64,000 nt of DNA, from positions 44,071 to 108,070 of the forward strand of contig JABIKK010000013.1 of assembly GCA_018655015.1 (NCBI GenBank). Reading direction: 5' to 3'. The stretch comes from Candidatus Woesearchaeota archaeon (GTDB lineage Archaea > Nanobdellota > Nanobdellia > SCGC-AAA011-G17 > UBA489). Made by a program: the position numbers and the translations under genes. Below the pieces are notes generated by a model. That model saw only the letters and a program-made list of their open reading frames with translations. It was not told where the DNA came from and did no database searches. This document shows positions 1 to 64,000 of the stretch, in pieces. How positions within the stretch are numbered: position 1 is the first letter of the stretch; every line of letters begins with the position of its first letter.

Positions 1-128
1 AATTAGGACAAAGTTTCTTAGTACGGTTTAGGACCAATACCAAGAGTCCAATCCTCTCGACTGCTTCAGCCCCACCCTAAAGCCGATTTGTGGTTACAAG
101 GCACGACTACTGCCCCGGCCTAGCCTGC
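1..128 (-). ncRNA. Signal recognition particle (7S/SRP) RNA, 5' Alu-domain portion; gene continues beyond window start
   Basis: Minus-strand read 'GUCGUGCCUUGUAACCACAAAUCGGCUUUAGGGUGGGGCUGAAGCAG' closely follows the Alu-domain helix 3/4 pattern of SRP RNAs (e.g. B. subtilis scRNA 'GUGCCCUGUACCUGCAAUCCGCUCUAGCAGGG'). The segment is GC-rich and structured within an AT-rich genome. An AT-rich stretch (133-165) lies upstream of the inferred 5' end. Confidence 0.5.
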
Positions 129-273
129 AAGAAATTTAAAGAAAAAGAATATTTAAGTCTATTGTTAATCAATCAAAGTTAATTCACAAGTTCTACTTGT
201 TCCTCGGAAATTATTCCAAACTAATAAATTGAATCCCTCATTATTGTCTCCCCTTCCAGAATAATTATCAAAT

Positions 274-822
274 TCACCATCTGTAAAAAAAACAAGTACT
301 CCAAATATTAAACACGTGCTGAGTAGTACCGTCATCATCAGTACCATAATTATCCCATAATCTCCATCTTCCATTACTTGGAGCATAGTACAAAATATAT
401 GGTCCGCGATTAGCTGCTTCTTTTTGATATGTTGCAGTCCATTGAGTCATACCTATCCTAACCTCGCATCCATCAAAATCACCACAAAGGTCAGTTAAGA
501 TCGCATGATCTATTTCCTTATTGGTCCCACCATAATTTGCTGCAGTCGCAGTTATATGGTACCTCTCTAAATTAGTTGTATATTCCTCGGTCACATCATC
601 AATATCATGTCTAGCCTTAGCAAACTTGCCACCAAGCTCATTATTATCAATAGCCTCTTGTAAACTTTTTTCAGACCCACCTAAATTAACATATAAATCA
701 CCAGCATTATGTCCAAATGTATTGCCCCCTACACCTTGAACTAATAAGGTTCCTCCAATTAAAATAATCAAAACACTAAGAATATACATGTGCTTTTTTT
801 CAATATTAATCTTTAATTCCAT
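274..822 (-). CDS. Small secreted protein, member 1 of the conserved-leader family (signal peptide MELKINIEKKHMYILSVLIILIGG..VQG)
   Basis: N-terminal ~45 aa almost identical to ORFs 824-1396 and 1398-1919, with charged n-region, hydrophobic h-region and a VQG cleavage-like site. The C-terminal half is divergent and may be frameshifted (overlapping ORF 165-386). Confidence 0.6.
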   Translation of the reverse strand: MELKINIEKKHMYILSVLIILIGGTLLVQGVGGNTFGHNAGDLYVNLGGSEKSLQEAIDNNELGGKFAKARHDIDDVTEEYTTNLERYHITATAANYGGTNKEIDHAILTDLCGDFDGCEVRIGMTQWTATYQKEAANRGPYILYYAPSNGRWRLWDNYGTDDDGTTQHVFNIWSTCFFYRW

Positions 823-823
823 T

Positions 824-1396
824 TTATTTTAATTCAAACCAAGTATGAATCATCCCTTCTACAAAGTGAGCCTTATATGTTGAACCAGAAGGAATAATTA
901 TAGAGATGTCACAACTTGCATAACTTCCCCTACCCTCATAAACCTTTTTAGAATCCACATAAAAATTTAATTCACAGCCATCCATACTATTATAACTTTC
1001 ATCACCAGTAATAACCACCATAATGGGCCTATCTTTATTATTAGTATACAACACATTTGAAGCCCTTGAGGATTCAACATTTGCCCAATTTTGACCTACT
1101 CCAACACTACCCGAACTAACTAAATCATCAGAAGTCGCAATACTATCATCATCTATTGCTTCTTGTAAAGTTTTTTCTATTGCATTAATAGTTACTAATG
1201 AACCAAAGTCCCCATCAGAGACTGCACTTTGTAAAGTTTTTATTACTCCTCCCCCAACATCTACATAAATGTCCTCGGAATCATGTCCAAAATTATTAAC
1301 ACCTTGTCCTTGAACAAACAACATTCCACCAATTAGAATAATTAAAACACTAAGAATATACATGTGCTTTTTTTCAATATTTATTTTTAGTTCCAT
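824..1396 (-). CDS. Small secreted protein, member 2 of the conserved-leader family
   Basis: Leader nucleotide sequence ~100 % identical to member 1 over ~35 nt (aaaacactaagaatatacatgtgcttttttt). Shares mature N-terminus QGQGVNNFGHDS and C-terminal PSGSTYK...ELK with member 3. Confidence 0.7.
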   Translation of the reverse strand: MELKINIEKKHMYILSVLIILIGGMLFVQGQGVNNFGHDSEDIYVDVGGGVIKTLQSAVSDGDFGSLVTINAIEKTLQEAIDDDSIATSDDLVSSGSVGVGQNWANVESSRASNVLYTNNKDRPIMVVITGDESYNSMDGCELNFYVDSKKVYEGRGSYASCDISIIIPSGSTYKAHFVEGMIHTWFELK

Positions 1397-1397
1397 T

Positions 1398-1919
1398 TTA
1401 TTTTAGCTCATGCCAAAGTTGGATCCCGCCATGTCCCCTGTAAGGATCTGAAGTTACTTTATATGTTGAACCAGCAGGAACAAGGATATAAATTGGACAA
1501 GTCTTAGAGTACTTGTCATTGTTGTTGCTATTTCTTGCAACACGCTCACTGTCTATATAAAAACTAATTTCGCAACCATTCACATTAGGATTAGGATTCC
1601 ACGTAGTTACGGAAACCATAATTGGCTTACTTCCCGAATTAGTATAATCTGTATCCAAAGACCTACTAGCCTTAACGTCAGTCCAAGTTTGACCAACACC
1701 AAGTCCATTTGCAACATCATCAGAGGTAACTAACTTTCCATTGTTTATTGCTTCTTTCAAGCTCATATCAACACCACCAACAGTAACATAGAGCTCATTT
1801 GAATCATGTCCAAAATTATTAACTCCCTGTCCCTGAACAAACAGGATGCTTCCGATTGCTACAATCAAAACACTAAGAATATACATATGTTTCTTTCGAA
1901 CATTAATTTTAATTTCCAT
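1398..1919 (-). CDS. Small secreted protein, member 3 of the conserved-leader family
   Basis: Start placed at the second Met (MEIKINVRKKHMYILSVLIVAIG..VQGQGVNNFGHDS). C-terminus GCEISFYIDS...AGSTYK...WHELK is homologous to member 2. Confidence 0.7.
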   Translation of the reverse strand: MEIKINVRKKHMYILSVLIVAIGSILFVQGQGVNNFGHDSNELYVTVGGVDMSLKEAINNGKLVTSDDVANGLGVGQTWTDVKASRSLDTDYTNSGSKPIMVSVTTWNPNPNVNGCEISFYIDSERVARNSNNNDKYSKTCPIYILVPAGSTYKVTSDPYRGHGGIQLWHELK

Positions 1920-2012
1920 CTTACCTCTCCAACAAAAACAACACAAATATACTATTTAAACCTTTTTCAAATACTCCAAAAAGCTATTAAAACCCATAAA
2001 ACCCTTCTAAAA

Positions 2013-3719
2013 ATGGAAAAAAAGAAATTCATGTTAAAGCTATCCAAAATGAGCTTCAAAACTCAAGAGGAATTTAACAAAACTAAACATCAATTGGCTA
2101 GAGAGTTCCACCTATCAGAAGTTCCAAAAAATGCAGAAATTCTATCAACAATACCTGAAAAAGACAGAAAAAAACTAGAAAACATTCTTCAAAGCAAACC
2201 AGTTAGAACAATATCGGGCGTAGCCCCTGTTGCAATAATGGCTGCACCAATAGCATGTCCACCACAAGCAAAATGTACATATTGTCCAGGCGGACCAGGA
2301 TCAATATTTGGAAACACTCCTAAAAGTTATACTGATGGAGCACCTGCAGTAAAAAGAGCTATTAGAAATAAATACGATCCATACTTACAAGTATTCAATA
2401 GATTAGAACACTATCTACTTCTCAAACATAATCCTTCAAAAGTTGAACTAATAATAATGGGTGGGACTTTTCCAAATTTTCCAAAAACTTACAGGGATGA
2501 TTTCATAAAGTTTGCAATGAAGGCAATGAATGATTTCTCAGATGAATTCTTCACAAATGAAGGAAAACTAAAAGAGAAAAAGTTCAAAGAGTTCTTCATG
2601 CTTCCAGGAAAAATAACCTCTCCAGAAAGAGAAATGGAACTTCAAGAAAAGATGACTAAATTAAAAAATAAAAATAAGACCACCCTGGAAGAAGAACAAA
2701 GAAGAAACGAAAATAAAAAAATAAGATGTATTGCATTAGTAATTGAAACAAGACCAGATTGTTCTATGAAAGATGAGATAAACGAGATGTTAAGAATTGG
2801 AACCACAAGAGTAGAGTTGGGTCTACAAAGTCTAAGAGACGAAGTACTAAAAGAAGTAAAAAGAGGGCATTCAGTTGATGATGCTATAAAATCAACTCAA
2901 CTTCTAAAAGACTCTTTAATGAAAATAACATACCACATGATGTTGGGGCTTCCACTAACAAATGAAAAACAAGACATTGATACCTACAAAGAACTTTTCA
3001 CAAATCCAGACTTCAAACCGGATTCACTAAAAATTTATCCCTGCCTTGTAATGGCCGGAACACCCCTCTATGAGGATTATAAGAAATGTAAATTCCAACC
3101 AATAAACACTGAAGAAGCAACTAAAAGAATAATCGAAATAAAAAAAGAAATTCCAGAATACTGCAGAATAATGAGAATTCAAAGAGACATCCCAACATTC
3201 ATGACGGAAGCCGGTGTCGATAAAACAAATCTGAGGCAACTAATACAACAAAAACTACACAAGGCTAAACAAAATTGTAGATGTATTCGATGTAGAGAAC
3301 CAAAAAATAGAGAAGTTAGTTTAGATCATGTGAAAACAAAAATAAATAAATACAAAGCTTCAAACGGAACAGAATTCTTTATCTCAAAAGAAGATACAAA
3401 AAATGATATTCTATTGGGATATGCGAGACTAAGAATCCCTTACAAACCATTCAGAAAAGAAATAACAGACAAAACTGCAGGAATCAGAGAACTACATGTA
3501 TTCGGAACATCTCTAGACCTAAAAAACAAACCAAAGACGAGTTCAGAATCACAACATAGAGGATATGGAAAAGAATTAATGCAGGAAGCAGAAAAAATAG
3601 CCAAAGAAGATTATGATAAAAACAAAATGGTAGTTATTTCAGGAATAGGTGTAAGAGAATACTACAACAAAATTTTAAAATACAAACAAGACGGACCTTA
3701 CGTTTCTAAAAAATTATAA
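2013..3719 (+). CDS. elp3: tRNA uridine(34) acetyltransferase Elp3 (radical-SAM + GNAT)
   Basis: Radical-SAM cluster motif 'CPPQAKCTYCPGG' typical of Elp3, plus a C-terminal GNAT region. Start set at the internal Met (MEKKKFML) to avoid overlap with the upstream family gene. Contains a K/E-rich low-complexity insert. Confidence 0.8.
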   Translation: MEKKKFMLKLSKMSFKTQEEFNKTKHQLAREFHLSEVPKNAEILSTIPEKDRKKLENILQSKPVRTISGVAPVAIMAAPIACPPQAKCTYCPGGPGSIFGNTPKSYTDGAPAVKRAIRNKYDPYLQVFNRLEHYLLLKHNPSKVELIIMGGTFPNFPKTYRDDFIKFAMKAMNDFSDEFFTNEGKLKEKKFKEFFMLPGKITSPEREMELQEKMTKLKNKNKTTLEEEQRRNENKKIRCIALVIETRPDCSMKDEINEMLRIGTTRVELGLQSLRDEVLKEVKRGHSVDDAIKSTQLLKDSLMKITYHMMLGLPLTNEKQDIDTYKELFTNPDFKPDSLKIYPCLVMAGTPLYEDYKKCKFQPINTEEATKRIIEIKKEIPEYCRIMRIQRDIPTFMTEAGVDKTNLRQLIQQKLHKAKQNCRCIRCREPKNREVSLDHVKTKINKYKASNGTEFFISKEDTKNDILLGYARLRIPYKPFRKEITDKTAGIRELHVFGTSLDLKNKPKTSSESQHRGYGKELMQEAEKIAKEDYDKNKMVVISGIGVREYYNKILKYKQDGPYVSKKL

Positions 3720-3729
3720 AATATAGCAC

Positions 3730-4170
3730 TTAATTAGATTTAAGAACGGCCTCTATCCTCTTCAAGATATCCACTGCATCATTAATGCCACAACGATTTG
3801 TACACAATCTCAACTTATAGCTAAGCGATCTAGCTCTATCAGAAAGTTTATCAATAGAATCCTTAACCGAATAGTAATCTCTTTGTGCTTGAAGTACCTT
3901 ATCCTCACTAAAACCATAAGGATGGGTCCTAATATTTTCTAACCTTGCCATTCCAGCCTTTATTTTTGTATCAAGTCTTTCAATTTCAGTCGCCAGTAAT
4001 TGCAGTTCATTTAAATGTGCACGTACCCTACGTAGGAAATCTAACAGTTTTATCCTCGCAGACTCTTTTCTGCTACCTTTAAACCTAATAAAATCAGAAA
4101 TAAGTAGATTTGACTTTTGAACAAGCCTCGGTTTGTTCACATCCCGTAATTTCCTAAACCACCCCATCAT
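3730..4170 (-). CDS. Hypothetical coiled-coil protein
   Basis: 146-aa ORF immediately downstream of, and co-oriented with, the NHL-repeat surface protein. No recognisable motif. Confidence 0.4.
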   Translation of the reverse strand: MMGWFRKLRDVNKPRLVQKSNLLISDFIRFKGSRKESARIKLLDFLRRVRAHLNELQLLATEIERLDTKIKAGMARLENIRTHPYGFSEDKVLQAQRDYYSVKDSIDKLSDRARSLSYKLRLCTNRCGINDAVDILKRIEAVLKSN

Positions 4171-4192
4171 ACACCCCGATTAACCATGTTCT

Positions 4193-7192
4193 TTAAGTTT
4201 TAACAATCTCCACTTCTAACTTGCCCGATCTAAACATATAAAATAACATCAATGCAAGTATTGCAAGAACCCAACTAAACATACCAAATACAGGACCTTT
4301 AACAGAAGGTTCCAAACTACAATCAACTCTTTCTAATGGATCAACTGAACAAACTCCAGTAATACAAGAGTTACAATTTCTAGTTCTCTCGCCATTCTCA
4401 CAATCAGTCCAAGCTCCACAAACCCATGCGTATCCTCCACCTAAGGAAGAACAGCTTGGTTCTACAACATCAGGATAATTCTTAACATCGCAAATATCAG
4501 CTACACAAGTTCCAAAATCAGGATTACAAGATTCGCCACTAGCACATTGAACTTCATTACTTAATTCATTACAACCATTACCATCATAATCACCACAGAA
4601 AGCAACTCCTACCGAAGTACACACTGCCGTGCCCCTAACACAATAAGAAGAACAACCGTCTCCACTTCCAGAACCACTCATTCCTTCAAACAAACAAGTA
4701 TCAGTACAACCATCACCACTAACAGTGTTTCCATCATCACATTGTTCGCCAGGATCAATATTACTATCTCCACAATAGCTGTCTGTAGCAGTAACAGTTA
4801 ACAAATCACTAGGAGGTGCAATTCCGCCACCAAAGTTATAGCCCTTGGCTCTCCATCTAGCATCATCAGGATCAGGTCCAGGATTATTATTCTCGGAAGT
4901 CCAATTAGTGGTTCCGGAAGTTCCAGAAACAGTTATTGGACTAGGTTTAACAACTGAAAGTTCTTGAGTATCTTCATTGATAACATCAACATCAAAGACC
5001 AGATTATTACATCGATCATCACCATCTAAATCTAAAGTTAAAACAACATTGTCTCCTCTTTCCGCAGTCAAAGTACTCCACTTAAAGCTAGCACCTTGTA
5101 ATGCAAGAGTACATTCAGAGCTACCCCCACCACCTTGATCACCAGTTTCTAAACAAGTATTCCTATCATTTGAATCAATATCACAAGCATTACCACAAGG
5201 ATCTCCAGTAGTTGAACCAGTACTTCCATCTTCATTATCTTGAGAGTTTTCACAATGTTCAACATCATAATCGACACCATTAACATTCACAGATTTACCT
5301 GCACAATCTGCATCATCTACACAAGCATAAGTTGAAACATTTCCTTCTGGATTAGATAAAGTATTAACATCTATACAAGTTCCAAAAGAGCCGTAGTTAG
5401 GTGTAATTGCACAATTATCAAGAGCATCTTCAATTCCATCCCCATCTGTATCAACAAAAGGTTCTATCTTACAGAATTCATCACAGCCATCCCCATTAAT
5501 ATTATTTCCATCATCACATTCTTCCGCACCTTCTTGAACACCGTCACCACATTCTCCAACACTTCCAGGCTCTAAATATTCACAACATAATTTATTGGAA
5601 AAATAACTACAATCTGCAGCATGAACATTATAATTTCCACCGTTTCCATCACCAAAGGAAAGTAAACATTCTTTTGCGCCACAATCAGAACTTCCAGCAA
5701 CTGTGTCACACTGAACTTTATCATAACAAACTTTTTGATAATATCCCTTCGGAGGTAATTCACTATCTGTTGATTCGGGAGCATAAATATGTCCTCCTCC
5801 AATCAAAGTCCCAGTAGCATGACCCTCAGTTCCGTTTCCAGCCAAGGTACTAACATCATTACCATTTGCAACCCTAATTGCATCATTCCAAGAATCCGCA
5901 ATAAATAAATTTCCAAATGCATCTAAATCTACACCTCTAACATGTGAAAATTTAGCACTCAAAAGTGGACCATCAACAAAGCCAGTTGTTCCATCACCTG
6001 CAAAATCACTTATTGTAGATCCAGCAACATCTATTTTCTTTATCTTTTGATTATTAGTATCAGCAACATATAATGAGTCTGAAGCAATATCATAAGTTAA
6101 TGCATAAGGTGCAGTGAAACCCGCTCCATAAACAGAACCGCCAACTCCTCCAGCATAATATGAAACTCCAAAACTGACCATGTCTAAACTCTTAATCCGA
6201 TTATTATCTTTATCTGCAATATAAACTAAATTCTCAGAAGGATTGTAACTAACACCAGTAGGATTGCTAAACTTAGCTTCGGGCCCAATAACTCCAGCCA
6301 AATCACCTTCAACACCACAAGTACCTGCAATTGTTGTAACGGCTCCATCAGCCAAACCGACTTGTCTAATACAGTGATTACCCGTATCTGCAACAATTAA
6401 ATTCCCAGAAGGACCAACCGTAATTCCAGTAGGTTGATTAAATCTAGCAGCGCCAGAAATTCCATCGCTTGTCCCACTTGTACCACAAGCCCCTGCAAAG
6501 GCTCCAGAAACACTCCCATCATTCAAGAACACCCTTCTAATACAATGGTTATCTCTATCTGCAACATAAAAATAATCTCCAACTAAAACATCTCTAACTA
6601 AAACTAATCCTGCAGGATAATTAAACTTAGCAGTTGTAGCTCCACCAGGAGTAGTTCCACTTGTACCACAAGTTCCACTAAAATGTTCGGCCAGACCATT
6701 ACCACCAATCTCCCTTATACAATGACTCATTGCATCCGTAACATAAGCAGTTGTAAAACTATTTGTGTCGACAACCGTTTCAATCCCATTGGGTTCATAA
6801 AATGTTGAAGAAATACTTAACCCATTTGAAATATACGCAATTAAATTAGAATTATCAGCATAGCAACTTCTCGTAGGCCCATCAACTCTTAAACTAAATG
6901 ATAACTCGGCACAATAATCCACACTTTCTCCAGAACCAATCATAGAAATATGAGAATTATTTTTCAAAAATAAACCAACAACATCTTTATCGCCACAAGC
7001 CCCTGCAACACTCTCTTCAACAACCATACCCGTTACACTTCCAGGCCCTAAAGAACTAACAACATCTGCAACAGAAGGAGAACTTAAATCATCAATATTA
7101 AATGCCAGAAATGATGCAAATATAACTAAAAACGCTGGAAATAATATACGATGCTCTTCTCTCATCAAAACAACCTCTTCAATACAATTCAA
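4193..7192 (-). CDS. Large secreted/cell-surface protein with NHL repeats and Cys-rich CxxxCDDGNxxxGDGC repeats, C-terminal TM anchor
   Basis: N-terminal signal peptide. Repeated 'YVADxxNHCIRRV/NHCIRQV' NHL-type beta-propeller blades. Multiple 'CDDGN..GDGC' cysteine-rich repeats. Hydrophobic C-terminal segment (VFGMFSWVLAILALMLFYMF). Promoter-like AACATTTATAAG at 7205-7216 suggests the true start may be M10 (7165). Confidence 0.7.
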   Translation of the reverse strand: MNCIEEVVLMREEHRILFPAFLVIFASFLAFNIDDLSSPSVADVVSSLGPGSVTGMVVEESVAGACGDKDVVGLFLKNNSHISMIGSGESVDYCAELSFSLRVDGPTRSCYADNSNLIAYISNGLSISSTFYEPNGIETVVDTNSFTTAYVTDAMSHCIREIGGNGLAEHFSGTCGTSGTTPGGATTAKFNYPAGLVLVRDVLVGDYFYVADRDNHCIRRVFLNDGSVSGAFAGACGTSGTSDGISGAARFNQPTGITVGPSGNLIVADTGNHCIRQVGLADGAVTTIAGTCGVEGDLAGVIGPEAKFSNPTGVSYNPSENLVYIADKDNNRIKSLDMVSFGVSYYAGGVGGSVYGAGFTAPYALTYDIASDSLYVADTNNQKIKKIDVAGSTISDFAGDGTTGFVDGPLLSAKFSHVRGVDLDAFGNLFIADSWNDAIRVANGNDVSTLAGNGTEGHATGTLIGGGHIYAPESTDSELPPKGYYQKVCYDKVQCDTVAGSSDCGAKECLLSFGDGNGGNYNVHAADCSYFSNKLCCEYLEPGSVGECGDGVQEGAEECDDGNNINGDGCDEFCKIEPFVDTDGDGIEDALDNCAITPNYGSFGTCIDVNTLSNPEGNVSTYACVDDADCAGKSVNVNGVDYDVEHCENSQDNEDGSTGSTTGDPCGNACDIDSNDRNTCLETGDQGGGGSSECTLALQGASFKWSTLTAERGDNVVLTLDLDGDDRCNNLVFDVDVINEDTQELSVVKPSPITVSGTSGTTNWTSENNNPGPDPDDARWRAKGYNFGGGIAPPSDLLTVTATDSYCGDSNIDPGEQCDDGNTVSGDGCTDTCLFEGMSGSGSGDGCSSYCVRGTAVCTSVGVAFCGDYDGNGCNELSNEVQCASGESCNPDFGTCVADICDVKNYPDVVEPSCSSLGGGYAWVCGAWTDCENGERTRNCNSCITGVCSVDPLERVDCSLEPSVKGPVFGMFSWVLAILALMLFYMFRSGKLEVEIVKT

Positions 7193-7204
7193 AGCAGAAA
7201 ATCA

Positions 7205-7216
7205 CTTATAAATGTT
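7205..7216 (-). promoter_or_regulatory. BRE/TATA-like box (AACATTTATAAG) for the NHL surface-protein gene
   Basis: Minus-strand read matches the recurring motif AACATTTATAAA found upstream of other genes in this window. Confidence 0.4.
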
Positions 7217-7276
7217 TGCAAAAAACCTTTAGAAAGCTATTTATAACATTTTAACCACCCATAAAACACCAACACG

Positions 7277-7567
7277 ATGATAGAACTAGGCGGAAATATT
7301 AAGCTTAAAGGGTTCAGTGAACTCGATGCAGCAACCCTCATAGTAGTAAAGAAAATTGTAGGGAACTATACAAAGAAATTAACGAGCGATCATCCAGATT
7401 TTACAGAATTACTTCTTGAACTTAATCAAACAGAAGACCAAAAGTTCAATATTAACGCTAATTTTTCCAGAAAATCGGGAGAATTGACATCAAATGTAGA
7501 TGGGGGAAACATCTTCTTCGCCATAAGCGAGGCCTTAGAAGGGATTAACCCAAAATCAAAAAAGTAG
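7277..7567 (+). CDS. Hypothetical protein
   Basis: 96-aa ORF with its own upstream TATA-like box (ctatttataac). No recognisable motif. Confidence 0.35.
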   Translation: MIELGGNIKLKGFSELDAATLIVVKKIVGNYTKKLTSDHPDFTELLLELNQTEDQKFNINANFSRKSGELTSNVDGGNIFFAISEALEGINPKSKK

Positions 7568-7583
7568 AGATTTCTACGAAGAA

Positions 7584-7596
7584 AACATTTATAAAA
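7584..7596 (+). promoter_or_regulatory. BRE/TATA box (AACATTTATAAAA) upstream of L21e operon
   Basis: Consensus archaeal TATA ~52 nt upstream of the L21e ATG; same motif as at 12389 and 61380. Confidence 0.5.
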
Positions 7597-7647
7597 CCAA
7601 ATAACCAATACCAGATACCTAAACACAAGATTTACGGAGTTTTTACA

Positions 7648-7938
7648 ATGGCAACTAGAGTTGGTGGATTTAGAAGAAAGACAAGAAGTAAACTGAGAAA
7701 GAGCCCTAAAGAAAAAGGGAAGATCAGTATTAGAAAGTACTTCCAAGAACTAAAGGCAGGAAATAAAGTCTGTTTTAAAGCAGAGCCCGCTGTACAAAAG
7801 GGAATGTACTTCCCAAGATTCCATGGAAAAACTGGAGAAGTAATAGAAAAAAACGGTTCATGCTACAAAGTCAAATTCAAAGATGGAAATAAACAAAAAA
7901 TAATCATTGCACATCCAGTGCATCTAAAAAAACTATAA
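7648..7938 (+). CDS. rpl21e: 50S ribosomal protein L21e
   Basis: 'FPRFHGKTG' signature. Conserved archaeal L21e-RpoF-DUF655 gene order. Confidence 0.9.
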   Translation: MATRVGGFRRKTRSKLRKSPKEKGKISIRKYFQELKAGNKVCFKAEPAVQKGMYFPRFHGKTGEVIEKNGSCYKVKFKDGNKQKIIIAHPVHLKKL

Positions 7939-7939
7939 A

Positions 7940-8287
7940 ATGGCAGAAATTGAAATAAAAAGTCAAACACCTCTAACATACGCAGAGGTTGCAAAGAAAC
8001 TAGAGATAGTTAAAAAGCATAGAAAGAAAGATGAAGAACCAGGGTTCAGAACTAAAAAAGCAGAAGAGTTCCTTGAAACCATTGGAAAAGAACAAATAAA
8101 AAAAGTAGAAGACCTACAAAAAAAATTAACAGATCTTAATATTCCTAGAGTTAAGGAAAGACAAATAATTAATCTTGCGAACTTAATGCCTGAGGATGAA
8201 GATAGTGTAAAAATAATACTCGCAAACGACAACATAACTTTGAAACAAGAAGATGTGAAAAAGATTGTTGATTGCATAACAAAGTAG
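7940..8287 (+). CDS. rpoF: DNA-directed RNA polymerase subunit F (Rpo4/Rpb4-like)
   Basis: Size, position directly after L21e, and HRDC-like C-terminus (IINLANLMPEDEDSVKIILA). Confidence 0.7.
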   Translation: MAEIEIKSQTPLTYAEVAKKLEIVKKHRKKDEEPGFRTKKAEEFLETIGKEQIKKVEDLQKKLTDLNIPRVKERQIINLANLMPEDEDSVKIILANDNITLKQEDVKKIVDCITK

Positions 8288-8301
8288 AATGCAAAAAATA
8301 A

Positions 8302-8862
8302 ATGAACAGAATAGTAAGAGAAGAAAAAGCTATAATCCTAGATTTTCTTCCGAACGGGTATCCATCGGATACAAGACCTGCACATATGAAGACAGCTGTA
8401 GCTCAAGCTATGGGTGCTAATCACTTTATTCTATTAGAGATAGTTCCTAAAAAAGGAGTTTTCTTAAAATTCGAACAAGAAGTTTACATGGGTGAAGGTA
8501 AGAGAGAAGAAGTACATCACATTTCTGGGAGAATCAACTTCCTAAGATTAACCCAAACTGCTAAGATGAACCTAGAAGACTTACTGAAAAAGTTAGTCAC
8601 AGCATCAGAAGAAAAATTCATAGAATTCTTCAATAAAGCTGGACCAATTAATGCAAGAAGACACCAGTTAGAACTAATCCCAGGTATAGGTAAAAAACAC
8701 ATGTGGGAGATACTTGAAAAGCGTGAAGAAAAGCCATTTGAGAATTTCAAAGACTTAAAGGAAAGAGTAAAACTGATGCCAAATCCAGAAAGTGCAATCA
8801 TAAAGAGAATTATACTAGAATTAAACGAAGAAGATAAGCACAGGCTCTTTGTGGGCAACTAG
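8302..8862 (+). CDS. DUF655-family RNA-binding protein (OB-fold + HhH)
   Basis: 'IPGIGKK' helix-hairpin-helix. Conserved neighbour of L21e/RpoF in archaea. Confidence 0.7.
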   Translation: MNRIVREEKAIILDFLPNGYPSDTRPAHMKTAVAQAMGANHFILLEIVPKKGVFLKFEQEVYMGEGKREEVHHISGRINFLRLTQTAKMNLEDLLKKLVTASEEKFIEFFNKAGPINARRHQLELIPGIGKKHMWEILEKREEKPFENFKDLKERVKLMPNPESAIIKRIILELNEEDKHRLFVGN

Positions 8863-8908
8863 AGACCAAAATGCTTTTAAATAGTCTTCCGCCCAACTCT
8901 CAAATAAA

Positions 8909-9376
8909 ATGACTCAAGAGATTAAGAACTTAATAAGATTGGCAAATACTGACATTGTAGGCCAGAAGAATATCCTATATGGTCTTACAAAAATCAAAGG
9001 TGTTAGCCTAGCTTTTTCTAACGCAATCTGTGAAGTTCTAAAAATAGACAAATTTGGTAAAATTGGGACCATGGATGAAAAAACTAAAGAGTCAATTGAA
9101 AATAAAATTAAAAATCCAGAGGGTGTACCAACTTGGATGTTCAACAGAAAAAAGGACTTTGACACAGGTGAAGATAAACATTTAACAGGTCCAAAATTAA
9201 AACTTACAAAAGAATTTGATATTAGACGTATGAAGAAAATAAAATCTTACAAGGGAGTAAGACACATGTTCAATCTTCCAGTAAGAGGCCAAAGAACAAA
9301 GGGTAACTTCAGAAGAGGAACCGTTGTTGGCGTAGTAAAGAAGGGAGCTCAAAAGGCAGGAGCAAAGAAGAAGTAA
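8909..9376 (+). CDS. rps13: 30S ribosomal protein S13 (uS13)
   Basis: 'YKGVRH', 'RGQRTK' and the basic C-tail. Confidence 0.9.
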   Translation: MTQEIKNLIRLANTDIVGQKNILYGLTKIKGVSLAFSNAICEVLKIDKFGKIGTMDEKTKESIENKIKNPEGVPTWMFNRKKDFDTGEDKHLTGPKLKLTKEFDIRRMKKIKSYKGVRHMFNLPVRGQRTKGNFRRGTVVGVVKKGAQKAGAKKK

Positions 9377-9377
9377 A

Positions 9378-10037
9378 ATGGGAACTGTAAGAAGACTTAG
9401 AAGTAAATATGATGGACCGTCGCACCCATGGGAAGCTGATAGGTTAGCTGAAGAAAAAAATCTTACAAAGGAATATGGCCTAAAAAATAAAAAAGAAATT
9501 TGGAAAATAAATTCTAAATTAAGAGGCTTAAAAACACAAGCAAAAAATCTAATCGCAGACAGAAGTGAACAAGCAAGAAAAGAAGAAAAATTACTTCTAG
9601 AAAAACTAGCAAGCTGGGGTGTCCTAAAAGAAGGAGCTACACTTGATGACGTTTTGGAAGTAAACGTAAGACAATTACTTGCAAGAAGATTACAATCAGT
9701 CACATTAACAAAAGGCCTTGCAAGAAGTAGCAGACAAGCCAGACAAATGATTTCTCACGGACATATTACAATCAATAAGAAAAAAACAAATATTCCTTCT
9801 TACTTAGTTAAGATTTCAGAAGAGTCAAAAATGGAATATTCACAAAATTCAAAATTCAAAGACTCTGAACATCCAGAATTAAACATTCAGAGAAAAGAAG
9901 ACCTTAAAAAAGTGGATGTAAAAGAAGTTCCTGTTAAAGAGAAACCAAAGGAAGCTCCTACTAAAGAAAAAGTTGAAGCTCCAGAACAACCTAAAGAAAC
10001 TAAAGTTGAACAACCAACTCAAGAGGTTAAACAATGA
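9378..10037 (+). CDS. rps4: 30S ribosomal protein S4 (uS4) with K/E-rich C-terminal extension
   Basis: N-terminal '[14 protein letters not shown]' S4 signature and S4 RNA-binding domain. ~60-aa lysine/glutamate-rich tail. Confidence 0.9.
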
Positions 10038-10432
10038 GTGATGATAAAATGAGATGGGGAGTGGCACATATTTACTCCAGTCACAACAACACAATAATTC
10101 ATATTACAGATTTAACAGGTGCAGAAACAATTGCAAAAGCATCAGGTGGAATGGTTGTAAAAGCACATAGACTAGAAAGTTCACCAAATGCAGCAATGGC
10201 GGCGGCAAAACAAGCTGCAGAACAAGCAAGAGAAAAAGGAATAAACGGATTACATATTAGAATCAGAGCACCCGGAGGACACAACGGTCCAAATTCACCA
10301 GGTCCTGGAGCACAAGCTGCAGTAAGAGCATTATCAAGAAGCCGAATAAGAATCGGTGTTATCGAAGACGTAACCGGTCTTCCTACAGATGGATGTAGAA
10401 AAAAGCATGGTAAGAGAGGAAGGAGAGTTTAA
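10034..10432 (+). CDS. rps11: 30S ribosomal protein S11 (uS11)
   Basis: '[17 protein letters not shown]' S11 signature. Confidence 0.9.
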
Positions 10433-10434
10433 GG

Positions 10435-11211
10435 ATGGAAATTAAGGTTCTTAAGAAAGACGATTCTAGATCAATCTTTAAAATTTCTAAAATAAACCCT
10501 TCAATAGCTAACAGTATTAGAAGATACATTTTAGCTTACGTTCCAACCATGGCAATCCATGATGTTGAAATAAAGAGAAATGGTTCTGCATTATACGATG
10601 AAGTTCTAGCACATAGATTAGGATTAGTTCCAATTAAAACAGACTTAAAATCATATAAGCTTTGGGAAGGTAAAAAAACAGAAGTTCCAAAAAGCGCACA
10701 ATACGAATTAAAAATGACACTAAAGGCTAAAGGACCTTGCACAGTGTTTGCTTCAGACATTAAGTCTACAGATCCAAAAGTAGTTCCTGCATTTGATAAA
10801 ATGCCAATTGTTAAACTTCTTGAAGGTCAAGACATTGAATTAATTATGACTGCAAGACTTGGTCAGGGCAAAGAACATGTAAAATTCACACCCGCATTAG
10901 CGGTTTATAGAGGAGTTCCAGAATTAGTAGTTACAAAGGACAGCAACACAACCGCATGTCTAGAAAAATTATCAGATGCAATAACTAAGAAAGGAAACAA
11001 TCTAGAAATCAAAGATTTAACAAACTGGACTGAATCCTATGAAAACATTTGTGAACAAAATGGAATTGAAGTTAATTCCAGTAAGGAAGACTTTATTTTT
11101 ACAATAGAATCATGGGGACAATTGCCTCCAAGAGAAATCTTCACAAGAGCAATAGATGTTTTTGATTCTAAATTATCTGACTTTGAGACCATTGTTAAGA
11201 AGCTTAAGTAA
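10435..11211 (+). CDS. rpoD: DNA-directed RNA polymerase subunit D (Rpo3)
   Basis: Position after S13-S4-S11 is typical of archaea. Rpb3/alpha-like dimerisation motifs are present. Confidence 0.85.
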   Translation: MEIKVLKKDDSRSIFKISKINPSIANSIRRYILAYVPTMAIHDVEIKRNGSALYDEVLAHRLGLVPIKTDLKSYKLWEGKKTEVPKSAQYELKMTLKAKGPCTVFASDIKSTDPKVVPAFDKMPIVKLLEGQDIELIMTARLGQGKEHVKFTPALAVYRGVPELVVTKDSNTTACLEKLSDAITKKGNNLEIKDLTNWTESYENICEQNGIEVNSSKEDFIFTIESWGQLPPREIFTRAIDVFDSKLSDFETIVKKLK

Positions 11212-11254
11212 TCCTAGAAAGACTTAAAACAAATTAATAATTGGCTACGCTTAC

Positions 11255-11340
11255 GCGGGGGTCCCATAGTTAGGTCAATTGGACTAGGTTGAGGGCCTAG
11301 TGGCTTAGTGCCTGCGCAGGTTCGAATCCTGTCCTCCGCA
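11255..11340 (+). tRNA. tRNA-Leu (anticodon GAG), type II with long variable arm
   Basis: Manually folded cloverleaf: acceptor GCGGGGG/CCTCCGC, anticodon stem CTAGG/CCTAG with loop TTGAGGG, T-loop TTCGAAT, 15-nt variable arm. Confidence 0.85.
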
Positions 11341-11404
11341 TAAATCATAATAACTTCCAACATAACACAGCCCTCTAATTTAGAATCATGAGTTCAAACA
11401 ACAA

Positions 11405-12208
11405 CTAGATTTTGTAATCGTTAACAGTTTGAACAGGAATAGCAACGCCACGAGAATCAAAAGCTTCCAGATTTTTATCGATATTGTCCATATATCGCTC
11501 CACATAATGGGGAACAAGAATCTGCCTAAGATTACTTGGGGAAAGATTACGCCCCCTACGATCAAAAACGACAGGTACTTTTCTTTCTTCCCTTGGATGC
11601 AGTGCATCTGTCAAGTCTACTCCCAGTATCTGTCCAAGCGCACACGAAAATTTCTTCGATGATGACTTATCTTTAATCCAAAGCTCCATTTCGGATTGCG
11701 TCGGCGAATAATCTGAATCTCCGCTGCACAAATGGGTTTCATACAATGAAATCTTAGCTAGCTCAACTTGATACAAAAGCGTATTACAGAAAACAAAGCC
11801 TAACATTGGTTCACCAAGTAACCCTTCTAATGAACCTAGCTGCTCAATATCCGTTCCACTCCTAGAAGAATTAGAGGGGTGGTTATGCAACATCCCCACT
11901 AGTTGTAAGCCTTGATGTTCCTTTAAGAAATCACGATATTGATCCACAACATTTGGCTGTATAAATTCTCCTTGGCCCGCTATTTGGTCTGGAACATGTA
12001 AGTGAGTCACATTCAAAGATTCAGGTTTATCTGCCATAAGCCAATAGCTCCGCTCAATATGGGGCATAAGTAAATGGAGTGGATGAATTCGTGGGTCGAG
12101 AGCACTATAAAAAAATGGTTTGAGAATCGATTTATCCCCTGCTGACGCTTCAAAAAGGTCCCTTACAGCATTCCGCATTACGTCCTCATTAATTTGAACT
12201 TCTTCCAT
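11405..12208 (-). CDS. Hypothetical protein with JAMM/MPN-like H-x-H-x6-S-x2-D motif (HNHPSNSSRSGTD); GC-richer than surroundings
   Basis: Single 267-aa ORF with ~41 % GC versus ~34 % in the flanks, lying directly 3' of tRNA-Leu(GAG) and upstream of the L18e promoter. The motif resembles deubiquitinase-like metalloproteases of the JAB family. Confidence 0.45.
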   Translation of the reverse strand: MEEVQINEDVMRNAVRDLFEASAGDKSILKPFFYSALDPRIHPLHLLMPHIERSYWLMADKPESLNVTHLHVPDQIAGQGEFIQPNVVDQYRDFLKEHQGLQLVGMLHNHPSNSSRSGTDIEQLGSLEGLLGEPMLGFVFCNTLLYQVELAKISLYETHLCSGDSDYSPTQSEMELWIKDKSSSKKFSCALGQILGVDLTDALHPREERKVPVVFDRRGRNLSPSNLRQILVPHYVERYMDNIDKNLEAFDSRGVAIPVQTVNDYKI

Positions 12209-12388
12209 ATTTCATCTGCCTACAACTCAAAACCCTTTAAAATGCTTAAGTTTAGAGAATTATATACTCCAACATATATTTATAAGTATTACCATCTACA
12301 TGCAATTATTGATGAAATTTTCAATATTATCTATAAAAATTCATGAAAGGCAGAAGAGAAAACCCCCAAGTTCAATCTGACCCACCAG

Positions 12389-12400
12389 AACATTTATAAA
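12389..12400 (+). promoter_or_regulatory. BRE/TATA box (AACATTTATAAA) for L18e-L13-S9-RpoN operon
   Basis: Consensus motif 76 nt upstream of the L18e ATG. Confidence 0.5.
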
Positions 12401-12475
12401 TCGTTAATTCACAAACTAATTACTCTGCAAGCGTAAGCGAACAGTAGAGCACAAACGTGTTCTAAATCAAATAAA

Positions 12476-12826
12476 ATGAAAATAACTGGACCATCAAACC
12501 CAAATTTACAGTCTCTAATCAAAGAGCTAAAAACCCTTAGTATTACTAATAAAGTAAATCTATGGAAAAGAGTAGCTACAGAGTTAGAAAAATCAACAAG
12601 AAATAGAAGAAAAGTAAATATTCATCAAATTCAAAAACACTCCAACGATGGAGAAACAGTTCTAGTTCCTGGAAAAGTTCTTTCAATGGGAACTTTAACA
12701 AAACAAGTTAAGGTTGCAGCTTGGGCATTCTCAGAAGAAGCAACTAAAAAAATCAAAGATTCTACTTCAATTAATCAACTTATGAAAGACAATCCAAAAG
12801 GGAGTAAAGTTAGAATAATTTGTTAA
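12476..12826 (+). CDS. rpl18e: 50S ribosomal protein L18e (eL18)
   Basis: 'VPGKVLSMGTL...VAAWAFSEEATKKI' L18e pattern; first gene of the conserved L18e-L13-S9-RpoN cluster. Confidence 0.85.
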   Translation: MKITGPSNPNLQSLIKELKTLSITNKVNLWKRVATELEKSTRNRRKVNIHQIQKHSNDGETVLVPGKVLSMGTLTKQVKVAAWAFSEEATKKIKDSTSINQLMKDNPKGSKVRIIC

Positions 12827-12827
12827 A

Positions 12828-13244
12828 ATGATACTTGATGGAAAAAACTTAATCGCTGGAAGACTTGCAAGTTTCGCAGCAAAGCAAGCTTTATTTGGGA
12901 ACGATATTGAGATTATTAATTCAGAATTAGTTATGATTACTGGAAGTAAGAGTAACGTAATGGCAAAACAAAATGAAAGACAAGCAAGAGGTCATCCATA
13001 CAAAGGACCATTTGTTCCAAGAAGGGAAGATCTTTTACTAAGAAGAATGATTAGGGGAATGTTACCTTACAAACAATCAAGAGGAATGATCGCATTCAAA
13101 AAAGTAAAGTGTCATTTAGGAATTCCTGATGAACTAAAAGACAAGCCCACAACTGAAGTAAAGGGCGCAAACATCACAAAGACGCAAACTCTTAAATATA
13201 TTCGTTTAGCAGAGGTTAGTAAGCTAATTGGTAGAAAAAAATGA
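12828..13244 (+). CDS. rpl13: 50S ribosomal protein L13 (uL13)
   Basis: 'DGKNLIAGRLAS..AKQAL' N-terminus typical of L13. Confidence 0.9.
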   Translation: MILDGKNLIAGRLASFAAKQALFGNDIEIINSELVMITGSKSNVMAKQNERQARGHPYKGPFVPRREDLLLRRMIRGMLPYKQSRGMIAFKKVKCHLGIPDELKDKPTTEVKGANITKTQTLKYIRLAEVSKLIGRKK

Positions 13245-13642
13245 AAACAATAAACGTTTCCGGAAGTAGAAAAAAAGCAGTAGCTAGAGCAACAATTAAA
13301 GATGGAAAAGGAATAGTTAGAATTAACAAACAATCGATTGAAACAATTGAACCGGAAATATCAAGATTAAGATTACAAGAGCCTTTAGAAATAGCTAAGG
13401 ACTTCTCAAAGAAAGTAAACATTGACTTAAAGGTAGCAGGTGGAGGTTCACAAAGCCAAATAGAAGCTTGTAGGCTAGCCATTGCAAAGTCAATTTACGC
13501 ATACTCAAATAAAGACGCACAATTAAGAAAAGATTTCATAGATTACGATAGACACTTACTAATCGCAGATACTAGAAGAAATGAACCTCACAAACCTAAC
13601 GATTCAAAACCAAGGGCAAAGAGGCAATTCTCTAAGAGATAG
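13241..13642 (+). CDS. rps9: 30S ribosomal protein S9 (uS9)
   Basis: 'GSRKKAVARATIKDGKG' and C-terminal 'RRNEPHKPNDSKPRAKRQFSKR'. Confidence 0.9.
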   Translation: MKTINVSGSRKKAVARATIKDGKGIVRINKQSIETIEPEISRLRLQEPLEIAKDFSKKVNIDLKVAGGGSQSQIEACRLAIAKSIYAYSNKDAQLRKDFIDYDRHLLIADTRRNEPHKPNDSKPRAKRQFSKR

Positions 13643-13645
13643 AAA

Positions 13646-13843
13646 ATGATTATACCAATAAGATGTTTTTCATGCGGCAAACCAATTGCACAGCTATGGG
13701 AAGAGTATAAAACAAGAACAGAGAAAGGCGAAGAACCAAAGAAGGTTATGAAAGACGTGGGTTTAGAAAGATACTGCTGCAAAGCAATTTTCTTAGGTCA
13801 CATCGACTTAATAGACACAGTTGCTAAGTTTAAGAAAGCTTAA
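13646..13843 (+). CDS. rpoN: DNA-directed RNA polymerase subunit N (Rpo10)
   Basis: 'MIIPIRCFSCGKPI...YCC' zinc-binding signature of Rpb10/RpoN. Confidence 0.9.
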   Translation: MIIPIRCFSCGKPIAQLWEEYKTRTEKGEEPKKVMKDVGLERYCCKAIFLGHIDLIDTVAKFKKA

Positions 13844-13891
13844 GTTTAGAATTTTTTTAATAAAATTAAACCTCTTAGTTCAACCTATAAA

Positions 13892-14356
13892 TTAATCTTT
13901 TTTACAATAAACTACATTGGTATACGCAGGATCATGAACTGCCCATGGACCAGATCTCCAAGCCCCATCTGCCGTCCCAACTTCAGAGCTGGATTCGTCC
14001 TTCCATTCTAACTTAATTTTTGCAACCTTAACTGTCCCACTACAACAATCAGCACCAGTGCTATATGTGTGAACTCGGTATTCATTACTTCCTCCCACTA
14101 ATCCAACATTAGCCACATCATCACCACGGGGGAATCTTCCATCTAATTCAGTATACCTCGTCCAACCAGTAGGACAATCCGTATCAAACATAGCAACCAT
14201 CCCTGTAAAAAGTCCATCTAAGCCTTCAATTTGATCAGCAGTATGCCCATAATTATTAACGCCCTGACCTTGTACAAAAACTATAGTTCCAAAGGCTAAC
14301 ACTAAAATGATAAGAAGATACATATGCCTCTTTTGAACTGAAATGTTAATATTCAC
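13892..14356 (-). CDS. Small secreted protein, member 4 (diverged) of the conserved-leader family
   Basis: 'MNINISVQKRHMYLLIILVLAFGTIVFVQGQGVNNYGH' leader homologous to members 1-3, with an unrelated Cys-containing C-terminal domain. Inserted antisense between rpoN and the SprT-like gene. Confidence 0.65.
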   Translation of the reverse strand: MNINISVQKRHMYLLIILVLAFGTIVFVQGQGVNNYGHTADQIEGLDGLFTGMVAMFDTDCPTGWTRYTELDGRFPRGDDVANVGLVGGSNEYRVHTYSTGADCCSGTVKVAKIKLEWKDESSSEVGTADGAWRSGPWAVHDPAYTNVVYCKKD

Positions 14357-14435
14357 CTAAATCAGAAGGCAATAGGAAGTTTATAAATATTCCTTCACAT
14401 AAATCCTTTTAATCTCATTAGTAATATACTAAAAA

Positions 14436-14900
14436 ATGAGAGATGATACGTGGCTTGAGCAAAGATTTGATCAAATTTGGACATTATTCTTCCCAGATGT
14501 AGAAAAGAAGAACGTATCAATAAGGTGGAAAGGCAAGTGGAAAAACAAATTTGGACACATAACCACCACCAAAGATAAAAAAAGTGAGATAGTAATTAAC
14601 AAATTATTCAAAGATTTACAAGTACCCGAAGACGTAATAAAATTAACAATAGCACATGAAATAGTTCATTACTCCCACGGATTTCATTCACACCTACCAA
14701 GATTACACAAACATCCCCACAAAGGAGGGGTAGTTGAAAAAGATCTTAAAAAACGAGGATTCTCATACATGCTAAAAAAAGAAAAAGAATGGCAAAAAAA
14801 AGAATGGTTCAATTTATTCAAAGAACTAATGCCTCATAAAGTTCAACCAAGAACAAGAATAATAAAACAAAGGAAACCTTTCAGTTTCTTTAGACTCTAG
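14436..14900 (+). CDS. SprT-like zinc metallopeptidase (HExxH)
   Basis: 'KFGHITTT.....IVINKLF...IAHEIVHY' matches the SprT/Wss1-like fold motif. Confidence 0.6.
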   Translation: MRDDTWLEQRFDQIWTLFFPDVEKKNVSIRWKGKWKNKFGHITTTKDKKSEIVINKLFKDLQVPEDVIKLTIAHEIVHYSHGFHSHLPRLHKHPHKGGVVEKDLKKRGFSYMLKKEKEWQKKEWFNLFKELMPHKVQPRTRIIKQRKPFSFFRL

Positions 14901-15198
14901 GCTTTAATAACATACGTCTATAGTTCTTACATTTCGAACAAAACACAATTAACTTTCCATTTCTAGTCCTAACTTTAGAATTAACTCCTGAAGAAAGGTA
15001 TATCTTACATTTTCTACAATAATTTGATCTAAATTTCCTAGGAATTCTAACGCCCGCCTTAGCTACAAGTCTTAAAACAATCTTAACATATCTATGACTT
15101 CTCTCAGGGTGATTCTTAAACTCAGAAGAAGCCTCTGAAAACAAAGTATTAATTCTCTCCAGTGCAATTGATCTCACATTTCCTATTCGTTTAGCCAT
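14890..15198 (-). CDS. rnp4: RNase P protein component 4 (Rpp21/Rpr2)
   Basis: 'RSHRYVKIVLRLVAKAGVRIPRKFRSNYCRKCKIYL...VFCSKCKNY' is an Rpr2 zinc ribbon. Start placed at the internal Met (MAKRIG). Confidence 0.75.
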   Translation of the reverse strand: MAKRIGNVRSIALERINTLFSEASSEFKNHPERSHRYVKIVLRLVAKAGVRIPRKFRSNYCRKCKIYLSSGVNSKVRTRNGKLIVFCSKCKNYRRMLLKPRV

Positions 15199-15273
15199 AC
15201 AAAACCCAACATTTAACCATATAAATAACTTATTACAGAAAAGATTATAAATCCCCATTAAAGGTCAAGAATA

Positions 15274-15981
15274 ATGAAAAAGAGAAATAATCAAAAAAAG
15301 GTATATTTGATCATCGGAGCAGCGATAATTCTGATAATATTACTATTAGTATTAAATCAAACACCAGTTCGAGACTTTACATTCGAAGAAGGTTACAATG
15401 AAATAGTCCAACTAGATGAAAAATACGAAACAAGCTTCAAGACAGAAAGCATTCCAGACGAACTAATAAATTACAAAAATGTTGATCCTTTTGTTGAAGA
15501 CTTAACCGCCCTTAGGGAAGAAGTTGCACTTTCTGCAAATAAAAATCCAACCGAAGAAAAAGAAGCTCTACTCTTATTAATTGACGCAAGAACGCTGATG
15601 ATTTTATCAGAAAAAAGTTATACTAATGGAAAGTCCATTGGCCCAATGGGAATTGCAGACGATGAAGAAGGTTTTAGTTGTAGAGAAGCAGGATACTTAA
15701 TCAATGGGGCATATTACTTTAACAAAAGTTATGGTGCTGGAGTTGAGGCATACTTAGCATTAGACAAACTACTCGGTCACAATCAACAAACTCCTGGAGT
15801 TTGGGATTTAGTGGGTGTTAATGATGAGAAACCAAGGTTTTTCTATTCTAAATTAGGCGCAATAAAAATAACAGTTGCAAGAAATCTAATAGCACTTGAA
15901 GAATTTTGTTTAATTGACATGAGCCAGGGACTAATCTCCCCAGTAGATCCAGAAAATTATATTCTTATAGACAATGTTTAA
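15274..15981 (+). CDS. Hypothetical signal-anchored secreted protein
   Basis: Basic N-terminus followed by a hydrophobic stretch (LIIGAAIILIILLLVL). No recognisable domain. Confidence 0.45.
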   Translation: MKKRNNQKKVYLIIGAAIILIILLLVLNQTPVRDFTFEEGYNEIVQLDEKYETSFKTESIPDELINYKNVDPFVEDLTALREEVALSANKNPTEEKEALLLLIDARTLMILSEKSYTNGKSIGPMGIADDEEGFSCREAGYLINGAYYFNKSYGAGVEAYLALDKLLGHNQQTPGVWDLVGVNDEKPRFFYSKLGAIKITVARNLIALEEFCLIDMSQGLISPVDPENYILIDNV

Positions 15982-16051
15982 AAAGCAACAAGAAAAAGAC
16001 TTAAATATCCCTTGTACCACTTGAGAGGGTTAACAATCTGGAGGCTTTAAT

Positions 16052-16249
16052 ATGGAATATAAAGACGAAAAAGGGAATACACTATACGGTTTTTCACAAG
16101 AAAGCCTAGAGAAAACAAACAAACAGATCACAGAAACAAATAAGCTAATTCAGGTTCTAATCATTCTAATTCTAATGATTCTACTCCTAGGAATAGGGTT
16201 TGCAGGATGGCTTAAAATGAATAGTATCTTTGATTTATTGATAAGATAA
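16052..16249 (+). CDS. Small hypothetical membrane protein
   Basis: 65 aa with one TM helix (LIQVLIILILMILLLGIGFAGWL). Confidence 0.3.
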   Translation: MEYKDEKGNTLYGFSQESLEKTNKQITETNKLIQVLIILILMILLLGIGFAGWLKMNSIFDLLIR

Positions 16250-16261
16250 GGCAAGCCAAAA

Positions 16262-16274
16262 CTCTTATAAATCG
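16262..16274 (+). promoter_or_regulatory. TATA box (CTTATAAATCG) for 5S rRNA
   Basis: Lies ~25 nt upstream of the inferred 5S 5' end and shares TTATAAATCGTT with the L18e promoter. Confidence 0.45.
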
Positions 16275-16293
16275 TTTAAATCATAAAATTATT

Positions 16294-16410
16294 GAGGACG
16301 ACCATGGCAGCTTGGTTCCACCTGTTCCCATTCCGAACACAGCAAGTTAAGCAAGCTCACGTTCCAAGTTGTACTGCACTTTGTTGTGGGAACCTTGGTT
16401 AGTTGTCCCT
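16294..16410 (+). rRNA. 5S ribosomal RNA (stand-alone, not linked to 16S/23S)
   Basis: Contains the universal 5S core 'CCCATTCCGAACACAGCAAGTTAAGC' and '...GTACTGCAC...GGGAAC'. Terminal helix GGACGAC/GTTGTCC. Confidence 0.85.
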
Positions 16411-17109
16411 TTTATTTTCTAATTTATTTAACAAATCCGCAAATTTAACAGGATTTTTAGAGGGAGTTGCATTGTAACTTTCAACCATCAAATCAAGAAT
16501 ATATTGTTTCATAGGATGTGTTAGAGGAACGTACTTTCTAAAGAGGAAAATATTTCTTCTTCCTGTAATTCCTAAAACCCAGGTGTCATCTTTCAGTCTA
16601 TTGTTCCTCCTCAAACGATTACATGAAATGCCTAGAGAAAAAAGAATTTCACCAATCTCCTTCAAAATTCCATAAGAATTAGAATAAAAATTTACATTCC
16701 TCTTCCATGCATTTTCAGACAGACTGAATCTTAGTCCAACACAACCTTCATCATCGAAAAAAGAACCAATAAATGCAAGCTTAATACCAATGTTAGCTTC
16801 TAGAACTTTTTTTGGAATCTTTATTTTATTACATCCAAACGATTCAAGATAATTAAAAAAAAACTCAATGAGCGCCCTTCTCTGAAACTGCACAAAGGAT
16901 GTACCTGAGTTGACCGTGCCATAAGTAAGGTGAATTTCTCCAAAAATTTCAATAAGATCCTTTTCGAATTGACTAAGCAAAGCCTTACAAGTATTGTTGT
17001 ACCTTGCATATTTAGGACTAATGTGGCCATCTCCACAAAGTTTAGCCAAACATCTTGCAAGAGCGACGTTCATCATAGCGTAATAATGAAAACATGGAAG
17101 ATAAAACAA
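16399..17109 (-). CDS. Free-standing double-motif LAGLIDADG homing endonuclease
   Basis: Two LAGLIDADG-type motifs, 'LAKLCGDGHIS' and 'IGSFFDDEGCV', at the spacing expected for a monomeric two-domain enzyme. The stop overlaps the 3' end of the 5S rRNA antisense. True start is probably M12/M13 (~17076). Confidence 0.75.
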   Translation of the reverse strand: MFYLPCFHYYAMMNVALARCLAKLCGDGHISPKYARYNNTCKALLSQFEKDLIEIFGEIHLTYGTVNSGTSFVQFQRRALIEFFFNYLESFGCNKIKIPKKVLEANIGIKLAFIGSFFDDEGCVGLRFSLSENAWKRNVNFYSNSYGILKEIGEILFSLGISCNRLRRNNRLKDDTWVLGITGRRNIFLFRKYVPLTHPMKQYILDLMVESYNATPSKNPVKFADLLNKLENKRDN

Positions 17110-17139
17110 TCTAAACAGCTAAGTAAGTGCAGTAAGTAG

Positions 17140-17508
17140 TTAAGACCAAATATTCAAGAATACGCCCCAGTAATGAACAATAACATAAAGCCAGATAATA
17201 TAGGCTACAACAGCAGAAATCAAAACAACTAGAACAGTATTTACAATCTCATTCTTTCTCCTTTTCACTTGATCAATAGTACATATTTTCTTCTTCCTAA
17301 AATAAATAATCAGTGATATTGTTAATAAAATCAAACCAAGTAACCTAAATATCCATTTATACTGACCATATAAGACATCTGTCAATGAGGCCGCATAACT
17401 AACAGTTCCAAAACCAAATAGAAGAAGTATTATCGGTGATAAACAACAAAGTGATGCAAATAAAACTGGAATTCCAGTTATCTTAAGTAATTCTTTTATA
17501 CTAACCAT
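17140..17508 (-). CDS. Hypothetical integral membrane protein (3 TM)
   Basis: Hydrophobicity pattern only. Confidence 0.4.
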   Translation of the reverse strand: MVSIKELLKITGIPVLFASLCCLSPIILLLFGFGTVSYAASLTDVLYGQYKWIFRLLGLILLTISLIIYFRKKKICTIDQVKRRKNEIVNTVLVVLISAVVAYIIWLYVIVHYWGVFLNIWS

Positions 17509-17853
17509 TCAAATCATCTTCAGTCCGCCAGTCACGGTATCAATTTTTTCCACTATATCTGGTCCGATTGCACAGCAAGTAGTTGTACTAGTGTCAAAAA
17601 AAGTTTTACCTGCATCTGTAATTATAGCAGTTTTTATTTTCTGCGCCCTTGCTTTCTTTAAGTAATATCTTAAATCAACTTCGTCAACAACTTTCAGAAC
17701 AACTTTCATCATCCCTTCTCGTCTCCAAGAATTAACTTTATCACTGCTTGAACCAAGAACAGCTTCAACACTAGCGTGTGCAACTTGCACAGCCAACTTG
17801 CCCTTAGGCATTTTTAAATCAGATCTAACCAATATAACTTGTTTAAAGCTCAT
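17509..17853 (-). CDS. pth2: Peptidyl-tRNA hydrolase, archaeal type (Pth2)
   Basis: 'ILVRSDLKMPKGKLAVQVAHASV' is the canonical PTH2 N-terminus. Confidence 0.85.
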   Translation of the reverse strand: MSFKQVILVRSDLKMPKGKLAVQVAHASVEAVLGSSSDKVNSWRREGMMKVVLKVVDEVDLRYYLKKARAQKIKTAIITDAGKTFFDTSTTTCCAIGPDIVEKIDTVTGGLKMI

Positions 17854-18248
17854 ATAAACTTCACCAAACCCTTAAGCTTAAGTTTGACCCTCTTACCAAA
17901 TCCATCTTTACCTTTTTTTGGATGAAATTTCTCTTGTTTCTGTCCTTCTAAATGGAACTTGTGTTCAATTGCAGTCATCAGCTTCTTCATAACAGAATTA
18001 ACATTTTTTCTTAAATCCCAACCCTCAACTTCAGAAGTTAAAGTTTCTTTTCCAAAATTAAGATGCGCCCTAAAACTATATCTCACCTTACTTCCCACTT
18101 CATGAACTTTCACATGGAATTTTAAATTATTCTTTGCACCAAATCTACGAATATCAGAGTTGTATTTTGAAACAACCTTTTTCAACCTTTCACGATCTAT
18201 CCCATCTAAAGAATTTAGTCCGACATAACTTACAGCCATTATAATCAC
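17850..18248 (-). CDS. Hypothetical protein, possible ribosome hibernation factor (HPF/RaiA)-like
   Basis: 'HVKVHEVGSKVRYSFRAHLNFGKETLTSEVEGWDLRKNVNSVMKKLMTAIE' resembles the beta-alpha-beta-beta-beta-alpha pattern of S30EA/HPF proteins. Weak call. Confidence 0.3.
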   Translation of the reverse strand: MIIMAVSYVGLNSLDGIDRERLKKVVSKYNSDIRRFGAKNNLKFHVKVHEVGSKVRYSFRAHLNFGKETLTSEVEGWDLRKNVNSVMKKLMTAIEHKFHLEGQKQEKFHPKKGKDGFGKRVKLKLKGLVKFI

Positions 18249-18278
18249 CCCAGTTTTAAAAGATTAAATACTTATCGT

Positions 18279-18770
18279 TTAAGTTCCAAAGTATTCATCT
18301 ATGATTTTTCTATGTTGAAAACCAATCTTAAGATCGGTCAATTCATCAAGTCCAAACCATTTAATATCTAATATCTCTCCTTCTTCCGCATTTTCGATAG
18401 TAGGTTCACCCTTATGCTCCCCAGAAAACACAGAAGTATACGCGCAAAAACCAATTTCTTCAAAAAATTCTTCATAACTACCAAAATATTTAGGCTTAAA
18501 ATCCAAACCGGCCTCTTCCCTCACTTCCCTTACAACTGTCTTCTCTTCAGTCTCACCTTCTTCAATGTGGCCTCCAGGCAAAGCCCAGGTATTTCTAAAG
18601 GGGAAATGTCCCCTCTTTATCAGTAAAACCTTTCCATCTTTAACCAACACAGCATTAACTACCTTATCTCTTCTCAAAGCAGTTTCCTCTTCAGAATTCT
18701 CTTCTCTAAACTTCTTCAAATCCTCTTCAGTAGTATCTTCTTGTATCTTTATTTTATTAATATCCATCAT
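18279..18770 (-). CDS. NUDIX hydrolase
   Basis: Nudix box 'GGHIEEGETEEKTVVREVREEAGL'. Confidence 0.85.
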   Translation of the reverse strand: MMDINKIKIQEDTTEEDLKKFREENSEEETALRRDKVVNAVLVKDGKVLLIKRGHFPFRNTWALPGGHIEEGETEEKTVVREVREEAGLDFKPKYFGSYEEFFEEIGFCAYTSVFSGEHKGEPTIENAEEGEILDIKWFGLDELTDLKIGFQHRKIIDEYFGT

Positions 18771-19393
18771 TTGAACACTTCTCCAGTTTCACTATACCAA
18801 AAGTAAAGATCTAATTCATCCATGCTAATGCCTAAATTCATACAATATAACTTAAATTTTTCTTCTATTAAAAGATATTCATTCTTTGTAAGTCCTTTGG
18901 AAACCTCATCAATTACTTCAAAATTTCTTAAATTCCTTAAAATATGTCTATCCAATATTGCAAGATCTCTAAATCCTACATTCCTTAAGAAGTGACTCGC
19001 CTCCTTGAGACCAAGACCCCTTACATTCTTTACAAGCCATTCCCTTACTTCAACGGAGTTGATAGATTTATCACTTAAGTCAAAACTCTCCCAGAGGGTA
19101 TTAAACAAATCTTTCAGTTCACAAACATACTTCGTTTTATTATTATGAAATCTAGTTTTTGTCTTTAGAATATTTCTAATGTCTTCAGAATCAACAGTGG
19201 AATTAAATAAATCCAAAGACTTTACTCCTTCAATAGCTTCAGCACACCTTTTAGCATTACTTTGGGGAGTCAATAAACAAAAACAAAGTTCATAAAAAAT
19301 ATCTTCTTTATCATTAATTTTAGAAAACGTATCTAATCTATCTAAAACTACAGATTTTATTTCAGAATATCCTTCCACAACAGAAGAATTCAT
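18767..19393 (-). CDS. ogg: N-glycosylase/DNA lyase (archaeal Ogg-type, HhH-GPD)
   Basis: 'GLGLKEASHFLRNVGFRDLAILDRHI' is a helix-hairpin-helix-GPD motif with a catalytic-Lys context. Confidence 0.7.
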   Translation of the reverse strand: MNSSVVEGYSEIKSVVLDRLDTFSKINDKEDIFYELCFCLLTPQSNAKRCAEAIEGVKSLDLFNSTVDSEDIRNILKTKTRFHNNKTKYVCELKDLFNTLWESFDLSDKSINSVEVREWLVKNVRGLGLKEASHFLRNVGFRDLAILDRHILRNLRNFEVIDEVSKGLTKNEYLLIEEKFKLYCMNLGISMDELDLYFWYSETGEVFK

Positions 19394-20229
19394 TTCATAT
19401 GTATCTCCACTACATCATCATCTGCTAGAACATGATCCAAACCAACAGTTTGCCCTTTAAACTTAGCACTCTTCCCATAAACTCTAGCATACTTAAAACT
19501 CTTAAGAAAATCCTTATGAACTTTTTTAGCAACATCTCTTAATGTTGAGTCCTTTGCAAAAGCTACAGGGGGAAGATCTTTTTCTCTCCCAGGTTGTTTA
19601 GTATAAACTTTAATTATTCCCAACTTGCGCCAAAGATCATCTTTAAATTTCTTAACATCTTGATCATTGTATATCGCCCTCTCAGTTACAACTTCAGATA
19701 ATTCTTTATCCAAAAAACCCTTGTCTTTAACATCCCTAAACAAAAAAACCATAAGATCTGCCTGCTTTAATATCCCTTTGTAAGTGGGGCCCATAACACT
19801 GTCTTCAAAGTTTTCAACAATGGCTGGAATCTCAACAATCTGAATTTTTATTCCATGATAATCCATTACTCCAATTTCTGGTTTCTTAGTTGTAAATTTA
19901 TAATCGGCAACCTCGACATTAGTTCCAGTTAGATCATTCAATAACTTGCTTTTACCAGAATTAGTTTTTCCCACAAGACATATCTGCGCAGCACCTTCCT
20001 TTTTTATCGTTGGAGAGTAACCCCTCCCACTAGATTTACTTTGTTTTTCAATAGTAGTCTTTAGTTTAGATATTCTTTCCTTAATAGAAGCTAACAATTT
20101 TTCACTAGATTTATGCTTAGGTGCAGTTTTGAGCATCTTCTTAAGAGCATTCAGTTTCTCATTGGGACCATCGGCATCCCTATACTCTTCTTCAGATCTC
20201 TGAAAATCAAAACCAGGATTAGTTGCCAT
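19390..20229 (-). CDS. Obg/DRG-like GTP-binding protein with C-terminal TGS domain (G3/G4 motifs degenerate)
   Basis: P-loop 'GKTNSGKS'. C-terminal TGS-like 'VYTKQPG...GQTVGLDHVLADDDVVEI'. No clear DxxG/NKxD. Confidence 0.55.
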   Translation of the reverse strand: MATNPGFDFQRSEEEYRDADGPNEKLNALKKMLKTAPKHKSSEKLLASIKERISKLKTTIEKQSKSSGRGYSPTIKKEGAAQICLVGKTNSGKSKLLNDLTGTNVEVADYKFTTKKPEIGVMDYHGIKIQIVEIPAIVENFEDSVMGPTYKGILKQADLMVFLFRDVKDKGFLDKELSEVVTERAIYNDQDVKKFKDDLWRKLGIIKVYTKQPGREKDLPPVAFAKDSTLRDVAKKVHKDFLKSFKYARVYGKSAKFKGQTVGLDHVLADDDVVEIHMK

Positions 20230-20267
20230 TCGAAATAAGTCCCAACAGGCCTTTAAAAATTTTACAT

Positions 20268-21674
20268 TCAGTAGAATGGTTTAGCAGAATTATCGGATTT
20301 TTGACCCCAAGATGAAGCATCCTTGCTAGATCCTAGATCTCTAGGAGTGAACTTAATTGGGCCTTTTCCACCACTAGGGCTACCTTTTCCAGATATCCTA
20401 TGAACTACAACCATTAGAACCACAATAACAATTATTAAAATCAATAAAGTCCAAAGCCATCCAAATTCACCTTCTCCCTCAGGAGTTTCCACAACATCAG
20501 TTACATCTTCAACTGAAGGGGCCTCTATTACTTCCTCTACTAGAGGTGCAGGCGAAGATATCTCTTTAAAGACTAAATCTGCAGACTTTTGATGTATCTT
20601 ATGTAAGTATATTTCTAAATCATTTACGCCATCTGCATTAACATCTATTTCTTTAGTTTCATTAACTTCAAGGCTAACTGTAAAAGGTTCGCTAGAAATC
20701 AACAAAGTTACAGAACTATCTCCCATTTCTTCAACTTTAATTTCATGCTCCTCTTCAGCAAGCAAAAATCTAATTCCACCTAATTTTTTAATTAATCTTG
20801 CTTCACCTTGTTCAGGCAATGAGCCATACTTACCAGCATAATCTTCCATTGTTCCCTTACCAATAACTTTCTTAGCTATAGGTGCAACAAAGTTTGGATC
20901 TACAAAAGGTGAAGTTCCACCCTGAACAAGAGTTTGAGTTGAGAAGTTCAATATCTTTTCTAAGTTGTTTCCTGCATTATCCTGTGCGAAACACTTAATG
21001 CTAAGTTCCCCTTCTCTTCTCGTAAGGTCTCCAGAAACAGTTGCCACAACTTGTGCAGTTGTATTTTTTGTTAACGTTAAATTTTCAGTATATGAAGATA
21101 ATCCTGGTAGCTTAACACTCATGTAATTTTTACTAATATCTATTATTGACGTAGCATCTGTGAATGTACAATTAACTACCATCTCAGCCCCATAGTCTAT
21201 TTTCAAAGAAGTCGTCAAATTAGTTCCAAGAGTATCTTTAAATTGTATGTGTCCTGTTGGTGCAGTTGTATCTAAAAGTTGAATATTTGCTAATGTTGCA
21301 GTAAAATCACCAGTCCCATTGTTAACTGTAATGTTTAGTGTATAATTTGCATCTGACGAAAAGTTAGCCGCGGTTATAGTTAAATTCCATAACAATTGAT
21401 TAGCTGAACTGTTTGAATGATTAGATACATGTGTCCATGTAGTGCCAGCATCTGTAGATATATACCATGTTGCATTACCTGCCATATTACCTGTAAATGT
21501 AGCCCCAGTAGTGACAGCAGCAGCAGCAGTGATGTATGTAGTAGCGGCTGAAGGCGTATCAAGTGTAACATCTGTAACCGAAGCTGAAACAGCAACAACA
21601 CTAAATAACATAACAAATAAGAACATTAATGCAAATACACTTCTCTTAAAAAAATAAACCTCTTTAAAGCTCAT
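20268..21674 (-). CDS. Surface glycoprotein (signal peptide, N-glycosylation-sequon-rich, C-terminal TM anchor), paralog of 62577-63860
   Basis: Signal peptide, then Thr/Asn-rich region with >25 N-x-S/T sequons, conserved block 'DTTAPTGHIQFKDTLGTNLTTSLKIDYGAEMVVNCTF...KNTTAQVVATVSG...KCFAQDNAG', and a C-terminal TM + cytoplasmic tail. Confidence 0.7.
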   Translation of the reverse strand: MSFKEVYFFKRSVFALMFLFVMLFSVVAVSASVTDVTLDTPSAATTYITAAAAVTTGATFTGNMAGNATWYISTDAGTTWTHVSNHSNSSANQLLWNLTITAANFSSDANYTLNITVNNGTGDFTATLANIQLLDTTAPTGHIQFKDTLGTNLTTSLKIDYGAEMVVNCTFTDATSIIDISKNYMSVKLPGLSSYTENLTLTKNTTAQVVATVSGDLTRREGELSIKCFAQDNAGNNLEKILNFSTQTLVQGGTSPFVDPNFVAPIAKKVIGKGTMEDYAGKYGSLPEQGEARLIKKLGGIRFLLAEEEHEIKVEEMGDSSVTLLISSEPFTVSLEVNETKEIDVNADGVNDLEIYLHKIHQKSADLVFKEISSPAPLVEEVIEAPSVEDVTDVVETPEGEGEFGWLWTLLILIIVIVVLMVVVHRISGKGSPSGGKGPIKFTPRDLGSSKDASSWGQKSDNSAKPFY

Positions 21675-21696
21675 AGTTCAAATAACATCAAAATTA

Positions 21697-21704
21697 TTTA
21701 TAAA
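21697..21704 (-). promoter_or_regulatory. TATA box (palindromic TTTATAAA) ~25 nt upstream of surface-glycoprotein start; leaderless mRNA likely
   Basis: TTTATAAA centred ~27 nt from the ATG at 21674. Confidence 0.4.
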
Positions 21705-21781
21705 TCTTTTGATTAAAGAATTAAATCAAAAAAGATTAAATCACAAGATTTAAGAAAGAATATTCTAAATTTAAATTACCT

Positions 21782-21865
21782 GTGGGAGTGCCGGAGCGGT
21801 CAAACGGGATGGCCTCAAGAGCCATTGGCTTAGTGCCTACTAAGGTTCGAATCCTTGCTCCCACA
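21782..21865 (+). tRNA. tRNA-Leu (anticodon CAA), type II
   Basis: Manual cloverleaf: acceptor GTGGGAG/CTCCCAC, D-arm CCG-GAGCGGTCAAA-CGG, anticodon loop CTCAAGA, T-loop TTCGAAT, long variable arm. Confidence 0.85.
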
Positions 21866-21875
21866 TTATTAAAAA

Positions 21876-22712
21876 ATGATAGGATACATTATCGGATTTT
21901 TTGCACTGTTAAGCGTGTATAATGAAATTAACTTTTTCCTAATTAAACGAAAAATAACTGGACCAATCACTGCAATGAAAGGTGCTGAATCATTTTCAAA
22001 AAAAAGAGGTAAAAAGGTTGCACTATTAATACATGGTTTTTCTAGTAGCCCAAAAGAATTTAGAGAGCTTGGAAACTTATTAGCAAGAAACAATATATCT
22101 GTTTATGTACCACTTCTACCAGGACATGGAACATCCCCAGAAAGACTTGCAGTTACTAAACATTTCCAATGGATAGAATCAGTCAATGATTCAATCAAAA
22201 AATTAGAAAAAGAATACAAAGAAATCTATTTAGTTGGTAACTCCTTGGGCGGAAATCTTGCTATTATATCTGCAAACAAATCAAAAAAAATCAAAGGAAT
22301 CGTTACTCTTGGTTCTCCAATAATATTCAGAAAAGAAAAAATAAAAAGATACTTATTTTTCCCAATAATTAGAAGGATAAAACTATTTCAAAAAAAGAAA
22401 TATGACATAGACATTACTGAAATTAACAAAAGAAGAACAACCTATCCAATGGTTGCATTAAGGTCCATCCACCAGGGCTTAAAAATAGTAATTTTGTCTA
22501 AAAAGTGCATAAAGAATATAAAAACACCAATATTGGTGATGCAGACTGAAAATGACAAATTAACTATTGAAGAAAGTGGAGAATACATTATAAACCATAT
22601 TAAGTCTAAAAGAAAAGAGCTAATCACAATTCCAGAATCATATCATGTATTCATACTAGATAAATATAGAAAACAAGTAAATAAAAAGATTCTAGGATTC
22701 ATAAAAAAATGA
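21876..22712 (+). CDS. Alpha/beta-hydrolase (esterase/lipase family)
   Basis: Nucleophile elbow 'GNSLGG' and 'LLIHGFSSS' oxyanion region. Confidence 0.7.
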   Translation: MIGYIIGFFALLSVYNEINFFLIKRKITGPITAMKGAESFSKKRGKKVALLIHGFSSSPKEFRELGNLLARNNISVYVPLLPGHGTSPERLAVTKHFQWIESVNDSIKKLEKEYKEIYLVGNSLGGNLAIISANKSKKIKGIVTLGSPIIFRKEKIKRYLFFPIIRRIKLFQKKKYDIDITEINKRRTTYPMVALRSIHQGLKIVILSKKCIKNIKTPILVMQTENDKLTIEESGEYIINHIKSKRKELITIPESYHVFILDKYRKQVNKKILGFIKK

Positions 22713-23419
22713 AAGTACTAACAAACACAAAAGGAAAAAGATTTTTTTGGAAATCTGGAGACCTACACACAGAAGATGGAATCATAAAAGAATCAGATAT
22801 AAGAAATAGATCCAATAAAATAAAGAGCAATATAGAAAAAGAATTAATTAAATTTGATGCAAAATTCCAAGATCAATTGGATGACTTAACGCCAGGTCCA
22901 GCAACAGTAAATGCAAAAGACGCTGGAACAATAATTGCACAAACAGGAATTAATTCCAAAAGTAAAATTGTAGATGCGGGTTCTGGTTCAGGATTCTTAG
23001 CAGCATATTTAGCAAACATCACAAACAACGTAACAACCTATGAAAAAAACACTGGGCATTTCAAACTAGCAAAAGGCAACTTAAAAAAACTCGCGCCAAA
23101 AGTAAAAATAAAAAACAAAGACGTCTCCGAAGGAATCGACGAAACAAATTTAGACTTAATAACCTTAGATCTTCCAGACCCAGAAAATATCCTAAAACAT
23201 GCAGAATCATCGTTAAATTCAGGTGCTTATTTAGTCTGCTATCTCCCAAGTATAACTCAAGTGCAAAGCATAATAAAAGCCTCAAAAAAATACAATTTCA
23301 TCTTAGAAAAAGCCATAGAAACAATAGAAAGAGAATGGGTCGTCCAAGATAGAATATGTCGCCCAAAACATCAAATTCTAGGCCATACAGCATTCTTAGT
23401 GTTCTTTAGAAAGTATTAA
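22709..23419 (+). CDS. trmI: tRNA (adenine-N1)-methyltransferase TrmI/Gcd14-like
   Basis: SAM motif 'VDAGSGSGFLAAYLA' and 'PGPATVNAKDAGTIIAQTGI' N-domain typical of TrmI. Confidence 0.6.
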   Translation: MKVLTNTKGKRFFWKSGDLHTEDGIIKESDIRNRSNKIKSNIEKELIKFDAKFQDQLDDLTPGPATVNAKDAGTIIAQTGINSKSKIVDAGSGSGFLAAYLANITNNVTTYEKNTGHFKLAKGNLKKLAPKVKIKNKDVSEGIDETNLDLITLDLPDPENILKHAESSLNSGAYLVCYLPSITQVQSIIKASKKYNFILEKAIETIEREWVVQDRICRPKHQILGHTAFLVFFRKY

Positions 23420-23427
23420 AAACCATT

Positions 23428-23471
23428 GTACTAGATAACTTGTATTGCTTATTCTACGTATTATCTAGTAC
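23428..23471. terminator. Perfect 11-bp inverted repeat hairpin (GTACTAGATAA-N22-TTATCTAGTAC) downstream of trmI
   Basis: Directly visible in sequence; followed by palindromic AAACCCT-ATTTTAAAAG-GGTTT (23484-23505) containing a TATA-like core for the next gene. Confidence 0.4.
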
Positions 23472-23517
23472 TAAACTAATAGTAAACCCTATTTTAAAAG
23501 GGTTTCGGAGATAAAAA

Positions 23518-25320
23518 ATGAAAAAAATAATGAAAAAATATGTCGTAGACACATCTGCGATAATTGAAAAAATTCCTACTACTCAGATTAAAGAGAAGAA
23601 GATTGCTGAAGGAGACATATTAATCCCCCATGCAGTAATAGCGGAGCTTGAAAATCAGGCAAATCGGGGAAAAGAAATTGGTCTAATTGGCCTTGAAGAA
23701 ATACAAGAAATTAGAGAACTTTGTAAAAAAAATAAAGTCACACTCAATTTCGTTGGAGAAAGACCATCTGAACATCAGATAAGACATGCTAAATCTGGAG
23801 AAATAGATGCATACATAAGAGAATTAGCTTCTCAAAACGATGCAACATTAATCACCGCAGATCTAGTACAATCTAAATCTGGAAAGGCACTTGGAATAGA
23901 AGTAGATTACATTGAAATTGTAAAATACCAAGAAGAATTAACTTTAGAAAAGTATATTGACGATAAAACAATGTCTTTACACCTAAAAGAAAATAACTAT
24001 GTTATGGCAAAAAAAGGAGCTCCAGGTAACTGGAATTTAGAAAAAGTTAGTAAAACTAAAATAACTCCTGAACAAATGCAAAAATATGCACAAGAGATTA
24101 TTGAAAAAACAAGATTAGATAAAAAATCTTACACTGAAATTTCAAAGAGATGTACAACGGTTGTTCAATATCAAAATTTAAGAATTGTAATTGTAAAACC
24201 TCCTGTTTCAAACGGATGGGAAATAACAATCGTGCACCCTTTAACTAAGTTAGATCTAGAAGACTATAAACTTCCAGAAGAATTAGCAGAGAGGATTGAA
24301 CATAAAGCAAGAGGAATAATCATCTGTGGAGAAACAGGATCAGGTAAAACAACCCTAGCACAGGCTATAGCTGAATGGTATGTAAATGACAATAGAATTG
24401 TAAAAACAGTAGAATCTCCTAGAGACCTACAATTACCCGATTCAGTCACACAGTACTCCAAGAACTTTACTAGTGAGGGAGAGATACATGATATCTTATT
24501 CCTTTCAAGACCAGATAATATCTTGTTTGATGAAATGAGGTCTTCGCCAGATTTTGCATTATACACTGATCTAAGATTAGCTGGATCGAATATGATCGGA
24601 GTTCTACATGCCGCACAAGCTATTGATGCAGTTCAAAGATTTATTGCACGTCTTGACACCGGGGTTATTCCAAATGTTGTAGACACAATCATCTTCATGG
24701 AAGCAGGTAAAATAGAAAAAGTTCTAACATTGAAAATGATGGTTAAGGTTCCAAGTGGAATGACTGAGTCAGACCTAGCAAGACCTATAATCGAAGTAAG
24801 AGACTATCAAACAAATAAATTAGATTATGAGATCTATAGTTATGGGGAACAAACAGTTGTAATTCCAATTTCATCTGATACAAAAAAATCAGGTGCAATG
24901 AAACTTGCTGAAAATGAAATTGTAAAATACTTCTTAAAATACGCCCCATCAGTCAAGGCAGAAGTTGTCAGCAGTTCAAAGGCAGTTGTTTACATTCCAG
25001 AAGATAGAATTGCAAAGGTTATTGGTAGTGCAGGAAAGAACATTGAAAAATGTGAAAAGGATCTAGGTATTGGAATAGATATTAGAGAACTAAAAATAGA
25101 GAAAAATAATGTCAAATATTCTCTAAAAGAAGATAAGAAAAACCTAGTCTTCTACTCTGATCCTGGGCAAACCCTTGAAATCTATACAAATGGCAAATTT
25201 ATCCTTTCCGCAATTACAAGTAAAAAAGGCGAAATTAAGATAAATAAAAAGAGTGTACAAGGAAGAGACATTCTAAAGGTTCTTAGCAAAAAGAATGGGG
25301 AAATAGAAGTCAAGGCCTAA
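23518..25320 (+). CDS. PIN-domain / PhoH-like ATPase / KH-domain protein (conserved archaeal)
   Basis: N-terminal PIN (VVDTSAII...D), Walker A 'GETGSGKTTLAQAIAEW', C-terminal KH 'VIGSAGKNIEKCEKDLGIGIDI'. Confidence 0.75.
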   Translation: MKKIMKKYVVDTSAIIEKIPTTQIKEKKIAEGDILIPHAVIAELENQANRGKEIGLIGLEEIQEIRELCKKNKVTLNFVGERPSEHQIRHAKSGEIDAYIRELASQNDATLITADLVQSKSGKALGIEVDYIEIVKYQEELTLEKYIDDKTMSLHLKENNYVMAKKGAPGNWNLEKVSKTKITPEQMQKYAQEIIEKTRLDKKSYTEISKRCTTVVQYQNLRIVIVKPPVSNGWEITIVHPLTKLDLEDYKLPEELAERIEHKARGIIICGETGSGKTTLAQAIAEWYVNDNRIVKTVESPRDLQLPDSVTQYSKNFTSEGEIHDILFLSRPDNILFDEMRSSPDFALYTDLRLAGSNMIGVLHAAQAIDAVQRFIARLDTGVIPNVVDTIIFMEAGKIEKVLTLKMMVKVPSGMTESDLARPIIEVRDYQTNKLDYEIYSYGEQTVVIPISSDTKKSGAMKLAENEIVKYFLKYAPSVKAEVVSSSKAVVYIPEDRIAKVIGSAGKNIEKCEKDLGIGIDIRELKIEKNNVKYSLKEDKKNLVFYSDPGQTLEIYTNGKFILSAITSKKGEIKINKKSVQGRDILKVLSKKNGEIEVKA

Positions 25321-25322
25321 AA

Positions 25323-26303
25323 ATGGACAAACCCTATAGTCTCGTAGTCCTCGGAGGAGGCAGTGGATGCTTTTCGATACTAAGAGGTCTAAAAAAATTC
25401 TCTAGTCTAGCCACCATAACTTCTATTTTTACAATTGCAGATGACGGTGGCTCAAGTGGAGTTCTAAGAAGCGAATTTGGAATACTCCCTCCTGGAGATT
25501 TAAGAAGACATATAGCGGCATTATCAGAATCATCTAAAAAAATGGTGGAACTTCTTAACTTCAGATTCAAAGATAGTCCATCTGTAAAAGATCATTCACT
25601 GGGTAATTTAATTTACACAGCCCTAGCAAAAATCACAGGTTCTGACGAAGGCGCAATAAGAGAAATGAATAATATCTTTCAAACAAATGAAAGTTTAGTT
25701 TTGCCCGCATCATTAGATAAAGTTAAACTAATCGCAGAATACGAAAATGGAATTTCTCTCAGAGGAGAAACAAATATTGATAATTTAAACAGTAATAAGC
25801 ATGGGGCAATAACCAAAGTTCATTTAGAGCCCGAAGCAACAGCATACTTGCCAACAGTTGAAGTTCTCAAAAGAGCAACACACATAATACTCAGTGCAGG
25901 AGATCTTTATACAAGCATAGTTCCAATACTTCTAGTAAATAACATACCTGAAGCAATAAGAGATTCAAATGCAAAAATTATTTACGTATCAAATTTAATG
26001 ACAAAAATGGGAGAAACAGATAACTTCAAAACAGAAAATTTCATAGAAATATTAAACAAATATCTAAAATACAAAAAGGTAGATTGCGTAATTGTAAATA
26101 AGAAAACCCCTTCTGAGGAATTAATAAAGGAATACAAGGAAGAAGGTTCAGAAATAGTAACTTACAGTAAAGATAGTCTAAACAACTTAGGAACAAAAGT
26201 AATTGAGGAAAACCTAATATTGGAAAAAGAAATTCTTAGACACAATCCAAAAAATACGGCATTAGCAATCATAAAGTACGTTCTAGACTCTTCAACGTCA
26301 TAA
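25323..26303 (+). CDS. CofD/YvcK-family (UPF0052) protein
   Basis: 'VVLGGGSG' and 'ADDGGSSG' glycine-rich motifs characteristic of the 2-phospho-L-lactate transferase/YvcK fold. Confidence 0.65.
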   Translation: MDKPYSLVVLGGGSGCFSILRGLKKFSSLATITSIFTIADDGGSSGVLRSEFGILPPGDLRRHIAALSESSKKMVELLNFRFKDSPSVKDHSLGNLIYTALAKITGSDEGAIREMNNIFQTNESLVLPASLDKVKLIAEYENGISLRGETNIDNLNSNKHGAITKVHLEPEATAYLPTVEVLKRATHIILSAGDLYTSIVPILLVNNIPEAIRDSNAKIIYVSNLMTKMGETDNFKTENFIEILNKYLKYKKVDCVIVNKKTPSEELIKEYKEEGSEIVTYSKDSLNNLGTKVIEENLILEKEILRHNPKNTALAIIKYVLDSSTS

Positions 26304-26363
26304 TAAGAAAATATTCCTGGAATTTCTTATACAAACTTATAAAATAACAGTCCAATAAGGTTA

Positions 26364-27029
26364 ATGATCAATTCTCCAGAGAAAATTAATAATCCATTAT
26401 TTTTAGAATTATACGGAGCCTTACTTGGAGACGGTTGGATTGGAAGATATATCAATAAAAAGAAGGACAAAGAGTATCCATACTATCTTCTAGGCATTAG
26501 TGGAGATTCTAGATTAGATAAAGATTATTTTGATTTTCTTTCCCATACTATAGGGAAATTATTTGGCATTCATCCAACAATAAGAAAGAAAAAGTTAGAA
26601 AATACTATTGAACTAAGAGCCTACAATGAAAAAATTGTAAAGTACCTAAACTCAGAACTTAATTTTCCAATTGGTAAAAAGGGAGAGTTCAAAATTAAAA
26701 GAGAGATAAACAATGAATGGGGAAAAGTTAAACATGTCATAAGAGGTATATTCGACACAGACGGGTCAATATATTTCGATAAAACTCCAGTCGGACGACC
26801 TTACCCTACAATCTCAATCAGCATAACTTCCAGGCCCGCCCTAAAACAAATTAGAGATAATCTTTTAAAACAGGGTTTTAAGGTACAAAATAGAAAAGAT
26901 CGACCTGAGATAAAATTAAAAGGTAGAAAACAATTAGAAAAATGGATGAAAGAAATAGGATGTAGAAATAACAGACATTTTTCAAAATACAAGAAATTCA
27001 TACAAGGGCCCGTAGCTCAGCTTGGATAG
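26364..27029 (+). CDS. Free-standing double-motif LAGLIDADG homing endonuclease
   Basis: Motifs 'LYGALLGDGWIG' and 'IRGIFDTDGSIY'. The last 8 codons overlap the 5' 24 nt of tRNA-Arg(CCU). Confidence 0.75.
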   Translation: MINSPEKINNPLFLELYGALLGDGWIGRYINKKKDKEYPYYLLGISGDSRLDKDYFDFLSHTIGKLFGIHPTIRKKKLENTIELRAYNEKIVKYLNSELNFPIGKKGEFKIKREINNEWGKVKHVIRGIFDTDGSIYFDKTPVGRPYPTISISITSRPALKQIRDNLLKQGFKVQNRKDRPEIKLKGRKQLEKWMKEIGCRNNRHFSKYKKFIQGPVAQLG

Positions 27030-27080
27030 AGCATTTCCCTCCTAAGGAAAGGGTCGCAGGTTCAAATCCTGTCGGGTCCG
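27006..27080 (+). tRNA. tRNA-Arg (anticodon CCU)
   Basis: Manual cloverleaf: acceptor GGGCCCG/CGGGTCC, D-arm GCTC-AGCTTGGATA-GAGC, anticodon stem TTTCC/GGAAA with loop CTCCTAA, T-loop TTCAAAT. Confidence 0.85.
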
Positions 27081-27407
27081 CTAATAAACTTCTATTCTAC
27101 CTTTCCCCAATATATAATGAATTTTCGCATAAGTTGTTCTGCCTTCCCCCTTATCTCGGAACAAAACAAAATGGTAATCTGGAAGAGTTAATTTAGGATT
27201 GTCAGCACTTTTACGGCAACTATCTAGAAAAATACCATCAAAATGATCTGCGTTATCCTCAAGCAAGCCCATAGCTTCTTCAGCAGTGAGAACCTGGCCA
27301 AAAAACAAAGAACCATTCTTTCTTCCAGAATGAGTGTGCTCTGCAAAAGAAACTGCTAAATCCTCGAGAACCTTCAAACTGTCAGTATTAAGAGATCTTC
27401 TAACCAT
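27081..27407 (-). CDS. Hypothetical protein (orphan ORF between two tRNA genes)
   Basis: 108-aa ORF, slightly GC-richer, no recognisable motif. Confidence 0.35.
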   Translation of the reverse strand: MVRRSLNTDSLKVLEDLAVSFAEHTHSGRKNGSLFFGQVLTAEEAMGLLEDNADHFDGIFLDSCRKSADNPKLTLPDYHFVLFRDKGEGRTTYAKIHYILGKGRIEVY

Positions 27408-27511
27408 TAAATATCACTACAAAACAACCACTACTCCAAGATTTAAAAGAATTATACAACTAGAAGCTTGAGAAATCTTTAAAAACAACATCGCGCCTTT
27501 TTTGGACAGAA

Positions 27512-27583
27512 GCGCTGGTAGTGTAATGGCTAGCATAGGAGCCTTCCAAGCTCTTGATCCGGGTTCGAATCCCGGCCGGCGCA
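27512..27583 (+). tRNA. tRNA-Gly (anticodon UCC)
   Basis: Manual cloverleaf: acceptor GCGCTGG/CCGGCGC, anticodon stem GGAGC/GCTCT with loop CTTCCAA, T-arm CCGGG-TTCGAAT-CCCGG. Confidence 0.85.
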
Positions 27584-27584
27584 C

Positions 27585-29096
27585 TTATTTCCTAACACAA
27601 GGAGCGTTCTTAGGAATATACACTTTATCAGGCGTCAAATCCTTCACAGATTTACATCCCGTAGAAGCTAACAACTCATAGAAATCATGTTCTAAATTTT
27701 TAACATAATTAGCAACCTTTCTAGCCTTATCAGGAATAATTAATCCTTTCTGAAATCTTGGATTATGTGATGTAATTCCAACTGGACAAGTATTTCTATT
27801 ACATTGTAAGGCCTGTATACAACCTAAAGCAAACATAAAACCTCTAGCAGTATAAACTGCATCAGCACCAAGAGCCATCGCAGTCAATTGCTTCCCAGGA
27901 TTAATTAATTTCCCGGCACATAACAATTTCAACTTATCTCTAACATTCTCTTCAACTAAAATTCTTTGAACAAGTGGTAATGCTCTAAACAATGGAACTC
28001 CAACATTATCCATAAAACTTTTTGGTGCAGCACCAGTTCCACCTTCAGCCCCATCAATTGAAATATAATCAGGAAAAACTTTTTGTTTCTTCATTTCTTT
28101 AATCAAATTTCTAAACTCCAATTCAGAACCAATGCACATTTTAATTCCAACAGGTAAATTAGAAAAATCTTGAACTCTTTTAATAAATTCAACAGTATTT
28201 TTTGGAGTAGTACACTCAATATGGTGTGGCGGAGAAATAACATCTTGACCCATAGGAACATTCCTTAATTCAGAAATTTCTTCAGTTATTTTTTCCTTAG
28301 GCAACAAACCACCCTTCCCAGGTTTAGCTCCCTGTGAAAACTTAATCTCAATCATTTTAATTTCAGGCTTACTTGATAAATCCCTTAACTTATCACCATT
28401 CAAAGAACCATCTGGATTTCTAACACCAAATTTTGCAGTCCCAATTTGAAAGATTAAATCGCATTTTTCCATCAAATGGTACTTGGGGTAACCACCTTCT
28501 CCAGTATTCATAGGTATCCCTGCAGCCTTAACACCTCTGGCGATAGACCTTACGGCATTACTTCCCAATGCACCAAAAGACATCGCACTTACAATAAATG
28601 GTTTATCAATAGTATACTTATTCTTAATCCCTCTTTCTTCTCCAAAGGTTAAAGAATACTTTTTCATATTTTTCTTATCAACAGGATATAATGAATGCCT
28701 TAATTTTATTTCCTCATCATCAAAATTCAACAAAGAACCAAACGCTTCCGAAGAATCAATATCTTTTGCCTTCCTATAAACCTCAGCCCGTTCAGCCCTA
28801 CTAAATGGTTTCTCTTCAACATCACTAGCATACAAGTATTGTCTCAGCTCGGGACCAACACTCTCAATCATATATCTAGCTTGGGCGATTATTCCAAAGT
28901 TTCTCAGAAGTGCATGTTTAGTTTGTATATGCCTGTAATAAAAATTAAGTAAAAATAAAACTAAAAAAATAGCAGAACCAATATGATAACCTGAAGAAAC
29001 ATTAACCCCTAAATACCAAAATAAAACTAATAGTGCAACTATTCCTGCATTAACATACTTTGCAATCCGTGGTAAATCGACCGCTAATCTTGCCAT
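27585..29096 (-). CDS. Glutamate-synthase-domain-2 family FMN-dependent oxidoreductase (GltB-like), membrane-anchored
   Basis: 'ISPPHHIECTTP' and 'IDGAEGGTGAAP' motifs of the GltS FMN domain. N-terminal TM helices. Confidence 0.7.
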   Translation of the reverse strand: MARLAVDLPRIAKYVNAGIVALLVLFWYLGVNVSSGYHIGSAIFLVLFLLNFYYRHIQTKHALLRNFGIIAQARYMIESVGPELRQYLYASDVEEKPFSRAERAEVYRKAKDIDSSEAFGSLLNFDDEEIKLRHSLYPVDKKNMKKYSLTFGEERGIKNKYTIDKPFIVSAMSFGALGSNAVRSIARGVKAAGIPMNTGEGGYPKYHLMEKCDLIFQIGTAKFGVRNPDGSLNGDKLRDLSSKPEIKMIEIKFSQGAKPGKGGLLPKEKITEEISELRNVPMGQDVISPPHHIECTTPKNTVEFIKRVQDFSNLPVGIKMCIGSELEFRNLIKEMKKQKVFPDYISIDGAEGGTGAAPKSFMDNVGVPLFRALPLVQRILVEENVRDKLKLLCAGKLINPGKQLTAMALGADAVYTARGFMFALGCIQALQCNRNTCPVGITSHNPRFQKGLIIPDKARKVANYVKNLEHDFYELLASTGCKSVKDLTPDKVYIPKNAPCVRK

Positions 29097-29138
29097 TTTA
29101 TCAAATTAAACTAAACTTTTTATATAACTTTCCTTGAA

Positions 29139-30365
29139 CTACTTCTTTCGAATAGCTTCAACGGACTCTCTCAACATTTTTTCAGTATCAGACTCATGTT
29201 GTTTGCCCTTCCTCCTATCAGTAGTGGGCCTAGCATAAACTCTCGATCTTGAATAACTCTGTTTCTTAGGTCCTCCTTTAGGACCGCCTTCAGTAGGTCC
29301 AAAGCCTTTCCAAGCTTTTCCTTCTCTCCCACCTACATTCTTAGCGGATGATTTAAATTGGAAGTAGAAGAACAAACCAATAGCAACAACCACTACAACT
29401 ATTATCAATAAAACAATCCATCCAGCACCACTCTTTCCACCACAATCTTCAGGACAATTCTCAGAAGTCTCACCTCTTAACTCATCACAAAAATTATTTG
29501 GACATAATGGATAAAGATCAACCGCATCATTAATCCCATCAAAATCGGTATCAAAACTTGTTGGATCCGTTCCTTTCTGTAATTCCATGGATAAAGTTAA
29601 TCCATCATTATCAACATCTTCATTCTGTGGATCAAAACAAGAAACGCTACAAGGTCCACCACAATCAACATCTTCCTCACCTTGATTCATAACATGATCA
29701 TTACAAGTTGGACATGAAGGACAATTCAAACCACCACAATCACTAACTATTCCATTGCCTAAATCAACATTAATTTTTTGTTCATCCCTTTCCAATATTC
29801 CATCAGTACAAACATTACAGGCATCGCAAGGTCCACCACAATCAAACCCATCTTCACCTGCATCCTTTAGCCTATTTGTACATGTTACAGGAACACCATT
29901 TGGAGCAACACTACAACCTTCATCAACTACACCATTACAATTATCATCTAAACTATTCCCATTACCAATTCCGCATTTCTCAACACTAGGCAGTGTAGAG
30001 TTTTCACAATCTCCGGCCCACTCCCCATATTCAGTGCAAAATTCAAAACCATAAGAACAGATTCCAGTCTCATTTAAAGGACCACAAGTTTTGTTCTCCC
30101 CATAACTACAATCACAACCCTCGTCAATAAAACCATCACAATCATTGTCTTTAGAATCATTACAAACTTCATCATCGGGCAATGTTTGGCCTAAACAAAA
30201 TCCCCATTTACTATTCTCACAATACTGAGTCCCGTAATTACACTCACCCTTATCATATTCTCCACATTGTCTTGAGTCTCCCTCATTACATGCAGCAAGT
30301 ACACTAAAAGAAAATAGAACTAAAAAAAGTCCACTACTTACCAGAAACTTTCGGTTTAAATGCAT
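29139..30365 (-). CDS. Cys-rich cell-surface protein with putative metal-binding (CxDxxDNDCDGxxDEGC) and thrombospondin-type-3-like Asp-rich repeats, C-terminal TM anchor
   Basis: Signal peptide. Repeated 'CNDSKDNDCDGFIDEGC' / 'DDNCNGVVDEGC'. 'DTDFDGINDAVD' calcium-binding-like motif. TM 'WIVLLIIVVVVVAIGLFFYF' plus basic tail. Confidence 0.65.
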   Translation of the reverse strand: MHLNRKFLVSSGLFLVLFSFSVLAACNEGDSRQCGEYDKGECNYGTQYCENSKWGFCLGQTLPDDEVCNDSKDNDCDGFIDEGCDCSYGENKTCGPLNETGICSYGFEFCTEYGEWAGDCENSTLPSVEKCGIGNGNSLDDNCNGVVDEGCSVAPNGVPVTCTNRLKDAGEDGFDCGGPCDACNVCTDGILERDEQKINVDLGNGIVSDCGGLNCPSCPTCNDHVMNQGEEDVDCGGPCSVSCFDPQNEDVDNDGLTLSMELQKGTDPTSFDTDFDGINDAVDLYPLCPNNFCDELRGETSENCPEDCGGKSGAGWIVLLIIVVVVVAIGLFFYFQFKSSAKNVGGREGKAWKGFGPTEGGPKGGPKKQSYSRSRVYARPTTDRRKGKQHESDTEKMLRESVEAIRKK

Positions 30366-32970
30366 ATTCCACCTGCTCCCTTTTCCACCCTCTTTCCAAA
30401 AGAGTTTTCATTATTTTTTCACGACTAATTCCACTTACAAGTGATTTGGAAACATATTTCCTTAACTCAACCTCATCATTTGAACTAGCAAACTGAACTG
30501 CCTTCCTAGTTTGACCTTTAGCTCCAGCACCACTTTTAAAGAATTTAAAATAAACAGTAACTGCAATAATAATTAAGATTCCTATAAAAAAGATTATTAA
30601 TATTCCTGACCAATTAGCTTTTTTCGCACAATCTTCAGGGCAAGAAATAGCGTCTTCTAAATAAATCTTCTCACCGTCTACCTCTAAGACTGCACATTTA
30701 TTGTCTCCACAAACTGGAACAGTTTCATATCCCCTTGGTATAATTCCACCCTTAGGAACCAAAATAGTTTTCAATTCGTTAAACCCAGAGGAAATATCTC
30801 TATTTACAAAGTAAGAATAACTAAGACCACTAACAGAAGGAACATCTTTTCTATAAACTGCATCAACACCCTCTTTATACAAAGTAAATCCTTCAAACGT
30901 AACCTCATTCTTAGGATCTAAAACAATTGAGGTAGGTATTACCTCATAAACATAATAATTACTACCTAATCCACTAATAGTTTTACTAACTGAAGTACCC
31001 TCAATCATAGACCCATCAAATAACTCAACTTGAACATACTTAATTATTGCATTAATTTTGAAGTCTTCTTGAATAAAATATGCATTTTCTCTTTCGTCTT
31101 CAGTTGCAACCATATCCAATGTAACGTCACTAGGTTCAACAATCACAACCTCTTCTAATTCAGAAAGAACATTAATTACCTTAGGCAAACCCATAACTAA
31201 AGTATCCAACTCATCGTCCAATCCATCATTGAATTCTTCAATCGCTGTTTGATTAGATATATTTAGAGAATTAAAAGTGGTTAAATAACCATTCAAATTA
31301 GTTAATGCAGAAGCAACTTCTTCACTCAAACCAAACGCACTCAGTACATCCCCATAACTATTCTGTTGCAAATTTAAGAAAGTAATATACTCTTTTATCA
31401 AACCTTCAACACTACTTTCATTAAATCCTCCAGAAACATTTCCACCAATATCAATATCTAAACTAGTTGAAGGTCCGGGATCTAAACTAAAATTAAGTTC
31501 ATACTCTCCAGACTCATTAACAAAAGGAGTAAACAATAACAATCCTGAAGTGCTCATTTCCAATACTTCACTACCATTCAAAGCAACCAAATCAATAGTA
31601 CCGATCTCTGTGATTCTCCCTATTTCAGAATTCATTCCCATGTAAAACTGATCTGTTGACTTCAAACCACTTCCAGTTTGGTATTCCATATACAAGTTCT
31701 CAAGAGAAATAACTCCCTCAGATAAACTTCCAACTTCTAGCGGAACCGCACATTTACCATTAGTTAACTCTAAACAATCTTCAATCTCTGCATTCAAAAC
31801 ATCAATAAATGCCTCATAACTATTAACCAATCCAGCCATAAAATTAGCTTGGCCATTCAAAACTTCAGTATATTCTCCCATCTTAACTTTGACTAAAAAA
31901 TCATCTGAACCTTCAGAATCACAAGAATACTTATCTCCAGCAAAGTTACAAGTATATGCAGAATTAGGATTATTACCTTCTATTCTCAGCTTAGCATGTT
32001 GCGTACTCCCACTACCTTCCACATTATTATATACGCAAACCAAAAACTCTCCTTCTATGGCGTATCCCATGTTAACGTCACATCCATAATACTCTGCTCC
32101 TGCACCTTCGGGCTCTAAATCACAAACATATTGACCACCATAACCATCACAATCAGTAACACAACTAGGATTAGACAATTGAATAATTGTTGCAGTAATA
32201 TTTTCTCCAATATCTAACTCTTCTAACTTTGCATGAACTTGTACATCTCTTGCATAAGGCAAATTAATCTTCTCACACCAATAATTAGAATTATCATCAG
32301 TTATTATTATCTCCCCATCATCATTTTCATTCAATGTATCCGAAAGGATAAAGTCACTTGCATATCCAATTAAATCTCCAAAGAATTGCCATTCAATATT
32401 ACCATCTGCACCAAAATCTAAATAAGGCATTTTTGGAGAAGGAACACCCAAACCAGAAACATCCAAATCTAAACTACTAAATGTATCAGTATTACTATCC
32501 ACCCTTACATAAATTATTTGTGACCCTGCGTCATTAAATGCAAAGTCTGCTTGTCCAGTAGGATTAATTAATTCTCGCGCACCAGTATCAACATTATAGT
32601 AAATACTTTGATGATCTAACACATCGACTAGTGCTCGGTAAACTTCAAAGTCTGCAACAGAACCAACTAGATTAGTGTTTGTTAAAATAGGTCCAGTCAA
32701 ATTAATATTCAAATCAAAAATTATTTCATCGCCAATCATAAATGAAGGAGTTTGATTAGTATTGTTCCCGTCTAAAACTACTTCAATTGACTCTGGCTCA
32801 GTTGTTTCAGCAGCTAAGACTAATCCAAAAAATAGTGTGAATATCCCAACAACAATTAAAACCCTGCTTAATTCAACCAATTTACCCCTCTTTTCACCAA
32901 ATAGACTAAAAAGTCCACTTATTCTTAAACTCCCTTTTAAACTATTTAAATATATTGATGAAAGCCCCAA
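30334..32970 (-). CDS. Large hypothetical cell-surface protein (signal peptide, C-terminal TM anchor + basic cytoplasmic tail)
   Basis: 878 aa with N-terminal hydrophobic signal, many N-x-S/T sequons and a C-terminal 'ILIIFFIGILIIIAVTVYF' TM. Co-oriented with, and overlapping, the downstream Cys-rich protein. Confidence 0.55.
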   Translation of the reverse strand: MGLSSIYLNSLKGSLRISGLFSLFGEKRGKLVELSRVLIVVGIFTLFFGLVLAAETTEPESIEVVLDGNNTNQTPSFMIGDEIIFDLNINLTGPILTNTNLVGSVADFEVYRALVDVLDHQSIYYNVDTGARELINPTGQADFAFNDAGSQIIYVRVDSNTDTFSSLDLDVSGLGVPSPKMPYLDFGADGNIEWQFFGDLIGYASDFILSDTLNENDDGEIIITDDNSNYWCEKINLPYARDVQVHAKLEELDIGENITATIIQLSNPSCVTDCDGYGGQYVCDLEPEGAGAEYYGCDVNMGYAIEGEFLVCVYNNVEGSGSTQHAKLRIEGNNPNSAYTCNFAGDKYSCDSEGSDDFLVKVKMGEYTEVLNGQANFMAGLVNSYEAFIDVLNAEIEDCLELTNGKCAVPLEVGSLSEGVISLENLYMEYQTGSGLKSTDQFYMGMNSEIGRITEIGTIDLVALNGSEVLEMSTSGLLLFTPFVNESGEYELNFSLDPGPSTSLDIDIGGNVSGGFNESSVEGLIKEYITFLNLQQNSYGDVLSAFGLSEEVASALTNLNGYLTTFNSLNISNQTAIEEFNDGLDDELDTLVMGLPKVINVLSELEEVVIVEPSDVTLDMVATEDERENAYFIQEDFKINAIIKYVQVELFDGSMIEGTSVSKTISGLGSNYYVYEVIPTSIVLDPKNEVTFEGFTLYKEGVDAVYRKDVPSVSGLSYSYFVNRDISSGFNELKTILVPKGGIIPRGYETVPVCGDNKCAVLEVDGEKIYLEDAISCPEDCAKKANWSGILIIFFIGILIIIAVTVYFKFFKSGAGAKGQTRKAVQFASSNDEVELRKYVSKSLVSGISREKIMKTLLERGWKREQVEYAFKPKVSGK

Positions 32971-33008
32971 TAAAAAGGTTTTTAATACGAACTACACAAT
33001 TTCACGCC

Positions 33009-33893
33009 ATGAGTCATAAATTAAAAGACCTATTTGAGAAGAATCAGAAAAAGATGATGATTCTACCACTCATACTAATCCTAGGTTCCCTAATATTCTT
33101 AATCACAGCATACTCTCAAACTGGAGAATTAATCAACAAAGATGTTTCTCTTAGTGGGGGAATGACTCTAACACTTTACACAGAACAATCAATAGACGAA
33201 ATAAAACTTGAAGAATCACTAAAAAAAGACTTTACAGAAATATCAATTAGAAAACTTTCAGAGTTTGGAACATCTAAAGAAATAGGTGTCGTGATAGAAA
33301 CTCCAGAAATAGACGAAGACGCAATCAAGTTAAGAATTACAGAGGCAACTGGAATCGAACTAACTGAAGAAAACTTATCAATTGAAGTTGTTGGTTCTTC
33401 ACTAGGTGATTCATTCTATTCACAAATGGTCAAGGCATTACTTTTTGCATTAATCTTCATGTCAATTACAATATTTATTGCTTTTAGAAAACTAATTCCT
33501 TCATTAGCAGTTGTAGTTGTTGCATTTGGAGATTTAACAATTACATTAACAATTCTTAACTTGCTAAACATGAGGTTGTCTTCAGCTGGAATCGCAGCAT
33601 TACTATTACTAGTCGGGTACTCAATTGATACAGACGTACTACTAACAACTAGAATCCTAAAAAATAGAGAAGGAACAATTTGGGAAGGAGTTCTCAGCTC
33701 AATGAAAACAGGATTAACAATGACCGTCACAACTGTAGCAGCATTAGGAGTAGCCTACCTTGTCTCAACATCCCTAGTTCTAAAACAAATGTTTGCAATC
33801 ATAATTATTGGATTAATAGTTGACGTAGTCCTAACGTACCTCTTAAACGCGCCAATGTTAGCATTATACGCTAAAAAGGAAGGTGGGAAATAA
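33009..33893 (+). CDS. secF: Protein-export membrane protein SecF
   Basis: Six-TM pattern with a periplasmic-domain N-half; immediately precedes SecD with a 1-nt overlap. Start set at the internal Met (MSHKLKDLF). Confidence 0.75.
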   Translation: MSHKLKDLFEKNQKKMMILPLILILGSLIFLITAYSQTGELINKDVSLSGGMTLTLYTEQSIDEIKLEESLKKDFTEISIRKLSEFGTSKEIGVVIETPEIDEDAIKLRITEATGIELTEENLSIEVVGSSLGDSFYSQMVKALLFALIFMSITIFIAFRKLIPSLAVVVVAFGDLTITLTILNLLNMRLSSAGIAALLLLVGYSIDTDVLLTTRILKNREGTIWEGVLSSMKTGLTMTVTTVAALGVAYLVSTSLVLKQMFAIIIIGLIVDVVLTYLLNAPMLALYAKKEGGK

Positions 33894-35626
33894 TGGCAAA
33901 GCTATTTGGAGTCAGAGTTTGGATTTTAATCTTCTTCCTATTTATCTCCCTATTAATGATAGATCCTTCCCCTTTAGCAAAGGGTGTTGAAATAAAACAA
34001 ATTAATTCGGACTCACCAGCATTAGAGGCAGGAATGCTAGCAGGAGAAAAAATATTAGAAATAAATGGAATTAAAATTAAGGATTTAACAGATTATAAAA
34101 CAGAAATAGACAAACTAAGACCCGAACCAAAAGAAATCACAATTGACACTACAAAAGGCGAAGTTACCTATGAGGCAACATCATCCATAGGATTCTCCGT
34201 AGACAGCAACCTGACAATAATAGCTACAGAAGACTTCGTAACAATAGAACCAAACGCCCAATTAATTTCAATTAACAATGAACCAGTTGAAACTCCAGAA
34301 AACTTCAATAAAATCAAATCTAAAATAATCCCAAAAATTAAAGTAATAATCCAGACAGATCAAAATGAATACGCATTCCTTAGTACAGGTGACTTAGGAA
34401 TTTCGGTTCAAGCAGCAAAAACATCAAACATTGAAAAAGGACTTGAACTCCAAGGCGGAACAAGAGTTCTTCTAGAACCAAAATCAGATGAAGAAATCAC
34501 ATTATCAGACATCAACAACATTATCGACGTAATGAATAAACGCCTAAATGTGTATGGTCTTGCAGATATTAAAATCAGGCCTGCAAAAGACCTTGAAGGA
34601 AAGAACTTCATTTTAATTGAAATCGCAGGTGCAACAAGAGAAGAAGTAAGAGACCTAATCTCAAAACAAGGTGTCTTCGAAGCAAAGATAGGCGATGACG
34701 TTGTATTCGAAGGTGGAAAGAGAGACGTACCTTATGTATGTAGAGACGACGGCTCTTGTGCAGTTATAGAGTCCTGTTCAACAATAGGACCAGAACAAGC
34801 AGCATGTAACTTTAGATTCTCAATCTCATTATCATCAGATGCAGCCAAAAAACATGCAGACATAACAGGCAAACTAGAAGTAAACCAATCTACAAATGGG
34901 AATTACTTAGAAAAACCATTAGACCTATACTTAGATGAAAAATTAGTTGACACCTTATTAATCTCCTCAGATCTTAAAGGTCAAGAAGCTACACAAATTT
35001 CAATTTCGGGCCCAGGTTATGGGGCCACAGAAGACCTAGCATATTTAGACGCAGTTGCAAACATGAACAACCTGCAAACAATTCTAATTACTGGTTCATT
35101 ACCAATGAAATTAGAAATTGTAAAGATGGATACAATCAGTCCAGCCATGGGAAAAGAGTTTATTAAAAATGCCTTCACTGCAGGAATCCTTGCAATCTTA
35201 GTTGTAGGTTTGGTAATTTACATAAGATATAGGAAATTTAAAATTGTTATCCCTATGATCATAACCAGTGTTTCAGAAGTAATAATCATTCTGGGATTTG
35301 CAGCATTAGCAAGATGGAATTTGGATTTAGCAGCAATCGCAGGAATAATCGCGGCAGTGGGAACAGGTATTGATGACCAAATAATTATCACGGACGAGGT
35401 ATTAAAGAAAAGACAATTCAGTTTAAACTGGAAAGAAAAAATAAAGAGGGCATTCTTCATCATATTTAGTGCATATGTAACTACAGTAGTTGCAATGTTC
35501 CCACTTATGTTCGCAGGAGCAGGTTTAATCAAGGGATTCGCATTAACAACCATAGCAGGAGTTACAATTGGAGTATTTGTCACTAGACCTGCTTTCGCAG
35601 CAATGATTGAAAAGATGGTGAAGTAA
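33893..35626 (+). CDS. secD: Protein-export membrane protein SecD (with inserted PDZ-like domain)
   Basis: C-terminal six-TM SecD/RND-like bundle and large extracytoplasmic domain. 'KQINSDSPALEAGMLAGEKILEINGIKI' is a PDZ-like segment. Confidence 0.75.
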   Translation: MAKLFGVRVWILIFFLFISLLMIDPSPLAKGVEIKQINSDSPALEAGMLAGEKILEINGIKIKDLTDYKTEIDKLRPEPKEITIDTTKGEVTYEATSSIGFSVDSNLTIIATEDFVTIEPNAQLISINNEPVETPENFNKIKSKIIPKIKVIIQTDQNEYAFLSTGDLGISVQAAKTSNIEKGLELQGGTRVLLEPKSDEEITLSDINNIIDVMNKRLNVYGLADIKIRPAKDLEGKNFILIEIAGATREEVRDLISKQGVFEAKIGDDVVFEGGKRDVPYVCRDDGSCAVIESCSTIGPEQAACNFRFSISLSSDAAKKHADITGKLEVNQSTNGNYLEKPLDLYLDEKLVDTLLISSDLKGQEATQISISGPGYGATEDLAYLDAVANMNNLQTILITGSLPMKLEIVKMDTISPAMGKEFIKNAFTAGILAILVVGLVIYIRYRKFKIVIPMIITSVSEVIIILGFAALARWNLDLAAIAGIIAAVGTGIDDQIIITDEVLKKRQFSLNWKEKIKRAFFIIFSAYVTTVVAMFPLMFAGAGLIKGFALTTIAGVTIGVFVTRPAFAAMIEKMVK

Positions 35627-35627
35627 A

Positions 35628-36413
35628 ATGAAACTATACATAAAAGACCGCATAACTGGCACTATAAATTACAGCAAACATATAAAAAATTGGTATTCTT
35701 TAATTAAAACTAAACTATACAACAAAGAAAGACGATTACTTCTAAAATTTAGAAACGGATTAAAACTTAACATAATGAACAAAAAAGTAGACAGTGATAT
35801 AACAATTATAAAAGAAATTTATGTTTGCAATAACTATAACAGAAATAACTTCAATATCGAAGATGGAGACGTAGTTTTAGACTTGGGAGCAAACATAGGA
35901 ATTTATTCAACTTATGCAACAACCTTTGGAAAAGGGATTACAGTTTATGCTTATGAAGCTTCACCAAAAAACTTTGAATATCTAAAAGGAAATATAGAAC
36001 TAAACAACCTGCAAGATATAGTCAAACCCTATAACGAAGCAGTAACAAGTAAAAACGGAAAAATAAAATTTTTCCTTCACGACAGAGGAAGTGGTGGAAA
36101 TTCAATGTTCGATGAACTAACAACCTCAGAAAGAGAGGGATCCATTGAAGTAAAGTCCATCAATTTACCATCTATTTTGAAAGAAAATAAAATCAAAGAA
36201 GTAGGTTTTCTAAAGATGGATATTGAGGGTGCGGAATATGAAACACTCCTAAACTGTCCCTCCGATGTCATAAAGCGTGTTAAAAAGATTGCAATTGAAT
36301 GCCATAATGTAAAAGGATATAAAAAAGAAGACCTCATTAAATATTTAATCAAAAATGGATTCATGGTCTGGAAACCTTCCAAGGGCATGGTCTACGGAAA
36401 GAGAGTAGATTAA
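35628..36413 (+). CDS. FkbM-family methyltransferase
   Basis: 'VLDLGANIGIYS' and 'FLKMDIEGAEYE' FkbM signatures. Confidence 0.75.
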   Translation: MKLYIKDRITGTINYSKHIKNWYSLIKTKLYNKERRLLLKFRNGLKLNIMNKKVDSDITIIKEIYVCNNYNRNNFNIEDGDVVLDLGANIGIYSTYATTFGKGITVYAYEASPKNFEYLKGNIELNNLQDIVKPYNEAVTSKNGKIKFFLHDRGSGGNSMFDELTTSEREGSIEVKSINLPSILKENKIKEVGFLKMDIEGAEYETLLNCPSDVIKRVKKIAIECHNVKGYKKEDLIKYLIKNGFMVWKPSKGMVYGKRVD

Positions 36414-36431
36414 ACCATTAACGAGGTTATT

Positions 36432-37928
36432 ATGAAAAAAGAAAGTATTGGCAATCTTATTTTAAGAAATTCTCTGTGGAATAGTTTTTCTGCATTAATT
36501 GCCAAACTTGGAGGATTTATCTTTACAATAGTAATAGCTAGACTTCTTCTACCAGAACTTTTTGGACTTTATTCCTTAGTTTTGTCAATTGCGTTAATTG
36601 CGATGGTCCTAACAGATGCAGGAACAAGTTCCGGAATATTAATGTTCATTCCTAAAGCTTTGAAAGAAAAAAACAATCGAGTAAATGCTAGATCAAATTT
36701 CCGTTATCTATTGAAGGTAAAAGGATTAGTAATGTCCATAGTTATTTTATTGCTTTTAATTCTAGCAAGACCATTAGCATACAACTTCTTCGAAAAACCA
36801 GCAATATTTTTACCAATCCTACTTGCTACATTGTATATAATAACTACCTCAATGAAGGACATGTTCTACAATCTCTTCGTTTCTCTAAAAGAACTAAGCA
36901 GAGTACCAGTAATCACTACAATCTATCACTTATCAAAAATAATATTGTCCATTGTAGCAGTTATCTTACTCCCCGTTTCATACAAAATATCTGGAATTTT
37001 TGTAGCATTTAGTTTAGCAGCCCTAATCGCATTAGTATACATTTTAGTTTTGTTAAGAAAAAATAAAGACTTAATTTTAGGAAAAATTAAAGAAATCAAA
37101 AAACCACGCATAAACAAATACTTACTACATCTAAGTTTTGCAAGTCTAACACTTGTTATTTTTGGCTCAATGGACACATTAATGTTGAGCAAGTTTGTTG
37201 AACCTGAATTTCTCGGTTATTACCGTGCAGCTTTAAGTTTAGCTTTAGCAATTCCAGGATTTTTCGCAATATGGGACGTTATACTCCCAATATTCACGCA
37301 AGTCAATCAAAAAAGTCTAGAAAAAACATCTAAAGACATTCTAAGGTTTGTTATGATGCTGTCCATTCCAGCTGCAGCAGGCTTAATTGTTCTTGCAAGA
37401 CAGTCAACATTACTAATTTACGGCAAGGAATACATTTTAGCAACAGCGCCATTAATAATCCTATCAACCTTAGTCATAACCTCTCCTTTAATCGCATTCC
37501 ACTCAAGCGTATTAAAGGCAAAGGAAAACACAAAATTCCTTGCAAAATTCATATTAATTTCTGCACTCCTAAACATTGCATTAAACTACATACTGATTTC
37601 ATATCTTATTAAACTCGGACCAATTCATGCACTAATGGGTGCAGCAATAGCAACTGTATTTAGCAGAGTCTTCCTCTTAGCTGCATTAGCATCAAAAAAC
37701 TATACTGCACACAATATACTGCCTTTGAAATTACCAATAATAAAGTTTTTCATCTCTAGTTCAGTAATGGCAATTGCAATCATTCTATTCAATAAACTCA
37801 TAAATCTAAATCCGATCTTAGGACTTATAGAAATTCCAGTAGGGATTCTAATCTACTTTGGAGTTTTACTAATAATTAAAGGCGTGACAGTAGATGAAAT
37901 AAAAGCATTAAGACCTTCTAGAAGGTAG
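36432..37928 (+). CDS. Oligosaccharide/polysaccharide flippase (Wzx/MOP family)
   Basis: ~12-14 TM helices and the typical length; located in the glycosylation cluster. Confidence 0.7.
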   Translation: MKKESIGNLILRNSLWNSFSALIAKLGGFIFTIVIARLLLPELFGLYSLVLSIALIAMVLTDAGTSSGILMFIPKALKEKNNRVNARSNFRYLLKVKGLVMSIVILLLLILARPLAYNFFEKPAIFLPILLATLYIITTSMKDMFYNLFVSLKELSRVPVITTIYHLSKIILSIVAVILLPVSYKISGIFVAFSLAALIALVYILVLLRKNKDLILGKIKEIKKPRINKYLLHLSFASLTLVIFGSMDTLMLSKFVEPEFLGYYRAALSLALAIPGFFAIWDVILPIFTQVNQKSLEKTSKDILRFVMMLSIPAAAGLIVLARQSTLLIYGKEYILATAPLIILSTLVITSPLIAFHSSVLKAKENTKFLAKFILISALLNIALNYILISYLIKLGPIHALMGAAIATVFSRVFLLAALASKNYTAHNILPLKLPIIKFFISSSVMAIAIILFNKLINLNPILGLIEIPVGILIYFGVLLIIKGVTVDEIKALRPSRR

Positions 37929-38867
37929 AACTAAAAATCTGACCATATTAATTGTAACCAAGATTATTTTCACATACAAGAAAGGTAATGTAAATAAAGA
38001 TAAAAACGGATTCTTGTTTCTCCAAAGTAATGTAATATAAACAACAACCAAAGTAAAAATCAAGGCTTTTGTAAACATTACCATATTGCCTACAAATAAC
38101 AAAGGTGAAAGAATAAAACCAAATTTAACTAACCAATAAAGACTGTACTTAACTCTACATTTTTTATCAACCATGGTGTTTATTCCCTTTCCAATCCATT
38201 TACACTGTCTAAAGAACTCAGAAAAAGAAGTCGGAAGCTCAAAATATTGTTTAGCTTGTTTAACCAATTTAGATTTAAAACCTGCCTCATAAAACTTCTT
38301 TGCGAATAAATTATCTTCATAGTAAAAAGTATTTTCATTAAACCCATTGATTTTATCAAAAGCTTTTCTAGAAATACAAAAGAACATAGCACCAGCAATT
38401 TCACAATTTTCTAAATCATATATAGAACCATCCTTTAAGTTTCTCTTAATTGAAGGCCCAACCAAACCTGCTAAAGCTTTACTAACAAAATTGCCCCTAT
38501 AAGGCCTATTCATAGTCATATAAGCGTCAACACTCGAAGTATGCATTTCCATTATCGAATCAAAAAATTCATCATTCATGTAAGTATCAGCATCTAAAAA
38601 AACTAAAATTTCACCAGTTGCTTTTTTAGCGCCCCTATTTCTAGCAGCAGCAGCAGAGGTTCCAGTTGGGTGATTAACCAGTTTAATATTTCTCTTCTTC
38701 TTCATATAACCTTTAACAATATTCTCAGTCTTATCTGTAGAACCATCATTAGAAATAATAATTTCTTTATTTACATAACCGTTTGAAAGAACGCTATCGA
38801 TCGCCCTAGCAATAACTTCCTCTTCATTGTGTGCAGGAATTACAACTGAAAATTTCACAGAGTTCAT
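37908..38867 (-). CDS. Family-2 glycosyltransferase (dolichyl-phosphate hexosyltransferase-like) with C-terminal TM domain
   Basis: 'VVIPAHNEEEVI...ISNDGSTDKT...FLDADT' GT2 DxD region; tandem paralog of the next gene. Confidence 0.8.
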   Translation of the reverse strand: MNSVKFSVVIPAHNEEEVIARAIDSVLSNGYVNKEIIISNDGSTDKTENIVKGYMKKKRNIKLVNHPTGTSAAAARNRGAKKATGEILVFLDADTYMNDEFFDSIMEMHTSSVDAYMTMNRPYRGNFVSKALAGLVGPSIKRNLKDGSIYDLENCEIAGAMFFCISRKAFDKINGFNENTFYYEDNLFAKKFYEAGFKSKLVKQAKQYFELPTSFSEFFRQCKWIGKGINTMVDKKCRVKYSLYWLVKFGFILSPLLFVGNMVMFTKALIFTLVVVYITLLWRNKNPFLSLFTLPFLYVKIILVTINMVRFLVLPSRRS

Positions 38868-39874
38868 TTTTTAATTAAATACCTCATAATACCATAGAAT
38901 TCAAATAGATTCCTTAAATACATTACTGGAACCATCAAAAAGGAATAAAACACGCTTTTGCTAGCCCTTAAAGCATAAAAATATGTTAAAGCATAAGCTG
39001 CTAGAATAAAAAACGCCCCAAGGTAAATGTTAAAAAATAACAATCCAAATGGACCAAACATAAATGCAAGCTTAGCGGCAGAATATTTTATTTCGTTTTT
39101 TTGTCTTTCTTTGTCTTTCATGGAAGCAATGCCTTTCCCAGACCACAAACATTGGCGATAAACACCCTTGAGATCAGCAGGTTGTTCAGAGTAAAACAAT
39201 ATTTTAGAATTCCAAACTCCCTTGTATCCTTTAGAAAAGAATCTTTTACCAAGATCCTCATCCTCATAATAAAATATTTTTTCATCAAATCCTTTCAAAT
39301 CTAAAAAAGCCTTCCTACTTATAACAAACGGATTATAACCAATATAATTTTTAATAATTTGACCATCTTTTATTTCTCTAACTTCTTTAGAAGGTCTTCC
39401 CAACAGAGCAACAAGCCTAGATAACAAATTTGAAAATGTATTTTCTTTCATATGCCCAACAGAATCAATTCTTTTATCTTCAAAATTCTTAGCAATACTT
39501 TGTAAAAAACCATCACTTATCCCTGTGTCAGCATCTAAAAAAACTAAAATTTCTCCAGTTGCCTTTTTAGCACCCCTGTTTCTAGCAGCAGCAGCAGAAG
39601 TTCCAGTTGGATGATCAACCAATTTAATATTTTTATTTTTCTTCATATAGCTCTTAACAACTTCAACAGTCCCATCTATAGACCCGTCATTAGAAATAAT
39701 AAATTCTAAATTTGAATAACCGCTACTCAAAACACTATCCAGAGCCTTATGGATATCTTCCTCTTCATTATGTGCAGGCGTTACAACTGAAATTTTTGGA
39801 TTCTTTGACATAACAATCACCTCAAACCCTAGATCTAAATCCCCATTCGTAATCATGTTCAGAATCGTAATCAC
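38864..39874 (-). CDS. Family-2 glycosyltransferase, tandem paralog
   Basis: Shares the identical 30-aa stretch 'HPTGTSAAAARNRGAKKATGEILVFLDADT' and ~90 % nt identity over ~120 nt with 37908-38867. Confidence 0.8.
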   Translation of the reverse strand: MITILNMITNGDLDLGFEVIVMSKNPKISVVTPAHNEEEDIHKALDSVLSSGYSNLEFIISNDGSIDGTVEVVKSYMKKNKNIKLVDHPTGTSAAAARNRGAKKATGEILVFLDADTGISDGFLQSIAKNFEDKRIDSVGHMKENTFSNLLSRLVALLGRPSKEVREIKDGQIIKNYIGYNPFVISRKAFLDLKGFDEKIFYYEDEDLGKRFFSKGYKGVWNSKILFYSEQPADLKGVYRQCLWSGKGIASMKDKERQKNEIKYSAAKLAFMFGPFGLLFFNIYLGAFFILAAYALTYFYALRASKSVFYSFLMVPVMYLRNLFEFYGIMRYLIKK

Positions 39875-40349
39875 TAAATTTAATCAACTTTAGATTATGC
39901 TTCTTCAAAACTTTGAGCGTATTAGAATCATAACACCACCAACCTGCTACAACCTCACTAGGTACTACATTCAACTCACTCTTCATCCAATTAACTGCTT
40001 CATTAATCATCTTTTCTTGTTCAGCCAAGGTCATATTCATTAACATACTAAGGTGAATGTGCAATTCAAGTTGTTGCCCATGATTGATCATCCATTTGTA
40101 TCTTTCTTTCAAAATCTTTGAAACTTTCTCTTTAGACAACTTAACATTAAAAGAAGACTTAAAATAATCATAATTCGCAGGGGTCATAACATACCATTTG
40201 TGAATTTTTCCAGAATTTGATTTATTCTTAACTTCTTCCCAGATAGAATCAATCACTACAGCTTCAGTATGAATAGTCAATGGCTTTAACTTACTACGCA
40301 AAAGAGAGCTCCAATACTTCAATAATCTAAAAACGTTAAAAGATGCCAT
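39822..40349 (-). CDS. Hypothetical protein
   Basis: 175-aa ORF in the glycosylation cluster overlapping the upstream GT2 by 53 nt. No clear motif. Confidence 0.35.
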   Translation of the reverse strand: MASFNVFRLLKYWSSLLRSKLKPLTIHTEAVVIDSIWEEVKNKSNSGKIHKWYVMTPANYDYFKSSFNVKLSKEKVSKILKERYKWMINHGQQLELHIHLSMLMNMTLAEQEKMINEAVNWMKSELNVVPSEVVAGWWCYDSNTLKVLKKHNLKLIKFSDYDSEHDYEWGFRSRV

Positions 40350-40350
40350 T

Positions 40351-41379
40351 TCAAGAGTTGTCCTCCTTAATCTTGTTAACTAACAGTGAAAACTTCTCCT
40401 TAAAAAGATTTATACAATTCTTTTCATTAAAAAATGTAGCCGCCTCTGAAAATTTATTTCCTAATCTCTTCTTAGCAACAACAGGCTTATCAAAATAATC
40501 CATAATAACTTTCATTGCCCTATTCCTCTCATTCAAAGAAAAGACATACTCCTTAGAAATATCACCTACAACATTCTTAACTCCTGTTGTGTCGGATGTA
40601 AAACAGGGTATTCCTGAAGCCATAGATTCTAAAGCTGCAACTGGAAATGCATCGCCCCTTCCAAAATGACAATACAATGCAGAATGTTTCATATAAGTCT
40701 TCAAACCCTCAATGTCTTGGTTACCAACAAACTCTACATTGGGCCAGTCTTTCTTAAAATTGTCCCACTTACCACCAACAATAAACAATTTACTTTTTTT
40801 AAACTTTTCCTTAACTTTCAAAAACACTTCAACTAAAAAGTCCAAGCCCTTACAATAATAATCTTCTCCACCACCTACAAACAGAATATTATTTTTATCT
40901 AATCCTGATTTGAATTTAAAGAAATCATTCCGATTAATATACGAATAGGCTACTTCAACTGGAACATTTGGTGCAACCTTTCTAAAGAGTTCTTCTTGTA
41001 ATGGTCCCAAACAAATTGCGCCATCAATCTTTTTAATTAGTTTAAGAATAACCTTTCTCTTCCAAGGCTTAAATTTCTCAACCTCCAAAGAATCAAAATT
41101 GAATTTTTTATTATCTACCAATTGAAACAATCTTGGATCAGCAAATAAATTAATTATCTTAGAAGACTTATTAATAAATCCAAATTTCCTAGCTAAAACT
41201 GCATAATTAAACAAACCCTCTGTAAAATAAATATCATATCCTTTAGGTATTTTTCTTAAACTCATCAATCCATGGACCATTCCATCTGGGAGATAATAAA
41301 AATCAGCACCAATAGCATTAGCAAAGCTAGAATGAACTGGATGCGGCGGATTCCCACAAATAAATAATACTTTACTCAT
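40351..41379 (-). CDS. GT-B fold glycosyltransferase (GT4-like)
   Basis: C-terminal GT-B Rossmann domain (FVGNQDIEGLKTYM...AALESMASGIPCFTSD). Confidence 0.6.
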   Translation of the reverse strand: MSKVLFICGNPPHPVHSSFANAIGADFYYLPDGMVHGLMSLRKIPKGYDIYFTEGLFNYAVLARKFGFINKSSKIINLFADPRLFQLVDNKKFNFDSLEVEKFKPWKRKVILKLIKKIDGAICLGPLQEELFRKVAPNVPVEVAYSYINRNDFFKFKSGLDKNNILFVGGGEDYYCKGLDFLVEVFLKVKEKFKKSKLFIVGGKWDNFKKDWPNVEFVGNQDIEGLKTYMKHSALYCHFGRGDAFPVAALESMASGIPCFTSDTTGVKNVVGDISKEYVFSLNERNRAMKVIMDYFDKPVVAKKRLGNKFSEAATFFNEKNCINLFKEKFSLLVNKIKEDNS

Positions 41380-41410
41380 AGAACTTCTTGAAAAAAGAAG
41401 CTTAATAAAC

Positions 41411-42256
41411 TTAACTCTGAGAAGGAGAACTGGATCCTAAAAAGTACTCTAAGCCTTCCATAGCACCCTCAAAAAATGGTTTTTCTGCAACATAGCCCCT
41501 CTCCCCTCTAGAAGAAACGGCCCGCTTTAATCTTTTGTCGGCATTTCCAGGGCAAATCCAAATTCCATCTGGAACACCCTTCATCATTTCTCCATCGGAA
41601 TGGTATGAATCTCCCAATATAATTACATCTTTAGTAGCAACACCCAACTCTCCAAGAATATGTATTAATCCATCCTTTTTACTTACGCCAGGGATGATGT
41701 CTAAAGCCATGTCACAGGTTTTAGCAACAAGACGGCCATCATCAAGATCTGACCTTAACTCGGGAGACATGAACTTAACCACTTCAGAATAAAGACTTCT
41801 AGCAAATGCTTCTCCATCAGGACTATTAAACTCATAAGTTAAAATATGTAAATTATCTCTCATCCTAGTCAATTCAGCCCCATCAAATTTTGCACCTAGG
41901 AATTCATCATGCTGCCCAGCGTGATGAATAAATTCTTCCAACCTATTTTTTGCACCAGTAAGATTTCTAAAATGGTCATCTCCTTCAGCAATATGATATT
42001 CTCTACCAGTTTTAGGATCAACAATCATTGTTCCATGCTCACAAACAGAAAGTGCATCCATGTAGCCAAGTAATTCCCTCGTAATTTCTAAAGATCTTCC
42101 AGTAACAGCAACGCAAGGTACACCCTTTTTGGTCATAAAACTTTTCCACCTATCTAGATTTTCTTTTTCGCCATTCAAAATAGCCCTAGTAGTATCTTTA
42201 GAAAATATTTCGCCAGTACTCAATACACCATCCAAATCAAATACAGCTAGTTTCAT
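41411..42256 (-). CDS. HAD-superfamily phosphatase (candidate nonulosonic-acid-9-phosphate phosphatase)
   Basis: Motif I 'FDLDGVL' and C-terminal 'ILGDSYHSD'. Adjacent to NeuB/NeuA. GC-richer than the cluster average. Confidence 0.6.
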   Translation of the reverse strand: MKLAVFDLDGVLSTGEIFSKDTTRAILNGEKENLDRWKSFMTKKGVPCVAVTGRSLEITRELLGYMDALSVCEHGTMIVDPKTGREYHIAEGDDHFRNLTGAKNRLEEFIHHAGQHDEFLGAKFDGAELTRMRDNLHILTYEFNSPDGEAFARSLYSEVVKFMSPELRSDLDDGRLVAKTCDMALDIIPGVSKKDGLIHILGELGVATKDVIILGDSYHSDGEMMKGVPDGIWICPGNADKRLKRAVSSRGERGYVAEKPFFEGAMEGLEYFLGSSSPSQS

Positions 42257-42280
42257 TTTAACCTCTAGAACTGAAATAAA

Positions 42281-43327
42281 TTAAAGGTCGTCTACCCTTC
42301 TTAGATCATCAATAATGGGTATTTCAGAATCATGAACTCTTTTCCCATAATTTCCAAGCATAATCGGAATCCTCTTTGCAACTCTAGCAATATCTCCTAA
42401 AGCTTTAGGTTCAATACTAGCTGCGTGATCCCATCCAAACATGGATCTTCCAAGAGTAATGTGTTTTTCAATAACACAAGCACCTGTAGCCATAGCAACA
42501 ATTGCAGGCCATATTCCTGGAGCATGACAACTGAATCCAATTGGACAGTCAAAATGTTTTCTTAATGTGTGGATTACATTAATATCTAATTCACTATCCT
42601 TTGAAGGATAAGTTGCTGTACAATGTAACAAAACAGTATTCTCGGAACCAAGAATCTTCATAGCTTCAACAACTTTTTCCATATTAGTCATTCCTATAGA
42701 AAATATAATCGGTTTACCTGTAGATTTTATTTTTTTCAATAAGTTTCTATCAGTCAAACTTGCAGAAGCAATTTTATAACAAGGAACATCGAATTTTTCA
42801 AGGAAGTCAACGCTTGCTTCGTCCCAAGGGGATGCAAACCACATAATTCCTTTTTCCTTACAATACCTATCTATCTCTTGGTATTCTTCTTCACCAAACT
42901 CTAATTGTTCTCTCTCTTCTCTATTTGTTGTGCCCCAAGGTGTTTTTCTTGGACCATCCATAAATTCTTTAGTATAAATAACATCAAGTGTTCTTTTCTG
43001 GAATTTAACTGCATCACAACCTTTCTCAACTGCAAGATCTATCATTGTTTTAGCAGTTTCAATTTCACCATTGTGATTAATTCCAATTTCAGCAATAACA
43101 AAAATAGGTTGATCGTGACCAATCATTTTATTTCCAATCCTAACTGGTTTTGGTCCTCTAGTCTCTAAATTTCTAAACTCATAATCGCTCCACGCTTGAG
43201 AAATAGCTTGTGGAACACTATTAACGGCCCCAGAACCTTCATTAACATAACTTGCTACTCTATCAGCAAATTCTCGAGGTACGGTTATTGATGTGCTTCC
43301 TTCTTTTGGCATACGGTCCTGCATCAT
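42281..43327 (-). CDS. neuB: N-acetylneuraminate (nonulosonic acid) synthase NeuB-family, with ~48-aa N-terminal extension and no SAF domain
   Basis: 'PIFVIAEIGINHNGEIETAKTMIDLAVEKGCDAVKFQKR' is the canonical NeuB/PseI/LegI TIM-barrel N-terminus. The protein ends ~25 aa after the barrel. Confidence 0.8.
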   Translation of the reverse strand: MMQDRMPKEGSTSITVPREFADRVASYVNEGSGAVNSVPQAISQAWSDYEFRNLETRGPKPVRIGNKMIGHDQPIFVIAEIGINHNGEIETAKTMIDLAVEKGCDAVKFQKRTLDVIYTKEFMDGPRKTPWGTTNREEREQLEFGEEEYQEIDRYCKEKGIMWFASPWDEASVDFLEKFDVPCYKIASASLTDRNLLKKIKSTGKPIIFSIGMTNMEKVVEAMKILGSENTVLLHCTATYPSKDSELDINVIHTLRKHFDCPIGFSCHAPGIWPAIVAMATGACVIEKHITLGRSMFGWDHAASIEPKALGDIARVAKRIPIMLGNYGKRVHDSEIPIIDDLRRVDDL

Positions 43328-43399
43328 CAGTAGTTTATAAAGATTTCTATGTTGTAGTCAATTAATTTAAAAAGGACCGTTCATGGACCGTATAAATTA

Positions 43400-44107
43400 C
43401 TAAAAATCCATCCGAGTCTTGCCTTCTTTTCTTCTCGTCATTAATTGTTCTGCTAACCACCAATCATAAGGATAATCTATCTCAAGAGAATTAACCTCTT
43501 CCATCATAACAAGTCCAATCCTTCCACCATACCTGTTTTTCACTTGATCAAAAAGATCCCTTTTGATCACATACAACGCACCATTATCGCAATACCAGGG
43601 TTCCATAGCTTGCTTTCTTTCTCTAACTTTCCTAAAAGGCACATAACAACCATCTTTAAGCTGGCCATAATATCTAAATGAAGGAAATGCAGTAATTGCA
43701 GAATCATACTCTTGTTCATCGATCATTGCGATAGCTTCATCTATCTCTTTATTATCTCTAAATATAGATGTACATTGTAAAAATGCAATCAGCCTTATTT
43801 TAATACCAGTTTTTTCAATCTCTTGAACTGCATAATCTAAATAGGATTCCTTATACAAATCAAATTGATCCATATTCTCTTCTTTTTCATAAACAATCTC
43901 CGCCCCAAACTTTCTAGAAACTTCAGCAATTTCCTCACTATCAGTTGAAACAAAAACCTTATCGACCTTAGGAGAATTCTTTGCTGCCTCAATAGAGTAA
44001 GCAATCATAGGTTTACCACACATATCTTTGACATTCTTTTTTAATACAGTCTTAGACCCACCCCTCGCAGGAATGATCGCAATTACAAGCCCATTTTCTT
44101 CAGTCAT
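43400..44107 (-). CDS. neuA: Acylneuraminate cytidylyltransferase (CMP-nonulosonic acid synthetase)
   Basis: 'IIPARGGSKTVLKKN' CMP-NeuAc/KDO synthetase P-loop-like motif. Confidence 0.8.
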   Translation of the reverse strand: MTEENGLVIAIIPARGGSKTVLKKNVKDMCGKPMIAYSIEAAKNSPKVDKVFVSTDSEEIAEVSRKFGAEIVYEKEENMDQFDLYKESYLDYAVQEIEKTGIKIRLIAFLQCTSIFRDNKEIDEAIAMIDEQEYDSAITAFPSFRYYGQLKDGCYVPFRKVRERKQAMEPWYCDNGALYVIKRDLFDQVKNRYGGRIGLVMMEEVNSLEIDYPYDWWLAEQLMTRRKEGKTRMDF

Positions 44108-44202
44108 TTTAAAAATCCACCGTTTAACAAGCTATAAAACCAATTAATAAGGTTTTCCCCCTCCAAGAAGGATTTAAATAGTCTTCAGAAAAGCATAGAA
44201 AT

Positions 44203-44757
44203 ATGGAGAAAAAATCAAACGTCCGTAAACTAGAAATTGGGTGTGGGTCAAAAAAACAAAAAGGATTCTTCGGAATCGATCTATATCCTTACGCTGGAGT
44301 AGATCTTGTAATTGACGTAGACAACGGACTTCCATTCAAAAACAACACTATTGAAGAGATTTACACCGAACACGCACTAGAGCATGTAAAAGAATTCGAA
44401 TTTGTAATGGAAGAAATTTATAGAATATGTAAACCCAAGGCAAAGATAGTAATTAAAGTCCCATACTTCTCAGGTAAGTCTGCTTTCTTTGAATTTCACA
44501 GAAGATTCTTTAGGTATGATAGTTTCACAGATTTTGAGCAAGATGAAAAAAGTATGTTAACAACAAAGAACCCTGTTAATTTCAAAGTTAAAAAAAGAAA
44601 ATTAATATTCCTTAAAAAATGGTATCTCCCTTGGAATTTCATAATCGAACCATTATTCAACATACATCAAAAGATATGTCTTTTCTATGAAGAAACCTTT
44701 CTAAGAAATCTATTTCCCGCATATGAAATGTATTTCGAACTAGAAGCAAAAAAATAA
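44203..44757 (+). CDS. Class I SAM-dependent methyltransferase (type 11)
   Basis: 'LEIGCGSKKQKGFFGID' motif I; paralog of 48170-48769. Confidence 0.65.
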   Translation: MEKKSNVRKLEIGCGSKKQKGFFGIDLYPYAGVDLVIDVDNGLPFKNNTIEEIYTEHALEHVKEFEFVMEEIYRICKPKAKIVIKVPYFSGKSAFFEFHRRFFRYDSFTDFEQDEKSMLTTKNPVNFKVKKRKLIFLKKWYLPWNFIIEPLFNIHQKICLFYEETFLRNLFPAYEMYFELEAKK

Positions 44758-46203
44758 TTACCCACCTTTAATAATTTTATTAATTAAATTAATCTGTCTA
44801 TCAGTTGAATTTCCATCATCAGAACAATTGTAATTCTTTACAAACTTCTTTCTAGCAATTTCAAAACTTTTACTAAATTTTTCACTGTTCAACACTTCTT
44901 CCAATCTGGGAGTAAAATCTTTTGCATCTTGAACCCTGAAGCCTACCCCTTCACCAGTGTAATCTACAAACTCATCAAAACCAATGTTCACGGAGATCAC
45001 AGGTTTACCCAATAAAACTGCTTCAATTGCAACAGTTGAGAATGCAGTTGTAAAAACATCACAAGAAGCCAATATTTTATGAATATCTCCACCAATTAAG
45101 ACTTTAAGGTTTAATTCCTTATAATCTTTAGGTAAATCATCAAGACTCATATCTTCCCTCATAGTAAGCACAAACTCATAATTATCTCTGTTCTCAATAT
45201 TCCTAACAGTGTCTAAAAAACAGTCCAATGCAGTACGAGTCATATCTCCTTCAGTTAAAGGTCTCTGTGCTGTAAAGATAACAACTTTCTTACTGGGATC
45301 AATTCCAAGTTCTTTACAAGAAGTAGCCCTATCAAATTTATTATTAAATATGTTATCAAATCTCGGCTGACCAGTAACAACCAACTTTTTAACCTCTGCC
45401 CCCTCAGACATCAAAAGCTCCCTCTCACTTTCACCATTCAATGCCATGTAGCTTGCACTAACTTCTCCAACAGGATTTCCTTGCAGCTGCCCATGCTGTA
45501 TAACCAAAGAAGGTACATTAAATTCCTTAGCAACTAAACAAGCAATTCTACCGGTAGCATTAACATCATCAGAAACTAAAACAATTTTATATTTCTCCCT
45601 CGAGTATATTTCTCTAAATAATCCAATATTACGAACTGTCTCAATGAACATCTTCCTAGTCTTAATACAATACTCTAAAACATCCATAACATACCCATAA
45701 TTCTCGCCAAGCTTTTTCTTAAGATCCATATCTGATTGGATAAGATTCCATTGTTTATTCAAAAAAGTCCCTGCATCCACAATCATTTCTTCAATATTTT
45801 CACAAAGAAAATTATCTAAATTAGCAAATGGGATATTATTTGCATCAAGCCTTTGTCGTGTAATTTGAGCAGAAGGACCGTCATTTCTGATAACCCTAAC
45901 TCCCTTAAGTTTTTTGAATAAAAATAAAAATGTATTAACATGGGACATGTCATATGGAACCATTAAAATTTCATCCCCGCCTTCCTTATCTACAAACTTT
46001 CTTTTAAATCTTTGATTTCTTTTCCGATTAATTGCAAACCTAACCAAAGTATCTTTTTTCTTTTCAAAAAAATTTCTTTTCCTAGGCTCCTTCAAGAAAG
46101 AATTGTACAATCCAGCCTCATTTAAATGCCAAAGATTATAGCCTTCATAAGTTAAATAATTCTCAAGTAAGATTCCAATTCCCTTAACATCTTTAAATTT
46201 CAT
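44758..46203 (-). CDS. GT-B fold glycosyl/glycerophospho-transferase-like protein (TagF/capsule-biosynthesis-like); candidate nonulosonic-acid transferase
   Basis: C-terminal GT-B domain 'CDVFTTAFSTVAIEAVLLGKPVISV'. No EX7E. Located next to the neuAB genes. Confidence 0.45.
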   Translation of the reverse strand: MKFKDVKGIGILLENYLTYEGYNLWHLNEAGLYNSFLKEPRKRNFFEKKKDTLVRFAINRKRNQRFKRKFVDKEGGDEILMVPYDMSHVNTFLFLFKKLKGVRVIRNDGPSAQITRQRLDANNIPFANLDNFLCENIEEMIVDAGTFLNKQWNLIQSDMDLKKKLGENYGYVMDVLEYCIKTRKMFIETVRNIGLFREIYSREKYKIVLVSDDVNATGRIACLVAKEFNVPSLVIQHGQLQGNPVGEVSASYMALNGESERELLMSEGAEVKKLVVTGQPRFDNIFNNKFDRATSCKELGIDPSKKVVIFTAQRPLTEGDMTRTALDCFLDTVRNIENRDNYEFVLTMREDMSLDDLPKDYKELNLKVLIGGDIHKILASCDVFTTAFSTVAIEAVLLGKPVISVNIGFDEFVDYTGEGVGFRVQDAKDFTPRLEEVLNSEKFSKSFEIARKKFVKNYNCSDDGNSTDRQINLINKIIKGG

Positions 46204-46204
46204 T

Positions 46205-47329
46205 TTACAACAAGGATTTGTAAACTTTAGATAAAACCTTTATAATATTATCCCATGCATACTGTTTAGAATTTTTCTTCCCTGCATCCCCCATAACATT
46301 TCTTTTTTTTGCATCATCCAACAATAAACCCAGCTTTTCTTTCAAGGCACCAACATCTTCAAAGGGAACAACATACCCAGTCTTACCATCTTCAACAACG
46401 AAAGGAAGAGAACCTCTATCGCTCACAACCAACGGTTTTCCTGCAGCCATAGCTTCAATTGCAACAATACCAAATCCCTCCCATTCAGAAAACAAAACAA
46501 AAACATCGGAAGCATAATAGGATGCAATGAATTCTTCATCGGGCAAACAACCCGCAAAATCAAGCTTATTTTCAATATTTAACTCCTTAGAAATTCTAAC
46601 TAATTCTTCCTTGTATCCTACATCTTGTCCAACAATTAGAAGCTTGCAATCAATCTCCTTAATTGCCTCCAAAACATAATTCAAACCCTTACTCTTATGA
46701 ATTCTACCTGTGTAAAGCAATGTCTTACCATTCAGCCCATACTTTTTCTTCAAAGAAGCAATATATTTCTTGTTTGGATGATTATATTTCTCAACATCAA
46801 CACCATTTGGCAAATCAATTACTTTATTCTTTGAAACACCTAAACGAGAATATTCTTTGTAGTCCATCTTAGTGAGGGCCGTACACTTACTAGCATATCT
46901 AACAAATTTACCTAAAGTAAAATCATGTAAAATTTTAAACAAATAATTCTTCTTAGTGTGAATAAAGCCATGTGCAGAAAAAACAACAGGAATTTTATTT
47001 CTCAAATAAAATAAAGCATATTCACTCAAAAATCTATTATATCCATGGGAGTGAGCAATATCATAATTTTTCCAATTCTCTTTGAACCATCCAATGGCCT
47101 CAGAAGAATAGCCATACCCTTTCAAAGAATACTTATTTTTTAATCTAATAACCTTAACCCCCTCAATGACCTCTTCAGATGGGAGATTTTTATCTTCACA
47201 AAATAAATCAGTTGTCAAAATCGTCACATCATGACCACTTTTAACAAATCCTTTAGCGGTTTCAAGAACAACTTTCTCCTGCCCTCCAATAATTGGATGG
47301 AAGCTACTAGTTATCTGTAATATTTTCAT
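46205..47329 (-). CDS. Family-4 (GT1) glycosyltransferase
   Basis: 'SEWEGFGIVAIEAMAAGKPLVVSD' EX7E motif. Confidence 0.85.
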   Translation of the reverse strand: MKILQITSSFHPIIGGQEKVVLETAKGFVKSGHDVTILTTDLFCEDKNLPSEEVIEGVKVIRLKNKYSLKGYGYSSEAIGWFKENWKNYDIAHSHGYNRFLSEYALFYLRNKIPVVFSAHGFIHTKKNYLFKILHDFTLGKFVRYASKCTALTKMDYKEYSRLGVSKNKVIDLPNGVDVEKYNHPNKKYIASLKKKYGLNGKTLLYTGRIHKSKGLNYVLEAIKEIDCKLLIVGQDVGYKEELVRISKELNIENKLDFAGCLPDEEFIASYYASDVFVLFSEWEGFGIVAIEAMAAGKPLVVSDRGSLPFVVEDGKTGYVVPFEDVGALKEKLGLLLDDAKKRNVMGDAGKKNSKQYAWDNIIKVLSKVYKSLL

Positions 47330-48110
47330 TAGCTACCTGCCTAATAGTTTTTACCTCAATTCCGGATGTTTTAACAAATGTAAATACCCTATCCAATAAA
47401 TCAATCTTCTCTATACATTCATACATCCCATGAACATACATTACTGAAAACTTCTTTTTTTCTATATTCTCAACAAGATATTCAAATATTGCATCATCAG
47501 AATATCCTTTTGTGACTAAATGCTCAATAATTGGAGTATTCATCTCCCCCTTAATAGTTACGGGCACATTAACCATCTTAGTACCACCTACAACTGCAGG
47601 AACCTTAGCAAAGAAATCACTAACAAATTTAATTCCTCTAGCGTCTAACACGTCTACTACTCTTTGATTAGTTCTAAATGCTGGAGAACAAAAAGAATCA
47701 GGGTTCTTTCCAAATAAAGAAACATACTTACTAATTGCTAATTTAACATCCCTATCAACATCGATCTTCTCTAATCCCCTAGTCCATCTCCTATGTTTCC
47801 ATCCATGAATGCCTAACTCATGACCTTCTTTTAGAATTCTTTTCAAAAGGGATTTATTCTTTTTAACAAAATCAATTGGATGAATTGCCATCCTTAATTT
47901 ATCCATAAAACTGAAGACATTGATTGACCTTTCACCTGCACCAGGAACAGCCCCACGATACTTTAAAATTTCAAATATATTGGATTCTCCGCCCATAGTC
48001 AAATAGAAACTAGCCTTAATTCCATGCTTAGCTAGAAGATCTAATAGATTAGGCAAACCCTTAGAAATTCCCTTTTGGGACTCCAAATCCACTCTTAAGG
48101 TGAAGCTCAT
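47307..48110 (-). CDS. Polysaccharide deacetylase (CE4 family)
   Basis: 'KASFYLTMG' and 'HELGIHGWKH' NodB-type motifs. Confidence 0.75.
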   Translation of the reverse strand: MSFTLRVDLESQKGISKGLPNLLDLLAKHGIKASFYLTMGGESNIFEILKYRGAVPGAGERSINVFSFMDKLRMAIHPIDFVKKNKSLLKRILKEGHELGIHGWKHRRWTRGLEKIDVDRDVKLAISKYVSLFGKNPDSFCSPAFRTNQRVVDVLDARGIKFVSDFFAKVPAVVGGTKMVNVPVTIKGEMNTPIIEHLVTKGYSDDAIFEYLVENIEKKKFSVMYVHGMYECIEKIDLLDRVFTFVKTSGIEVKTIRQVANENITDN

Positions 48111-48169
48111 AAACTTCCAAGATAGAGAAATACTTTTAAATCTACCTCAGAAACCTAAAAAGGATTCAA

Positions 48170-48769
48170 ATGGCAAAAACACCGAAAAAGATAAGGACTA
48201 ACAAAAGAATACTAAATCTAGGTGCGGAAGACATAAGGCATCATTCTAATAATGAAGAGTTCACAATAGATATTGCTCCTGCAGCAAAGCCCGATGTAGT
48301 ATGGGATTTAAGAAAAACTCCTTGGCCAATTGAAGATAATCAATTTGACATTGTATATGCAGAAAATATAATTGAGCACTTACCGGACACTTGTGCAGTA
48401 ATGCAAGAAATATGGAGAGTCTGTAAAGATGGAGCAAAAGTAAAAATCATAGTTCCCCATTACACCGGGTTTACGAGTTGGAGTTGCCCAGAACACTACA
48501 AAACATTCACCTCCATAACATTCGACTATTTCAACAAACAATTTGATGTAGTAAAAAAGAGATTAAAATATTCCCCACATGACAGACATCCTTTCCTTTG
48601 GAAAATACTCGACTGGTTAATTAACAGAAATTATATCATTTCGGATAGATTTGGTTCTTTAATTGGAGGAATTGCAGAAATAAGATTAACTCTAAGAGCA
48701 AAGAAAAAAGTAAACTTAGATGGTGATGAAGAGTACATTAGTAGAGGACATATAGAAGAAAAAGATTAA
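48170..48769 (+). CDS. Class I SAM-dependent methyltransferase (type 11), paralog of 44203-44757
   Basis: 'VYAENIIEHLPDTCAVMQEIWRVCKDGAKVKIIVPHYTG' aligns with 'IYTEHALEHVKEFEFVMEEIYRICKPKAKIVIKVPYFSG'. Confidence 0.6.
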   Translation: MAKTPKKIRTNKRILNLGAEDIRHHSNNEEFTIDIAPAAKPDVVWDLRKTPWPIEDNQFDIVYAENIIEHLPDTCAVMQEIWRVCKDGAKVKIIVPHYTGFTSWSCPEHYKTFTSITFDYFNKQFDVVKKRLKYSPHDRHPFLWKILDWLINRNYIISDRFGSLIGGIAEIRLTLRAKKKVNLDGDEEYISRGHIEEKD

Positions 48770-49386
48770 ACTTTCTCAGCTCTAACAACCAACACTTCTC
48801 CAAAAGAAGCCTTAATAAATTTAGGAGATAAAATGGCTTTGTTCTTAAGTAATAAACCACTACTTGATGCTTTTGTAACTTTAAAACCAACTTTTTCTAA
48901 CAAATCTCGCAATGTAAAAAGTGTAAAATCGTTTACGTGTTTTTGCATATCATACTTTTCCTTAAATGGATAATCTATGGGAAAACAAGCATGTCTTGGA
49001 ATTTTTCCAAACAAAGACCTTAGTCTATTCTTCAAAGATACCATATTTGGTGTTGATAAAATCAAAGCACCTCCAGGAGAAAGAATCCTATAACATTCTT
49101 CTAAGAATTTCCTAGCATTGAATAAGTGTTCTACAATCTCACCAGCAATTACAACATCAACTTCTCCATCTTTTAACGGAAGTTTACCTTCATTAAGATC
49201 GCAAACAAGATCAGGTTTAAGACTTGCCACACCATCCAAACTTATTGTCTTCTTTGTTTTAACTCTTGCAGAAACTGAAGTCTCACCGGCACCAATATCT
49301 AAAACAATTTTGTCATCTAAGTTACCCAATAGCCTAATCATTTCATCAAATCTTACAGAATCATACATATTAAAATTCTTAGACAT
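48766..49386 (-). CDS. Class I SAM-dependent methyltransferase (type 11)
   Basis: 'VLDIGAGE' and 'ILSPGGALILSTPN'. Confidence 0.75.
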   Translation of the reverse strand: MSKNFNMYDSVRFDEMIRLLGNLDDKIVLDIGAGETSVSARVKTKKTISLDGVASLKPDLVCDLNEGKLPLKDGEVDVVIAGEIVEHLFNARKFLEECYRILSPGGALILSTPNMVSLKNRLRSLFGKIPRHACFPIDYPFKEKYDMQKHVNDFTLFTLRDLLEKVGFKVTKASSSGLLLKNKAILSPKFIKASFGEVLVVRAEKV

Positions 49387-49424
49387 AACTAAAAAACCTC
49401 TAAATAGCTTATAAATTTATCTTA

Positions 49425-50459
49425 TCAGATACCTAACTGAGACCGGATTTTAGGCCCAATAAGCTTAATCAGTGGGAGGGGCAAGCAACGCCAAACTTTT
49501 CTAAAAACCTTAAGTTTGTCTCCCTTGGAAATCCCTCTTGTTTGTGACGGAAAAACAAAATTAATCCTCTCAAAAGGTTCACATAACCACTTATTCTTGA
49601 ATTTATACATACTCCATTCCCTACTACCATTTTTATGATCCATATCAACTTGTCCGGTATCAATTGTCTTCAATTTTTTCTTAATCCCATATTTAATGGT
49701 CTCCCAATACAACAAATCATTTGGCCTATACTTCCTAAATGAATTATTGGATACATTAACATAAACATTGCCCTTTCCACCACCATGTAAAAAAATCAAT
49801 GATCCTGCAAGTTTTTTATCCTTATAACAATTCAATCCAAAGAAACCCCCATTACATTTCTCAAAAAGATTCTTGAAAAAATCAAAAGAATGATTAGGCG
49901 TACCAAATCTCTTCATTTCTCTAACATACAACTTGAAAAAACTTTTTAACTCTTTTTCAGAATCAATCCTAACTAAATTCATTCCAGACTTCATTGCCAT
50001 TCTAACATCATTTCTTGTATGTTTATGGAATTTTTTCCACATCTCTTCTTCAGAAGATAATTTCAAAATAAACTGATGCTTCGCTTTCTCCTCAGAAAAT
50101 CCAATTTTCAACAAATCGTTCCTAACCTTTTCAAAATTCCCATCAGATTTATCAATCTTAACTTCAACACTATCCACAGAATCACTATTCAACTCATTTA
50201 TTAACAAGGATAAAATTTTAGAATCAAACTTCCCCGAAAAACCACCTACATCAAAAAATGGAACAGATATCATCCTATTCCCAAATAATTTACTCTTAAC
50301 TAAAACAAATGGAAAAACACTTTCAACTTTAGTTTTCACATCCCCATAATAATAAGGCTCACAATTCCCATAACTATCAGTAACTGCATCTCTAAATTCA
50401 ATAGTCTCTTGAATTCCCACATTCGTCAAACCTTCAGAATTCAACTTTTTAAGAGTCAT
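49425..50459 (-). CDS. FemAB/BioF2-like GNAT acyl(amino-acyl)transferase
   Basis: Two-lobed GNAT-like pattern 'MISVPFFDVGG...FKLY..EMKRFGTP...LAGSLIFLHGG' typical of Acetyltransf_6/FemAB proteins. Confidence 0.5.
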   Translation of the reverse strand: MTLKKLNSEGLTNVGIQETIEFRDAVTDSYGNCEPYYYGDVKTKVESVFPFVLVKSKLFGNRMISVPFFDVGGFSGKFDSKILSLLINELNSDSVDSVEVKIDKSDGNFEKVRNDLLKIGFSEEKAKHQFILKLSSEEEMWKKFHKHTRNDVRMAMKSGMNLVRIDSEKELKSFFKLYVREMKRFGTPNHSFDFFKNLFEKCNGGFFGLNCYKDKKLAGSLIFLHGGGKGNVYVNVSNNSFRKYRPNDLLYWETIKYGIKKKLKTIDTGQVDMDHKNGSREWSMYKFKNKWLCEPFERINFVFPSQTRGISKGDKLKVFRKVWRCLPLPLIKLIGPKIRSQLGI

Positions 50460-51571
50460 TTCAAAGCCTCATTATAGACTTCTATTAATTGCTTGTTTCT
50501 AACTGGAATAGAAAGTGCCCCTTTTCTAACTTTGTCCAAACCGGCCTTAGCTAGCTTATTTCTAAATGCTTCATTTTTAACAAGTCTCTCCATTGCAAAA
50601 TGCATATCGACTATAAACTTTTCATTTGCATCTCCAACAAGCTTAGAAACTGGATATTCTTGAATAAAATTCTCTTTAAGACTATAACCAGGAATATCTA
50701 CAATCAGACCAGTTTTGCCATCTTCCACAAGTTCTGGAACGGCAAACAAATTCGTCCCAATTATTGGTAATCCTGCAACCATTGCATCCATCAAACCAAA
50801 ACCAAAACTATCACATAAAGTTGGATACAAAAAAATATCGCACTTAGCATGAACATTCTTTATCAAATCTTCACGAGAGATAATATTATTGGAATAATTA
50901 GTGTATTTAACATTCTTAGATGAATATTTCTTTTGTATCTCTTTTGGAACATCAGCCCGCATCCAAAGTTCAACATTATTAAACTTCTTCTCCAACCTAG
51001 AAAAAGCTTCAAGAACTTGAATCCCACCTTTCTGTTCAAACAAACTCAAAACACATAGAATTCTTATTTTCTCATGTTTCTCTGTTTTAGTAGGACTTAT
51101 GTGTGCAGAAGGATACAGCACTTTTAACTTATGTTTGAACTTCCTACAATCAAAATGTTTCAAAAATCCTTGTAACGTAGCATCACAATGGCATAATATC
51201 GCCTTACAATATTTAGATCCAAGTTTCCACTCAATAAATTTTTTAATTAATTTATTTTCGACAGCTTTAGAATGAAGTCCCATGAAAGAATAAAAATGTT
51301 CAACATCCATAACCCATGGTTTTCTATTTAAAGGAATTATACCTCTGGAAGTATGGATCAAGTCATAATCTCCTGGCTTAACCATTATAACTCTAGGAAG
51401 ATTAATTGCTTGAGAGAGAACATTAGCTAATTCTTTTAGTTTCTTATGTTTGTAATAAGTTCCTTTTTTAGTTTGTCCAGAAACACCCAAATACTCAACA
51501 CCTCTTGGTGGATAATTCACAATTTCTTGATATATTTGGTGCGCTCCAAAGATTTGTTTAATTTTTATCAT
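50456..51571 (-). CDS. Family-4 (GT1) glycosyltransferase
   Basis: 'LCDSFGFGLMDAMVAGLPIIGTN...ELVEDGKTG' EX7E motif. Confidence 0.8.
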   Translation of the reverse strand: MIKIKQIFGAHQIYQEIVNYPPRGVEYLGVSGQTKKGTYYKHKKLKELANVLSQAINLPRVIMVKPGDYDLIHTSRGIIPLNRKPWVMDVEHFYSFMGLHSKAVENKLIKKFIEWKLGSKYCKAILCHCDATLQGFLKHFDCRKFKHKLKVLYPSAHISPTKTEKHEKIRILCVLSLFEQKGGIQVLEAFSRLEKKFNNVELWMRADVPKEIQKKYSSKNVKYTNYSNNIISREDLIKNVHAKCDIFLYPTLCDSFGFGLMDAMVAGLPIIGTNLFAVPELVEDGKTGLIVDIPGYSLKENFIQEYPVSKLVGDANEKFIVDMHFAMERLVKNEAFRNKLAKAGLDKVRKGALSIPVRNKQLIEVYNEALK

Positions 51572-51628
51572 TTCAAGACTCCCACGCTAAAATGTCCAAA
51601 CTCGGCAGTTTAAATGCTTTTTTAAGAG

Positions 51629-52477
51629 CTATTTTCTCTCCAAAAGAAGGTATTTCAAGGCCCTACCCTTAAAGATGTACTTCAAGCTATCCAAAGGTCT
51701 AAGATCGGTTTTAACAAAAGTGAATAATTTAATCAAACCTGTAAGTTTGAGAAAACCATGGAAAGGATACAATCTCAAAGGTAAGTCTTCTATGAGATAT
51801 TTAACAACAAAACCTTCTTTTTCGAAATAAGTCATTAAATCTGTAGATTTATCTCTTCCAAGAATGTCTGTGTGAAATTCTAATGAAATCTTCTTAACTT
51901 TAGATGGAATTTTTTTAAACAAAACTTCATACTCATGACCTTCTAAATCCATCCTAATAAAATTAGTTTTATATTTATCTACAAAGAATTTTAGAGTTTC
52001 ACTTTTAACAGGAATAGTATTCTTATTCTTAACATCAACAATCTTAGAGATGTTTAATTGTTCATTTTTTTCTAAATAGACTTTTCCTTTTTTTCCAACA
52101 GCCATATTCACAAATTCAACCTTTTTAGAAATTCCATACTCCTTAACATTCTTCTTCAAGATTGGAAGCGCGCAATCTAAAGGTTCTATTGAAAAAATCT
52201 TTTTAGCAGCACTAGATAAAATTGTAAAAAAACCAAGATTGGCACCAATATCCAACATAACATCAGAATTTTTAACAAATCCACAATGGAACTTATAGTT
52301 CAATGGCTCCCTAAAACCAAAAACCCTCAAATGTTTAGACAACCCAGAATCATCACTATGTAAATAAAATTTAAATTCCTTATTAACATCAATCTTCTTC
52401 AAATTAACAATAACAGGATTTCTTTTATTATTTCTTAGCTTACAAATAATCCAATACGGCCACCATGTAGGGTTCAT
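51629..52477 (-). CDS. FkbM-family methyltransferase
   Basis: 'MLDIGANLGFFT' and 'FIRMDLEGHEYEVL'. Confidence 0.75.
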   Translation of the reverse strand: MNPTWWPYWIICKLRNNKRNPVIVNLKKIDVNKEFKFYLHSDDSGLSKHLRVFGFREPLNYKFHCGFVKNSDVMLDIGANLGFFTILSSAAKKIFSIEPLDCALPILKKNVKEYGISKKVEFVNMAVGKKGKVYLEKNEQLNISKIVDVKNKNTIPVKSETLKFFVDKYKTNFIRMDLEGHEYEVLFKKIPSKVKKISLEFHTDILGRDKSTDLMTYFEKEGFVVKYLIEDLPLRLYPFHGFLKLTGLIKLFTFVKTDLRPLDSLKYIFKGRALKYLLLERK

Positions 52478-52478
52478 C

Positions 52479-53123
52479 TCAAAAAATCCTCCTAACTAAT
52501 CTAATTCCATGGACCACTAACCAATTATAAATTCCTTTGAGAGTCACCATTTTAATCATCAAACGGCTCCTTAATAACTTCAAACCATTAAAATCTCCAT
52601 TATACAACAAGGAAGAAACTTCTCCCCCAGTATCGCCCAATCGCGTTTTAAGCTCACTAAGAACTACTTTTTTGTCAGCAGTTTTAACTAATTTCTTTAT
52701 TTTCACTAAATGCTTTTCAGAGAAATGTCTTTTATCAATTACACAATGCAAAACAAGGTGAATTAATTCATCTTCCTCCGAAAGCGTATAAAAATAAGAT
52801 CTTTTTTTCCTCCGACTCAATAAATCTCTAGCAGAAGCATAAGGAAAACCTTGGTAAGGCATAACTTTAACCCTTAAATCAAGATAATATTCTCCCTTAA
52901 ATGTTAAGTAATAACCAAAGTCGGCTCTTTTCTTAAAACCTAGCTCTTTCAATAAATTTCTAACTTTACATTTATTCTCAACTAAAATATCTATATCGTT
53001 ACCATCATCAAAAGTAGAATAGCCCCTAAGAACTACATAGTTTATCTTTTCTTTAGAAAACATTTCGAAAACATTTTTTAGGACAGTTTTCATTTTACAC
53101 CTTCCCCAATATTTCGTTAACAA
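52479..53123 (-). CDS. Pol-beta-superfamily nucleotidyltransferase-fold protein
   Basis: 'GNDIDILVE' G[SG]x9-13DhD-type NTase motif. Confidence 0.4.
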   Translation of the reverse strand: MLTKYWGRCKMKTVLKNVFEMFSKEKINYVVLRGYSTFDDGNDIDILVENKCKVRNLLKELGFKKRADFGYYLTFKGEYYLDLRVKVMPYQGFPYASARDLLSRRKKRSYFYTLSEEDELIHLVLHCVIDKRHFSEKHLVKIKKLVKTADKKVVLSELKTRLGDTGGEVSSLLYNGDFNGLKLLRSRLMIKMVTLKGIYNWLVVHGIRLVRRIF

Positions 53124-53697
53124 CCGTTTTTAGACTTTTCTCATTATCAACAAATTCTAAATCAACATAATGGCCTAACTTTTTAGCTTGTTTATAAAAA
53201 TTATTTATGTTATCTGCATTAGCCTCTTGTTTTCTTTTAAGTATAACTTTACTAGAAGCATGAATTAAAAAACATTTTTGTGGCTTGGGTGTAATAAGTT
53301 TCAGAAGTTTAAAATTAGTATCGTTGGACAATATCAAACCATCATAAAAGTATCTATCATACAATAAGTAATCCGCACGTATAAACTTATTTTTAATAAA
53401 TCTAGTCCAGAACTCAAGATACTGGATTAATAACCAAGGAAGCTTCCTAGTTCTATAATTATTTCTATCAAATTCCTTTACTTCTTTATCTTTAGATTTC
53501 TTCGGCCTATGCTTAAACGATGAATACCAACTGCTAAAAGTCCTCATTAAAGGAAAGGCATAATCCCTTCCAAGGCCCATATAACGGACTTCACAAGTTT
53601 TGCCCCTCTTCTTAAGACCCTTACAAACTTCCCTTATCACAGTAGTTTTACCCGACCCATCAATCCCAATAAAAGCAATTGTTTTCATTTTAACCAC
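53095..53697 (-). CDS. P-loop kinase (thymidylate/deoxynucleoside-kinase-like fold)
   Basis: 'IAFIGIDGSGKTT' Walker A in the arrangement typical of dNMP kinases. Overlaps the NTase gene by 29 nt. Confidence 0.5.
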   Translation of the reverse strand: MVKMKTIAFIGIDGSGKTTVIREVCKGLKKRGKTCEVRYMGLGRDYAFPLMRTFSSWYSSFKHRPKKSKDKEVKEFDRNNYRTRKLPWLLIQYLEFWTRFIKNKFIRADYLLYDRYFYDGLILSNDTNFKLLKLITPKPQKCFLIHASSKVILKRKQEANADNINNFYKQAKKLGHYVDLEFVDNEKSLKTVVNEILGKV

Positions 53698-54788
53698 TTA
53701 ACAATCTCCTTGCTTACTCCACTTCCACCATAAGGATTCTTAAATTTCTTAACTTTAATACCTTTAGTGATTATTTCATCAATTAATGTTTTACTCTTTT
53801 CTACATCCAGTTTAGTTAAAAAATTCAAACCAGTTGTAAGGCCTTCCTGTCTTTCAGTAAATTCCCTCAACAATACGCAAGGTTTCTTGAAAACCAAGCT
53901 TTCTTCCTGAATAGAACCTCCATCCACAACAAGTATTTCACAGTGTTTCATCTGATAAGAAAAGTTAATGTAATCTAATGGATCAATTAGTTTAACAAAC
54001 TTATTCTTAACTAGTCGATCATAAAGTCCAAAATCAATAAGCTGTTTTTTTGTATTATCATGTAATGTAAAATAAGAGGGTATTTTCAAAGAACAAAGAA
54101 TTTCAACAATCTTAGACAACCTATCTTTATTCTTAATGTTTTCATGCCTATGTACAGATATTAACGCGAATTTTCCTTGGGATAACGGTTTAATCTTCGC
54201 TTTAACAGCAAGCTTACATGCAATATCAATAGAATCCACAACAGTATTACCTACGGTTATGATTTTTCCACCATGCCGCTCTTTTTCTAAATTTTTTCTA
54301 GATCTCTCAGAAACAGCCAATAAAATATCTGAAAACCTATCTGCAATTTTCCTTGAAATTTCTTCAGGAAATGGTTCCATCAATTTACCACTTCTCAGAC
54401 CAGCCTCTAAATGAACGTTCTTATATTTCTTAAAAGGATTCAATAACCTGGAAGAAGCAATAGCAATTGCAGCAGTAGTCATTGTATCCCCATGATAGAG
54501 TACATAATCCAGATTCTTAGTTCTTAACAACAACTTCCAAAGCTTAAAAATCACCCATCCATTCCAAAAAATAGCCCTTGGGACTTTAGTATAAAATTTA
54601 GTGCTTGCTTTAGGTTCTTTAGTTAAAATAACATCTGGCTTTTTGACAGAAAATTTATCACATAAGTCACCAAGACTATGCTGTCCAGTATGTACAAAAG
54701 TATAAGGAATCTTTTTCCTATCCAATTCAAGCATCACAGGAAAAGTTTTTATCAACTCTGCCCGAGTACCAATAACTATCAAAATCAT
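53685..54788 (-). CDS. neuC: UDP-N-acetylglucosamine 2-epimerase (WecB/NeuC family)
   Basis: 'IVIGTRAELIKTFPV...HTGQH' N-terminus and 'VGNTVVDS', 'VLLREFTERQEG' motifs of UDP-GlcNAc 2-epimerases. Confidence 0.8.
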   Translation of the reverse strand: MILIVIGTRAELIKTFPVMLELDRKKIPYTFVHTGQHSLGDLCDKFSVKKPDVILTKEPKASTKFYTKVPRAIFWNGWVIFKLWKLLLRTKNLDYVLYHGDTMTTAAIAIASSRLLNPFKKYKNVHLEAGLRSGKLMEPFPEEISRKIADRFSDILLAVSERSRKNLEKERHGGKIITVGNTVVDSIDIACKLAVKAKIKPLSQGKFALISVHRHENIKNKDRLSKIVEILCSLKIPSYFTLHDNTKKQLIDFGLYDRLVKNKFVKLIDPLDYINFSYQMKHCEILVVDGGSIQEESLVFKKPCVLLREFTERQEGLTTGLNFLTKLDVEKSKTLIDEIITKGIKVKKFKNPYGGSGVSKEIVKWLK

Positions 54789-54828
54789 AGTTCTGACTAC
54801 CTTAAAAAGAGTTTAAATAGATTCCTGA

Positions 54829-57417
54829 TTATTCTTTCGCTAAATATTCTTCTTTAAGAACTATGTCTTCAGGATAGCTAACTTCCCATATCTTGAGGGG
54901 CCCTATTAGTCTTCCACCATATAATGCCAAAGGCCATGCATTTTCATCTGGATAGGCTAGCTTAAAGTAATCACTTTCTTTATCCATTAAAAATAAATTT
55001 GAAAACAAGGTTCTCCTAACCCTTTCGCTAATATACATCGCAGCTCCAAAAGGATCCTGTTGATTATCATTTACTATTTCTGGAATAATTCTCAAGCAAC
55101 CATTAAGACCTTCTTCACCTGGCCAATTGATTTCTTCACCATTAAAATAAATGCAATTAATAGGTACATCGAATTGCTTTCCATTATAAATAACTGCTGC
55201 AGATGGTTGCGAAAATGAAACTTGGTCTCCATCCCTTGCCATAGGCAATAAGAATGCACCGATACCTGCAGACCTTCCAGGTAAAACAGTATCTTGCCAT
55301 ATAAGATCCTCATCTAAAACAGACCCACCAGTATAAACTAACAATACATCATCCCTCCTCTCAACAGATTGTGATCCATCAAGAACAAATGTAGATATCC
55401 AACTATAACGATCATAATTTTCATCTGAGCCAATACTGGAATAAGCTGAGTACTTCCCAATTTCATCACTAATCATCAAAAGATGCGTAGTATTATGTGC
55501 ATATAAAAATTCTAAGGCCTCTAATTCACTCTGTCCAGTCAAAACATGTCGCCCCATTAAATAATCCCAATGACCCACAGGATGCCCTCCATCTGTTATG
55601 GTTGCTCTTTCACCACCTGTTTGAACCCAATAACCATAATCCCACCAGTGGGCAAATGTAGAATCCTTTGGCGTATCCTCTCTAACCCACTGCATACCGT
55701 ATTGCCATTGTTGACTGTAGCTAGGGCCCGAATGTGATGCTGCACCATAACTTGCCTTTGAAAAAGTTAACAAAGATCCATTAACAGGCAATATAATTAA
55801 AGATAATATAATTGCTACAAACACAATTTTATAAAAAATATTCTTAACTTTCAAAAAATGTTCATACAAACTATAAATAAAATAACCAGTCATTAGAGAA
55901 ATAATTGGACTAAATACAAACAAAAGCCTTATTGCACTTCTTGCAGCTACAATCATCACAATAAACCAAACAAAAACAAAAATGTATTTCTTTTCAATGT
56001 CTGATATCCTTTTAACAAGATCCAAATCTTTGTAATGCGCACGAATGTATAACACTGCAATAATTAATGCAAACACTATCAATGAACCAATATAAAATAC
56101 ACTAGAAATAAATGTGTCTCCATTAAAAATTGAACTAGCAGAATATCTACTAAATATAAATGCAACTAAAAACAAAGCATACATTGTAGTTAAGGCCTTT
56201 CTACCTTTCTTAACAGGCTCCATCATTTTAAAGAATAACATAATTGAACCAATGAAGAAAGCAAAGAAAAATAGTTTCCCCATTTCAGAGAACCATTCTA
56301 TAACATAGGGGACTCTTTGTTCAGCAACAGTTAATGCAACTCTACCGCCACTTAACGCACGTAAAAGACCATCTACAACTTGACTAAACTGACTAAACAG
56401 AAAGGAAGGACCATATAAGATTGTAGAAGTAAGCACGACTAAAATTATTGCAAGAACTAATTTCAATATAAAATCTGGCAAATGCCTAGGTACAAATCTT
56501 TTTATTTTATCCATTAAACTAAACTTTCCAGAAAGATATTCAACTATAAATAATACAAATACAAACACTGCAACTGCTGAGGTTATAGACCTCAAGAATC
56601 CAGTTAAAGCATACTTACTAGTTGAAACCAATACCAATAATGAAACAACTAACCAAGAAGAATAAGCTAAATAATCATTTCTCTTAAGCTTATGTAAGAA
56701 CCACTCGATTAAAGCAAACAGTCCGAATATAAGGAATATAAATTTAAATCCTCCCCAAGAAAAGGCCATCAATGCAGTTGAGATTCCGGTTAAACCACCA
56801 AACAACAAAGCTCTCTGCATAGTCTTAGCATCCCATGAAAAAGTAAACAAGTAGAATGTCAAAAACATAAAGAAGATACCTAATGCTTCTTTGTCAGAAA
56901 AACCTGCAGTTGTTCGATATAAAAATGAGGGTATGAATGAAAGGAATGCAGTCGAAATCATTGCAACATATTTGTTAAATAATTTCTTAACCAAAAAGAA
57001 AAATACAATCATGGACAATACAAAAAAGATTACAGGATACAAAACATTGGCAAGTTCATATGTTGCAGAACCACTAAAAATTGACATTATTTTATACAAC
57101 ATTGATGTAACAACGGGGATAATTTTAACACCTACATCAACAGGATTGCCAAATGGTGCAGCCCTCATAAAATCATGTGCCATGAAAGAACCAGTTTCAA
57201 CAAATTCTCTTCCATACCTCATAAACAGAAAAGGATCCAATGCCATAGGAATATACTTGCCCGTTGTAACATCTTTCAAAAACCCAAGATTTAAAGTCCT
57301 CATACGAGCTGCAAACCAAATTATCGCAGCAGTAATAACATAAACAATAGCAGTAGAATTCTTCTTCAAAAAATTCAAAACAGGAAAACCTCTCTCTTTT
57401 AGACCACTAAGCTTCAT
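54829..57417 (-). CDS. aglB: Dolichyl-phosphooligosaccharide-protein glycotransferase AglB (STT3 family oligosaccharyltransferase)
   Basis: 'WWDYGYW' catalytic signature, 13-TM N-terminal domain, large C-terminal soluble domain. Confidence 0.9.
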   Translation of the reverse strand: MKLSGLKERGFPVLNFLKKNSTAIVYVITAAIIWFAARMRTLNLGFLKDVTTGKYIPMALDPFLFMRYGREFVETGSFMAHDFMRAAPFGNPVDVGVKIIPVVTSMLYKIMSIFSGSATYELANVLYPVIFFVLSMIVFFFLVKKLFNKYVAMISTAFLSFIPSFLYRTTAGFSDKEALGIFFMFLTFYLFTFSWDAKTMQRALLFGGLTGISTALMAFSWGGFKFIFLIFGLFALIEWFLHKLKRNDYLAYSSWLVVSLLVLVSTSKYALTGFLRSITSAVAVFVFVLFIVEYLSGKFSLMDKIKRFVPRHLPDFILKLVLAIILVVLTSTILYGPSFLFSQFSQVVDGLLRALSGGRVALTVAEQRVPYVIEWFSEMGKLFFFAFFIGSIMLFFKMMEPVKKGRKALTTMYALFLVAFIFSRYSASSIFNGDTFISSVFYIGSLIVFALIIAVLYIRAHYKDLDLVKRISDIEKKYIFVFVWFIVMIVAARSAIRLLFVFSPIISLMTGYFIYSLYEHFLKVKNIFYKIVFVAIILSLIILPVNGSLLTFSKASYGAASHSGPSYSQQWQYGMQWVREDTPKDSTFAHWWDYGYWVQTGGERATITDGGHPVGHWDYLMGRHVLTGQSELEALEFLYAHNTTHLLMISDEIGKYSAYSSIGSDENYDRYSWISTFVLDGSQSVERRDDVLLVYTGGSVLDEDLIWQDTVLPGRSAGIGAFLLPMARDGDQVSFSQPSAAVIYNGKQFDVPINCIYFNGEEINWPGEEGLNGCLRIIPEIVNDNQQDPFGAAMYISERVRRTLFSNLFLMDKESDYFKLAYPDENAWPLALYGGRLIGPLKIWEVSYPEDIVLKEEYLAKE

Positions 57418-57454
57418 GATATGTCAACCAAAATGCAATTTAAATAACTAACTG

Positions 57455-57865
57455 TTGCCAAATACCTTTAAAAACAAGGCAAGAAACCAGAAAAACATGA
57501 AAGACAAAACAATAGAAGGGTATTTCAAAGATATTACCATATCTGACGATCTAGAGAATGTAAAAGCTGAATATTCCACAGAAGAGTATTCCAACGATCC
57601 TAAGGGATATTTTCTAATAAAAGCCAATAAAGAAGAAGGAATAATCGAAGTAGGATACTGCTCTCCAGATAACATTCTTAAAAAAAGAATAACTGGAAAG
57701 AACCCAATTGAAATATTCTATACTTTAATCAGATTGGGCTTAATATCTAAACTTGAACATGCGGCAGACACAGGGTCAGAATTACAGAAGGCATACATCG
57801 CATTAAAAAACAATTTAGAATACACTCAAGACAAAGATCTCAATTTAAATAATCCAGATCAATAA
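57455..57865 (+). CDS. Hypothetical protein
   Basis: 136-aa ORF between aglB and the aglH-like gene. True start may be M15 (57497). Confidence 0.35.
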   Translation: MPNTFKNKARNQKNMKDKTIEGYFKDITISDDLENVKAEYSTEEYSNDPKGYFLIKANKEEGIIEVGYCSPDNILKKRITGKNPIEIFYTLIRLGLISKLEHAADTGSELQKAYIALKNNLEYTQDKDLNLNNPDQ

Positions 57866-58846
57866 AGAAAATACAACTTGCATTATAACTAAATAAGATA
57901 CGATTTGTTTCTCAGTATAGTTTCCAGTTTTAGTAAGTATGTGAGCTATTGAATAAACTTTTTCATGTTTAGACAAGATTTTACCATTAATCCAAATACC
58001 AAAAGAATCAGCAGAAAACTTACTTCTCCATTTCAAAAAGAACTCAACAAAGAATGGAATTGAAATAATCAACGCTGGAAATTCTAGTCCACCAACAATT
58101 GCAATTGTCGCCAAAGTTCCACCTAAAAAATAAGTTAAGGAATCACCAGGAAGTATTTTCGCTGGAATTTTATTAAAGAAAAAGAATATTAAAACTGCTA
58201 ATAATGCAACAAATGCAATTAATGAAGCAACAAAGCTTTGATGCACATAAGCATATGTTCCCAATGACAATAAATAAACAACACCCATACCTGCTTCAAG
58301 TCCGTTAAAGCCTGCAAGCATGTTTACCATATTGGCAGCACCAACAAAACCAACTGGAATCAATATCAAAGGATAAATCCAACCAACGGAGATATCTCCA
58401 AAGTAAGGAATAAAAAAGCTAACTTTATTACTCAACACAATCATCAAAGGCAAAGCCCCTAATAAAGTCAAAAGTGGTTTTTGCCACTGCCCAAGACCAA
58501 GTGATTTCTCACCAGAACCATGTATAAACGCATCATCAAAAAAGCCAATTAATGTAACCCAAACAATTGCAATTACTGAGGCCAATATTACAGATAGATC
58601 ATAACCTTCTAAAACACCAAATAATCCGCCATCATAAAATAAACTAACGCCTAGATACAAAAATAAACCAACTAAAAAACCAACTAAAACGGCCAGGCCA
58701 CCTGACAACGGAACGAGAGGTTTATCTTTTTTATTTTGATCCTTAACAATTAATCCAACTTTTCTTAAGAAAGATATCAACCAAACTAAAGAGTGATAAG
58801 TCACAAAGATAGTTACAATGCCTACCAATAAAAATAATAAATCCAT
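57845..58846 (-). CDS. UDP-HexNAc:dolichyl-phosphate HexNAc-1-phosphate transferase (MraY/WecA/GPT family; AglH-like)
   Basis: 'FFDDAFIHGSG' and 'NMVNMLAGFNGLEAG' motifs of polyprenyl-phosphate N-acetylhexosamine-1-P transferases; ~10 TM. Confidence 0.8.
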   Translation of the reverse strand: MDLLFLLVGIVTIFVTYHSLVWLISFLRKVGLIVKDQNKKDKPLVPLSGGLAVLVGFLVGLFLYLGVSLFYDGGLFGVLEGYDLSVILASVIAIVWVTLIGFFDDAFIHGSGEKSLGLGQWQKPLLTLLGALPLMIVLSNKVSFFIPYFGDISVGWIYPLILIPVGFVGAANMVNMLAGFNGLEAGMGVVYLLSLGTYAYVHQSFVASLIAFVALLAVLIFFFFNKIPAKILPGDSLTYFLGGTLATIAIVGGLEFPALIISIPFFVEFFLKWRSKFSADSFGIWINGKILSKHEKVYSIAHILTKTGNYTEKQIVSYLVIMQVVFSLLIWII

Positions 58847-58885
58847 ACAACGAACCTTCTATTCATCTTTTAAAAGAATTACTAT

Positions 58886-59746
58886 CTAAAAAGAAATGAT
58901 CCTAGGAGTCACATAAACCTCTACAATAGCAGCAACGGCCAGTAAGGCTATACCTATTAATAATAAATCTGTAGCATCCCTGAGAACCTTTCCAAATGAC
59001 TTAGTAGAAAAATCATGCCTTATAACGGCCACACTAATCAGGCCACCTGCAAGACCACCAATAAAATAAGATAAAATTTCAGGAATCCCATGAATAAAAT
59101 ATCTTGCCAACCCAAGACCATAAACTTGTAAATATCCTGCAAAACCGACCATCCCAAGTTCAGTCGCATATGAACTAAGATGAGTTCTAACAAAATTTCC
59201 AATAGCTGCAGCTATCACACTAGCATTCCATGCCAAAATAAATATCGCACCCGCACCATAAAAGAAACTAAAGAATACACAAAACAACATAACTTTAACA
59301 TTATTGCTAAATATTCTCAATAAAAGTCCTTCCGAATAAGAACTTCCAGATATGACCTCATGACCAGTTGTTGCTTTTGCATTTATCTCGCTAATAGTAC
59401 TTGTTTGTGAAGAAAATAAGTTAACCACTGTATCTGCAGGTAAAATTAAGTATAATAAAGAAAAAGCAACTGCCATTCCTAAAAATAAAAACATAAAAGC
59501 CATCAATGCCTTAGAATGTTCCTTCAACAACTTTCCTTCTCCTTCCATTTCAATATCTTTCTTTTCTTCAAATTTCAAAGTATTATACATCAAAGGAACC
59601 GCAGCAATAACAGTCAAAAGAACCATCACGATTGTTGCCTGTTCTTCAAATACCCATAATGATAAAAATACACCCATTGTAGCATAGATCATTCCTAAAA
59701 AAAATAAGTTCCACGGCTTCGTTTCCGCTTTCTGCGGAGAAGTCAA
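58886..59746 (-). CDS. SpoIIM/DUF95-family integral membrane protein
   Basis: Multi-TM protein with 'FSNNVKVMLFCVFFSFFYGAGAIFILAWNASVIAAAIG' typical of stage-II-sporulation-protein-M-like proteins. Confidence 0.5.
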   Translation of the reverse strand: MTSPQKAETKPWNLFFLGMIYATMGVFLSLWVFEEQATIVMVLLTVIAAVPLMYNTLKFEEKKDIEMEGEGKLLKEHSKALMAFMFLFLGMAVAFSLLYLILPADTVVNLFSSQTSTISEINAKATTGHEVISGSSYSEGLLLRIFSNNVKVMLFCVFFSFFYGAGAIFILAWNASVIAAAIGNFVRTHLSSYATELGMVGFAGYLQVYGLGLARYFIHGIPEILSYFIGGLAGGLISVAVIRHDFSTKSFGKVLRDATDLLLIGIALLAVAAIVEVYVTPRIISF

Positions 59747-59815
59747 AGATTCTAATACCAGTTAAATCACCAATCTAAACTACAGTTCATACGTTTATAT
59801 AAGTTTAGTTTAGAA

Positions 59816-60907
59816 TTAATCTTCCTCTTCCTTCCGAATATTATGTTTAGTTATTCTAAGTTCCCCTTTCTTTAACTTAACAACTAAATCATCTCCATTC
59901 ACAAAACCAACACCTTTTGTAATGAATCTAGGTAAACAAAGCGAACCTCTTTCAATATGAGATTCAATATACTGTTCATCGAAGCCATTTTCATCAGAAA
60001 CTTTAGTTTTTACTGGTTCTGATTCTTTTTTCTTCTTAAATTCTACAGCCTTATCATACAATGCTTTTGCAACATCCCTTGCAATATTCTTCCCAGTGTA
60101 TTTCATTATTCCTTTTAATCCTGGACTTAAATTAACTTCAATAACAGAAGCTTTCCTTCCCTTCAAGATATCAACTGCAGCAATATCAACACCAATAGCC
60201 CTCGCAGCTTTAACAGACATTTTTTCAACATCAGGATCTAACTGCACAGATTCACCCTTACCACTTGCATGAATATTTGCCCTAACATCTGCCGAATGAG
60301 AAATTCTTTTCATTGCGCCTACAACTTTTCCACCCGCAACAATAACACGAAGATCTTCACTTTTTACTTCGCCAGTCTCAATATACTCCTGAATTATGTA
60401 AGGTTGTTTGAATGCCTCAAGTGCATCAATCATAGATCTTGCAGAGCTTTCAGAATCAGCAAACATAACGCCTTTTCCCTGCGTACCTTCGGGTATCTTA
60501 ATAATGACTGGATAGTTAACTTCCCCTAACAAGCTCTTTGCCTGTTTAGAATTAGACACAAAAAAACTAGTTGGAATACTTATCCCCTTTTGTTGCATTT
60601 CCAATGAACCTAATAATTTGTTATGTCCTAATGTAAATGCATTAGGTTTTATGGGCATGTAAACTTTCTTATACAAAGCTCTAGTCAAGGCCCTTTGTAA
60701 CAAGATATACCTATGGCTCCCCCTAACATAAATAGCATCAAAGTCTTCAAGTTCGCCTTCATGATCTTTGACAGTAAAGCCTTTATCATCTAAACAAAGT
60801 TCAATATTTTTTAAACCAATTTCACTAACATCATCAAAAAAATTCCTTGCTTCTTTAGCAATCAACTTGCTACTTTCTCCACCAAGGCTGACAACACAGA
60901 GTTTCAT
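59816..60907 (-). CDS. rimK: RimK-type ATP-grasp alpha-L-glutamate ligase with ~70-aa C-terminal extension
   Basis: ATP-grasp motifs 'YPVIIKIPEGTQGKGV' and 'IQEYIE...DLRVIVAGGKVVGAMKR', C-terminal 'VDIAAVDIL.....VIEVNLSPGLKG'. The extra C-terminal domain ends 'GDDLVVKLKKGELRITK'. Confidence 0.75.
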   Translation of the reverse strand: MKLCVVSLGGESSKLIAKEARNFFDDVSEIGLKNIELCLDDKGFTVKDHEGELEDFDAIYVRGSHRYILLQRALTRALYKKVYMPIKPNAFTLGHNKLLGSLEMQQKGISIPTSFFVSNSKQAKSLLGEVNYPVIIKIPEGTQGKGVMFADSESSARSMIDALEAFKQPYIIQEYIETGEVKSEDLRVIVAGGKVVGAMKRISHSADVRANIHASGKGESVQLDPDVEKMSVKAARAIGVDIAAVDILKGRKASVIEVNLSPGLKGIMKYTGKNIARDVAKALYDKAVEFKKKKESEPVKTKVSDENGFDEQYIESHIERGSLCLPRFITKGVGFVNGDDLVVKLKKGELRITKHNIRKEEED

Positions 60908-60913
60908 TTTAAA

Positions 60914-61303
60914 TTAATCCTGACTTTGCAGATCCTGAGTTTTTTTAATTGTTTTCCTTCCGTTTTTCTTAAGTCTCTTTTTTGGATCAATGATAAATCC
61001 TTGTCTTAAAATATTTTTTCCAATTAATATCGGATATCTCAAATGTTCTCTAATAGCAATATTAAATTTTGCATCTAAAGTCTTTCCGCCAATCTCAACT
61101 TTTAACATAACAACAGGTCTAACCGCTCTTCCATGCGTATTAACAACTGCTGCACGCCCAATGACAGGACCAACTTTAATTGCATCGGCTAAACTACTAT
61201 CAATACTACTTACTCCTGCACCAGTATCAATCTTAGCCCTGATAACTTTTCCATCTATCAAAACGTCTTCATAAAATCCAATAACAATTTTTTCTTTAGT
61301 CAT
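60914..61303 (-). CDS. Retropepsin-like aspartic protease (DUF785/COG4067, RimK-associated)
   Basis: 'AKIDTGAGVSSID' D-T/S-G-A active-site motif. Genetically linked to rimK. Confidence 0.65.
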   Translation of the reverse strand: MTKEKIVIGFYEDVLIDGKVIRAKIDTGAGVSSIDSSLADAIKVGPVIGRAAVVNTHGRAVRPVVMLKVEIGGKTLDAKFNIAIREHLRYPILIGKNILRQGFIIDPKKRLKKNGRKTIKKTQDLQSQD

Positions 61304-61379
61304 CTTACCAAACTAAAATAAAGTACAAAATATAAAACTACCTACTCTCCATAAATGCATCTCCAACCCATATTACAAC

Positions 61380-61391
61380 AACATTTATAAG
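61380..61391 (+). promoter_or_regulatory. BRE/TATA box (AACATTTATAAG) 24 nt upstream of AI-2E transporter ATG (leaderless)
   Basis: Same consensus as at 7584 and 12389. Confidence 0.45.
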
Positions 61392-61413
61392 CATTTGAGG
61401 AGTTTATAAACAC

Positions 61414-62442
61414 ATGGCAAAGGAAGGCATAGAACATTACTCCAAATACTTTTTTCTAGCCAGTTTTATAGGGATCATCTTGCTTTCAATATATCTCATA
61501 AAGTCCTATATAATTACCATCGTAGGGGCTGTATTGCTATCCTACATATTCTATCCAATTTACAAAAACATCAAAACTAAACTAAGAAGTAAAAAACTAA
61601 GCTCGTTATTAACCACATTATTGGTAGTTATTATTATTATTATTCCGATTTTCTTTGCAGCAAATGCCCTTATCTCAGAATCGGTACAATTTTTCCATAA
61701 TACCAAAGATTTAGATCTCTCAAGTATTGAACAAAAAACAGCAGAATATCTCGGAGGAGATGTTAAAATTAGCGGGTTTATTTCAGAGAACTTGAACAAA
61801 CTTTCACTTGGGATCGCAAGAAGCACATCTGAAGTTGTAGTTGGTTTGCCAAAAAAGGCCCTAGGTTTATTTGTGATGTTGTTTTTAATGTACTTTTTAT
61901 TCATGGAAGGTAAATCTATAGTAGAAAAACTTAGACAGCATATCCCATTAAAAGCAAAGCAAAAAGAAGAATTAGCAAAAAGATTTAGCAACGTAATCTA
62001 CGCTTCAATCTACGGAATGATTGTTACAGCTTTTGTTCAAGGTGCAGTTGGTGCACTTGGTTTCTGGATCTTCGGTGTAAACTCTCCAATACTTTGGGGG
62101 TTAGTTACTGTTATTGTAGCCATCCTTCCATTCGTAGGTGCAGCTTTAGTTTGGTTACCTGCAGCAATATTTAAACTTGCAATTGGGGAAACATTTAATG
62201 GGCTAGGATTACTATTTTATGGAATGTTCATAATTAGCACAATTGATAATTTAATACGTCCAAGCATAATTGGGAGCAGAGCAAAAATACATCCTGCAGT
62301 CGTACTTCTAGGAGTTCTCGGAGGAATAGAGATCTTCGGTTTCCTAGGAATAATCATTGGGCCATTAATCCTATCTATTATGACTATATTCTTAGACCTA
62401 TATTTAGTAGAAAAGACAAACACAAGAAAAAAAGCCATTTAA
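61414..62442 (+). CDS. AI-2E family transporter (UPF0118/PerM-like)
   Basis: Eight-TM topology and conserved C-terminal 'VLLGVLGGIEIFGFLGIIIGPLILS'. Confidence 0.75.
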   Translation: MAKEGIEHYSKYFFLASFIGIILLSIYLIKSYIITIVGAVLLSYIFYPIYKNIKTKLRSKKLSSLLTTLLVVIIIIIPIFFAANALISESVQFFHNTKDLDLSSIEQKTAEYLGGDVKISGFISENLNKLSLGIARSTSEVVVGLPKKALGLFVMLFLMYFLFMEGKSIVEKLRQHIPLKAKQKEELAKRFSNVIYASIYGMIVTAFVQGAVGALGFWIFGVNSPILWGLVTVIVAILPFVGAALVWLPAAIFKLAIGETFNGLGLLFYGMFIISTIDNLIRPSIIGSRAKIHPAVVLLGVLGGIEIFGFLGIIIGPLILSIMTIFLDLYLVEKTNTRKKAI

Positions 62443-62495
62443 AAAACTTATATACTCCCGTCAAAGGGTAAATAAGCGTTTATTCTTCAGAAAGC

Positions 62496-62508
62496 TTTAT
62501 ATATAAAA
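62496..62508 (+). promoter_or_regulatory. TATA box (TTTATATATAAAA) upstream of surface glycoprotein; GAGGTGG ribosome-binding site 8 nt before ATG
   Basis: AT-rich TATA ~70 nt upstream plus an SD-like GAGGTGG. Confidence 0.35.
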
Positions 62509-62576
62509 CACAGCCCATTTACCAAGTAAACTTATAGGTTACACAAGATAAAACAACCATATGAGGTGGAAAGATT

Positions 62577-63860
62577 ATGAATATGAAACAAGTTACGAAC
62601 CTTCTAATAATAGGTTTATTTGTGATTATAGGCGCGATTTTCGCATCAGCCTTAACAGTTACCATAACGGCTCCGACAACGGATACATTCCATATTGCGG
62701 ACATATCCTTTACGGCAACAATCACGGATGCATTTAATTTCTCGAACTATACACTAATAGTTCATGCACCCACAACACCGGGCACAGCCGTTTTTACAGA
62801 AACTAATATTACGGCCGGAAATGCCACAGATATTGCAGTTACAATACCTGTAGCAAATGGAACAATCGCAGATGGTAATTATACTATTAATATAACTACT
62901 AATGATAATCAATCTGTTGGAATTACATTCGTTAACAGGACTAACGTATTGTTGAATAAAATGGATGTTACTGCGCCAACAGGACATATACAATTCTTAG
63001 AGACAGATGGTACCAACCTTACAAGTTCTTTGAAATCTGACTATGGAGCAGATGTAAAAGTTAACTGTACATTCTTAGATGCTAGTTCATCATTAGATGT
63101 AAGTAAAAGTTACATGACCATAAAGTACCCAGGTTTATCTAGTTATAGTGATAACCTAACTTTATCTAAGAACACAACTGCACAAGTTGTTGCTACCATT
63201 TCTGGTTCTTCACTACAAAGGCTTGGAGAATTCAGCGTTAAATGTTTTGCACAAGATAATGCTGGTAAGACACTAGAGAAAGTACTAAACTTCACAACTC
63301 AAACTATAGTTGTAGGAGCTGGTTCAACCGCTGGTGGAACTGGTGTAGCTGCAATTGAAGGGTGGGAAAATCCTGTAGGTACAATCAAAATTGGATCAGG
63401 AACTGTATCCCCTGGAGGAAGATTAACTACTGAAGGTGAAAGCAGACTTATGAAGACTAATGCTGCAATCACATTTGACATCAGTGGAGAAGGTCATAGA
63501 ATAGAAGTTAAAACTGCAACTGGAGACAACGTTGTTCTAACTATCTCTTCAGAACCATTCGACGTTACAATTAACGCTGGAGAAGTTTCAGAAGTAGATG
63601 TAAATGGCGACGGTATTGCAGATCTTGAGGTTACATACCACAAGCTATTCGCAAATGCTTGGGCAGACCTAACCTTCAAACAAATCAGCGTACCTGTAGA
63701 AGCAGAAGCATCAGATGATGAAGCTTCAGCTGAAACAACAGCCGCTACTGAAGATACAGCAGAATATGCAGACGCCAATGGCGGATTAACAGTTACACTT
63801 GCTGTGATTGTGATCATCCTAATAATTGGATATGCATTAATCAAAGGAAAGAAGAAGTAA
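62577..63860 (+). CDS. Surface glycoprotein (signal peptide, sequon-rich, C-terminal TM anchor), paralog of 20268-21674
   Basis: Shares 'DVTAPTGHIQFLETDGTNLTSSLKSDYGADVKVNCTF', 'KNTTAQVVATISG' and 'KCFAQDNAG' with the 20.3-kb gene. C-terminal TM 'LTVTLAVIVIILIIGYALI'. Confidence 0.7.
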   Translation: MNMKQVTNLLIIGLFVIIGAIFASALTVTITAPTTDTFHIADISFTATITDAFNFSNYTLIVHAPTTPGTAVFTETNITAGNATDIAVTIPVANGTIADGNYTINITTNDNQSVGITFVNRTNVLLNKMDVTAPTGHIQFLETDGTNLTSSLKSDYGADVKVNCTFLDASSSLDVSKSYMTIKYPGLSSYSDNLTLSKNTTAQVVATISGSSLQRLGEFSVKCFAQDNAGKTLEKVLNFTTQTIVVGAGSTAGGTGVAAIEGWENPVGTIKIGSGTVSPGGRLTTEGESRLMKTNAAITFDISGEGHRIEVKTATGDNVVLTISSEPFDVTINAGEVSEVDVNGDGIADLEVTYHKLFANAWADLTFKQISVPVEAEASDDEASAETTAATEDTAEYADANGGLTVTLAVIVIILIIGYALIKGKKK

Positions 63861-63908
63861 AATTCTTCCTTTCCACCTCTTTCTTTTTTTTAATTTTTTA
63901 TAGACAGA

Positions 63909-64000
63909 ATGATAACAATATACCATAATCCAAAATGTAGTAAAAGTAGACAAAGCTTAGAATTAGTTCTTGCTAAAGCAAAGGATGTAAAGATAATTGA
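63909..64000 (+). CDS. ArsC/Spx-family (arsenate-reductase-like) protein, N-terminal fragment (runs off window)
   Basis: 'MITIYHNPKCSKSRQSLELV' is the redox-active Cys N-terminus of the ArsC/YffB family. Confidence 0.55.
   Translation, partial: MITIYHNPKCSKSRQSLELVLAKAKDVKII

What the first reader, a model, noticed from the sequence alone, without database searches (positions are those of the whole stretch)
274..1946. Tandem triplet of small secreted proteins with near-identical leader and divergent C-termini
Three adjacent genes (plus a fourth at 13892-14356) share an almost nucleotide-identical ~120-nt 5' module encoding signal peptide + mature N-terminus ('M-E-L/I-K-I-N-I/V-x-K-K-H-M-Y-I-L-S-V-L-I-...-F-V-Q-G-Q-G-V-N-N-F-G-H-D-S'), while the remaining ~100 aa diverge strongly (members 2 and 3 keep 'GCE.xFY.DS...GSTYK...ELK'; members 1 and 4 have unrelated C-domains). 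A conserved export module with rapidly diversifying payload is the signature of effector/adhesin/toxin-like multigene families, and in a small-genome (possibly host-associated) archaeon could represent host-interaction or inter-cell competition proteins. The mature N-terminal motif QGQGVNNFGH is not one I can assign to any described family.
Basis: seen in the sequence. Interest (0 to 1): 0.7.

Follow-up and report, generated by a model that had tools for sequence, protein, structure and literature searches.

The report
Archaeal surface proteins with phage-fibre tips
A tiny marine archaeon (Woesearchaeota) carries four small exported proteins that share one uncharacterised leader-plus-stalk module but end in different binding heads, two of them borrowed from phage tail-fibre tips, so they are good candidates for how such cells grip hosts or surfaces.

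Summary
Four minus-strand genes share an N-terminal module: m3 at 1398-1919, m2 at 824-1396, m1 at 165-822 and m4 at 13892-14356. The module has a basic start, a 17-residue hydrophobic segment, VQGQG, and N-x-F/Y-G-H. In m1-m3 a G-x3-(S/T)LQ-x-AI unit follows. Paralogue nucleotide identity is only 60-80% (dS about 1), not near-identical.

- **Family.** The module matches nothing in Pfam, NCBIfam or PDB sequences. It nevertheless defines a family of about 1,150 clusters at 50% identity, so far named only from Woese-/Pacearchaeota.
- **Payloads.** The m2/m3 C-domain is homologous to the C-terminal tip of bacteriophage tail fibres (PHROG E 6e-16, hhalign 99.6%). Other family members carry TSP1, ConA-like lectin, Gp38 adhesin and other fibre domains.
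- **Evolution.** Payloads are not fast-evolving (ortholog dN/dS 0.06-0.23). Diversity comes from cassette swapping at two syntenic slots: ELP3 to SRP RNA, and SprT-like to RpoN.
- **m1.** It is frameshifted at a T8 tract in three assemblies.

Best reading: exported or membrane-anchored modular adhesins. Anchor versus cleavage, oligomeric state and ligands remain untested.

The parts
1398..1919 (-). m3: 173-aa family member, first gene of the operon. N-module, one LQ/LK unit, then tail-fibre-tip domain. The ORF listing TTG start at 1946 is probably not used.
824..1396 (-). m2: 190-aa family member. N-module, two LQ units (internal duplication), then tail-fibre-tip domain.
165..822 (-). m1: family member of about 218 aa with an unrelated C-domain of unknown fold (RYHITATA...CGDFDGCEVR...RTCELTLID). 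It is interrupted by a +1 frameshift: reading frame 274-822 up to the shift, then the frame of ORF 165-386.
285..292 (-). T8 homopolymer (A8 on the + strand) that causes the m1 frameshift. Removing one T restores the full-length protein. The same T8 is present in two independent public assemblies.
13892..14356 (-). m4: 154-aa family member with a GTG start. N-module without the LQ unit, then a Cys-containing C-domain (CPTGWT..LDGRFPRG..GGS.EYR). Conserved single-copy orthologue in related genomes.
1728..1919 (-). N-module of m3 (residues 1-64).
1205..1396 (-). N-module of m2 (residues 1-64).
631..822 (-). N-module of m1 (residues 1-64).
14216..14356 (-). N-module of m4 (residues 1-47).
827..1111 (-). 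m2 tail-fibre-tip domain (residues 96-190), ending W-F-E-L-K-stop.
1401..1703 (-). m3 tail-fibre-tip domain (residues 73-173).
1923..1960 (-). Putative expression signals of the m3-m2-m1 operon: TATA-like TTTAAATA (1953-1960) and GGAGAGGT (1923-1930) upstream of the ATG at 1919. m3/m2 and m2/m1 are each separated by 1 nt (TAA-A-ATG).
   Evidence: read directly from the sequence, function inferred
14380..14387 (-). TATA-like TTTATAAA, 24-31 nt upstream of the m4 GTG start. This suggests m4 has its own promoter and a transcript with a short or no leader.
   Evidence: read directly from the sequence, function inferred
1..130 (-). 5' part of the archaeal SRP RNA gene, cut by the window edge. It is the conserved downstream boundary of the variable array.
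2013..3719 (+). ELP3 (radical SAM plus GNAT), divergently transcribed. It is the conserved upstream boundary of the array.

Best explanation
The four genes encode small modular cell-surface or secreted binding proteins (adhesins) of a marine Woesearchaeota archaeon.

**Architecture**
1. A Sec-type N-terminal leader: basic n-region M-E-L/I-K-I-N-I/V-x-K-K/R-H, a 17-residue hydrophobic segment with a central Gly, then V-Q-G/Q-G.
2. A short stalk built from an invariant G-H followed by 0-2 units of hydrophobic strand, G-x3, and (S/T)LQ-x-AI-x-x-G.
3. An exchangeable C-terminal head.

**Proposed mechanism**
- The leader sends the protein across the membrane. It then either stays as an N-in/C-out anchor or is cut after VQG.
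- The stalk holds the head away from the envelope.
- The head binds a ligand on another cell or surface.
- In m2 and m3 the head is the same domain that forms the distal, receptor-binding end of bacteriophage tail fibres. The orientation matches a tail fibre: N-terminus attached, C-terminal tip free.
- Binding specificity changes by swapping whole heads at fixed chromosomal slots, not by rapid point mutation.
- m1 is currently off because of a T8 slippage-prone run.

**Shown here:** the shared module, family size, tip homology, cassette turnover, purifying selection and the frameshift.

**Inferred only:** export, surface location, oligomeric state, ligand and any role in host attachment.
For: **Module**
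- It is present in exactly four ORFs of the window.
- A profile of it finds 1,148 representative clusters at E<=1e-3 and 258 at E<=1e-10 among 1.84 billion proteins.
- Of the top 147, 142 have an N-terminal hydrophobic segment, and His is present in 140 of 143 aligned sequences.
- A conserved Ala-Tyr (VQG-Q in this clade) follows the hydrophobic segment, as at signal-peptidase sites.

**Tip homology of m2/m3**
- phrog_18834 at E 5.8e-16 and 1e-14; phrog_26525 'tail fiber protein' at E 2e-7.
- tblastn hits to seven phage genomes, falling at the 3' end of annotated tail fibre/tail genes where the record is annotated. Where neighbours are annotated, several of these genes lie directly after baseplate J/wedge genes.
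- 36% identity over 107 aa to Acinetobacter phage Scuro gp47.
- hhalign probability 99.65%, E 4.6e-25, covering m2 residues 96-190.
- Foldseek against viral models returns mostly tail fibres, with 27 hits at E<=1e-3.

**Family payloads (147 representatives)**
- TSP_1 in 16, plus Lcl_C, Laminin_G_3, the phage adhesin GP38 (E 3e-18), BNR/Sortilin and SASA.
- Several PHROG families annotated as tail fibre or host specificity.

**Cassette turnover at conserved slots**
- ELP3 to SRP RNA holds m3|m2|m1 here, m3|m2 in L022, m1-type|m2-type in L024, and Cys-rich|m1-type|P0007-type in L004.
- SprT-like to RpoN holds m4 orthologues in three MAGs, but a protein with the same leader and a different head in a TARA contig.

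**Selection and context**
- Orthologue dN/dS is 0.06-0.23 for heads, against 0.05-0.09 for ELP3.
- Surroundings are housekeeping genes, and there is no hit in IMG/VR.
Against: - No localisation, expression or binding data exist.
- Cleavage versus anchoring could not be predicted with a dedicated tool.
- Both AlphaFold models were poor (mean pLDDT 50 and 49). The fold matches therefore rest on a moderate-confidence C-domain only.
- The m1-type and m4 heads have no informative homologues. m4 has only an E 0.01 hit to a phage protein. An enzymatic or toxic activity for those two is not excluded.
- The n-region is more conserved than ordinary Sec leaders need, which hints at a function this model does not explain.
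- Homology to phage fibres stops at the tip. The stalk is not detectably phage-like.
Confidence: 0.6

Rival explanations
1. Soluble secreted lectin-like proteins. The leader is an ordinary cleaved Sec signal peptide. The mature 130-190-aa proteins are released, start at Q-G-V-N-N-F-G-H, and act at a distance, for example by coating partner cells, blocking viral receptors or scavenging.
For: - Small residues lie at -3/-1 (V-Q-G here, V/x-x-A in the wider family), directly after a 17-residue h-region with a central Gly.
- There is no C-terminal anchor. The proteins end with the head domain.
Against: - The n-region and h-region are conserved beyond what a disposable signal needs.
- The N-in/C-out anchored geometry mirrors that of tail fibres.
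- No cleavage predictor or experimental data were available.
- This rival differs from the main model only in the fate of the leader.
Confidence: 0.25
2. Polymorphic toxin or effector family. A conserved trafficking N-terminus delivers variable toxic C-domains used in competition between cells.
For: - The general architecture fits: conserved N-terminus, unrelated C-termini, tandem variable locus.
- The m1-type head has conserved His/Asp/Cys motifs of unknown role.
Against: - No toxin, nuclease, deaminase or peptidase domain was found in any of the four proteins.
- Among 147 relatives, the identified payloads are binding domains or esterases.
- Genes are 1 nt apart, so there are no interleaved immunity genes.
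- Heads are under purifying selection.
Confidence: 0.07
3. Remnants or moron genes of an integrated archaeal virus. The tail-fibre-like genes would be viral structural genes rather than cellular ones.
For: Sequence and fold similarity of the m2/m3 heads to tail fibre tips.
Against: - Flanks are ELP3, SRP RNA, ribosomal proteins, RpoN and SprT-like, in conserved synteny across species about 81% identical in DNA.
- No baseplate, capsid or integrase genes lie nearby.
- The leader was not found on any IMG/VR contig.
- Virion fibres do not carry Sec-type hydrophobic N-termini.
- Homology is limited to the tip.
Confidence: 0.04
4. Subunits of a pilus or other filament, with a type IV pilin-like or donor-strand type N-terminal hydrophobic segment as the polymerisation domain.
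For: - The N-terminal hydrophobic helix is conserved, and the proteins are small.
- One relative lies on a contig that also encodes T2SSE/T2SSF genes about 7 kb away.
Against: - There is no class III signal. The residue before the hydrophobic segment is His/Asn/Ile, not Gly/Ala after Lys/Arg.
- No pilus genes lie near the window loci.
- A variable globular head on every subunit is atypical for major pilins.
Confidence: 0.04

Closest known systems
Bacteriophage tail fibre C-terminal tip domains (PHROG phrog_18834 and phrog_26525; e.g. Acinetobacter phage Scuro gp47, Cato gp42, Pseudomonas phage PG1 'tail fiber protein H')
   Same: The m2/m3 heads are homologous over about 95 residues. Shared motifs are G-x-G/D-Q-T/N-W-x-N/D-V, Y-T-N, P-I-x-V, I-I/V-P-x-G-S/A-T-Y and a terminal W-x-E-L-K/R. 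The domain is at the extreme C-terminus in both.
   Different: - The archaeal proteins have a Sec-type hydrophobic leader and a GH/LQ stalk in place of a baseplate-attachment N-terminus and phage shaft repeats.
- They lie among housekeeping genes, not after baseplate genes.
- No downstream fibre-assembly chaperone gene is evident.
- The known homologues are from phages of Proteobacteria, not archaeal viruses.
Bacillus BclA and other C1q/TNF-like fibre heads (exosporium nap), adenovirus/reovirus-type fibres
   Different: - There is no collagen-like stalk.
- Similarity is fold-level only, and comes from a low-confidence model.
- Trimerisation is not shown.
Modular surface adhesins and variable surface-protein loci of host-associated microbes, including diversified surface proteins reported for Nanoarchaeota (PMC6142677, seen by title and abstract only)
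   Same: A conserved export or anchoring part with variable binding parts, several paralogues per genome, variable loci between strains or species, and a homopolymer-disrupted copy.
   Different: - The leader/stalk module here is a distinct, uncharacterised sequence family.
- Variation is by whole-domain replacement at conserved slots.
- Each domain is under purifying selection.
Polymorphic toxin systems (conserved N-terminal trafficking domain plus variable C-terminal toxin plus immunity gene)
   Same: Conserved N-terminus, unrelated C-termini and tandem arrays.
   Different: There are no toxin domains and no immunity genes. The payloads that could be identified are binding domains.

Membership tests
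Phage tail-fibre tip domain (phrog_18834 / phrog_26525 type), for m2 and m3 heads | Significant sequence or profile similarity to the C-terminal domain of annotated tail fibre proteins | tested here: met
   PHROG E 5.8e-16, 1e-14 and 2e-7. tblastn to seven phage genomes. BLASTP 36% over 107 aa. hhalign probability 99.65%, E 4.6e-25.
Phage tail-fibre tip domain (phrog_18834 / phrog_26525 type), for m2 and m3 heads | Domain sits at the extreme C-terminus and ends in W-x-E-L-K/R | tested here: met
   Alignments. m2 ends WFELK and m3 ends WHELK.
Phage tail-fibre tip domain (phrog_18834 / phrog_26525 type), for m2 and m3 heads | Gene is part of a virion tail/baseplate gene cluster | tested here: not met
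   Neighbours are ELP3, SRP RNA and other family members. The phage homologues follow baseplate J/wedge genes.
Phage tail-fibre tip domain (phrog_18834 / phrog_26525 type), for m2 and m3 heads | Trimeric, receptor-binding | not testable with these tools
   No multimer prediction or binding assay was available.
Cleaved Sec (SPase I) signal peptide | Basic n-region, hydrophobic h-region, small uncharged residues at -3/-1 | tested here: met
   The sequence reads KKH, then a 17-residue h-region, then V-Q-G|Q-G. The family consensus is ...V-x-A|Y-T/S-Q. This was by inspection only.
Cleaved Sec (SPase I) signal peptide | Actual cleavage rather than a signal anchor | not testable with these tools
   SignalP, DeepTMHMM and experimental data were not available.
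Archaeal class III (type IV pilin-like) signal peptide | K/R followed by G/A/S at -1, immediately before the hydrophobic segment | tested here: not met
   The residue at that position is His in the window genes, and H, I, Y or N in 147 relatives.
Polymorphic toxin systems | C-terminal toxin domain and cognate immunity gene directly downstream | tested here: not met
   No toxin family hits. Genes are 1 nt apart and all carry the same leader.
Any curated family for the N-terminal GH/LQ module (Pfam-A, NCBIfam, PDB sequences) | Match above the curated threshold over residues 1-64 | tested here: not met
   No hits for the four proteins or for 20 relatives. The PDB profile search gave only noise. 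PF22337 'Phage tail fiber repeats' matched phage SHI but none of the archaeal proteins.
Phage tail collar domain (PF07484), considered for the m4 head | Pfam match, or clear similarity to collar-containing proteins | tested here: not met
   No Pfam hit at E<=1. The only phage hit was an E 0.01 tblastn match to Actinoplanes phage phiAsp2 Pas28, which itself has no Pfam match. The AlphaFold model was unusable.
C1q/TNF/BclA-like jelly-roll heads | Fold match with a confident model | tested here: inconclusive

The most novel reading that the evidence does not exclude
The GH/LQ leader-stalk module is an undescribed display system specific to Woese-/Pacearchaeota (DPANN). It mounts interchangeable receptor-binding heads on the archaeal envelope, and several of these heads were captured from tailed-phage fibres and adhesins. 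In effect these would be cellular 'tail fibres' that determine which partner cell the episymbiont can grip. The unusually conserved, strand-like n-region (M-E-L-K-I-N-I-x-K-K-H) would act as a dedicated sorting or assembly signal. Homopolymer slippage, as in the m1 T8 run, would switch individual heads on and off.
Probability: 0.3. Interest if true: 0.75.

Novelty: new variant of a known kind. Interest (0 to 1): 0.55.

Why it matters
How DPANN archaea recognise and hold on to partner cells is largely unknown, and most of their surface proteins are unannotated. This locus points to a large uncharacterised family of about 1,150 clusters at 50% identity, with a simple and recognisable leader-plus-stalk signature. 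Its payloads are binding domains, and some are demonstrably homologous to phage receptor-binding tips.

That yields concrete and testable candidates. The tip domains are small and could be expressed for binding assays. The leader motif can be used to mine DPANN genomes for the variable 'attachment repertoire'. The family also documents the same tip domain in bacteriophage fibres and in an archaeal cellular gene. Finally, the two syntenic slots, ELP3 to SRP RNA and SprT-like to RpoN, offer a natural system for studying cassette exchange in reduced genomes.

Tried and rejected
- **Curated libraries, four proteins.** Pfam and NCBIfam scans gave nothing above noise.
- **Curated libraries, 20 relatives.** Nothing covered the N-module.
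- **PDB sequence searches.** Profiles of all three head types and of the N-module gave noise only.
- **AlphaFold2.** The m2 and m4 alignments (8 and 9 sequences) gave mean pLDDT 50 and 49. The m4 model is unusable, and only the m2 C-domain is moderately confident. Both prediction slots were used, so the m1-type head was never modelled.
- **Phage similarity beyond the tip.** BLASTP to phage SHI extends weakly over the stalk and a PF22337 repeat. Profile-profile alignment confines homology to the tip. I therefore do not claim that the stalk is phage-derived.
- **m4 as a tail collar domain.** This was my initial guess from the motif CPTGW...DGRFPRG. It is not supported.
- **m1-type head.** There were no hits in phages, PHROGs, Pfam or PDB.
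- **Recent gene conversion as the cause of the shared leader.** Rejected, because dS is about 1 between paralogues.
- **Positive or diversifying selection on heads.** Rejected.
- **Viral origin of the loci.** Rejected: there were no IMG/VR hits and the synteny is housekeeping.
- **tRNA as an integration site next to the array.** None was found. The conserved flank is SRP RNA.
- **Size of the close VQGQGV(N/S)N subfamily.** The GTDB scan gave 5 loci in 3 Woesearchaeota MAGs, and the JGI metagenome scan gave 3 loci. This subfamily is rare.
- **Literature.** Searches for the motif and for DPANN surface or tail-fibre proteins found no description of this family.
Full report
**1. The observation**

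The ORF listing shows three abutting minus-strand ORFs at 274-822, 824-1396 and 1398-1946, and a fourth at 13892-14356. All four begin with the same kind of sequence:
- a basic start, M-E-L/I-K-I-N-I/V-x-K-K/R-H;
- a 17-residue hydrophobic segment;
- V-Q-G-Q/V-G;
- then N-x-F/Y-G-H.

A six-frame regex scan and two local HMM searches find exactly these four in the 64 kb. They score E 3e-23 to 3e-36, and the next ORF scores E 0.17. The repeat finder reports three copies of a 175-nt unit. The feature is therefore real and far beyond chance.

Several details in the finding need correction:
- **Nucleotide identity.** It is 78% and 65% for the 175-nt copies. Over codons 1-43 it is 60-80%, with dS of about 0.95-1.4 and dN of 0.13-0.50. 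The leader is kept by selection on the protein, not by recent gene conversion.
- **Extent of the shared part.** In m1-m3 it runs on to about residue 64, through a strand-turn-helix-like unit, Y/I-V-x-V/L-G-G-x3-(S/T)-L-Q/K-x-A-I/V-x-x-G. m2 carries this unit twice. m4 lacks it.
- **m3 start.** It most likely starts at the ATG at 1919. Homologues start there, and a GGAGAGGT and a TTTAAATA box lie upstream.
- **Operon.** The three genes are 1 nt apart (TAA-A-ATG), so they probably form one operon.
- **m1 frameshift.** Homologues run about 40 residues further, '...CYFTDGEFDNY...RTCELTLID'. That tail is encoded in the window in another frame, the ORF 165-386 frame. The two frames meet at a T8 run at window 285-292, and deleting one T restores a 218-aa protein.
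- **The frameshift is not a local error.** The same T8 occurs in two independent public assemblies that are 99.985% and 100% identical to the window (L012 and L013). The post-frameshift part is still conserved against orthologues (dN 0.12). The lesion is therefore recent, or it is reversible.

**2. Organism and surroundings**

The closest named relatives of these proteins and loci are Candidatus Woesearchaeota MAGs. The neighbours are housekeeping genes:
- ELP3 at 2013-3719, divergent from m3;
- a 999-aa NHL/DUF4215 protein;
- ribosomal protein and RNA polymerase subunit genes;
- RpoN immediately beside m4, with a SprT-like gene and an RNase P Rpr2 subunit on its other side;
- 5S rRNA and four tRNAs.

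Window 1-130 on the minus strand is the 5' part of the SRP RNA gene, cut by the window edge. Relatives have the full gene in the same place.

**3. The family**

The word-indexed searches found only close relatives, 6-8 per query. Even so, these revealed the same leader on other heads:
- P0007 has a 'GNVGVG..P..LDV.G' fibre motif followed by a Cys-rich end.
- P0008 is Cys-rich.
- P0019 and P0020 have the variant leader '...PNPGH'.

A 64-position profile of the leader was searched exhaustively against 1.84 billion representatives. It returned 1,148 proteins at E<=1e-3 and 258 at E<=1e-10. Many were 250-575 aa long with three matched stretches, so the GH...LQ-x-AI unit is a repeat. Among the top 147:
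- 142 have an N-terminal hydrophobic segment;
- the consensus is K-K/R, hydrophobic segment with central G, A-Y-T/S-Q-x-I/V-P-N-P-G-H-G/S-A-D-x-V/I-x-V-x-V-N/D-G...T-L-Q-x-A-I;
- His, and the L-Q-x-A of the helix, are more than 90% conserved;
- median Cys content is 4.6%.

Every member that carries a source name is an archaeal 'hypothetical protein' from Pacearchaeota, Woesearchaeota or 'archaeon'. No Pfam, NCBIfam or PDB entry covers the module. Two text searches found no description of it. The exact VQGQGV(N/S)N form seen in this window is rare. It occurs at 5 loci in 3 GTDB species genomes and 3 loci in JGI metagenomes, and at none in IMG/VR.

**4. The heads**

*m2 and m3* share one head type, 39% identical to each other. 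It is homologous to the C-terminal tip of bacteriophage tail fibres:
- phrog_18834 at E 5.8e-16 and 1e-14, and phrog_26525 'tail fiber protein' at E 2e-7 and 8.5e-5.
- tblastn hits in seven phage genomes, falling at the 3' end of annotated tail fibre/tail genes where the record is annotated. Where neighbours are annotated, several of these genes sit right after baseplate J/wedge genes.
- 36% identity over 107 aa to Acinetobacter phage Scuro gp47, including the terminal W-x-E-L-K/R.
- hhalign of the archaeal alignment against six phage C-termini gives probability 99.65% and E 4.6e-25 over m2 residues 96-190 only.

*P0007's* fibre motif hits a tail-fibre PHROG at E 2.8e-4.

*m4's* head has only an E 0.01 match to a large Actinoplanes phage protein, around the shared motif '..P.GW....LDGR.P.G......GG'. 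Its model was unusable.

*The m1-type head* has no informative match anywhere.

Across the 147 representatives, the identifiable payloads are overwhelmingly binding or adhesion modules:
- TSP_1 in 16;
- Lcl_C, Laminin_G_3 and the phage adhesin GP38 (E 3e-18);
- BNR/Sortilin, Resistin and SASA;
- about ten different PHROG families annotated as tail fibre, host specificity or fibre assembly.

**5. Locus dynamics**

The array sits between ELP3 and the SRP RNA gene in every relative examined, but its content differs:

| Locus | Array content |
|---|---|
| Window, L012 | m3, m2, m1 (frameshifted) |
| L022, L023 | m3-type, m2-type |
| L024 | (cut) m1-type, m2-type |
| L004, L005, L006 | Cys-rich type, m1-type, P0007-type |

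Flanking DNA is 81% identical on the ELP3 side and 96% identical on the SRP RNA side between the window and L004.

The m4 slot, between the SprT-like gene and RpoN/S9/L13, holds m4 orthologues in three Woesearchaeota genomes. In a TARA contig the same slot holds a protein with the same leader and an unrelated head, P0101.

Within each head type, orthologues are under purifying selection:

| Region | dN/dS |
|---|---|
| m3 tip | 0.17 |
| m2 tip | 0.23 |
| m1-type head | 0.06-0.07 |
| Leaders | 0.10-0.35 |
| ELP3 | 0.05-0.09 |

The diversity is therefore modular: whole heads are gained, lost or replaced behind a constant leader. It is not rapid sequence divergence.

**6. Mechanism**

The most economical reading is a family of exported, modular binding proteins.
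- The basic n-region and hydrophobic segment fit Sec targeting with N-in orientation.
- Conserved small residues right after the segment (V-Q-G here, V-x-A in the family) fit signal-peptidase cleavage.
- However, the segment length of 17 residues and the unusual conservation of the n- and h-regions also fit a retained anchor. I could not run a predictor.
- I put anchored or envelope-associated display slightly ahead of free secretion. Both are variants of the same binding function.
- The GH/LQ units, present in 0-3 copies, would act as a spacer or stalk.
- The invariant His is unexplained. A metal or inter-subunit contact, as in some trimeric phage fibres, is my own speculation.
- The head binds a ligand. 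For m2 and m3 this is inferred from homology to the distal, receptor-binding end of tail fibres, and the orientation is the same: N-terminus attached, C-terminal tip free.
- For an ultra-small DPANN archaeon the likely use is attachment to partner cells or surfaces.

Rivals, with my confidence in each:
- Free secreted lectins (0.25).
- Polymorphic toxins (0.07). No toxin domains or immunity genes were found.
- Provirus remnants (0.04). The synteny is housekeeping, and there were no viral contig hits.
- Pilins (0.04). There is no class III signal.

**7. Comparison with known systems and novelty**

The heads of m2 and m3 are members of a phage tail-fibre tip family by sequence. The genes themselves are not phage fibre genes, because their context, leader and stalk all differ. 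The overall design resembles BclA- or C1q-type fibres and the modular adhesins of host-associated microbes.

The leader/stalk module is an uncharacterised family that appears restricted to Woese-/Pacearchaeota among the named members. I rate the finding a new variant of a known kind: modular surface binding proteins, built on an undescribed archaeal display module and using phage-type receptor-binding tips. Interest is moderate to high, because it gives concrete candidates for DPANN cell-cell recognition. Function is still inferred entirely from sequence.

Noticed in passing
window 1-130 (- strand): This is the 5' part of the archaeal SRP RNA gene (Rfam RF01857, model positions 1-132 of 317, E 1e-9), cut by the window edge. 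It begins about 35 nt after the true stop of m1. Full copies sit in the same place in relatives L004, L006, L022 and L024. This flank is 96% identical to L004, against 81% on the ELP3 side.
   Followed up: yes
window 285-292 (T8 on the - strand), within m1 at 165-822: A homopolymer frameshift splits m1 into ORFs 274-822 and 165-386. The same T8 is present in two independent ENA assemblies. The downstream part is still conserved, so this is either a recent pseudogene or a slippage-based on/off switch. Orthologues read TAT-TTT (Tyr-Phe) here, so they lack the long T run.
   Followed up: partly
L002 9849-10525 (Woesearchaeota GCA_964343875.1, contig CAYFJW010000002.1): Family member P0008 starts 4 nt inside the end of a Sec61-beta gene. 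Together with the array lying next to SRP RNA, two family loci abut components of the co-translational export machinery. This may be coincidence.
   Followed up: no
window 13892-14356, and L018 5328-6008: The slot between the SprT-like gene and RpoN/S9/L13 holds m4 orthologues in three Woesearchaeota MAGs. In a TARA contig it holds a protein with the same leader but an unrelated 160-aa head (P0101). This is in-place head replacement at an orthologous position.
   Followed up: partly
window 1147-1241 (m2 residues about 52-83): Internal duplication of the 22-24-aa unit V-x-V/I-x-G/A-x-E/I-K-T-L-Q-x-A-V/I-D/S-D-G-D. m3 has one copy. Wider family members have up to three GH...LQ-x-AI repeats.
   Followed up: partly
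window 4193-7192 (- strand): A 999-aa protein with NHL repeats and DUF4215, two genes from the array and syntenic in relatives (984-993 aa). It is probably another large surface protein.
   Followed up: no
window 1806-2012 (+ strand): The mechanical ELP3 ORF (1806-3719, 637 aa) overlaps the m3 start region. Homologues of 563-568 aa and the Pfam match indicate that the real start is the ATG at 2013. This leaves a divergent promoter region of about 93 bp between ELP3 and m3.
   Followed up: partly
window 16294-16411 (+); 11255-11340, 21781-21866, 27006-27081 and 27512-27584 (+): A stand-alone 5S rRNA gene and four tRNA genes: Leu-GAG, Leu-CAA, Arg-CCT and Gly-TCC.
   Followed up: no
L001/L002 10526-13711 (- strand): In the relative genome, the gene next to P0008 is a helicase of about 1,060 aa that contains an intein with a LAGLIDADG endonuclease domain. 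A HicA/HicB toxin-antitoxin pair and a DUF2341/Laminin_G_3 surface protein lie nearby.
   Followed up: no

Follow-up and report, generated by a model that had tools for sequence, protein, structure and literature searches.

In the DNA analysed here, a 64-kb stretch that belongs to an uncultured Woesearchaeota archaeon and that we call the window, the spacer between tRNA-Leu(GAG) and the ribosomal protein gene L18e is an insertion hot spot, and it holds a horizontally acquired, lineage-specific accessory islet. The islet is a fairly ordinary accessory-gene islet of 1,042 nt with one gene, whose 267-aa product is an orphan with motif-level similarity to JAMM/MPN+ enzymes and is probably a divergent JAMM-like metallopeptidase. 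We put the probability of the whole explanation, a lineage-specific islet at the tRNA-Leu/L18e hot spot that carries an orphan gene for a very divergent JAMM/MPN+ protein, at roughly 0.6.

An accessory islet between tRNA-Leu(GAG) and L18e

The features of the locus, in window coordinates, are as follows.

11255-11340, plus strand: tRNA-Leu(GAG) (ARAGORN; Rfam RF00005 tRNA, 45.4 bits), complete; its variable arm is long and the gene does not encode the CCA end
11330-11340, plus strand: candidate att core TGTCCTCCGCA, the final 11 nt of the tRNA, recurring outside the tRNA only in the relative's locus L012
11341-11362, minus strand: left-edge remnant of a TrmB-like gene, its final 5 codons and stop (CWKLL*); L012 shares 11341-11360 without a mismatch
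11342-12383, no strand: the whole inserted DNA, bounded by alignment with the empty sites of L002 and L003
11405-12208, minus strand: sole gene of the insert, encoding the 267-aa orphan protein; residues ~60-140 are JAMM/MPN+-like and ~160-267 are of another type
11849-11887, minus strand: codons for HNHPSNSSRSGTD, the putative zinc site (H108, H110, S117, D120; residues 108-120), aligned with HxH...S..D in STAMBP, 2kcq and Prok-JAB and in the JAB end of Cap2_3
12209-12327, minus strand: AT-rich region upstream of the gene, its presumed promoter, with TATA-like boxes read from the sequence
12328-12399, plus strand: pseudogene remnant at the right edge, comprising ~23 codons from the 3′ end of a gene for a 147-aa membrane protein, located by tblastn with the L012 protein
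12384-12475, plus strand: conserved L18e promoter (TATA at 12393-12399) and structured 5′ leader (12422-12464), outside the insert

The insert starts 2 nt past the 3′ end of the tRNA and stops short of the L18e-L13-S9-RpoN operon, whose conserved promoter and leader follow it; S13-S4-S11-RpoD lies upstream. The minus-strand gene is the only long ORF of the spacer. A tRNA-Leu occupies the equivalent position in six of seven relatives, over an RpoD identity range of 44-89%, and is the conserved anchor of the hot spot. The L18e promoter and leader are conserved in L002, L003, L004, L007 and 8 metagenome contigs, and the leader folds into two hairpins (-13.4 kcal/mol, z = -2.4). A sequence-only reading of this DNA had proposed a GC-rich insertion at 11341-12475, directly 3′ of the tRNA and splitting two ribosomal operons. 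The insertion is real, but its bounds are narrower, because 12384-12475 is the L18e promoter and leader that all relatives possess. The tRNA and L18e each keep a separate conserved promoter and, consequently, no operon was broken by the insert.

Close relatives lack the inserted DNA. The sites of L002 (RpoD 89% identical) and L003 (83%) are empty and uninterrupted, with 94-100 nt between tRNA and L18e and the same clean junction, CCGCAT-ACCA(G/T)AAC. Two other loci, L004 and L012, carry unrelated cargo at the same nucleotide position (within 1 nt): L004 has ORFs of 119 and 89 aa, and the filling of L012 measures 2,682 nt and consists of two tandem inserts. Because different cargo has entered at one position, the site is an insertion hot spot. 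The flanks of empty L003 and filled L012 are 97.5-99.6% identical, and the two states are therefore a polymorphism within a species. The window's insert shares no sequence with that of L004 and is similar to that of L012 at the edges only. Across the relatives, the cargo at the site comprises toxin-antitoxin, regulator and small membrane-protein genes, which form no recognised defence system; the L004 and L012 inserts contain no recombinase gene, and the relatives' cargo proteins had no match in the IMG/VR, phage and plasmid collections.

The composition of the islet is atypical in one respect and ordinary in another. The 267-aa ORF has a GC content of 41.0%, compared with 34.0% for the window, and is the highest-GC 804-nt stretch of the 64 kb; only 0.2% of sliding windows equal it, all of them overlapping the ORF region. 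Its GC3 (0.343; mean 0.253, sd 0.037) and its GC1 (0.556) are both the highest among 67 genes. However, the insert is host-like in its strand-symmetric di-, tri- and tetranucleotide signatures (z from -0.25 to +0.5), so that the atypical composition first suggested for the gene holds for GC, GC1 and GC3 and does not extend to the oligonucleotide signatures.

Older cargo and probable integration at the tRNA 3′ end

Both edges of the insert contain remnants of older genes. The five codons and stop at the left edge correspond to the end of a 240-aa ORF of L012, which finishes in ...LWKLL* and matches Pfam TrmB at 3.5e-15. At the right edge, the 147-aa protein of L012 gave its best tblastn match in the window at the expected place (52% identity over 23 aa, E = 0.027). 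The translation of this second remnant, YL*KFMKGRRENPQVQSDPPEHL*, includes an in-frame stop and extends into the L18e TATA box, and DNA homology of the window to L012 restarts at 12367.

In the sister locus L012, the final 11 nt of the tRNA (TGTCCTCCGCA) also recur without a mismatch between the two tandem inserts. After this internal 11-mer come the 20 nt that the window has directly behind its tRNA, and window positions 11330-11360 match the L012 internal junction exactly (31/31 nt). Such a repeat is the signature of integration into the tRNA. Within the window, the 21-nt tRNA 3′ end has no other copy with up to 3 mismatches, and the best gapped match to it at the right edge of the insert is not significant (P about 0.06-0.11). 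A candidate degenerate attR at that edge, GTTCAATCTGACCC, is similar to the T-arm and acceptor end of the tRNA at this same P of 0.06-0.11; the stretch is better read as what is left of the 147-aa gene's coding sequence at its 3′ end. The window's insert encodes no integrase or recombinase, its one ORF having no recombinase match. The search for a direct repeat of the tRNA 3′ end near the distal boundary thus returned nothing significant in the window. The earlier proposal of tRNA-targeted integration is indirectly supported: it is favoured by the location at the tRNA 3′ end, the empty sites of relatives and the repeat in L012, and the window's own insert, with neither repeat nor integrase, speaks against it.

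These observations suggest a sequence of events. Site-specific recombination at the tRNA 3′ end, with TGTCCTCCGCA as its core, probably serves the hot spot, as inferred from L012. Earlier cargo at the site was a TrmB-like regulator gene and the gene for the 147-aa membrane protein. In the window's lineage, this cargo was then replaced by foreign DNA, about 970 nt long and slightly richer in GC, so that a 20-nt and a ~70-nt stub are left. The islet now seems immobile, with no integrase and no intact distal repeat, and it is fixed in a population that is close to clonal.

SSV-, pNOB8- and TKV-type elements are tRNA-targeted integrative elements of archaea. The PYG1 island of Pyrococcus yayanosii is flanked by 44-bp tRNA-derived repeats (PMC9897764). 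Like such elements, the islet sits at a tRNA 3′ end and is present in some and absent from other closely related genomes, and part of the tRNA 3′ end recurs as a direct repeat, although in the sister locus L012. Unlike them, the units here are tiny (0.7-1.4 kb) and the inserts examined have no recombinase gene; the repeat is only 11 nt long, and at its distal end the window's insert has either none or a degenerate one; and cargo was replaced inside older remnants, in contrast to the clean arrival of an element. The islet may also be compared with archaeal ‘dark matter’ islands, which are clusters of narrowly spread, fast-evolving genes, many of them from integrated mobile elements (PMC4158269). 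It shares with these an orphan gene of atypical GC in a strain-variable spot, where relatives have toxin-antitoxin, regulator and small membrane-protein genes. It differs in being a single-gene islet, lodged between two of the genome's most conserved operons, and in having no viral or plasmid hallmark gene.

The orphan gene and its JAMM-like motif

The JGI, ENA and Logan gene callers all report a protein of 267 aa, whereas NCBI reports 210 aa, starting from M58. The 57 codons upstream of M58 are all open (P about 0.03), and the calculated chance probability of 267 sense codons at 41% GC is about 5e-8 per frame position. The codon positions of the ORF show GC1>GC2~GC3. Gene calls on 12 contigs, drawn from several sample sets, gave the identical protein, at this locus in each case; these contigs are 99.9-100% identical and their ORF is without any SNP, as in a clonal population. 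Minus-strand TATA-like boxes lie about 30 nt (ATTTTAAAGG) and about 55 nt (GTATATAAT) before the ATG, and the upstream AT-rich region is presumed to be the gene's own promoter.

The protein is an orphan. Among 5.8e9 clustered sequences (word-indexed search) and 1.84e9 representative proteins (exhaustive HMMER search), it found only itself as a homologue. The one other match was to a 670-aa repeat protein, P0002 (E = 1e-4), with which residues 159-187 have a 29-residue motif in common; the repeats of P0002 resemble HTH_3 below threshold only, and the match was therefore uninformative. Searches of the IMG/VR, phage and plasmid collections with the 267-aa protein gave no match, and neither did PADLOC or PHROGs.

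The similarity to JAMM/MPN+ proteins is centred on one motif. The JAB/MPN-type metal motif noticed at the outset, HNHPSNSSRSGTD, is present and in register with JAMM references, but all its scores lie below curated cut-offs and are confined to the motif region, and its loop has six residues. It reads HxH-x6-S-x2-D, one residue short of the canonical JAMM HxH-x7-S-x2-D, and HMMER places a gap there in every alignment. The full 267-aa protein has no Pfam match. Fragments of it match Pfam Prok-JAB at E = 0.08-0.12 (12.7-13.3 bits against a cut-off of 25), and the JAB end of NCBIfam NF058523 Cap2_3 is matched at E = 0.035 (12.6 bits against a cut-off of 320). In PDB, phmmer found STAMBP (E = 0.025), the 2kcq MPN domain (E = 0.034) and AMSH-LP (E = 0.2). 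Comparison by hhalign with two JAMM alignments gave P = 5e-4 and 7e-4 with probabilities of 26-30%, and local HMMs of two JAMM families scored 11.9 and 12.5 bits (per-sequence E of 1.6-1.8e-5) where the best of 5,000 shuffles reached 7.2 bits; the profile that retrieved the alignments behind both tests had the motif segment of the query itself built into it, which introduces a mild selection bias. No profile for JAMM/MPN+ (PF01398/PF14464) reached its curated gathering score, while phmmer, hhalign and the local HMMs compared with shuffles detect similarity to family members beyond chance, with that same retrieval by the query motif applying to the hhalign and HMM alignments. Up to E = 10, neither Pfam nor NCBIfam gave a match to RadC (Pfam PF04002; context HNHPSG...PS..D), which appeared (2qlc) only among the matches of a circular structure model, and a motif scan found no second JAMM gene in the window or in the relatives' loci.

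Around the motif, the segment QGLxLVGxLHNHPS...S-x-x-D is in register with the strand and helix that bind zinc in eukaryotic AMSH/STAMBP and AMSH-LP (PDB 3rzu, 9le4, 2znr), in Rpn11 and in the prokaryotic Prok-JAB proteins (PF14464, e.g. 2kcq), and the strand LNVTHLHVPDQ matches LNVTHVIVPKQ of AMSH-like proteins. The profile alignments are limited to residues ~63-135 and stop short of the catalytic Glu, which in the family lies about 50-60 residues upstream of HxH in an ExCGxLxG context. A candidate for it is E52 (IERSYWLMA), which lies 56 residues upstream of HxH, an AMSH-like distance; the spacing of IE(52)...LNVTH...HNHP is within one residue of the AMSH-like IETCG...LNVTH...HTHP. MAFFT instead pairs H42 with the catalytic Glu. 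If the protein starts at M58, E52 is absent, and the NCBI annotation would thus remove the probable catalytic Glu. Compared with JAMM/MPN+ isopeptidases, the protein has an HxH-to-Ser loop one residue shorter, ~25 extra residues in its N-terminal part and an unrelated C-terminal extension of ~110 residues; it has no MIT, Rpn8-type or Ubl partner context, falls below all curated thresholds and has no detectable relatives. A single-sequence AlphaFold (AF2) model was unusable (pLDDT 35.6). With a JAMM-seeded alignment the pLDDT was 54 and the top PDB matches were all JAMM proteins (Rpn11, RadC, AMSH; E about 1e-3, TM 0.4), a result that is circular and counts as no more than consistent with the fold.

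The protein core (residues ~50-140) most likely adopts a very divergent JAMM/MPN+ fold, in which H108, H110 and D120 would bind zinc, S117 would be the motif serine and E52 would be the likely general base. The C-terminal part of ~110 residues presumably selects a substrate or partner, and the most likely activity would be that of a stand-alone zinc (iso)peptidase.

Alternative explanations

The resemblance to HNHPS...S..D may be coincidental, in which case the product would be an orphan of another fold or a fast-evolving non-enzyme. We judge this unlikely. Five independent JAMM-type references (STAMBP, AMSH-LP, 2kcq, Pfam Prok-JAB and NCBIfam Cap2_3) fall on the same residues in register, the shuffles give an empirical P < 2e-4 with per-sequence E about 1e-5 for two JAMM families, and the surroundings of the motif fit, with a strand before HxH, a helix after S..D and a hydrophobic strand, MLGFVFC, matching AIAIVCAP or YVIVSV. 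Coincidence would be in keeping with matches that all remain below cut-off and within about 30-70 residues around one motif, with hhalign probabilities of only 26-30%, with the non-canonical x6 spacing, with an uninformative single-sequence model and with an orphan that offers no homologues to test the motif's conservation. It is very improbable that the ORF is not a functional gene, whether as a chance ORF or as freshly acquired, unexpressed DNA. Such a reading could appeal to the missing homologues, to the 12 contigs without polymorphism that might show selection and to the disagreement between NCBI and the other gene callers over the start codon, but an 804-nt ORF in DNA of 34-41% GC is far beyond chance, its codon-position GC pattern is coding-like, TATA-like boxes precede it and there is statistical support for its resemblance, at the motif, to a real enzyme family. 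That the gene is ancestral at the locus and was deleted from the relatives is hardly credible. The window and the more distant L012 lineage do share remnants of the TrmB-like and 147-aa genes, and some filling of the spacer could be old; the JAMM-like gene, however, lies between the stubs of those older genes and so arrived after them, occurs in no other lineage in the sequence collections searched and is an outlier in GC, GC1 and GC3, while L002 and L003 share one clean empty junction and L003 and L012 show empty and filled states alternating within one species.

The sequence-only reading suggested that the lone JAB-like gene could be what decay had left of a defence or conjugation module. 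On this view, the larger defence system would have been CBASS Cap3-like, Bil or 6A-MBL-like, or else the gene would stem from a RadC-like conjugation or anti-restriction module, with decay following integration; the proposal is unsupported and weakly refuted, and we consider it distinctly improbable. The gene weakly matches the JAB end of the Cap2_3 anti-phage protein, its HNHPS resembles the RadC-type HNHPSG, the islet does contain decayed gene fragments and, as is often the case for defence genes, it lies in a variable islet. Yet the insert has space for one gene only, and this gene is intact; the fragments beside it trace back to TrmB-like regulator and membrane-protein genes, and none to an E1, E2, Ubl, cyclase or conjugation gene; and PADLOC, PHROGs and Pfam RadC are all without a match. 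The anti-phage Ubl-conjugation JABs (CBASS Cap3/Cap2_3 fusions, Bil, 6A-MBL) differ from this stand-alone gene, since no E1, E2, Ubl or cyclase gene is found in the insert or among the annotated neighbours within ~10 kb; these neighbours are ribosomal proteins, RNA polymerase subunits, Rpr2, SprT-like, ELP3 and similar. The cargo of the relatives points the same way, as it forms no recognised defence system. A bolder extension would make the tRNA-Leu(GAG)/L18e spacer a cassette-exchange site, where promoter-bearing units of 0.7-1.4 kb without a recombinase would be inserted, stacked and swapped, integron-like, on the 11-nt tRNA core by a recombinase encoded elsewhere; the JAMM-like orphan would be one cassette, founding a stand-alone JAMM subfamily with an x6 zinc loop and perhaps anti-viral or anti-defence in role. 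We regard this extension as improbable.

For the preferred reading, an ordinary accessory islet with a divergent JAMM-like gene, the value is mostly descriptive, and the current understanding of tRNA-linked islands and of JAMM enzymes is unchanged. If the protein proves active as a JAMM enzyme, with its zinc loop shortened and its C-terminal domain new, the range of sequences known for the fold would become wider. In these DPANN archaea, small foreign genes have landed repeatedly in a spacer enclosed by two of the most conserved gene clusters of archaea, and this spacer offers a compact, well-anchored place for watching gene turnover in otherwise streamlined genomes.

Filling of the tRNA-Leu/L18e spacer

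In the window, which belongs to an uncultured Candidatus Woesearchaeota archaeon, tRNA-Leu(GAG) follows S13, S4, S11 and RpoD and precedes L18e, L13, S9 and RpoN, and the 1,135 nt between the tRNA and L18e contain one long ORF, the JAMM-like gene. Across 12.5 kb, the window shows 100% identity to a public MAG contig, JABINI010000007.1. The features of the spacer are as follows.

11255-11340, tRNA-Leu(GAG)
11341-11362, remnant of a TrmB-like gene (last five codons and stop)
11405-12208, minus strand, JAMM-like ORF, 267 aa, with HNHPSNSSRSGTD at residues 108-120
12328-12399, remnant of a 147-aa gene (last ~23 codons, in-frame stop acquired; tblastn E = 0.027, at the expected place)
12393-12399, L18e TATA box, conserved in all relatives
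12422-12464, L18e 5′ leader, conserved in all relatives

Related loci, given L-numbers here, were gathered in two ways, via RpoD and via the conserved L18e leader motif. A sequence-only reading had proposed a comparison with relatives lacking the insert, and such relatives exist: in L002 and L003 (RpoD 89 and 83% identical), the tRNA and L18e are only 94-100 nt apart, with the junction ...CCTCCGCA-T-ACCA(G/T)AACATTTATAA.... Alignment with these loci places the extra DNA of the window at exactly 11342-12383 (1,042 nt), which upholds the insertion first drawn at 11341-12475 but shortens it, as 12384 onward is conserved in relatives. A promoter-like block upstream of tRNA-Leu is also conserved; with the tRNA and L18e promoters both kept, the insert sits between transcription units and breaks none.

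At the same position, L004 (79%) carries a different 0.7-kb insert (4909-5626), a third, unrelated filling whose two minus-strand ORFs (119 and 89 aa) are orphans, without a family match except a sub-threshold Hikeshi-like C-terminal one. The filling of L012 is 2,682 nt long, and its right edge is also seen in L014. Flanks of the empty L003 and the filled L012/L014 are 97.5-99.6% identical; consequently, filled and empty alleles coexist in one species. The tRNA-Leu/L18e spacer is an insertion hot spot. None of the inserts examined, including those of L004 and L012, encodes a recombinase or matches a defence system.

The composition of the insert is unusual in one respect and ordinary in another. 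The JAMM-like ORF has a GC content of 41.0%, compared with 34.0% for the window and unmatched by any other 804-nt stretch in the 64 kb, and its GC3 (0.343) and GC1 (0.556) rank top among 67 genes. The GC-rich, lone-gene insertion with its motif is therefore confirmed, but the proposed tetranucleotide comparison gave a host-like result: strand-symmetric di-, tri- and tetranucleotide signatures are ordinary (z from -0.25 to +0.5).

L002, the closest relative, has a ParE toxin and small antitoxin pair (4854-5326) inserted on the opposite flank of tRNA-Leu, between its promoter and RpoD; the window lacks this pair. In a sister clade (L007, L009, L013 and L015; RpoD ~71% identical), no tRNA-Leu separates RpoD from L18e, with the leader conserved; L010, L011 and L016 place a 91-aa membrane-protein gene between leader and L18e, and in L016 RpoD does not precede the operon. 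L18e-L13-S9-RpoN is preceded by a strongly conserved TATA box and a ~45-nt leader, ACTCTGCAAGCGTAAGCGAACAGTAGAGCACAAACGTGTTCTA (window 12393-12464; also L002, L003, L004, L007 and L009-L016). The leader has two predicted hairpins (-13.4 kcal/mol, z = -2.4), of which the second keeps its stem while its loop differs (AAAC, ATAC, TATAT). The leader has no match in Rfam and may be a ribosomal-protein autoregulatory leader. Directly after RpoN, a conserved minus-strand ORF (13892-14356; 154 aa, hydrophobic N-terminal segment, no Pfam match) recurs in L002-L004 and L014 at 60-80% identity, and a second ORF ~10 kb away (L001, 11984-12106) has an N-terminus in common with it (56% over 41 aa).

Cargo turnover behind the tRNA

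In L012 (Ga0233428_1000741), positions 91-2814 hold two tandem units behind tRNA-Leu. Unit 1 contains a SAM-methyltransferase-like gene (200 aa) and a 109-aa orphan ORF. After it, at 1374-1384, the final 11 nt of the tRNA recur exactly (TGTCCTCCGCA); the 160 kb examined contain no second copy of this 11-mer outside tRNA genes. The next 20 nt, TAAATCATAATAACTTCCAA, also trail the tRNA in the window (31/31 match). Integration into a tRNA gene classically leaves a complete tRNA together with a displaced part of its 3′ end (PMC9897764). Consequently, at least one unit probably came by site-specific recombination, for which these 11 nt would be the core. The tRNA-targeted integration suggested from sequence is thus indirectly supported by L012, but in the window insert we found neither a recombinase nor, at the far end where a direct repeat had been expected, a significant tRNA-derived copy. 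A degenerate tRNA-like repeat, suspected at that end, more probably represents what is left of the coding 3′ part of the old 147-aa gene.

Unit 2 of L012 contains a TrmB-like regulator gene (240 aa; Pfam TrmB, 3.5e-15) and a 147-aa membrane-protein gene, of which the window keeps only both ends. Therefore, ~970 nt with the JAMM-like gene and its flanks replaced older cargo in an occupied site. We consider it improbable that the spacer works as an integron-like cassette site whose recombinase gene lies elsewhere.

An orphan protein with JAMM likeness

The ORF is far beyond chance: in such AT-rich DNA, we calculate a probability of ~5e-8 per frame position for 804 nt. Its codon-position GC pattern is coding-like, and TATA-like boxes lie ~30 and ~55 nt before the first ATG. 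Start calls differ, with NCBI (MBT3866143.1, MBT6044532.1) giving 210 aa from M58 and the JGI, ENA and Logan callers giving 267 aa. The 57 codons upstream of M58 are all open, with a calculated chance of ~0.03, which favours the 267-aa form. A GGAG does precede M58, however; the 210-aa form (start region 12035-12208) would lose E52, probably the catalytic Glu, together with the first helix and the first strand. Twelve contigs drawn from several sample sets have the identical protein, each time at the tRNA-Leu/L18e locus. These contigs agree at 99.9-100% of their DNA, with zero SNPs in the ORF, and such a clonal population is uninformative on selection. The sole polymorphisms near the insert are at 11272 (tRNA body, A/C, contig L025) and 12419 (just before the L18e leader, A/G, contigs L019 and L024).

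The protein is an orphan. It matched only itself among 5.8 billion clustered sequences, and only itself in an exhaustive scan of 1.84 billion representatives, bar an uninformative 29-residue motif of a repeat protein. Viral, phage and plasmid collections gave no matches, nor did Pfam, PADLOC and PHROGs with the full-length protein, and residues ~160-267 have no recognisable relative.

Sequence and profile searches return weak, sub-threshold matches that are all JAMM/MPN+ proteins and all on the same residues: STAMBP (PDB, E = 0.025), the Mov34/MPN/PAD-1 structure 2kcq (PDB, E = 0.034), AMSH-LP (PDB, E = 0.2), Pfam Prok-JAB (E = 0.08-0.12) and the JAB end of NCBIfam Cap2_3 (E = 0.035). We aligned Prok-JAB and AMSH-like sets without the query, although their retrieval by a profile including its motif segment introduces a mild selection bias. 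With that bias, hhalign gave P = 5e-4 and 7e-4 (probabilities 30% and 26%), and locally built HMMs scored 11.9 and 12.5 bits (per-sequence E 1.6-1.8e-5), compared with 7.2 bits for the best of 5,000 shuffles and at most 2.7 bits for other window ORFs. The AMSH-like strand LNVTHVIVPKQ is matched by LNVTHLHVPDQ, I51-E52 falls, within one residue, where the Glu of I-E-T-C-G would be expected, and the family's helix and hydrophobic strand (here MLGFVFC) follow the motif.

In contrast, the protein is below every curated family threshold, its HxH-to-Ser loop is one residue shorter, profile alignments end short of the catalytic Glu, and MAFFT pairs the family Glu with H42, not E52. A structure predicted from the single sequence had low confidence (pLDDT 35.6). 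Because the predicted model resembling Rpn11, RadC and AMSH was seeded with JAMM sequences, it is consistent with a JAMM fold and no test of one. The JAB/MPN-like identity first read from the motif is probably right, and we put the probability of a JAMM fold at roughly 0.75-0.8; catalytic competence is considerably less probable.

Origin and possible role

The best-supported reading is that the insert is a single-gene islet that was acquired horizontally and has since become immobile. Acquisition, as first proposed, agrees with its absence from L002/L003, its extreme GC, GC1 and GC3 and the variable site. A decayed defence or conjugation remnant is not supported: the flanking fragments derive from regulator and membrane-protein genes. 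The sequence-only reading had noted no E1, Ub-like or cyclase partner nearby, and neither the insert nor its annotated neighbours within ~10 kb include a gene for a Ubl, E1, E2 or cyclase, leaving a role in a conjugation-type defence system unsupported. The islet's gene would instead encode a JAMM-like zinc (iso)peptidase that is highly divergent and works stand-alone; its C-terminal part may select the substrate, possibly a Ubl or SAMP-like protein of the host whose gene lies elsewhere.

Orphan genes in variable spots of archaeal genomes are a known kind (PMC4158269). tRNA-linked islets and lone JAB proteins are known kinds as well, and the insert is a further member. What is notable is the islet's position between two core operons, the signs that very small units lacking a recombinase gene have been stacked and replaced, and the extreme divergence of the 267-aa protein.

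What the first reader, a model, noticed from the sequence alone, without database searches (positions are those of the whole stretch)
16294..17109. Free-standing LAGLIDADG homing endonuclease abutting the 5S rRNA gene in antisense
A double-motif LAGLIDADG enzyme (LAKLCGDGHIS / IGSFFDDEGCV) is encoded tail-to-tail with the 5S rRNA so that its stop codon lies inside the last ~10 nt of the 5S gene. Archaeal LAGLIDADG enzymes are normally intron- or intein-borne. A free-standing copy glued to a conserved RNA gene suggests either an intron-derived remnant or a free-standing endonuclease that targets HE-less alleles of the adjacent RNA gene (collateral homing).
Basis: partly seen in the sequence, partly recalled or inferred. 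Interest (0 to 1): 0.55.

Follow-up and report, generated by a model that had tools for sequence, protein, structure and literature searches.

The report
Selfish nuclease gene targeting 5S rRNA
A small archaeal gene for a DNA-cutting "homing" enzyme sits tail-to-tail against the 5S ribosomal RNA gene; comparison with about 30 relatives indicates it is a mobile selfish element that most likely cuts the middle of 5S genes lacking it, and in relatives it travels with what look like tiny, previously unreported introns in 5S rRNA.

Summary
There is a 5S rRNA gene at 16294-16411 (+). An intact 224-aa double-motif LAGLIDADG endonuclease gene lies at 16399-17073 (-), and its stop codon is 11-13 nt inside the 5S 3' end.

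The adjacency is not chance. All 31 distinct loci that encode this protein family (Woesearchaeota, Pacearchaeota and Nanoarchaeia MAGs) have a 5S gene at the endonuclease gene's 3' end.

The gene is sporadic. Only 5 of 44 similar 5S loci carry it. Syntenic close relatives of the window (L087, L093) have 5S next to the same neighbours without it.

In relatives, a displaced copy of the 5S 3' part maps the insertion point to the GA|AGTTAAGC junction (nt 50/51). In those loci the working 5S carries a 24-31 nt insert at that point. The insert has bulge-helix-bulge geometry, and its predicted excision restores the normal 5S sequence.

The window and its sister L001 have no such insert. They have one extra nucleotide at exactly that point, and all endonuclease-less syntenic relatives lack it.

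Best reading: a free-standing homing endonuclease aimed at 5S rDNA. This is an archaeal analogue of phage "collaborative homing", and here immunity comes from a 1-nt insertion. Cleavage and splicing are inferred, not shown.

The parts
16294..16411 (+). 5S rRNA gene, 118 nt, transcribed on its own and not linked to 16S/23S within the 64-kb window
   Evidence: Rfam RF00001 69 bits; own covariance model 124.5 bits
16265..16272 (+). TTATAAAT, a candidate archaeal TATA box about 25 nt upstream of the 5S start
   Evidence: Read from the sequence. Similar A/T boxes sit upstream of 5S in relatives. This is inference, not a test.
16333..16352 (+). Predicted endonuclease target and insertion site inside 5S (CCGAACACAG-C-AAGTTAAGC). 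C at 16343 (5S nt 50) is the extra nucleotide, read here as the immunity change.
   Evidence: The extra nucleotide is present in the window (C) and in L001 (T). It is absent in the syntenic endonuclease-less relatives L087/88, L089-92 and L093. In relatives the same point carries the 24-31 nt insert and marks the boundary of the displaced 3' copy.
16399..17073 (-). Free-standing single-chain LAGLIDADG homing endonuclease gene, 224 aa, ATG at 17073 (alternative starts: ATG 17076, TTG 17109)
   Evidence: dN/dS 0.10 against L001.
16399..16411 (.). 13-nt overlap: the stop codon and the last three to four endonuclease codons (K-R-D-N-stop) are antisense to the 3' strand of 5S helix I
   Evidence: The same overlap is in L001. 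Other family members stop 2-25 nt before 5S or read through it.
17020..17058 (-). LAGLIDADG motif 1 (ARCLAKLCGDGHI); catalytic Asp15 at 17029-17031
   Evidence: G14-D15-G16 are invariant in the 12-member alignment A1; codon checked
16738..16776 (-). LAGLIDADG motif 2 (LAFIGSFFDDEGC); catalytic Glu109 at 16747-16749
   Evidence: D107-D108-E109-G110 are invariant; codon checked
17074..17139 (-). 66-nt upstream region of the endonuclease gene, up to the stop codon of the MerT-like gene. It holds a TTTTAT box and is the right-hand end of the roughly 730-nt segment that endonuclease-less relatives lack.
   Evidence: In L093 and L087 the 5S 3' end is followed by 8-12 nt of T-rich spacer and then TTAAGACCAA, which is window 17140-17149. 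The promoter role is inference.

Best explanation
The ORF is an active, free-standing, single-chain LAGLIDADG homing endonuclease. Its family is specialised on the 5S rRNA gene of DPANN archaea (Woesearchaeota, Pacearchaeota).

Inferred mechanism:
1. The enzyme recognises the highly conserved loop C / helix III / loop B stretch of uninterrupted 5S rDNA (...CGAACNCNGA|AGTTAAGC...) and cuts at or near the bar (nt 50/51).
2. The break is repaired from an endonuclease-bearing genome. This copies a cassette made of the 5S 3' part plus the endonuclease gene, which is packed antisense against the 5S 3' end.
3. Genomes that carry the endonuclease protect their own 5S by interrupting the site. Many relatives use a 24-31 nt ORF-less bulge-helix-bulge insert, probably spliced out by the tRNA-splicing endonuclease. 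The window and its sister genome use a single extra nucleotide (C at 16343).

The stop-codon overlap with 5S is a by-product of this tight packing.

Shown here: family membership and fold, invariant catalytic residues, constant linkage to 5S, sporadic distribution, empty syntenic sites, the insertion point, the geometry and covariation of the insert, and the link between the extra nucleotide and the endonuclease.

Inferred: cleavage at that site, immunity, splicing and ongoing mobility.
For: 1. Identity. Pfam LAGLIDADG_3 scores above its cut-off. GDG and DDEG are invariant. The AlphaFold model has pLDDT 93.5, and its best PDB matches are intein and archaeal intron endonucleases.

2. Linkage to 5S. 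All contexts of the 12 database homologues have 5S at the endonuclease 3' end. So do 25 of 26 GTDB genome loci; the 26th is cut by a contig end.

3. Sporadic distribution. Only 5 of 44 loci found with a 5S pattern carry the gene. In a tree of a flanking host gene, bearers and non-bearers are interleaved.

4. Degenerate copies exist. L040 has a nonsense codon at an invariant Trp, and L042 has lost motif 1 and is frameshifted.

5. Insertion point. L047 is colinear with the endonuclease-less L049 through the flanking gene and the last 64 nt of 5S. Homology then breaks at 5S nt ~52, followed by 845 nt that hold the endonuclease gene, followed by a complete 5S. Displaced 3' copies of 17-67 nt occur in 10 GTDB/homologue loci, plus L045 and L068 in the metagenome set. 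All end at the 5S 3' terminus and are followed by the native flank. In L039 the copy starts exactly at AGTTAAGC.

6. Insert at the same point. In 19 of 19 long 5S genes the insert forms a 4-bp helix with the 3' strand of helix III, in three covarying versions. It also has a 3-nt bulge and an inner hairpin with compensatory changes at all 7 pairs. In 16 of 19, cutting after the second bulge nucleotide gives exactly the canonical 5S.

7. This window. The syntenic relatives L087/88 and L093 have MerT-like gene, 5S and orf65 with no endonuclease. The window and L001 have one extra nucleotide at the site, and all five endonuclease-less syntenic sequences do not. The 5S of the window and L001 is 10-15% different from theirs although the flanks are equidistant.

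8. The gene is under purifying selection: dN/dS 0.10.
Against: - No biochemical evidence for cleavage or for the target site.
- The window has neither the insert nor a displaced 5S copy, so the cassette model is carried over from relatives.
- Four endonuclease-bearing loci (L014, L026, L034, and L042, whose endonuclease is degenerate) have canonical spacing at the site, so insertion cannot be the only route to immunity.
- One endonuclease-less locus (L081) also has an extra nucleotide there.
- Between the window and L001 the gene has dS similar to its neighbours (1.16) and dN/dS 0.10. That means long vertical retention under selection, which a purely parasitic element fixed in a lineage is not expected to show unless homing continues.
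- The link between the extra nucleotide and the endonuclease rests on few independent lineages.
- The bulge-helix-bulge motif lacks a clear outer helix (relaxed HBh' type).
Confidence: 0.7

Rival explanations
1. A domesticated LAGLIDADG protein kept by the host for a job at the 5S locus, such as recombination or repair of 5S rDNA, or control of 5S transcription or termination. On this view it is no longer a mobile parasite.
For: dN/dS is 0.10, and dS is similar to the neighbouring housekeeping genes between the window and L001. The gene stays glued to 5S even where the 5S gene alone has been inverted. Many residue blocks are invariant across a family only 38-50% identical overall.
Against: Most close relatives lack it, including syntenic ones. 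Pseudogenised copies exist. Both catalytic acids are invariant, whereas LAGLIDADG-derived regulators such as WhiA have, from my own knowledge of that family, lost theirs (not checked here). At the same spot other genomes carry unrelated cargo: a MazE/PIN pair in L048 and an EEP-family gene in L089.
Confidence: 0.12
2. A remnant of an intron-encoded endonuclease. The ORF once lay inside a 5S intron, and rearrangement left it outside the gene.
For: In relatives a short bulge-helix-bulge insert sits at the mapped insertion point. Structural neighbours include the archaeal rRNA-intron enzymes I-DmoI and I-Tsp061I.
Against: In all 31 loci the ORF lies outside the insert, downstream of the whole 5S and antisense to it. 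The junction next to the displaced 3' copy (..TTATATTA|AGTTAAGC) has no bulge-helix-bulge elements. The nearest sequence relatives are intein endonuclease domains, not intron ORFs.
Confidence: 0.08
3. A homing endonuclease whose real target is elsewhere, for example the 5S 3' end/terminator junction or another gene. On this view 5S is only a tolerated landing place.
For: The gene always abuts a 5S end, not its middle. Four bearers have canonical mid-gene spacing.
Against: The displaced copies begin at nt ~51 and run to the 5S 3' end with the native flank attached. A target at the 3' end/flank junction would therefore be rebuilt intact in bearers. Both the insert and the extra nucleotide sit at the mid-gene point. 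In five loci the gene abuts the 5' end of 5S instead.
Confidence: 0.07

Closest known systems
[quoted passage not shown]
   Same: The endonuclease gene lies outside the target gene but immediately next to it. An ORF-less intervening sequence sits at the enzyme's target site and would protect the host allele. Intervening sequence, downstream exon and endonuclease gene would move together.
   Different: This is an archaeal chromosome, not a phage. The enzyme is LAGLIDADG, not Endo VII-like. The target is 5S rRNA, not a protein gene. The insert is bulge-helix-bulge type (protein-spliced), not a group I ribozyme. The gene is antisense to its target. A displaced copy of the 3' exon is left behind. 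The window itself has no insert, only a 1-nt insertion. Cleavage is untested here.
Free-standing homing endonuclease genes in fungal mitochondria that lie between a gene (cob, atp6) and a partial C-terminal duplicate of it (PMC6279837)
   Same: The architecture is gene, then endonuclease ORF, then a displaced partial 3' copy of the gene, as in L022, L023, L027, L039, L045 and others.
   Different: The host gene here is a 120-nt RNA, not a protein gene, and the organism is an archaeon. In the window the displaced copy is absent.
Archaeal rRNA-intron LAGLIDADG enzymes I-DmoI and I-Tsp061I, and intein enzymes PI-PfuI and the TliVMA intein endonuclease
   Same: Same single-chain two-domain fold (Foldseek probability 1.0, TM about 0.7). 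Same pair of catalytic acids (Asp in motif 1, Glu in motif 2, as in I-DmoI, which I state from my own knowledge). A ribosomal RNA gene is the target.
   Different: Sequence identity is only 13-20%. The ORF is neither inside an intron nor in frame within a host protein. The target is 5S rather than 16S/23S.
Free-standing seg/mob endonucleases of phage T4 (intronless homing; PMC2790892, PMC2988022)
   Same: An optional gene between conserved genes. It spreads by cutting genomes that lack it, with co-conversion of flanking markers.
   Different: Those enzymes are GIY-YIG or HNH, and the setting is phage co-infection. No gene duplication or intron is involved in most cases.

Membership tests
LAGLIDADG homing endonuclease, single-chain (Pfam PF14528 LAGLIDADG_3) | Profile match above the curated threshold | tested here: met
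   33.4 bits against a cut-off of 22.5, E=5.6e-8. The model matched only the second half of the protein.
LAGLIDADG homing endonuclease, single-chain (Pfam PF14528 LAGLIDADG_3) | Two LAGLIDADG motifs, each ending in an acidic catalytic residue | tested here: met
   D15 in ..LCGDG.. and E109 in ..FDDEG..; both invariant in 12 family members
LAGLIDADG homing endonuclease, single-chain (Pfam PF14528 LAGLIDADG_3) | Two alpha-beta-beta-alpha-beta-beta-alpha domains forming a DNA-binding saddle | tested here: met
   AlphaFold pLDDT 93.5, pTM 0.91. Foldseek matches PI-PfuI, I-Tsp061I and I-DmoI at probability 1.0.
LAGLIDADG homing endonuclease, single-chain (Pfam PF14528 LAGLIDADG_3) | Site-specific double-strand cleavage of a long (14-40 bp) target | not testable with these tools
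   Needs purified protein and 5S rDNA substrates
Mobile (homing) genetic element | Presence/absence polymorphism at the same locus among close relatives, with clean empty sites | tested here: met
   L087/88 and L093 against the window and L001. L049, L075 and L057 against L047 and L027. L059 against L045 and L068. Interleaving on the host-gene tree.
Mobile (homing) genetic element | Degenerate copies, as expected from the gain-decay-loss cycle | tested here: met
   L040 nonsense codon at the invariant Trp; L042 lacks motif 1 and is frameshifted
Collaborative homing (free-standing endonuclease plus ORF-less intron at its target site) | Endonuclease gene outside the target gene but adjacent to it | tested here: met
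   31 of 31 distinct loci
Collaborative homing (free-standing endonuclease plus ORF-less intron at its target site) | An intervening sequence without an ORF interrupts the target site in bearer alleles | tested here: not met
   Not met in the window: there is no insert, only one extra nucleotide at the site. It is met in 17 bearer loci of relatives. The window is therefore not filed as a full member, only as working in a similar way.
Collaborative homing (free-standing endonuclease plus ORF-less intron at its target site) | The enzyme cuts intron-less alleles at the intron insertion site, and the intron blocks cutting | not testable with these tools
   Inferred only, from the position of the displaced 3' copies
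Archaeal bulge-helix-bulge intron (applies to the insert in relatives' 5S genes) | A 4-bp helix flanked by two 3-nt bulges (3-4-3), with the cleavage sites in the bulges (PMC7714728, PMC3239211) | tested here: inconclusive
   The 4-bp helix is perfect in 19 of 19, the 5' bulge is 3 nt in 19 of 19, and the inner helix covaries. The 3' site has the right spacing in 16 of 19. No convincing outer helix is present, so this is the relaxed HBh' type, which according to PMC3239211 needs a broad-specificity endonuclease.
Archaeal bulge-helix-bulge intron (applies to the insert in relatives' 5S genes) | Excision restores the functional RNA sequence | tested here: met
   The predicted product ...ACAGA|AGTTAAGC equals the intron-less 5S in 16 of 19. 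The same holds for two other insert sites in 5S. The rule of cutting after the second bulge nucleotide is from my own knowledge of tRNA introns.
Archaeal bulge-helix-bulge intron (applies to the insert in relatives' 5S genes) | Actual splicing in vivo or by EndA in vitro | not testable with these tools
   No transcript data available
Intron-encoded or intein-encoded endonuclease | ORF inside an intron, or in frame within a host protein with flanking Hint (splicing) domains | tested here: not met
   The 224-aa protein is entirely endonuclease fold. It has its own ATG, 66 nt after the upstream gene's stop. Pfam finds no Hint domain.
Mitochondrial-type free-standing endonuclease gene with partial duplication of the host gene | A displaced partial 3' copy of the host gene beyond the endonuclease ORF | tested here: not met
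   None in the window or in L001. Present in relatives.

The most novel reading that the evidence does not exclude
DPANN archaea harbour an undescribed mobile module. It is a free-standing LAGLIDADG endonuclease that homes into the 5S rRNA gene together with an ORF-less bulge-helix-bulge mini-intron and a fresh copy of the 5S 3' exon. These would be the first introns reported in any 5S rRNA gene: three separate sites show the motif. It would also be an archaeal counterpart of phage collaborative homing, that is, the proposed intermediate stage before an endonuclease gene moves into an intron.
Probability: 0.5. Interest if true: 0.8.

Novelty: new variant of a known kind. Interest (0 to 1): 0.72.

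Why it matters
Homing endonucleases are known to attack 16S and 23S rRNA genes from within introns. 5S rRNA has so far appeared free of them. A systematic survey of CPR bacteria found no insertion of 100 bp or more in 645 5S genes (PMC11270868). My full-text searches found no report of a 5S intron or of a 5S-targeting endonuclease.

If the reading is right, three things follow.

1. Even a 120-nt RNA gene can be colonised. The element avoids disrupting it by carrying a spare 3' half of the gene and, in many lineages, a 24-31 nt spliceable insert.
2. It gives a natural archaeal example of the "free-standing endonuclease plus ORF-less intron" stage, which has been proposed as the route by which mobile introns form.
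3. It explains why 5S genes of many Woesearchaeota score below Rfam's threshold (31-41 bits) and may be missed in genome annotation.

It also offers a compact LAGLIDADG scaffold with a defined, universally conserved candidate target.

Tried and rejected
- Chance adjacency: rejected, since the arrangement recurs in 31 of 31 loci.
- Displaced 5S copy in the window or L001: searched with blastn-short and with the covariance model; none found.
- The 10-nt match TACTGCACTT upstream of the endonuclease gene (17126-17135) is inverted relative to its 5S copy (16372-16381) and only partly conserved in L001. I treat it as probable chance.
- A viral or plasmid vector: no relative in IMG/VR.
- Sequence search of the PDB gave only marginal hits; fold search was needed.
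- Short tblastn 'hits' of P0003 and P0010 to endonuclease-less loci are artefacts. The C-terminal extensions of those proteins are antisense translations of 5S.
- I first judged the insert's bulges to be in the wrong orientation for a bulge-helix-bulge motif. Re-deriving the layout from tRNA intron numbering showed the orientation is correct. My first scripted check also mis-anchored six sequences, corrected.
- A large endonuclease-containing intron bounded by the displaced copy: rejected, because that junction has no splice-motif elements.
- The 670-nt gap beside 5S in L084 was checked for another endonuclease; it holds only an unrelated 106-aa ORF.
- Using differences between the two 3' copies to decide which is native gave mixed signals. 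L022 fits, while L027 and L039 are mosaic. I do not rely on it.
- Trees are neighbour-joining on short alignments and are used only for gross patterns.

Full report
**1. What is in the window**

Rfam places a 5S rRNA gene at 16294-16411 on the + strand (69 bits). A covariance model I built from nine related 5S genes agrees (124.5 bits).

On the minus strand an ORF runs 16399-17109. The family alignment and the database entries start at the ATG at 17073, giving 224 aa. Its TAA stop (16399-16401) and last codons lie antisense within the 3' strand of 5S helix I, an overlap of 13 nt.

The protein matches Pfam LAGLIDADG_3 above threshold. It has both motifs with their acidic residues, D15 and E109, which are invariant in the family. 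It folds with high confidence (pLDDT 93.5) into the two-domain fold of I-DmoI, I-Tsp061I, PI-PfuI and the TliVMA intein endonuclease. There is no intein or intron around it. The organism is a Woesearchaeota archaeon, according to the names attached to identical or syntenic records.

**2. The adjacency is a property of the family**

Only 12 clusters were found among 5.8 billion proteins. A profile search of 1.84 billion representatives found 26 hits at E<1e-30. The next tier is intein domains.

I fetched the contexts of these proteins and of 26 species-representative genomes, then searched them for 5S. Every locus with enough flank has a 5S gene at the endonuclease gene's 3' end, from overlapping to about 35 nt away. 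That makes 31 distinct loci in varied gene neighbourhoods.

In most loci the two genes are tail to tail. In five (L008/L030, L031, L032, L033, L036) 5S is on the same strand. Comparison with close relatives shows that 5S alone (5S plus or minus 8 nt) is inverted in place, with both flanks colinear.

**3. The gene is sporadic**

A scan of metagenome contigs with a 21-nt 5S pattern returned 44 5S loci, and only five encode the endonuclease. Bearers and non-bearers are interleaved on a tree of a flanking host gene.

Two copies are degenerate. L040 has a stop at the invariant Trp and no start codon. L042 lacks motif 1 and is frameshifted.

**4. Where the element went in**

L047 (bearer) is colinear with L049 (non-bearer) through the flanking gene, a 5-nt spacer and the last 64 nt of 5S. 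Homology stops at 5S nt ~52. Then come 845 nt containing the endonuclease gene, and then a complete 5S.

Such displaced 3' copies, 17-67 nt long, lie upstream of the endonuclease start in ten GTDB/homologue loci, plus L045 and L068 in the metagenome set. They are always on the 5S strand and always end at the 5S 3' terminus. Where syntenic endonuclease-less alleles were available for comparison, the flank that follows matches the one they have after 5S.

In L039 the copy begins exactly at AGTTAAGC. In L023 it begins at AGTcAAGC.

The simplest reading is as follows. A break occurred at GA|AGTTAAGC. It was repaired by copying [insert + 5S 3' part + endonuclease gene + ~170-200 nt spacer] from a donor. 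The recipient's own 3' part was left stranded. This is the architecture known for free-standing endonuclease genes beside cob and atp6 in fungal mitochondria (PMC6279837).

**5. The insert at that point**

All 'long' 5S genes (142-176 nt) have 24-31 extra nucleotides exactly there. The features of the insert are:

- **Central helix.** In 19 of 19, the last four insert nucleotides before a 2-nt tail are perfectly complementary to the four nucleotides of the helix III 3' strand. They occur in three covarying versions: CACA/UGUG, CACG/CGUG and CUCG/CGAG.
- **5' bulge.** A 3-nt bulge (GA+U/A) follows on the 5' side.
- **Inner hairpin.** It shows compensatory changes at all 7 pairs: 88.6% of cells are paired against 16-59% when the partners are slid, and 0 of 500 shuffles reach the observed value.

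This is the 4-bp helix with 3-nt bulges that defines the archaeal splicing motif (PMC7714728, PMC3239211), here of the relaxed type without a clear outer helix.

Cutting after the second nucleotide of each bulge is the tRNA rule, which I state from my own knowledge. It yields ...ACAGA|AGUUAAGC..., which is exactly the intron-less sequence, in 16 of 19.

Two further insert families in 5S, after CCCAU and after CCCGAA, obey the same geometry and also restore the canonical sequence. This raises my confidence that all three are spliced introns.

Two loci have the site-1 insert but no endonuclease (L048, L079). This is expected if the endonuclease gene is lost by recombination between the two 3' copies, or if repair copies only the insert.

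**6. The window's own lineage**

The window and L001 (80% identical endonuclease, fully syntenic) have neither the insert nor a displaced copy.

Using the adjacent MerT-like gene as a probe, I found syntenic relatives without the endonuclease. In L087/L088 and L093 only ~170 nt lie between the MerT-like gene and orf65, and this stretch holds 5S. In L089-92 an EEP-family gene sits in the endonuclease's place.

The 5S sequences at the mapped insertion point compare as follows:

| Locus | Endonuclease | Sequence at the site |
|---|---|---|
| Window | present | ACAG-C-AAGTT |
| L001 | present | ACAG-T-AAGTT |
| Five syntenic relatives | absent | ACAG-AAGTT or ACGG-AAGTC |

So one extra nucleotide, at exactly the mapped insertion point, goes with the endonuclease. 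The same +1 is seen in seven further insert-less bearers, and in only one of about 35 non-bearers. A 1-bp change in spacing at the centre of a LAGLIDADG site should block cleavage. That is inference from the known two-half-site architecture of these enzymes.

In addition, the 5S of the window and L001 differs by 10-15% from all endonuclease-less relatives. Those relatives differ from each other by only 5% despite 24-29% protein divergence in their flanks, and the window, L001 and L093 are equidistant in their flanks. The bearer 5S allele therefore looks imported or co-converted.

**7. Selection**

Between the window and L001 the endonuclease gene has dN/dS 0.10 and dS 1.16, similar to its neighbours. 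The gene is functional and has been inherited vertically since that split. This is the main point in favour of a host-beneficial role. It could equally reflect continued homing in polymorphic populations.

**8. Comparison with known systems**

The closest described mechanism is collaborative homing in cyanophage: F-CphI plus the ORF-less psbA intron (PMC6083498). The closest architecture is the mitochondrial free-standing endonuclease gene with a partial duplicate of its host gene (PMC6279837).

The differences are an archaeal host, a LAGLIDADG enzyme, a 5S rRNA target, a bulge-helix-bulge insert and an antisense arrangement.

The window is a member of the LAGLIDADG family and of this 5S-linked clade. 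It does not meet the 'intron present' criterion of collaborative homing, so I describe it as working in that manner with a point-insertion form of immunity.

I found no literature on 5S introns or 5S-targeting endonucleases. A CPR survey found no insertion of 100 bp or more in 5S.

**9. Verdict**

The mechanism is inferred from consistent comparative evidence, not demonstrated. Novelty: a new variant of a known kind, with a fair chance of revealing the first 5S rRNA introns.

Noticed in passing
L028:5677-5848, L048:4446-4620, L079:735-910 (site 2); L084:1239-1386, L056:1-146 (site 3): Two more 28-35 nt inserts in 5S, after CCCAU and after CCCGAA. Each has a perfect 4-bp helix, 3-nt bulges and an inner hairpin, and predicted excision restores the canonical 5S. 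L057 and L084 have nearly identical flanking genes but differ by the site-3 insert.
   Followed up: partly
L031:5636-5767 vs L035:5600-5731; L008:3657-3765 vs L037:2468-2579; L036 vs L038: The 5S gene alone (about 116-130 nt) is inverted in place between close relatives, while the endonuclease gene and the downstream flank stay colinear. On the endonuclease tree the two orientations are intermixed. The mechanism is unknown.
   Followed up: partly
L040:4983-5510; L042:4986-5790: Degenerate endonuclease copies. L040 has a stop codon replacing the invariant Trp (E*KRN) and no ATG. L042 has lost LAGLIDADG motif 1 and has a frameshifted, partly duplicated C-terminus.
   Followed up: yes
L012:3127-3954 (P0003), L014:2659-3423 (P0010), L066:11015-11851, L026:4992-5732: In some relatives the endonuclease ORF has lost its stop and reads through 5S in antisense, adding 20-50 spurious C-terminal residues. 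These tails produce false tblastn hits on any 5S gene.
   Followed up: yes
L048:3835-4424: In a genome with the site-1 insert but no endonuclease, the space between the flanking gene and the 5S 3' end holds a MazE-like antitoxin and a PIN-domain toxin.
   Followed up: partly
L089:4340-5250 (also L090-L092): In syntenic relatives of the window, a 241-aa Exo_endo_phos family gene sits where the endonuclease is. It is flanked by a perfect 31-nt direct repeat made of the last 21 nt and stop of the MerT-like gene plus 8 nt of spacer. This is another insertion with a target duplication at the same hotspot.
   Followed up: partly
window 17126-17135 vs 16372-16381: A 10-nt inverted match (TACTGCACTT) between 5S helix IV and the region just upstream of the endonuclease gene. 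It is only partly conserved in L001 and is probably chance.
   Followed up: partly
window 12828-20229 and loci L004, L014, L052, L079, L008, L031-L037: 5S is not linked to 16S/23S in this 64-kb window. Across lineages it tends to lie near rpoN, an Rpr2-like RNase P subunit gene and a SprT-like gene, or near an NFACT_N gene.
   Followed up: no
L019, L026, L029 (GTDB records): Records titled Portnoybacteria or Methanosarcinales carry typical woesearchaeal 5S-endonuclease loci. L019 is identical to L018 over the matched region. This suggests mis-binned contigs.
   Followed up: no
L002:4691-4838, L012:3820-3962, L015:2266-2412, L016:1282-1426: Insert-bearing 5S genes score only 31-38 bits with Rfam RF00001, below the gathering score of 38. 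Standard annotation would miss them.
   Followed up: yes
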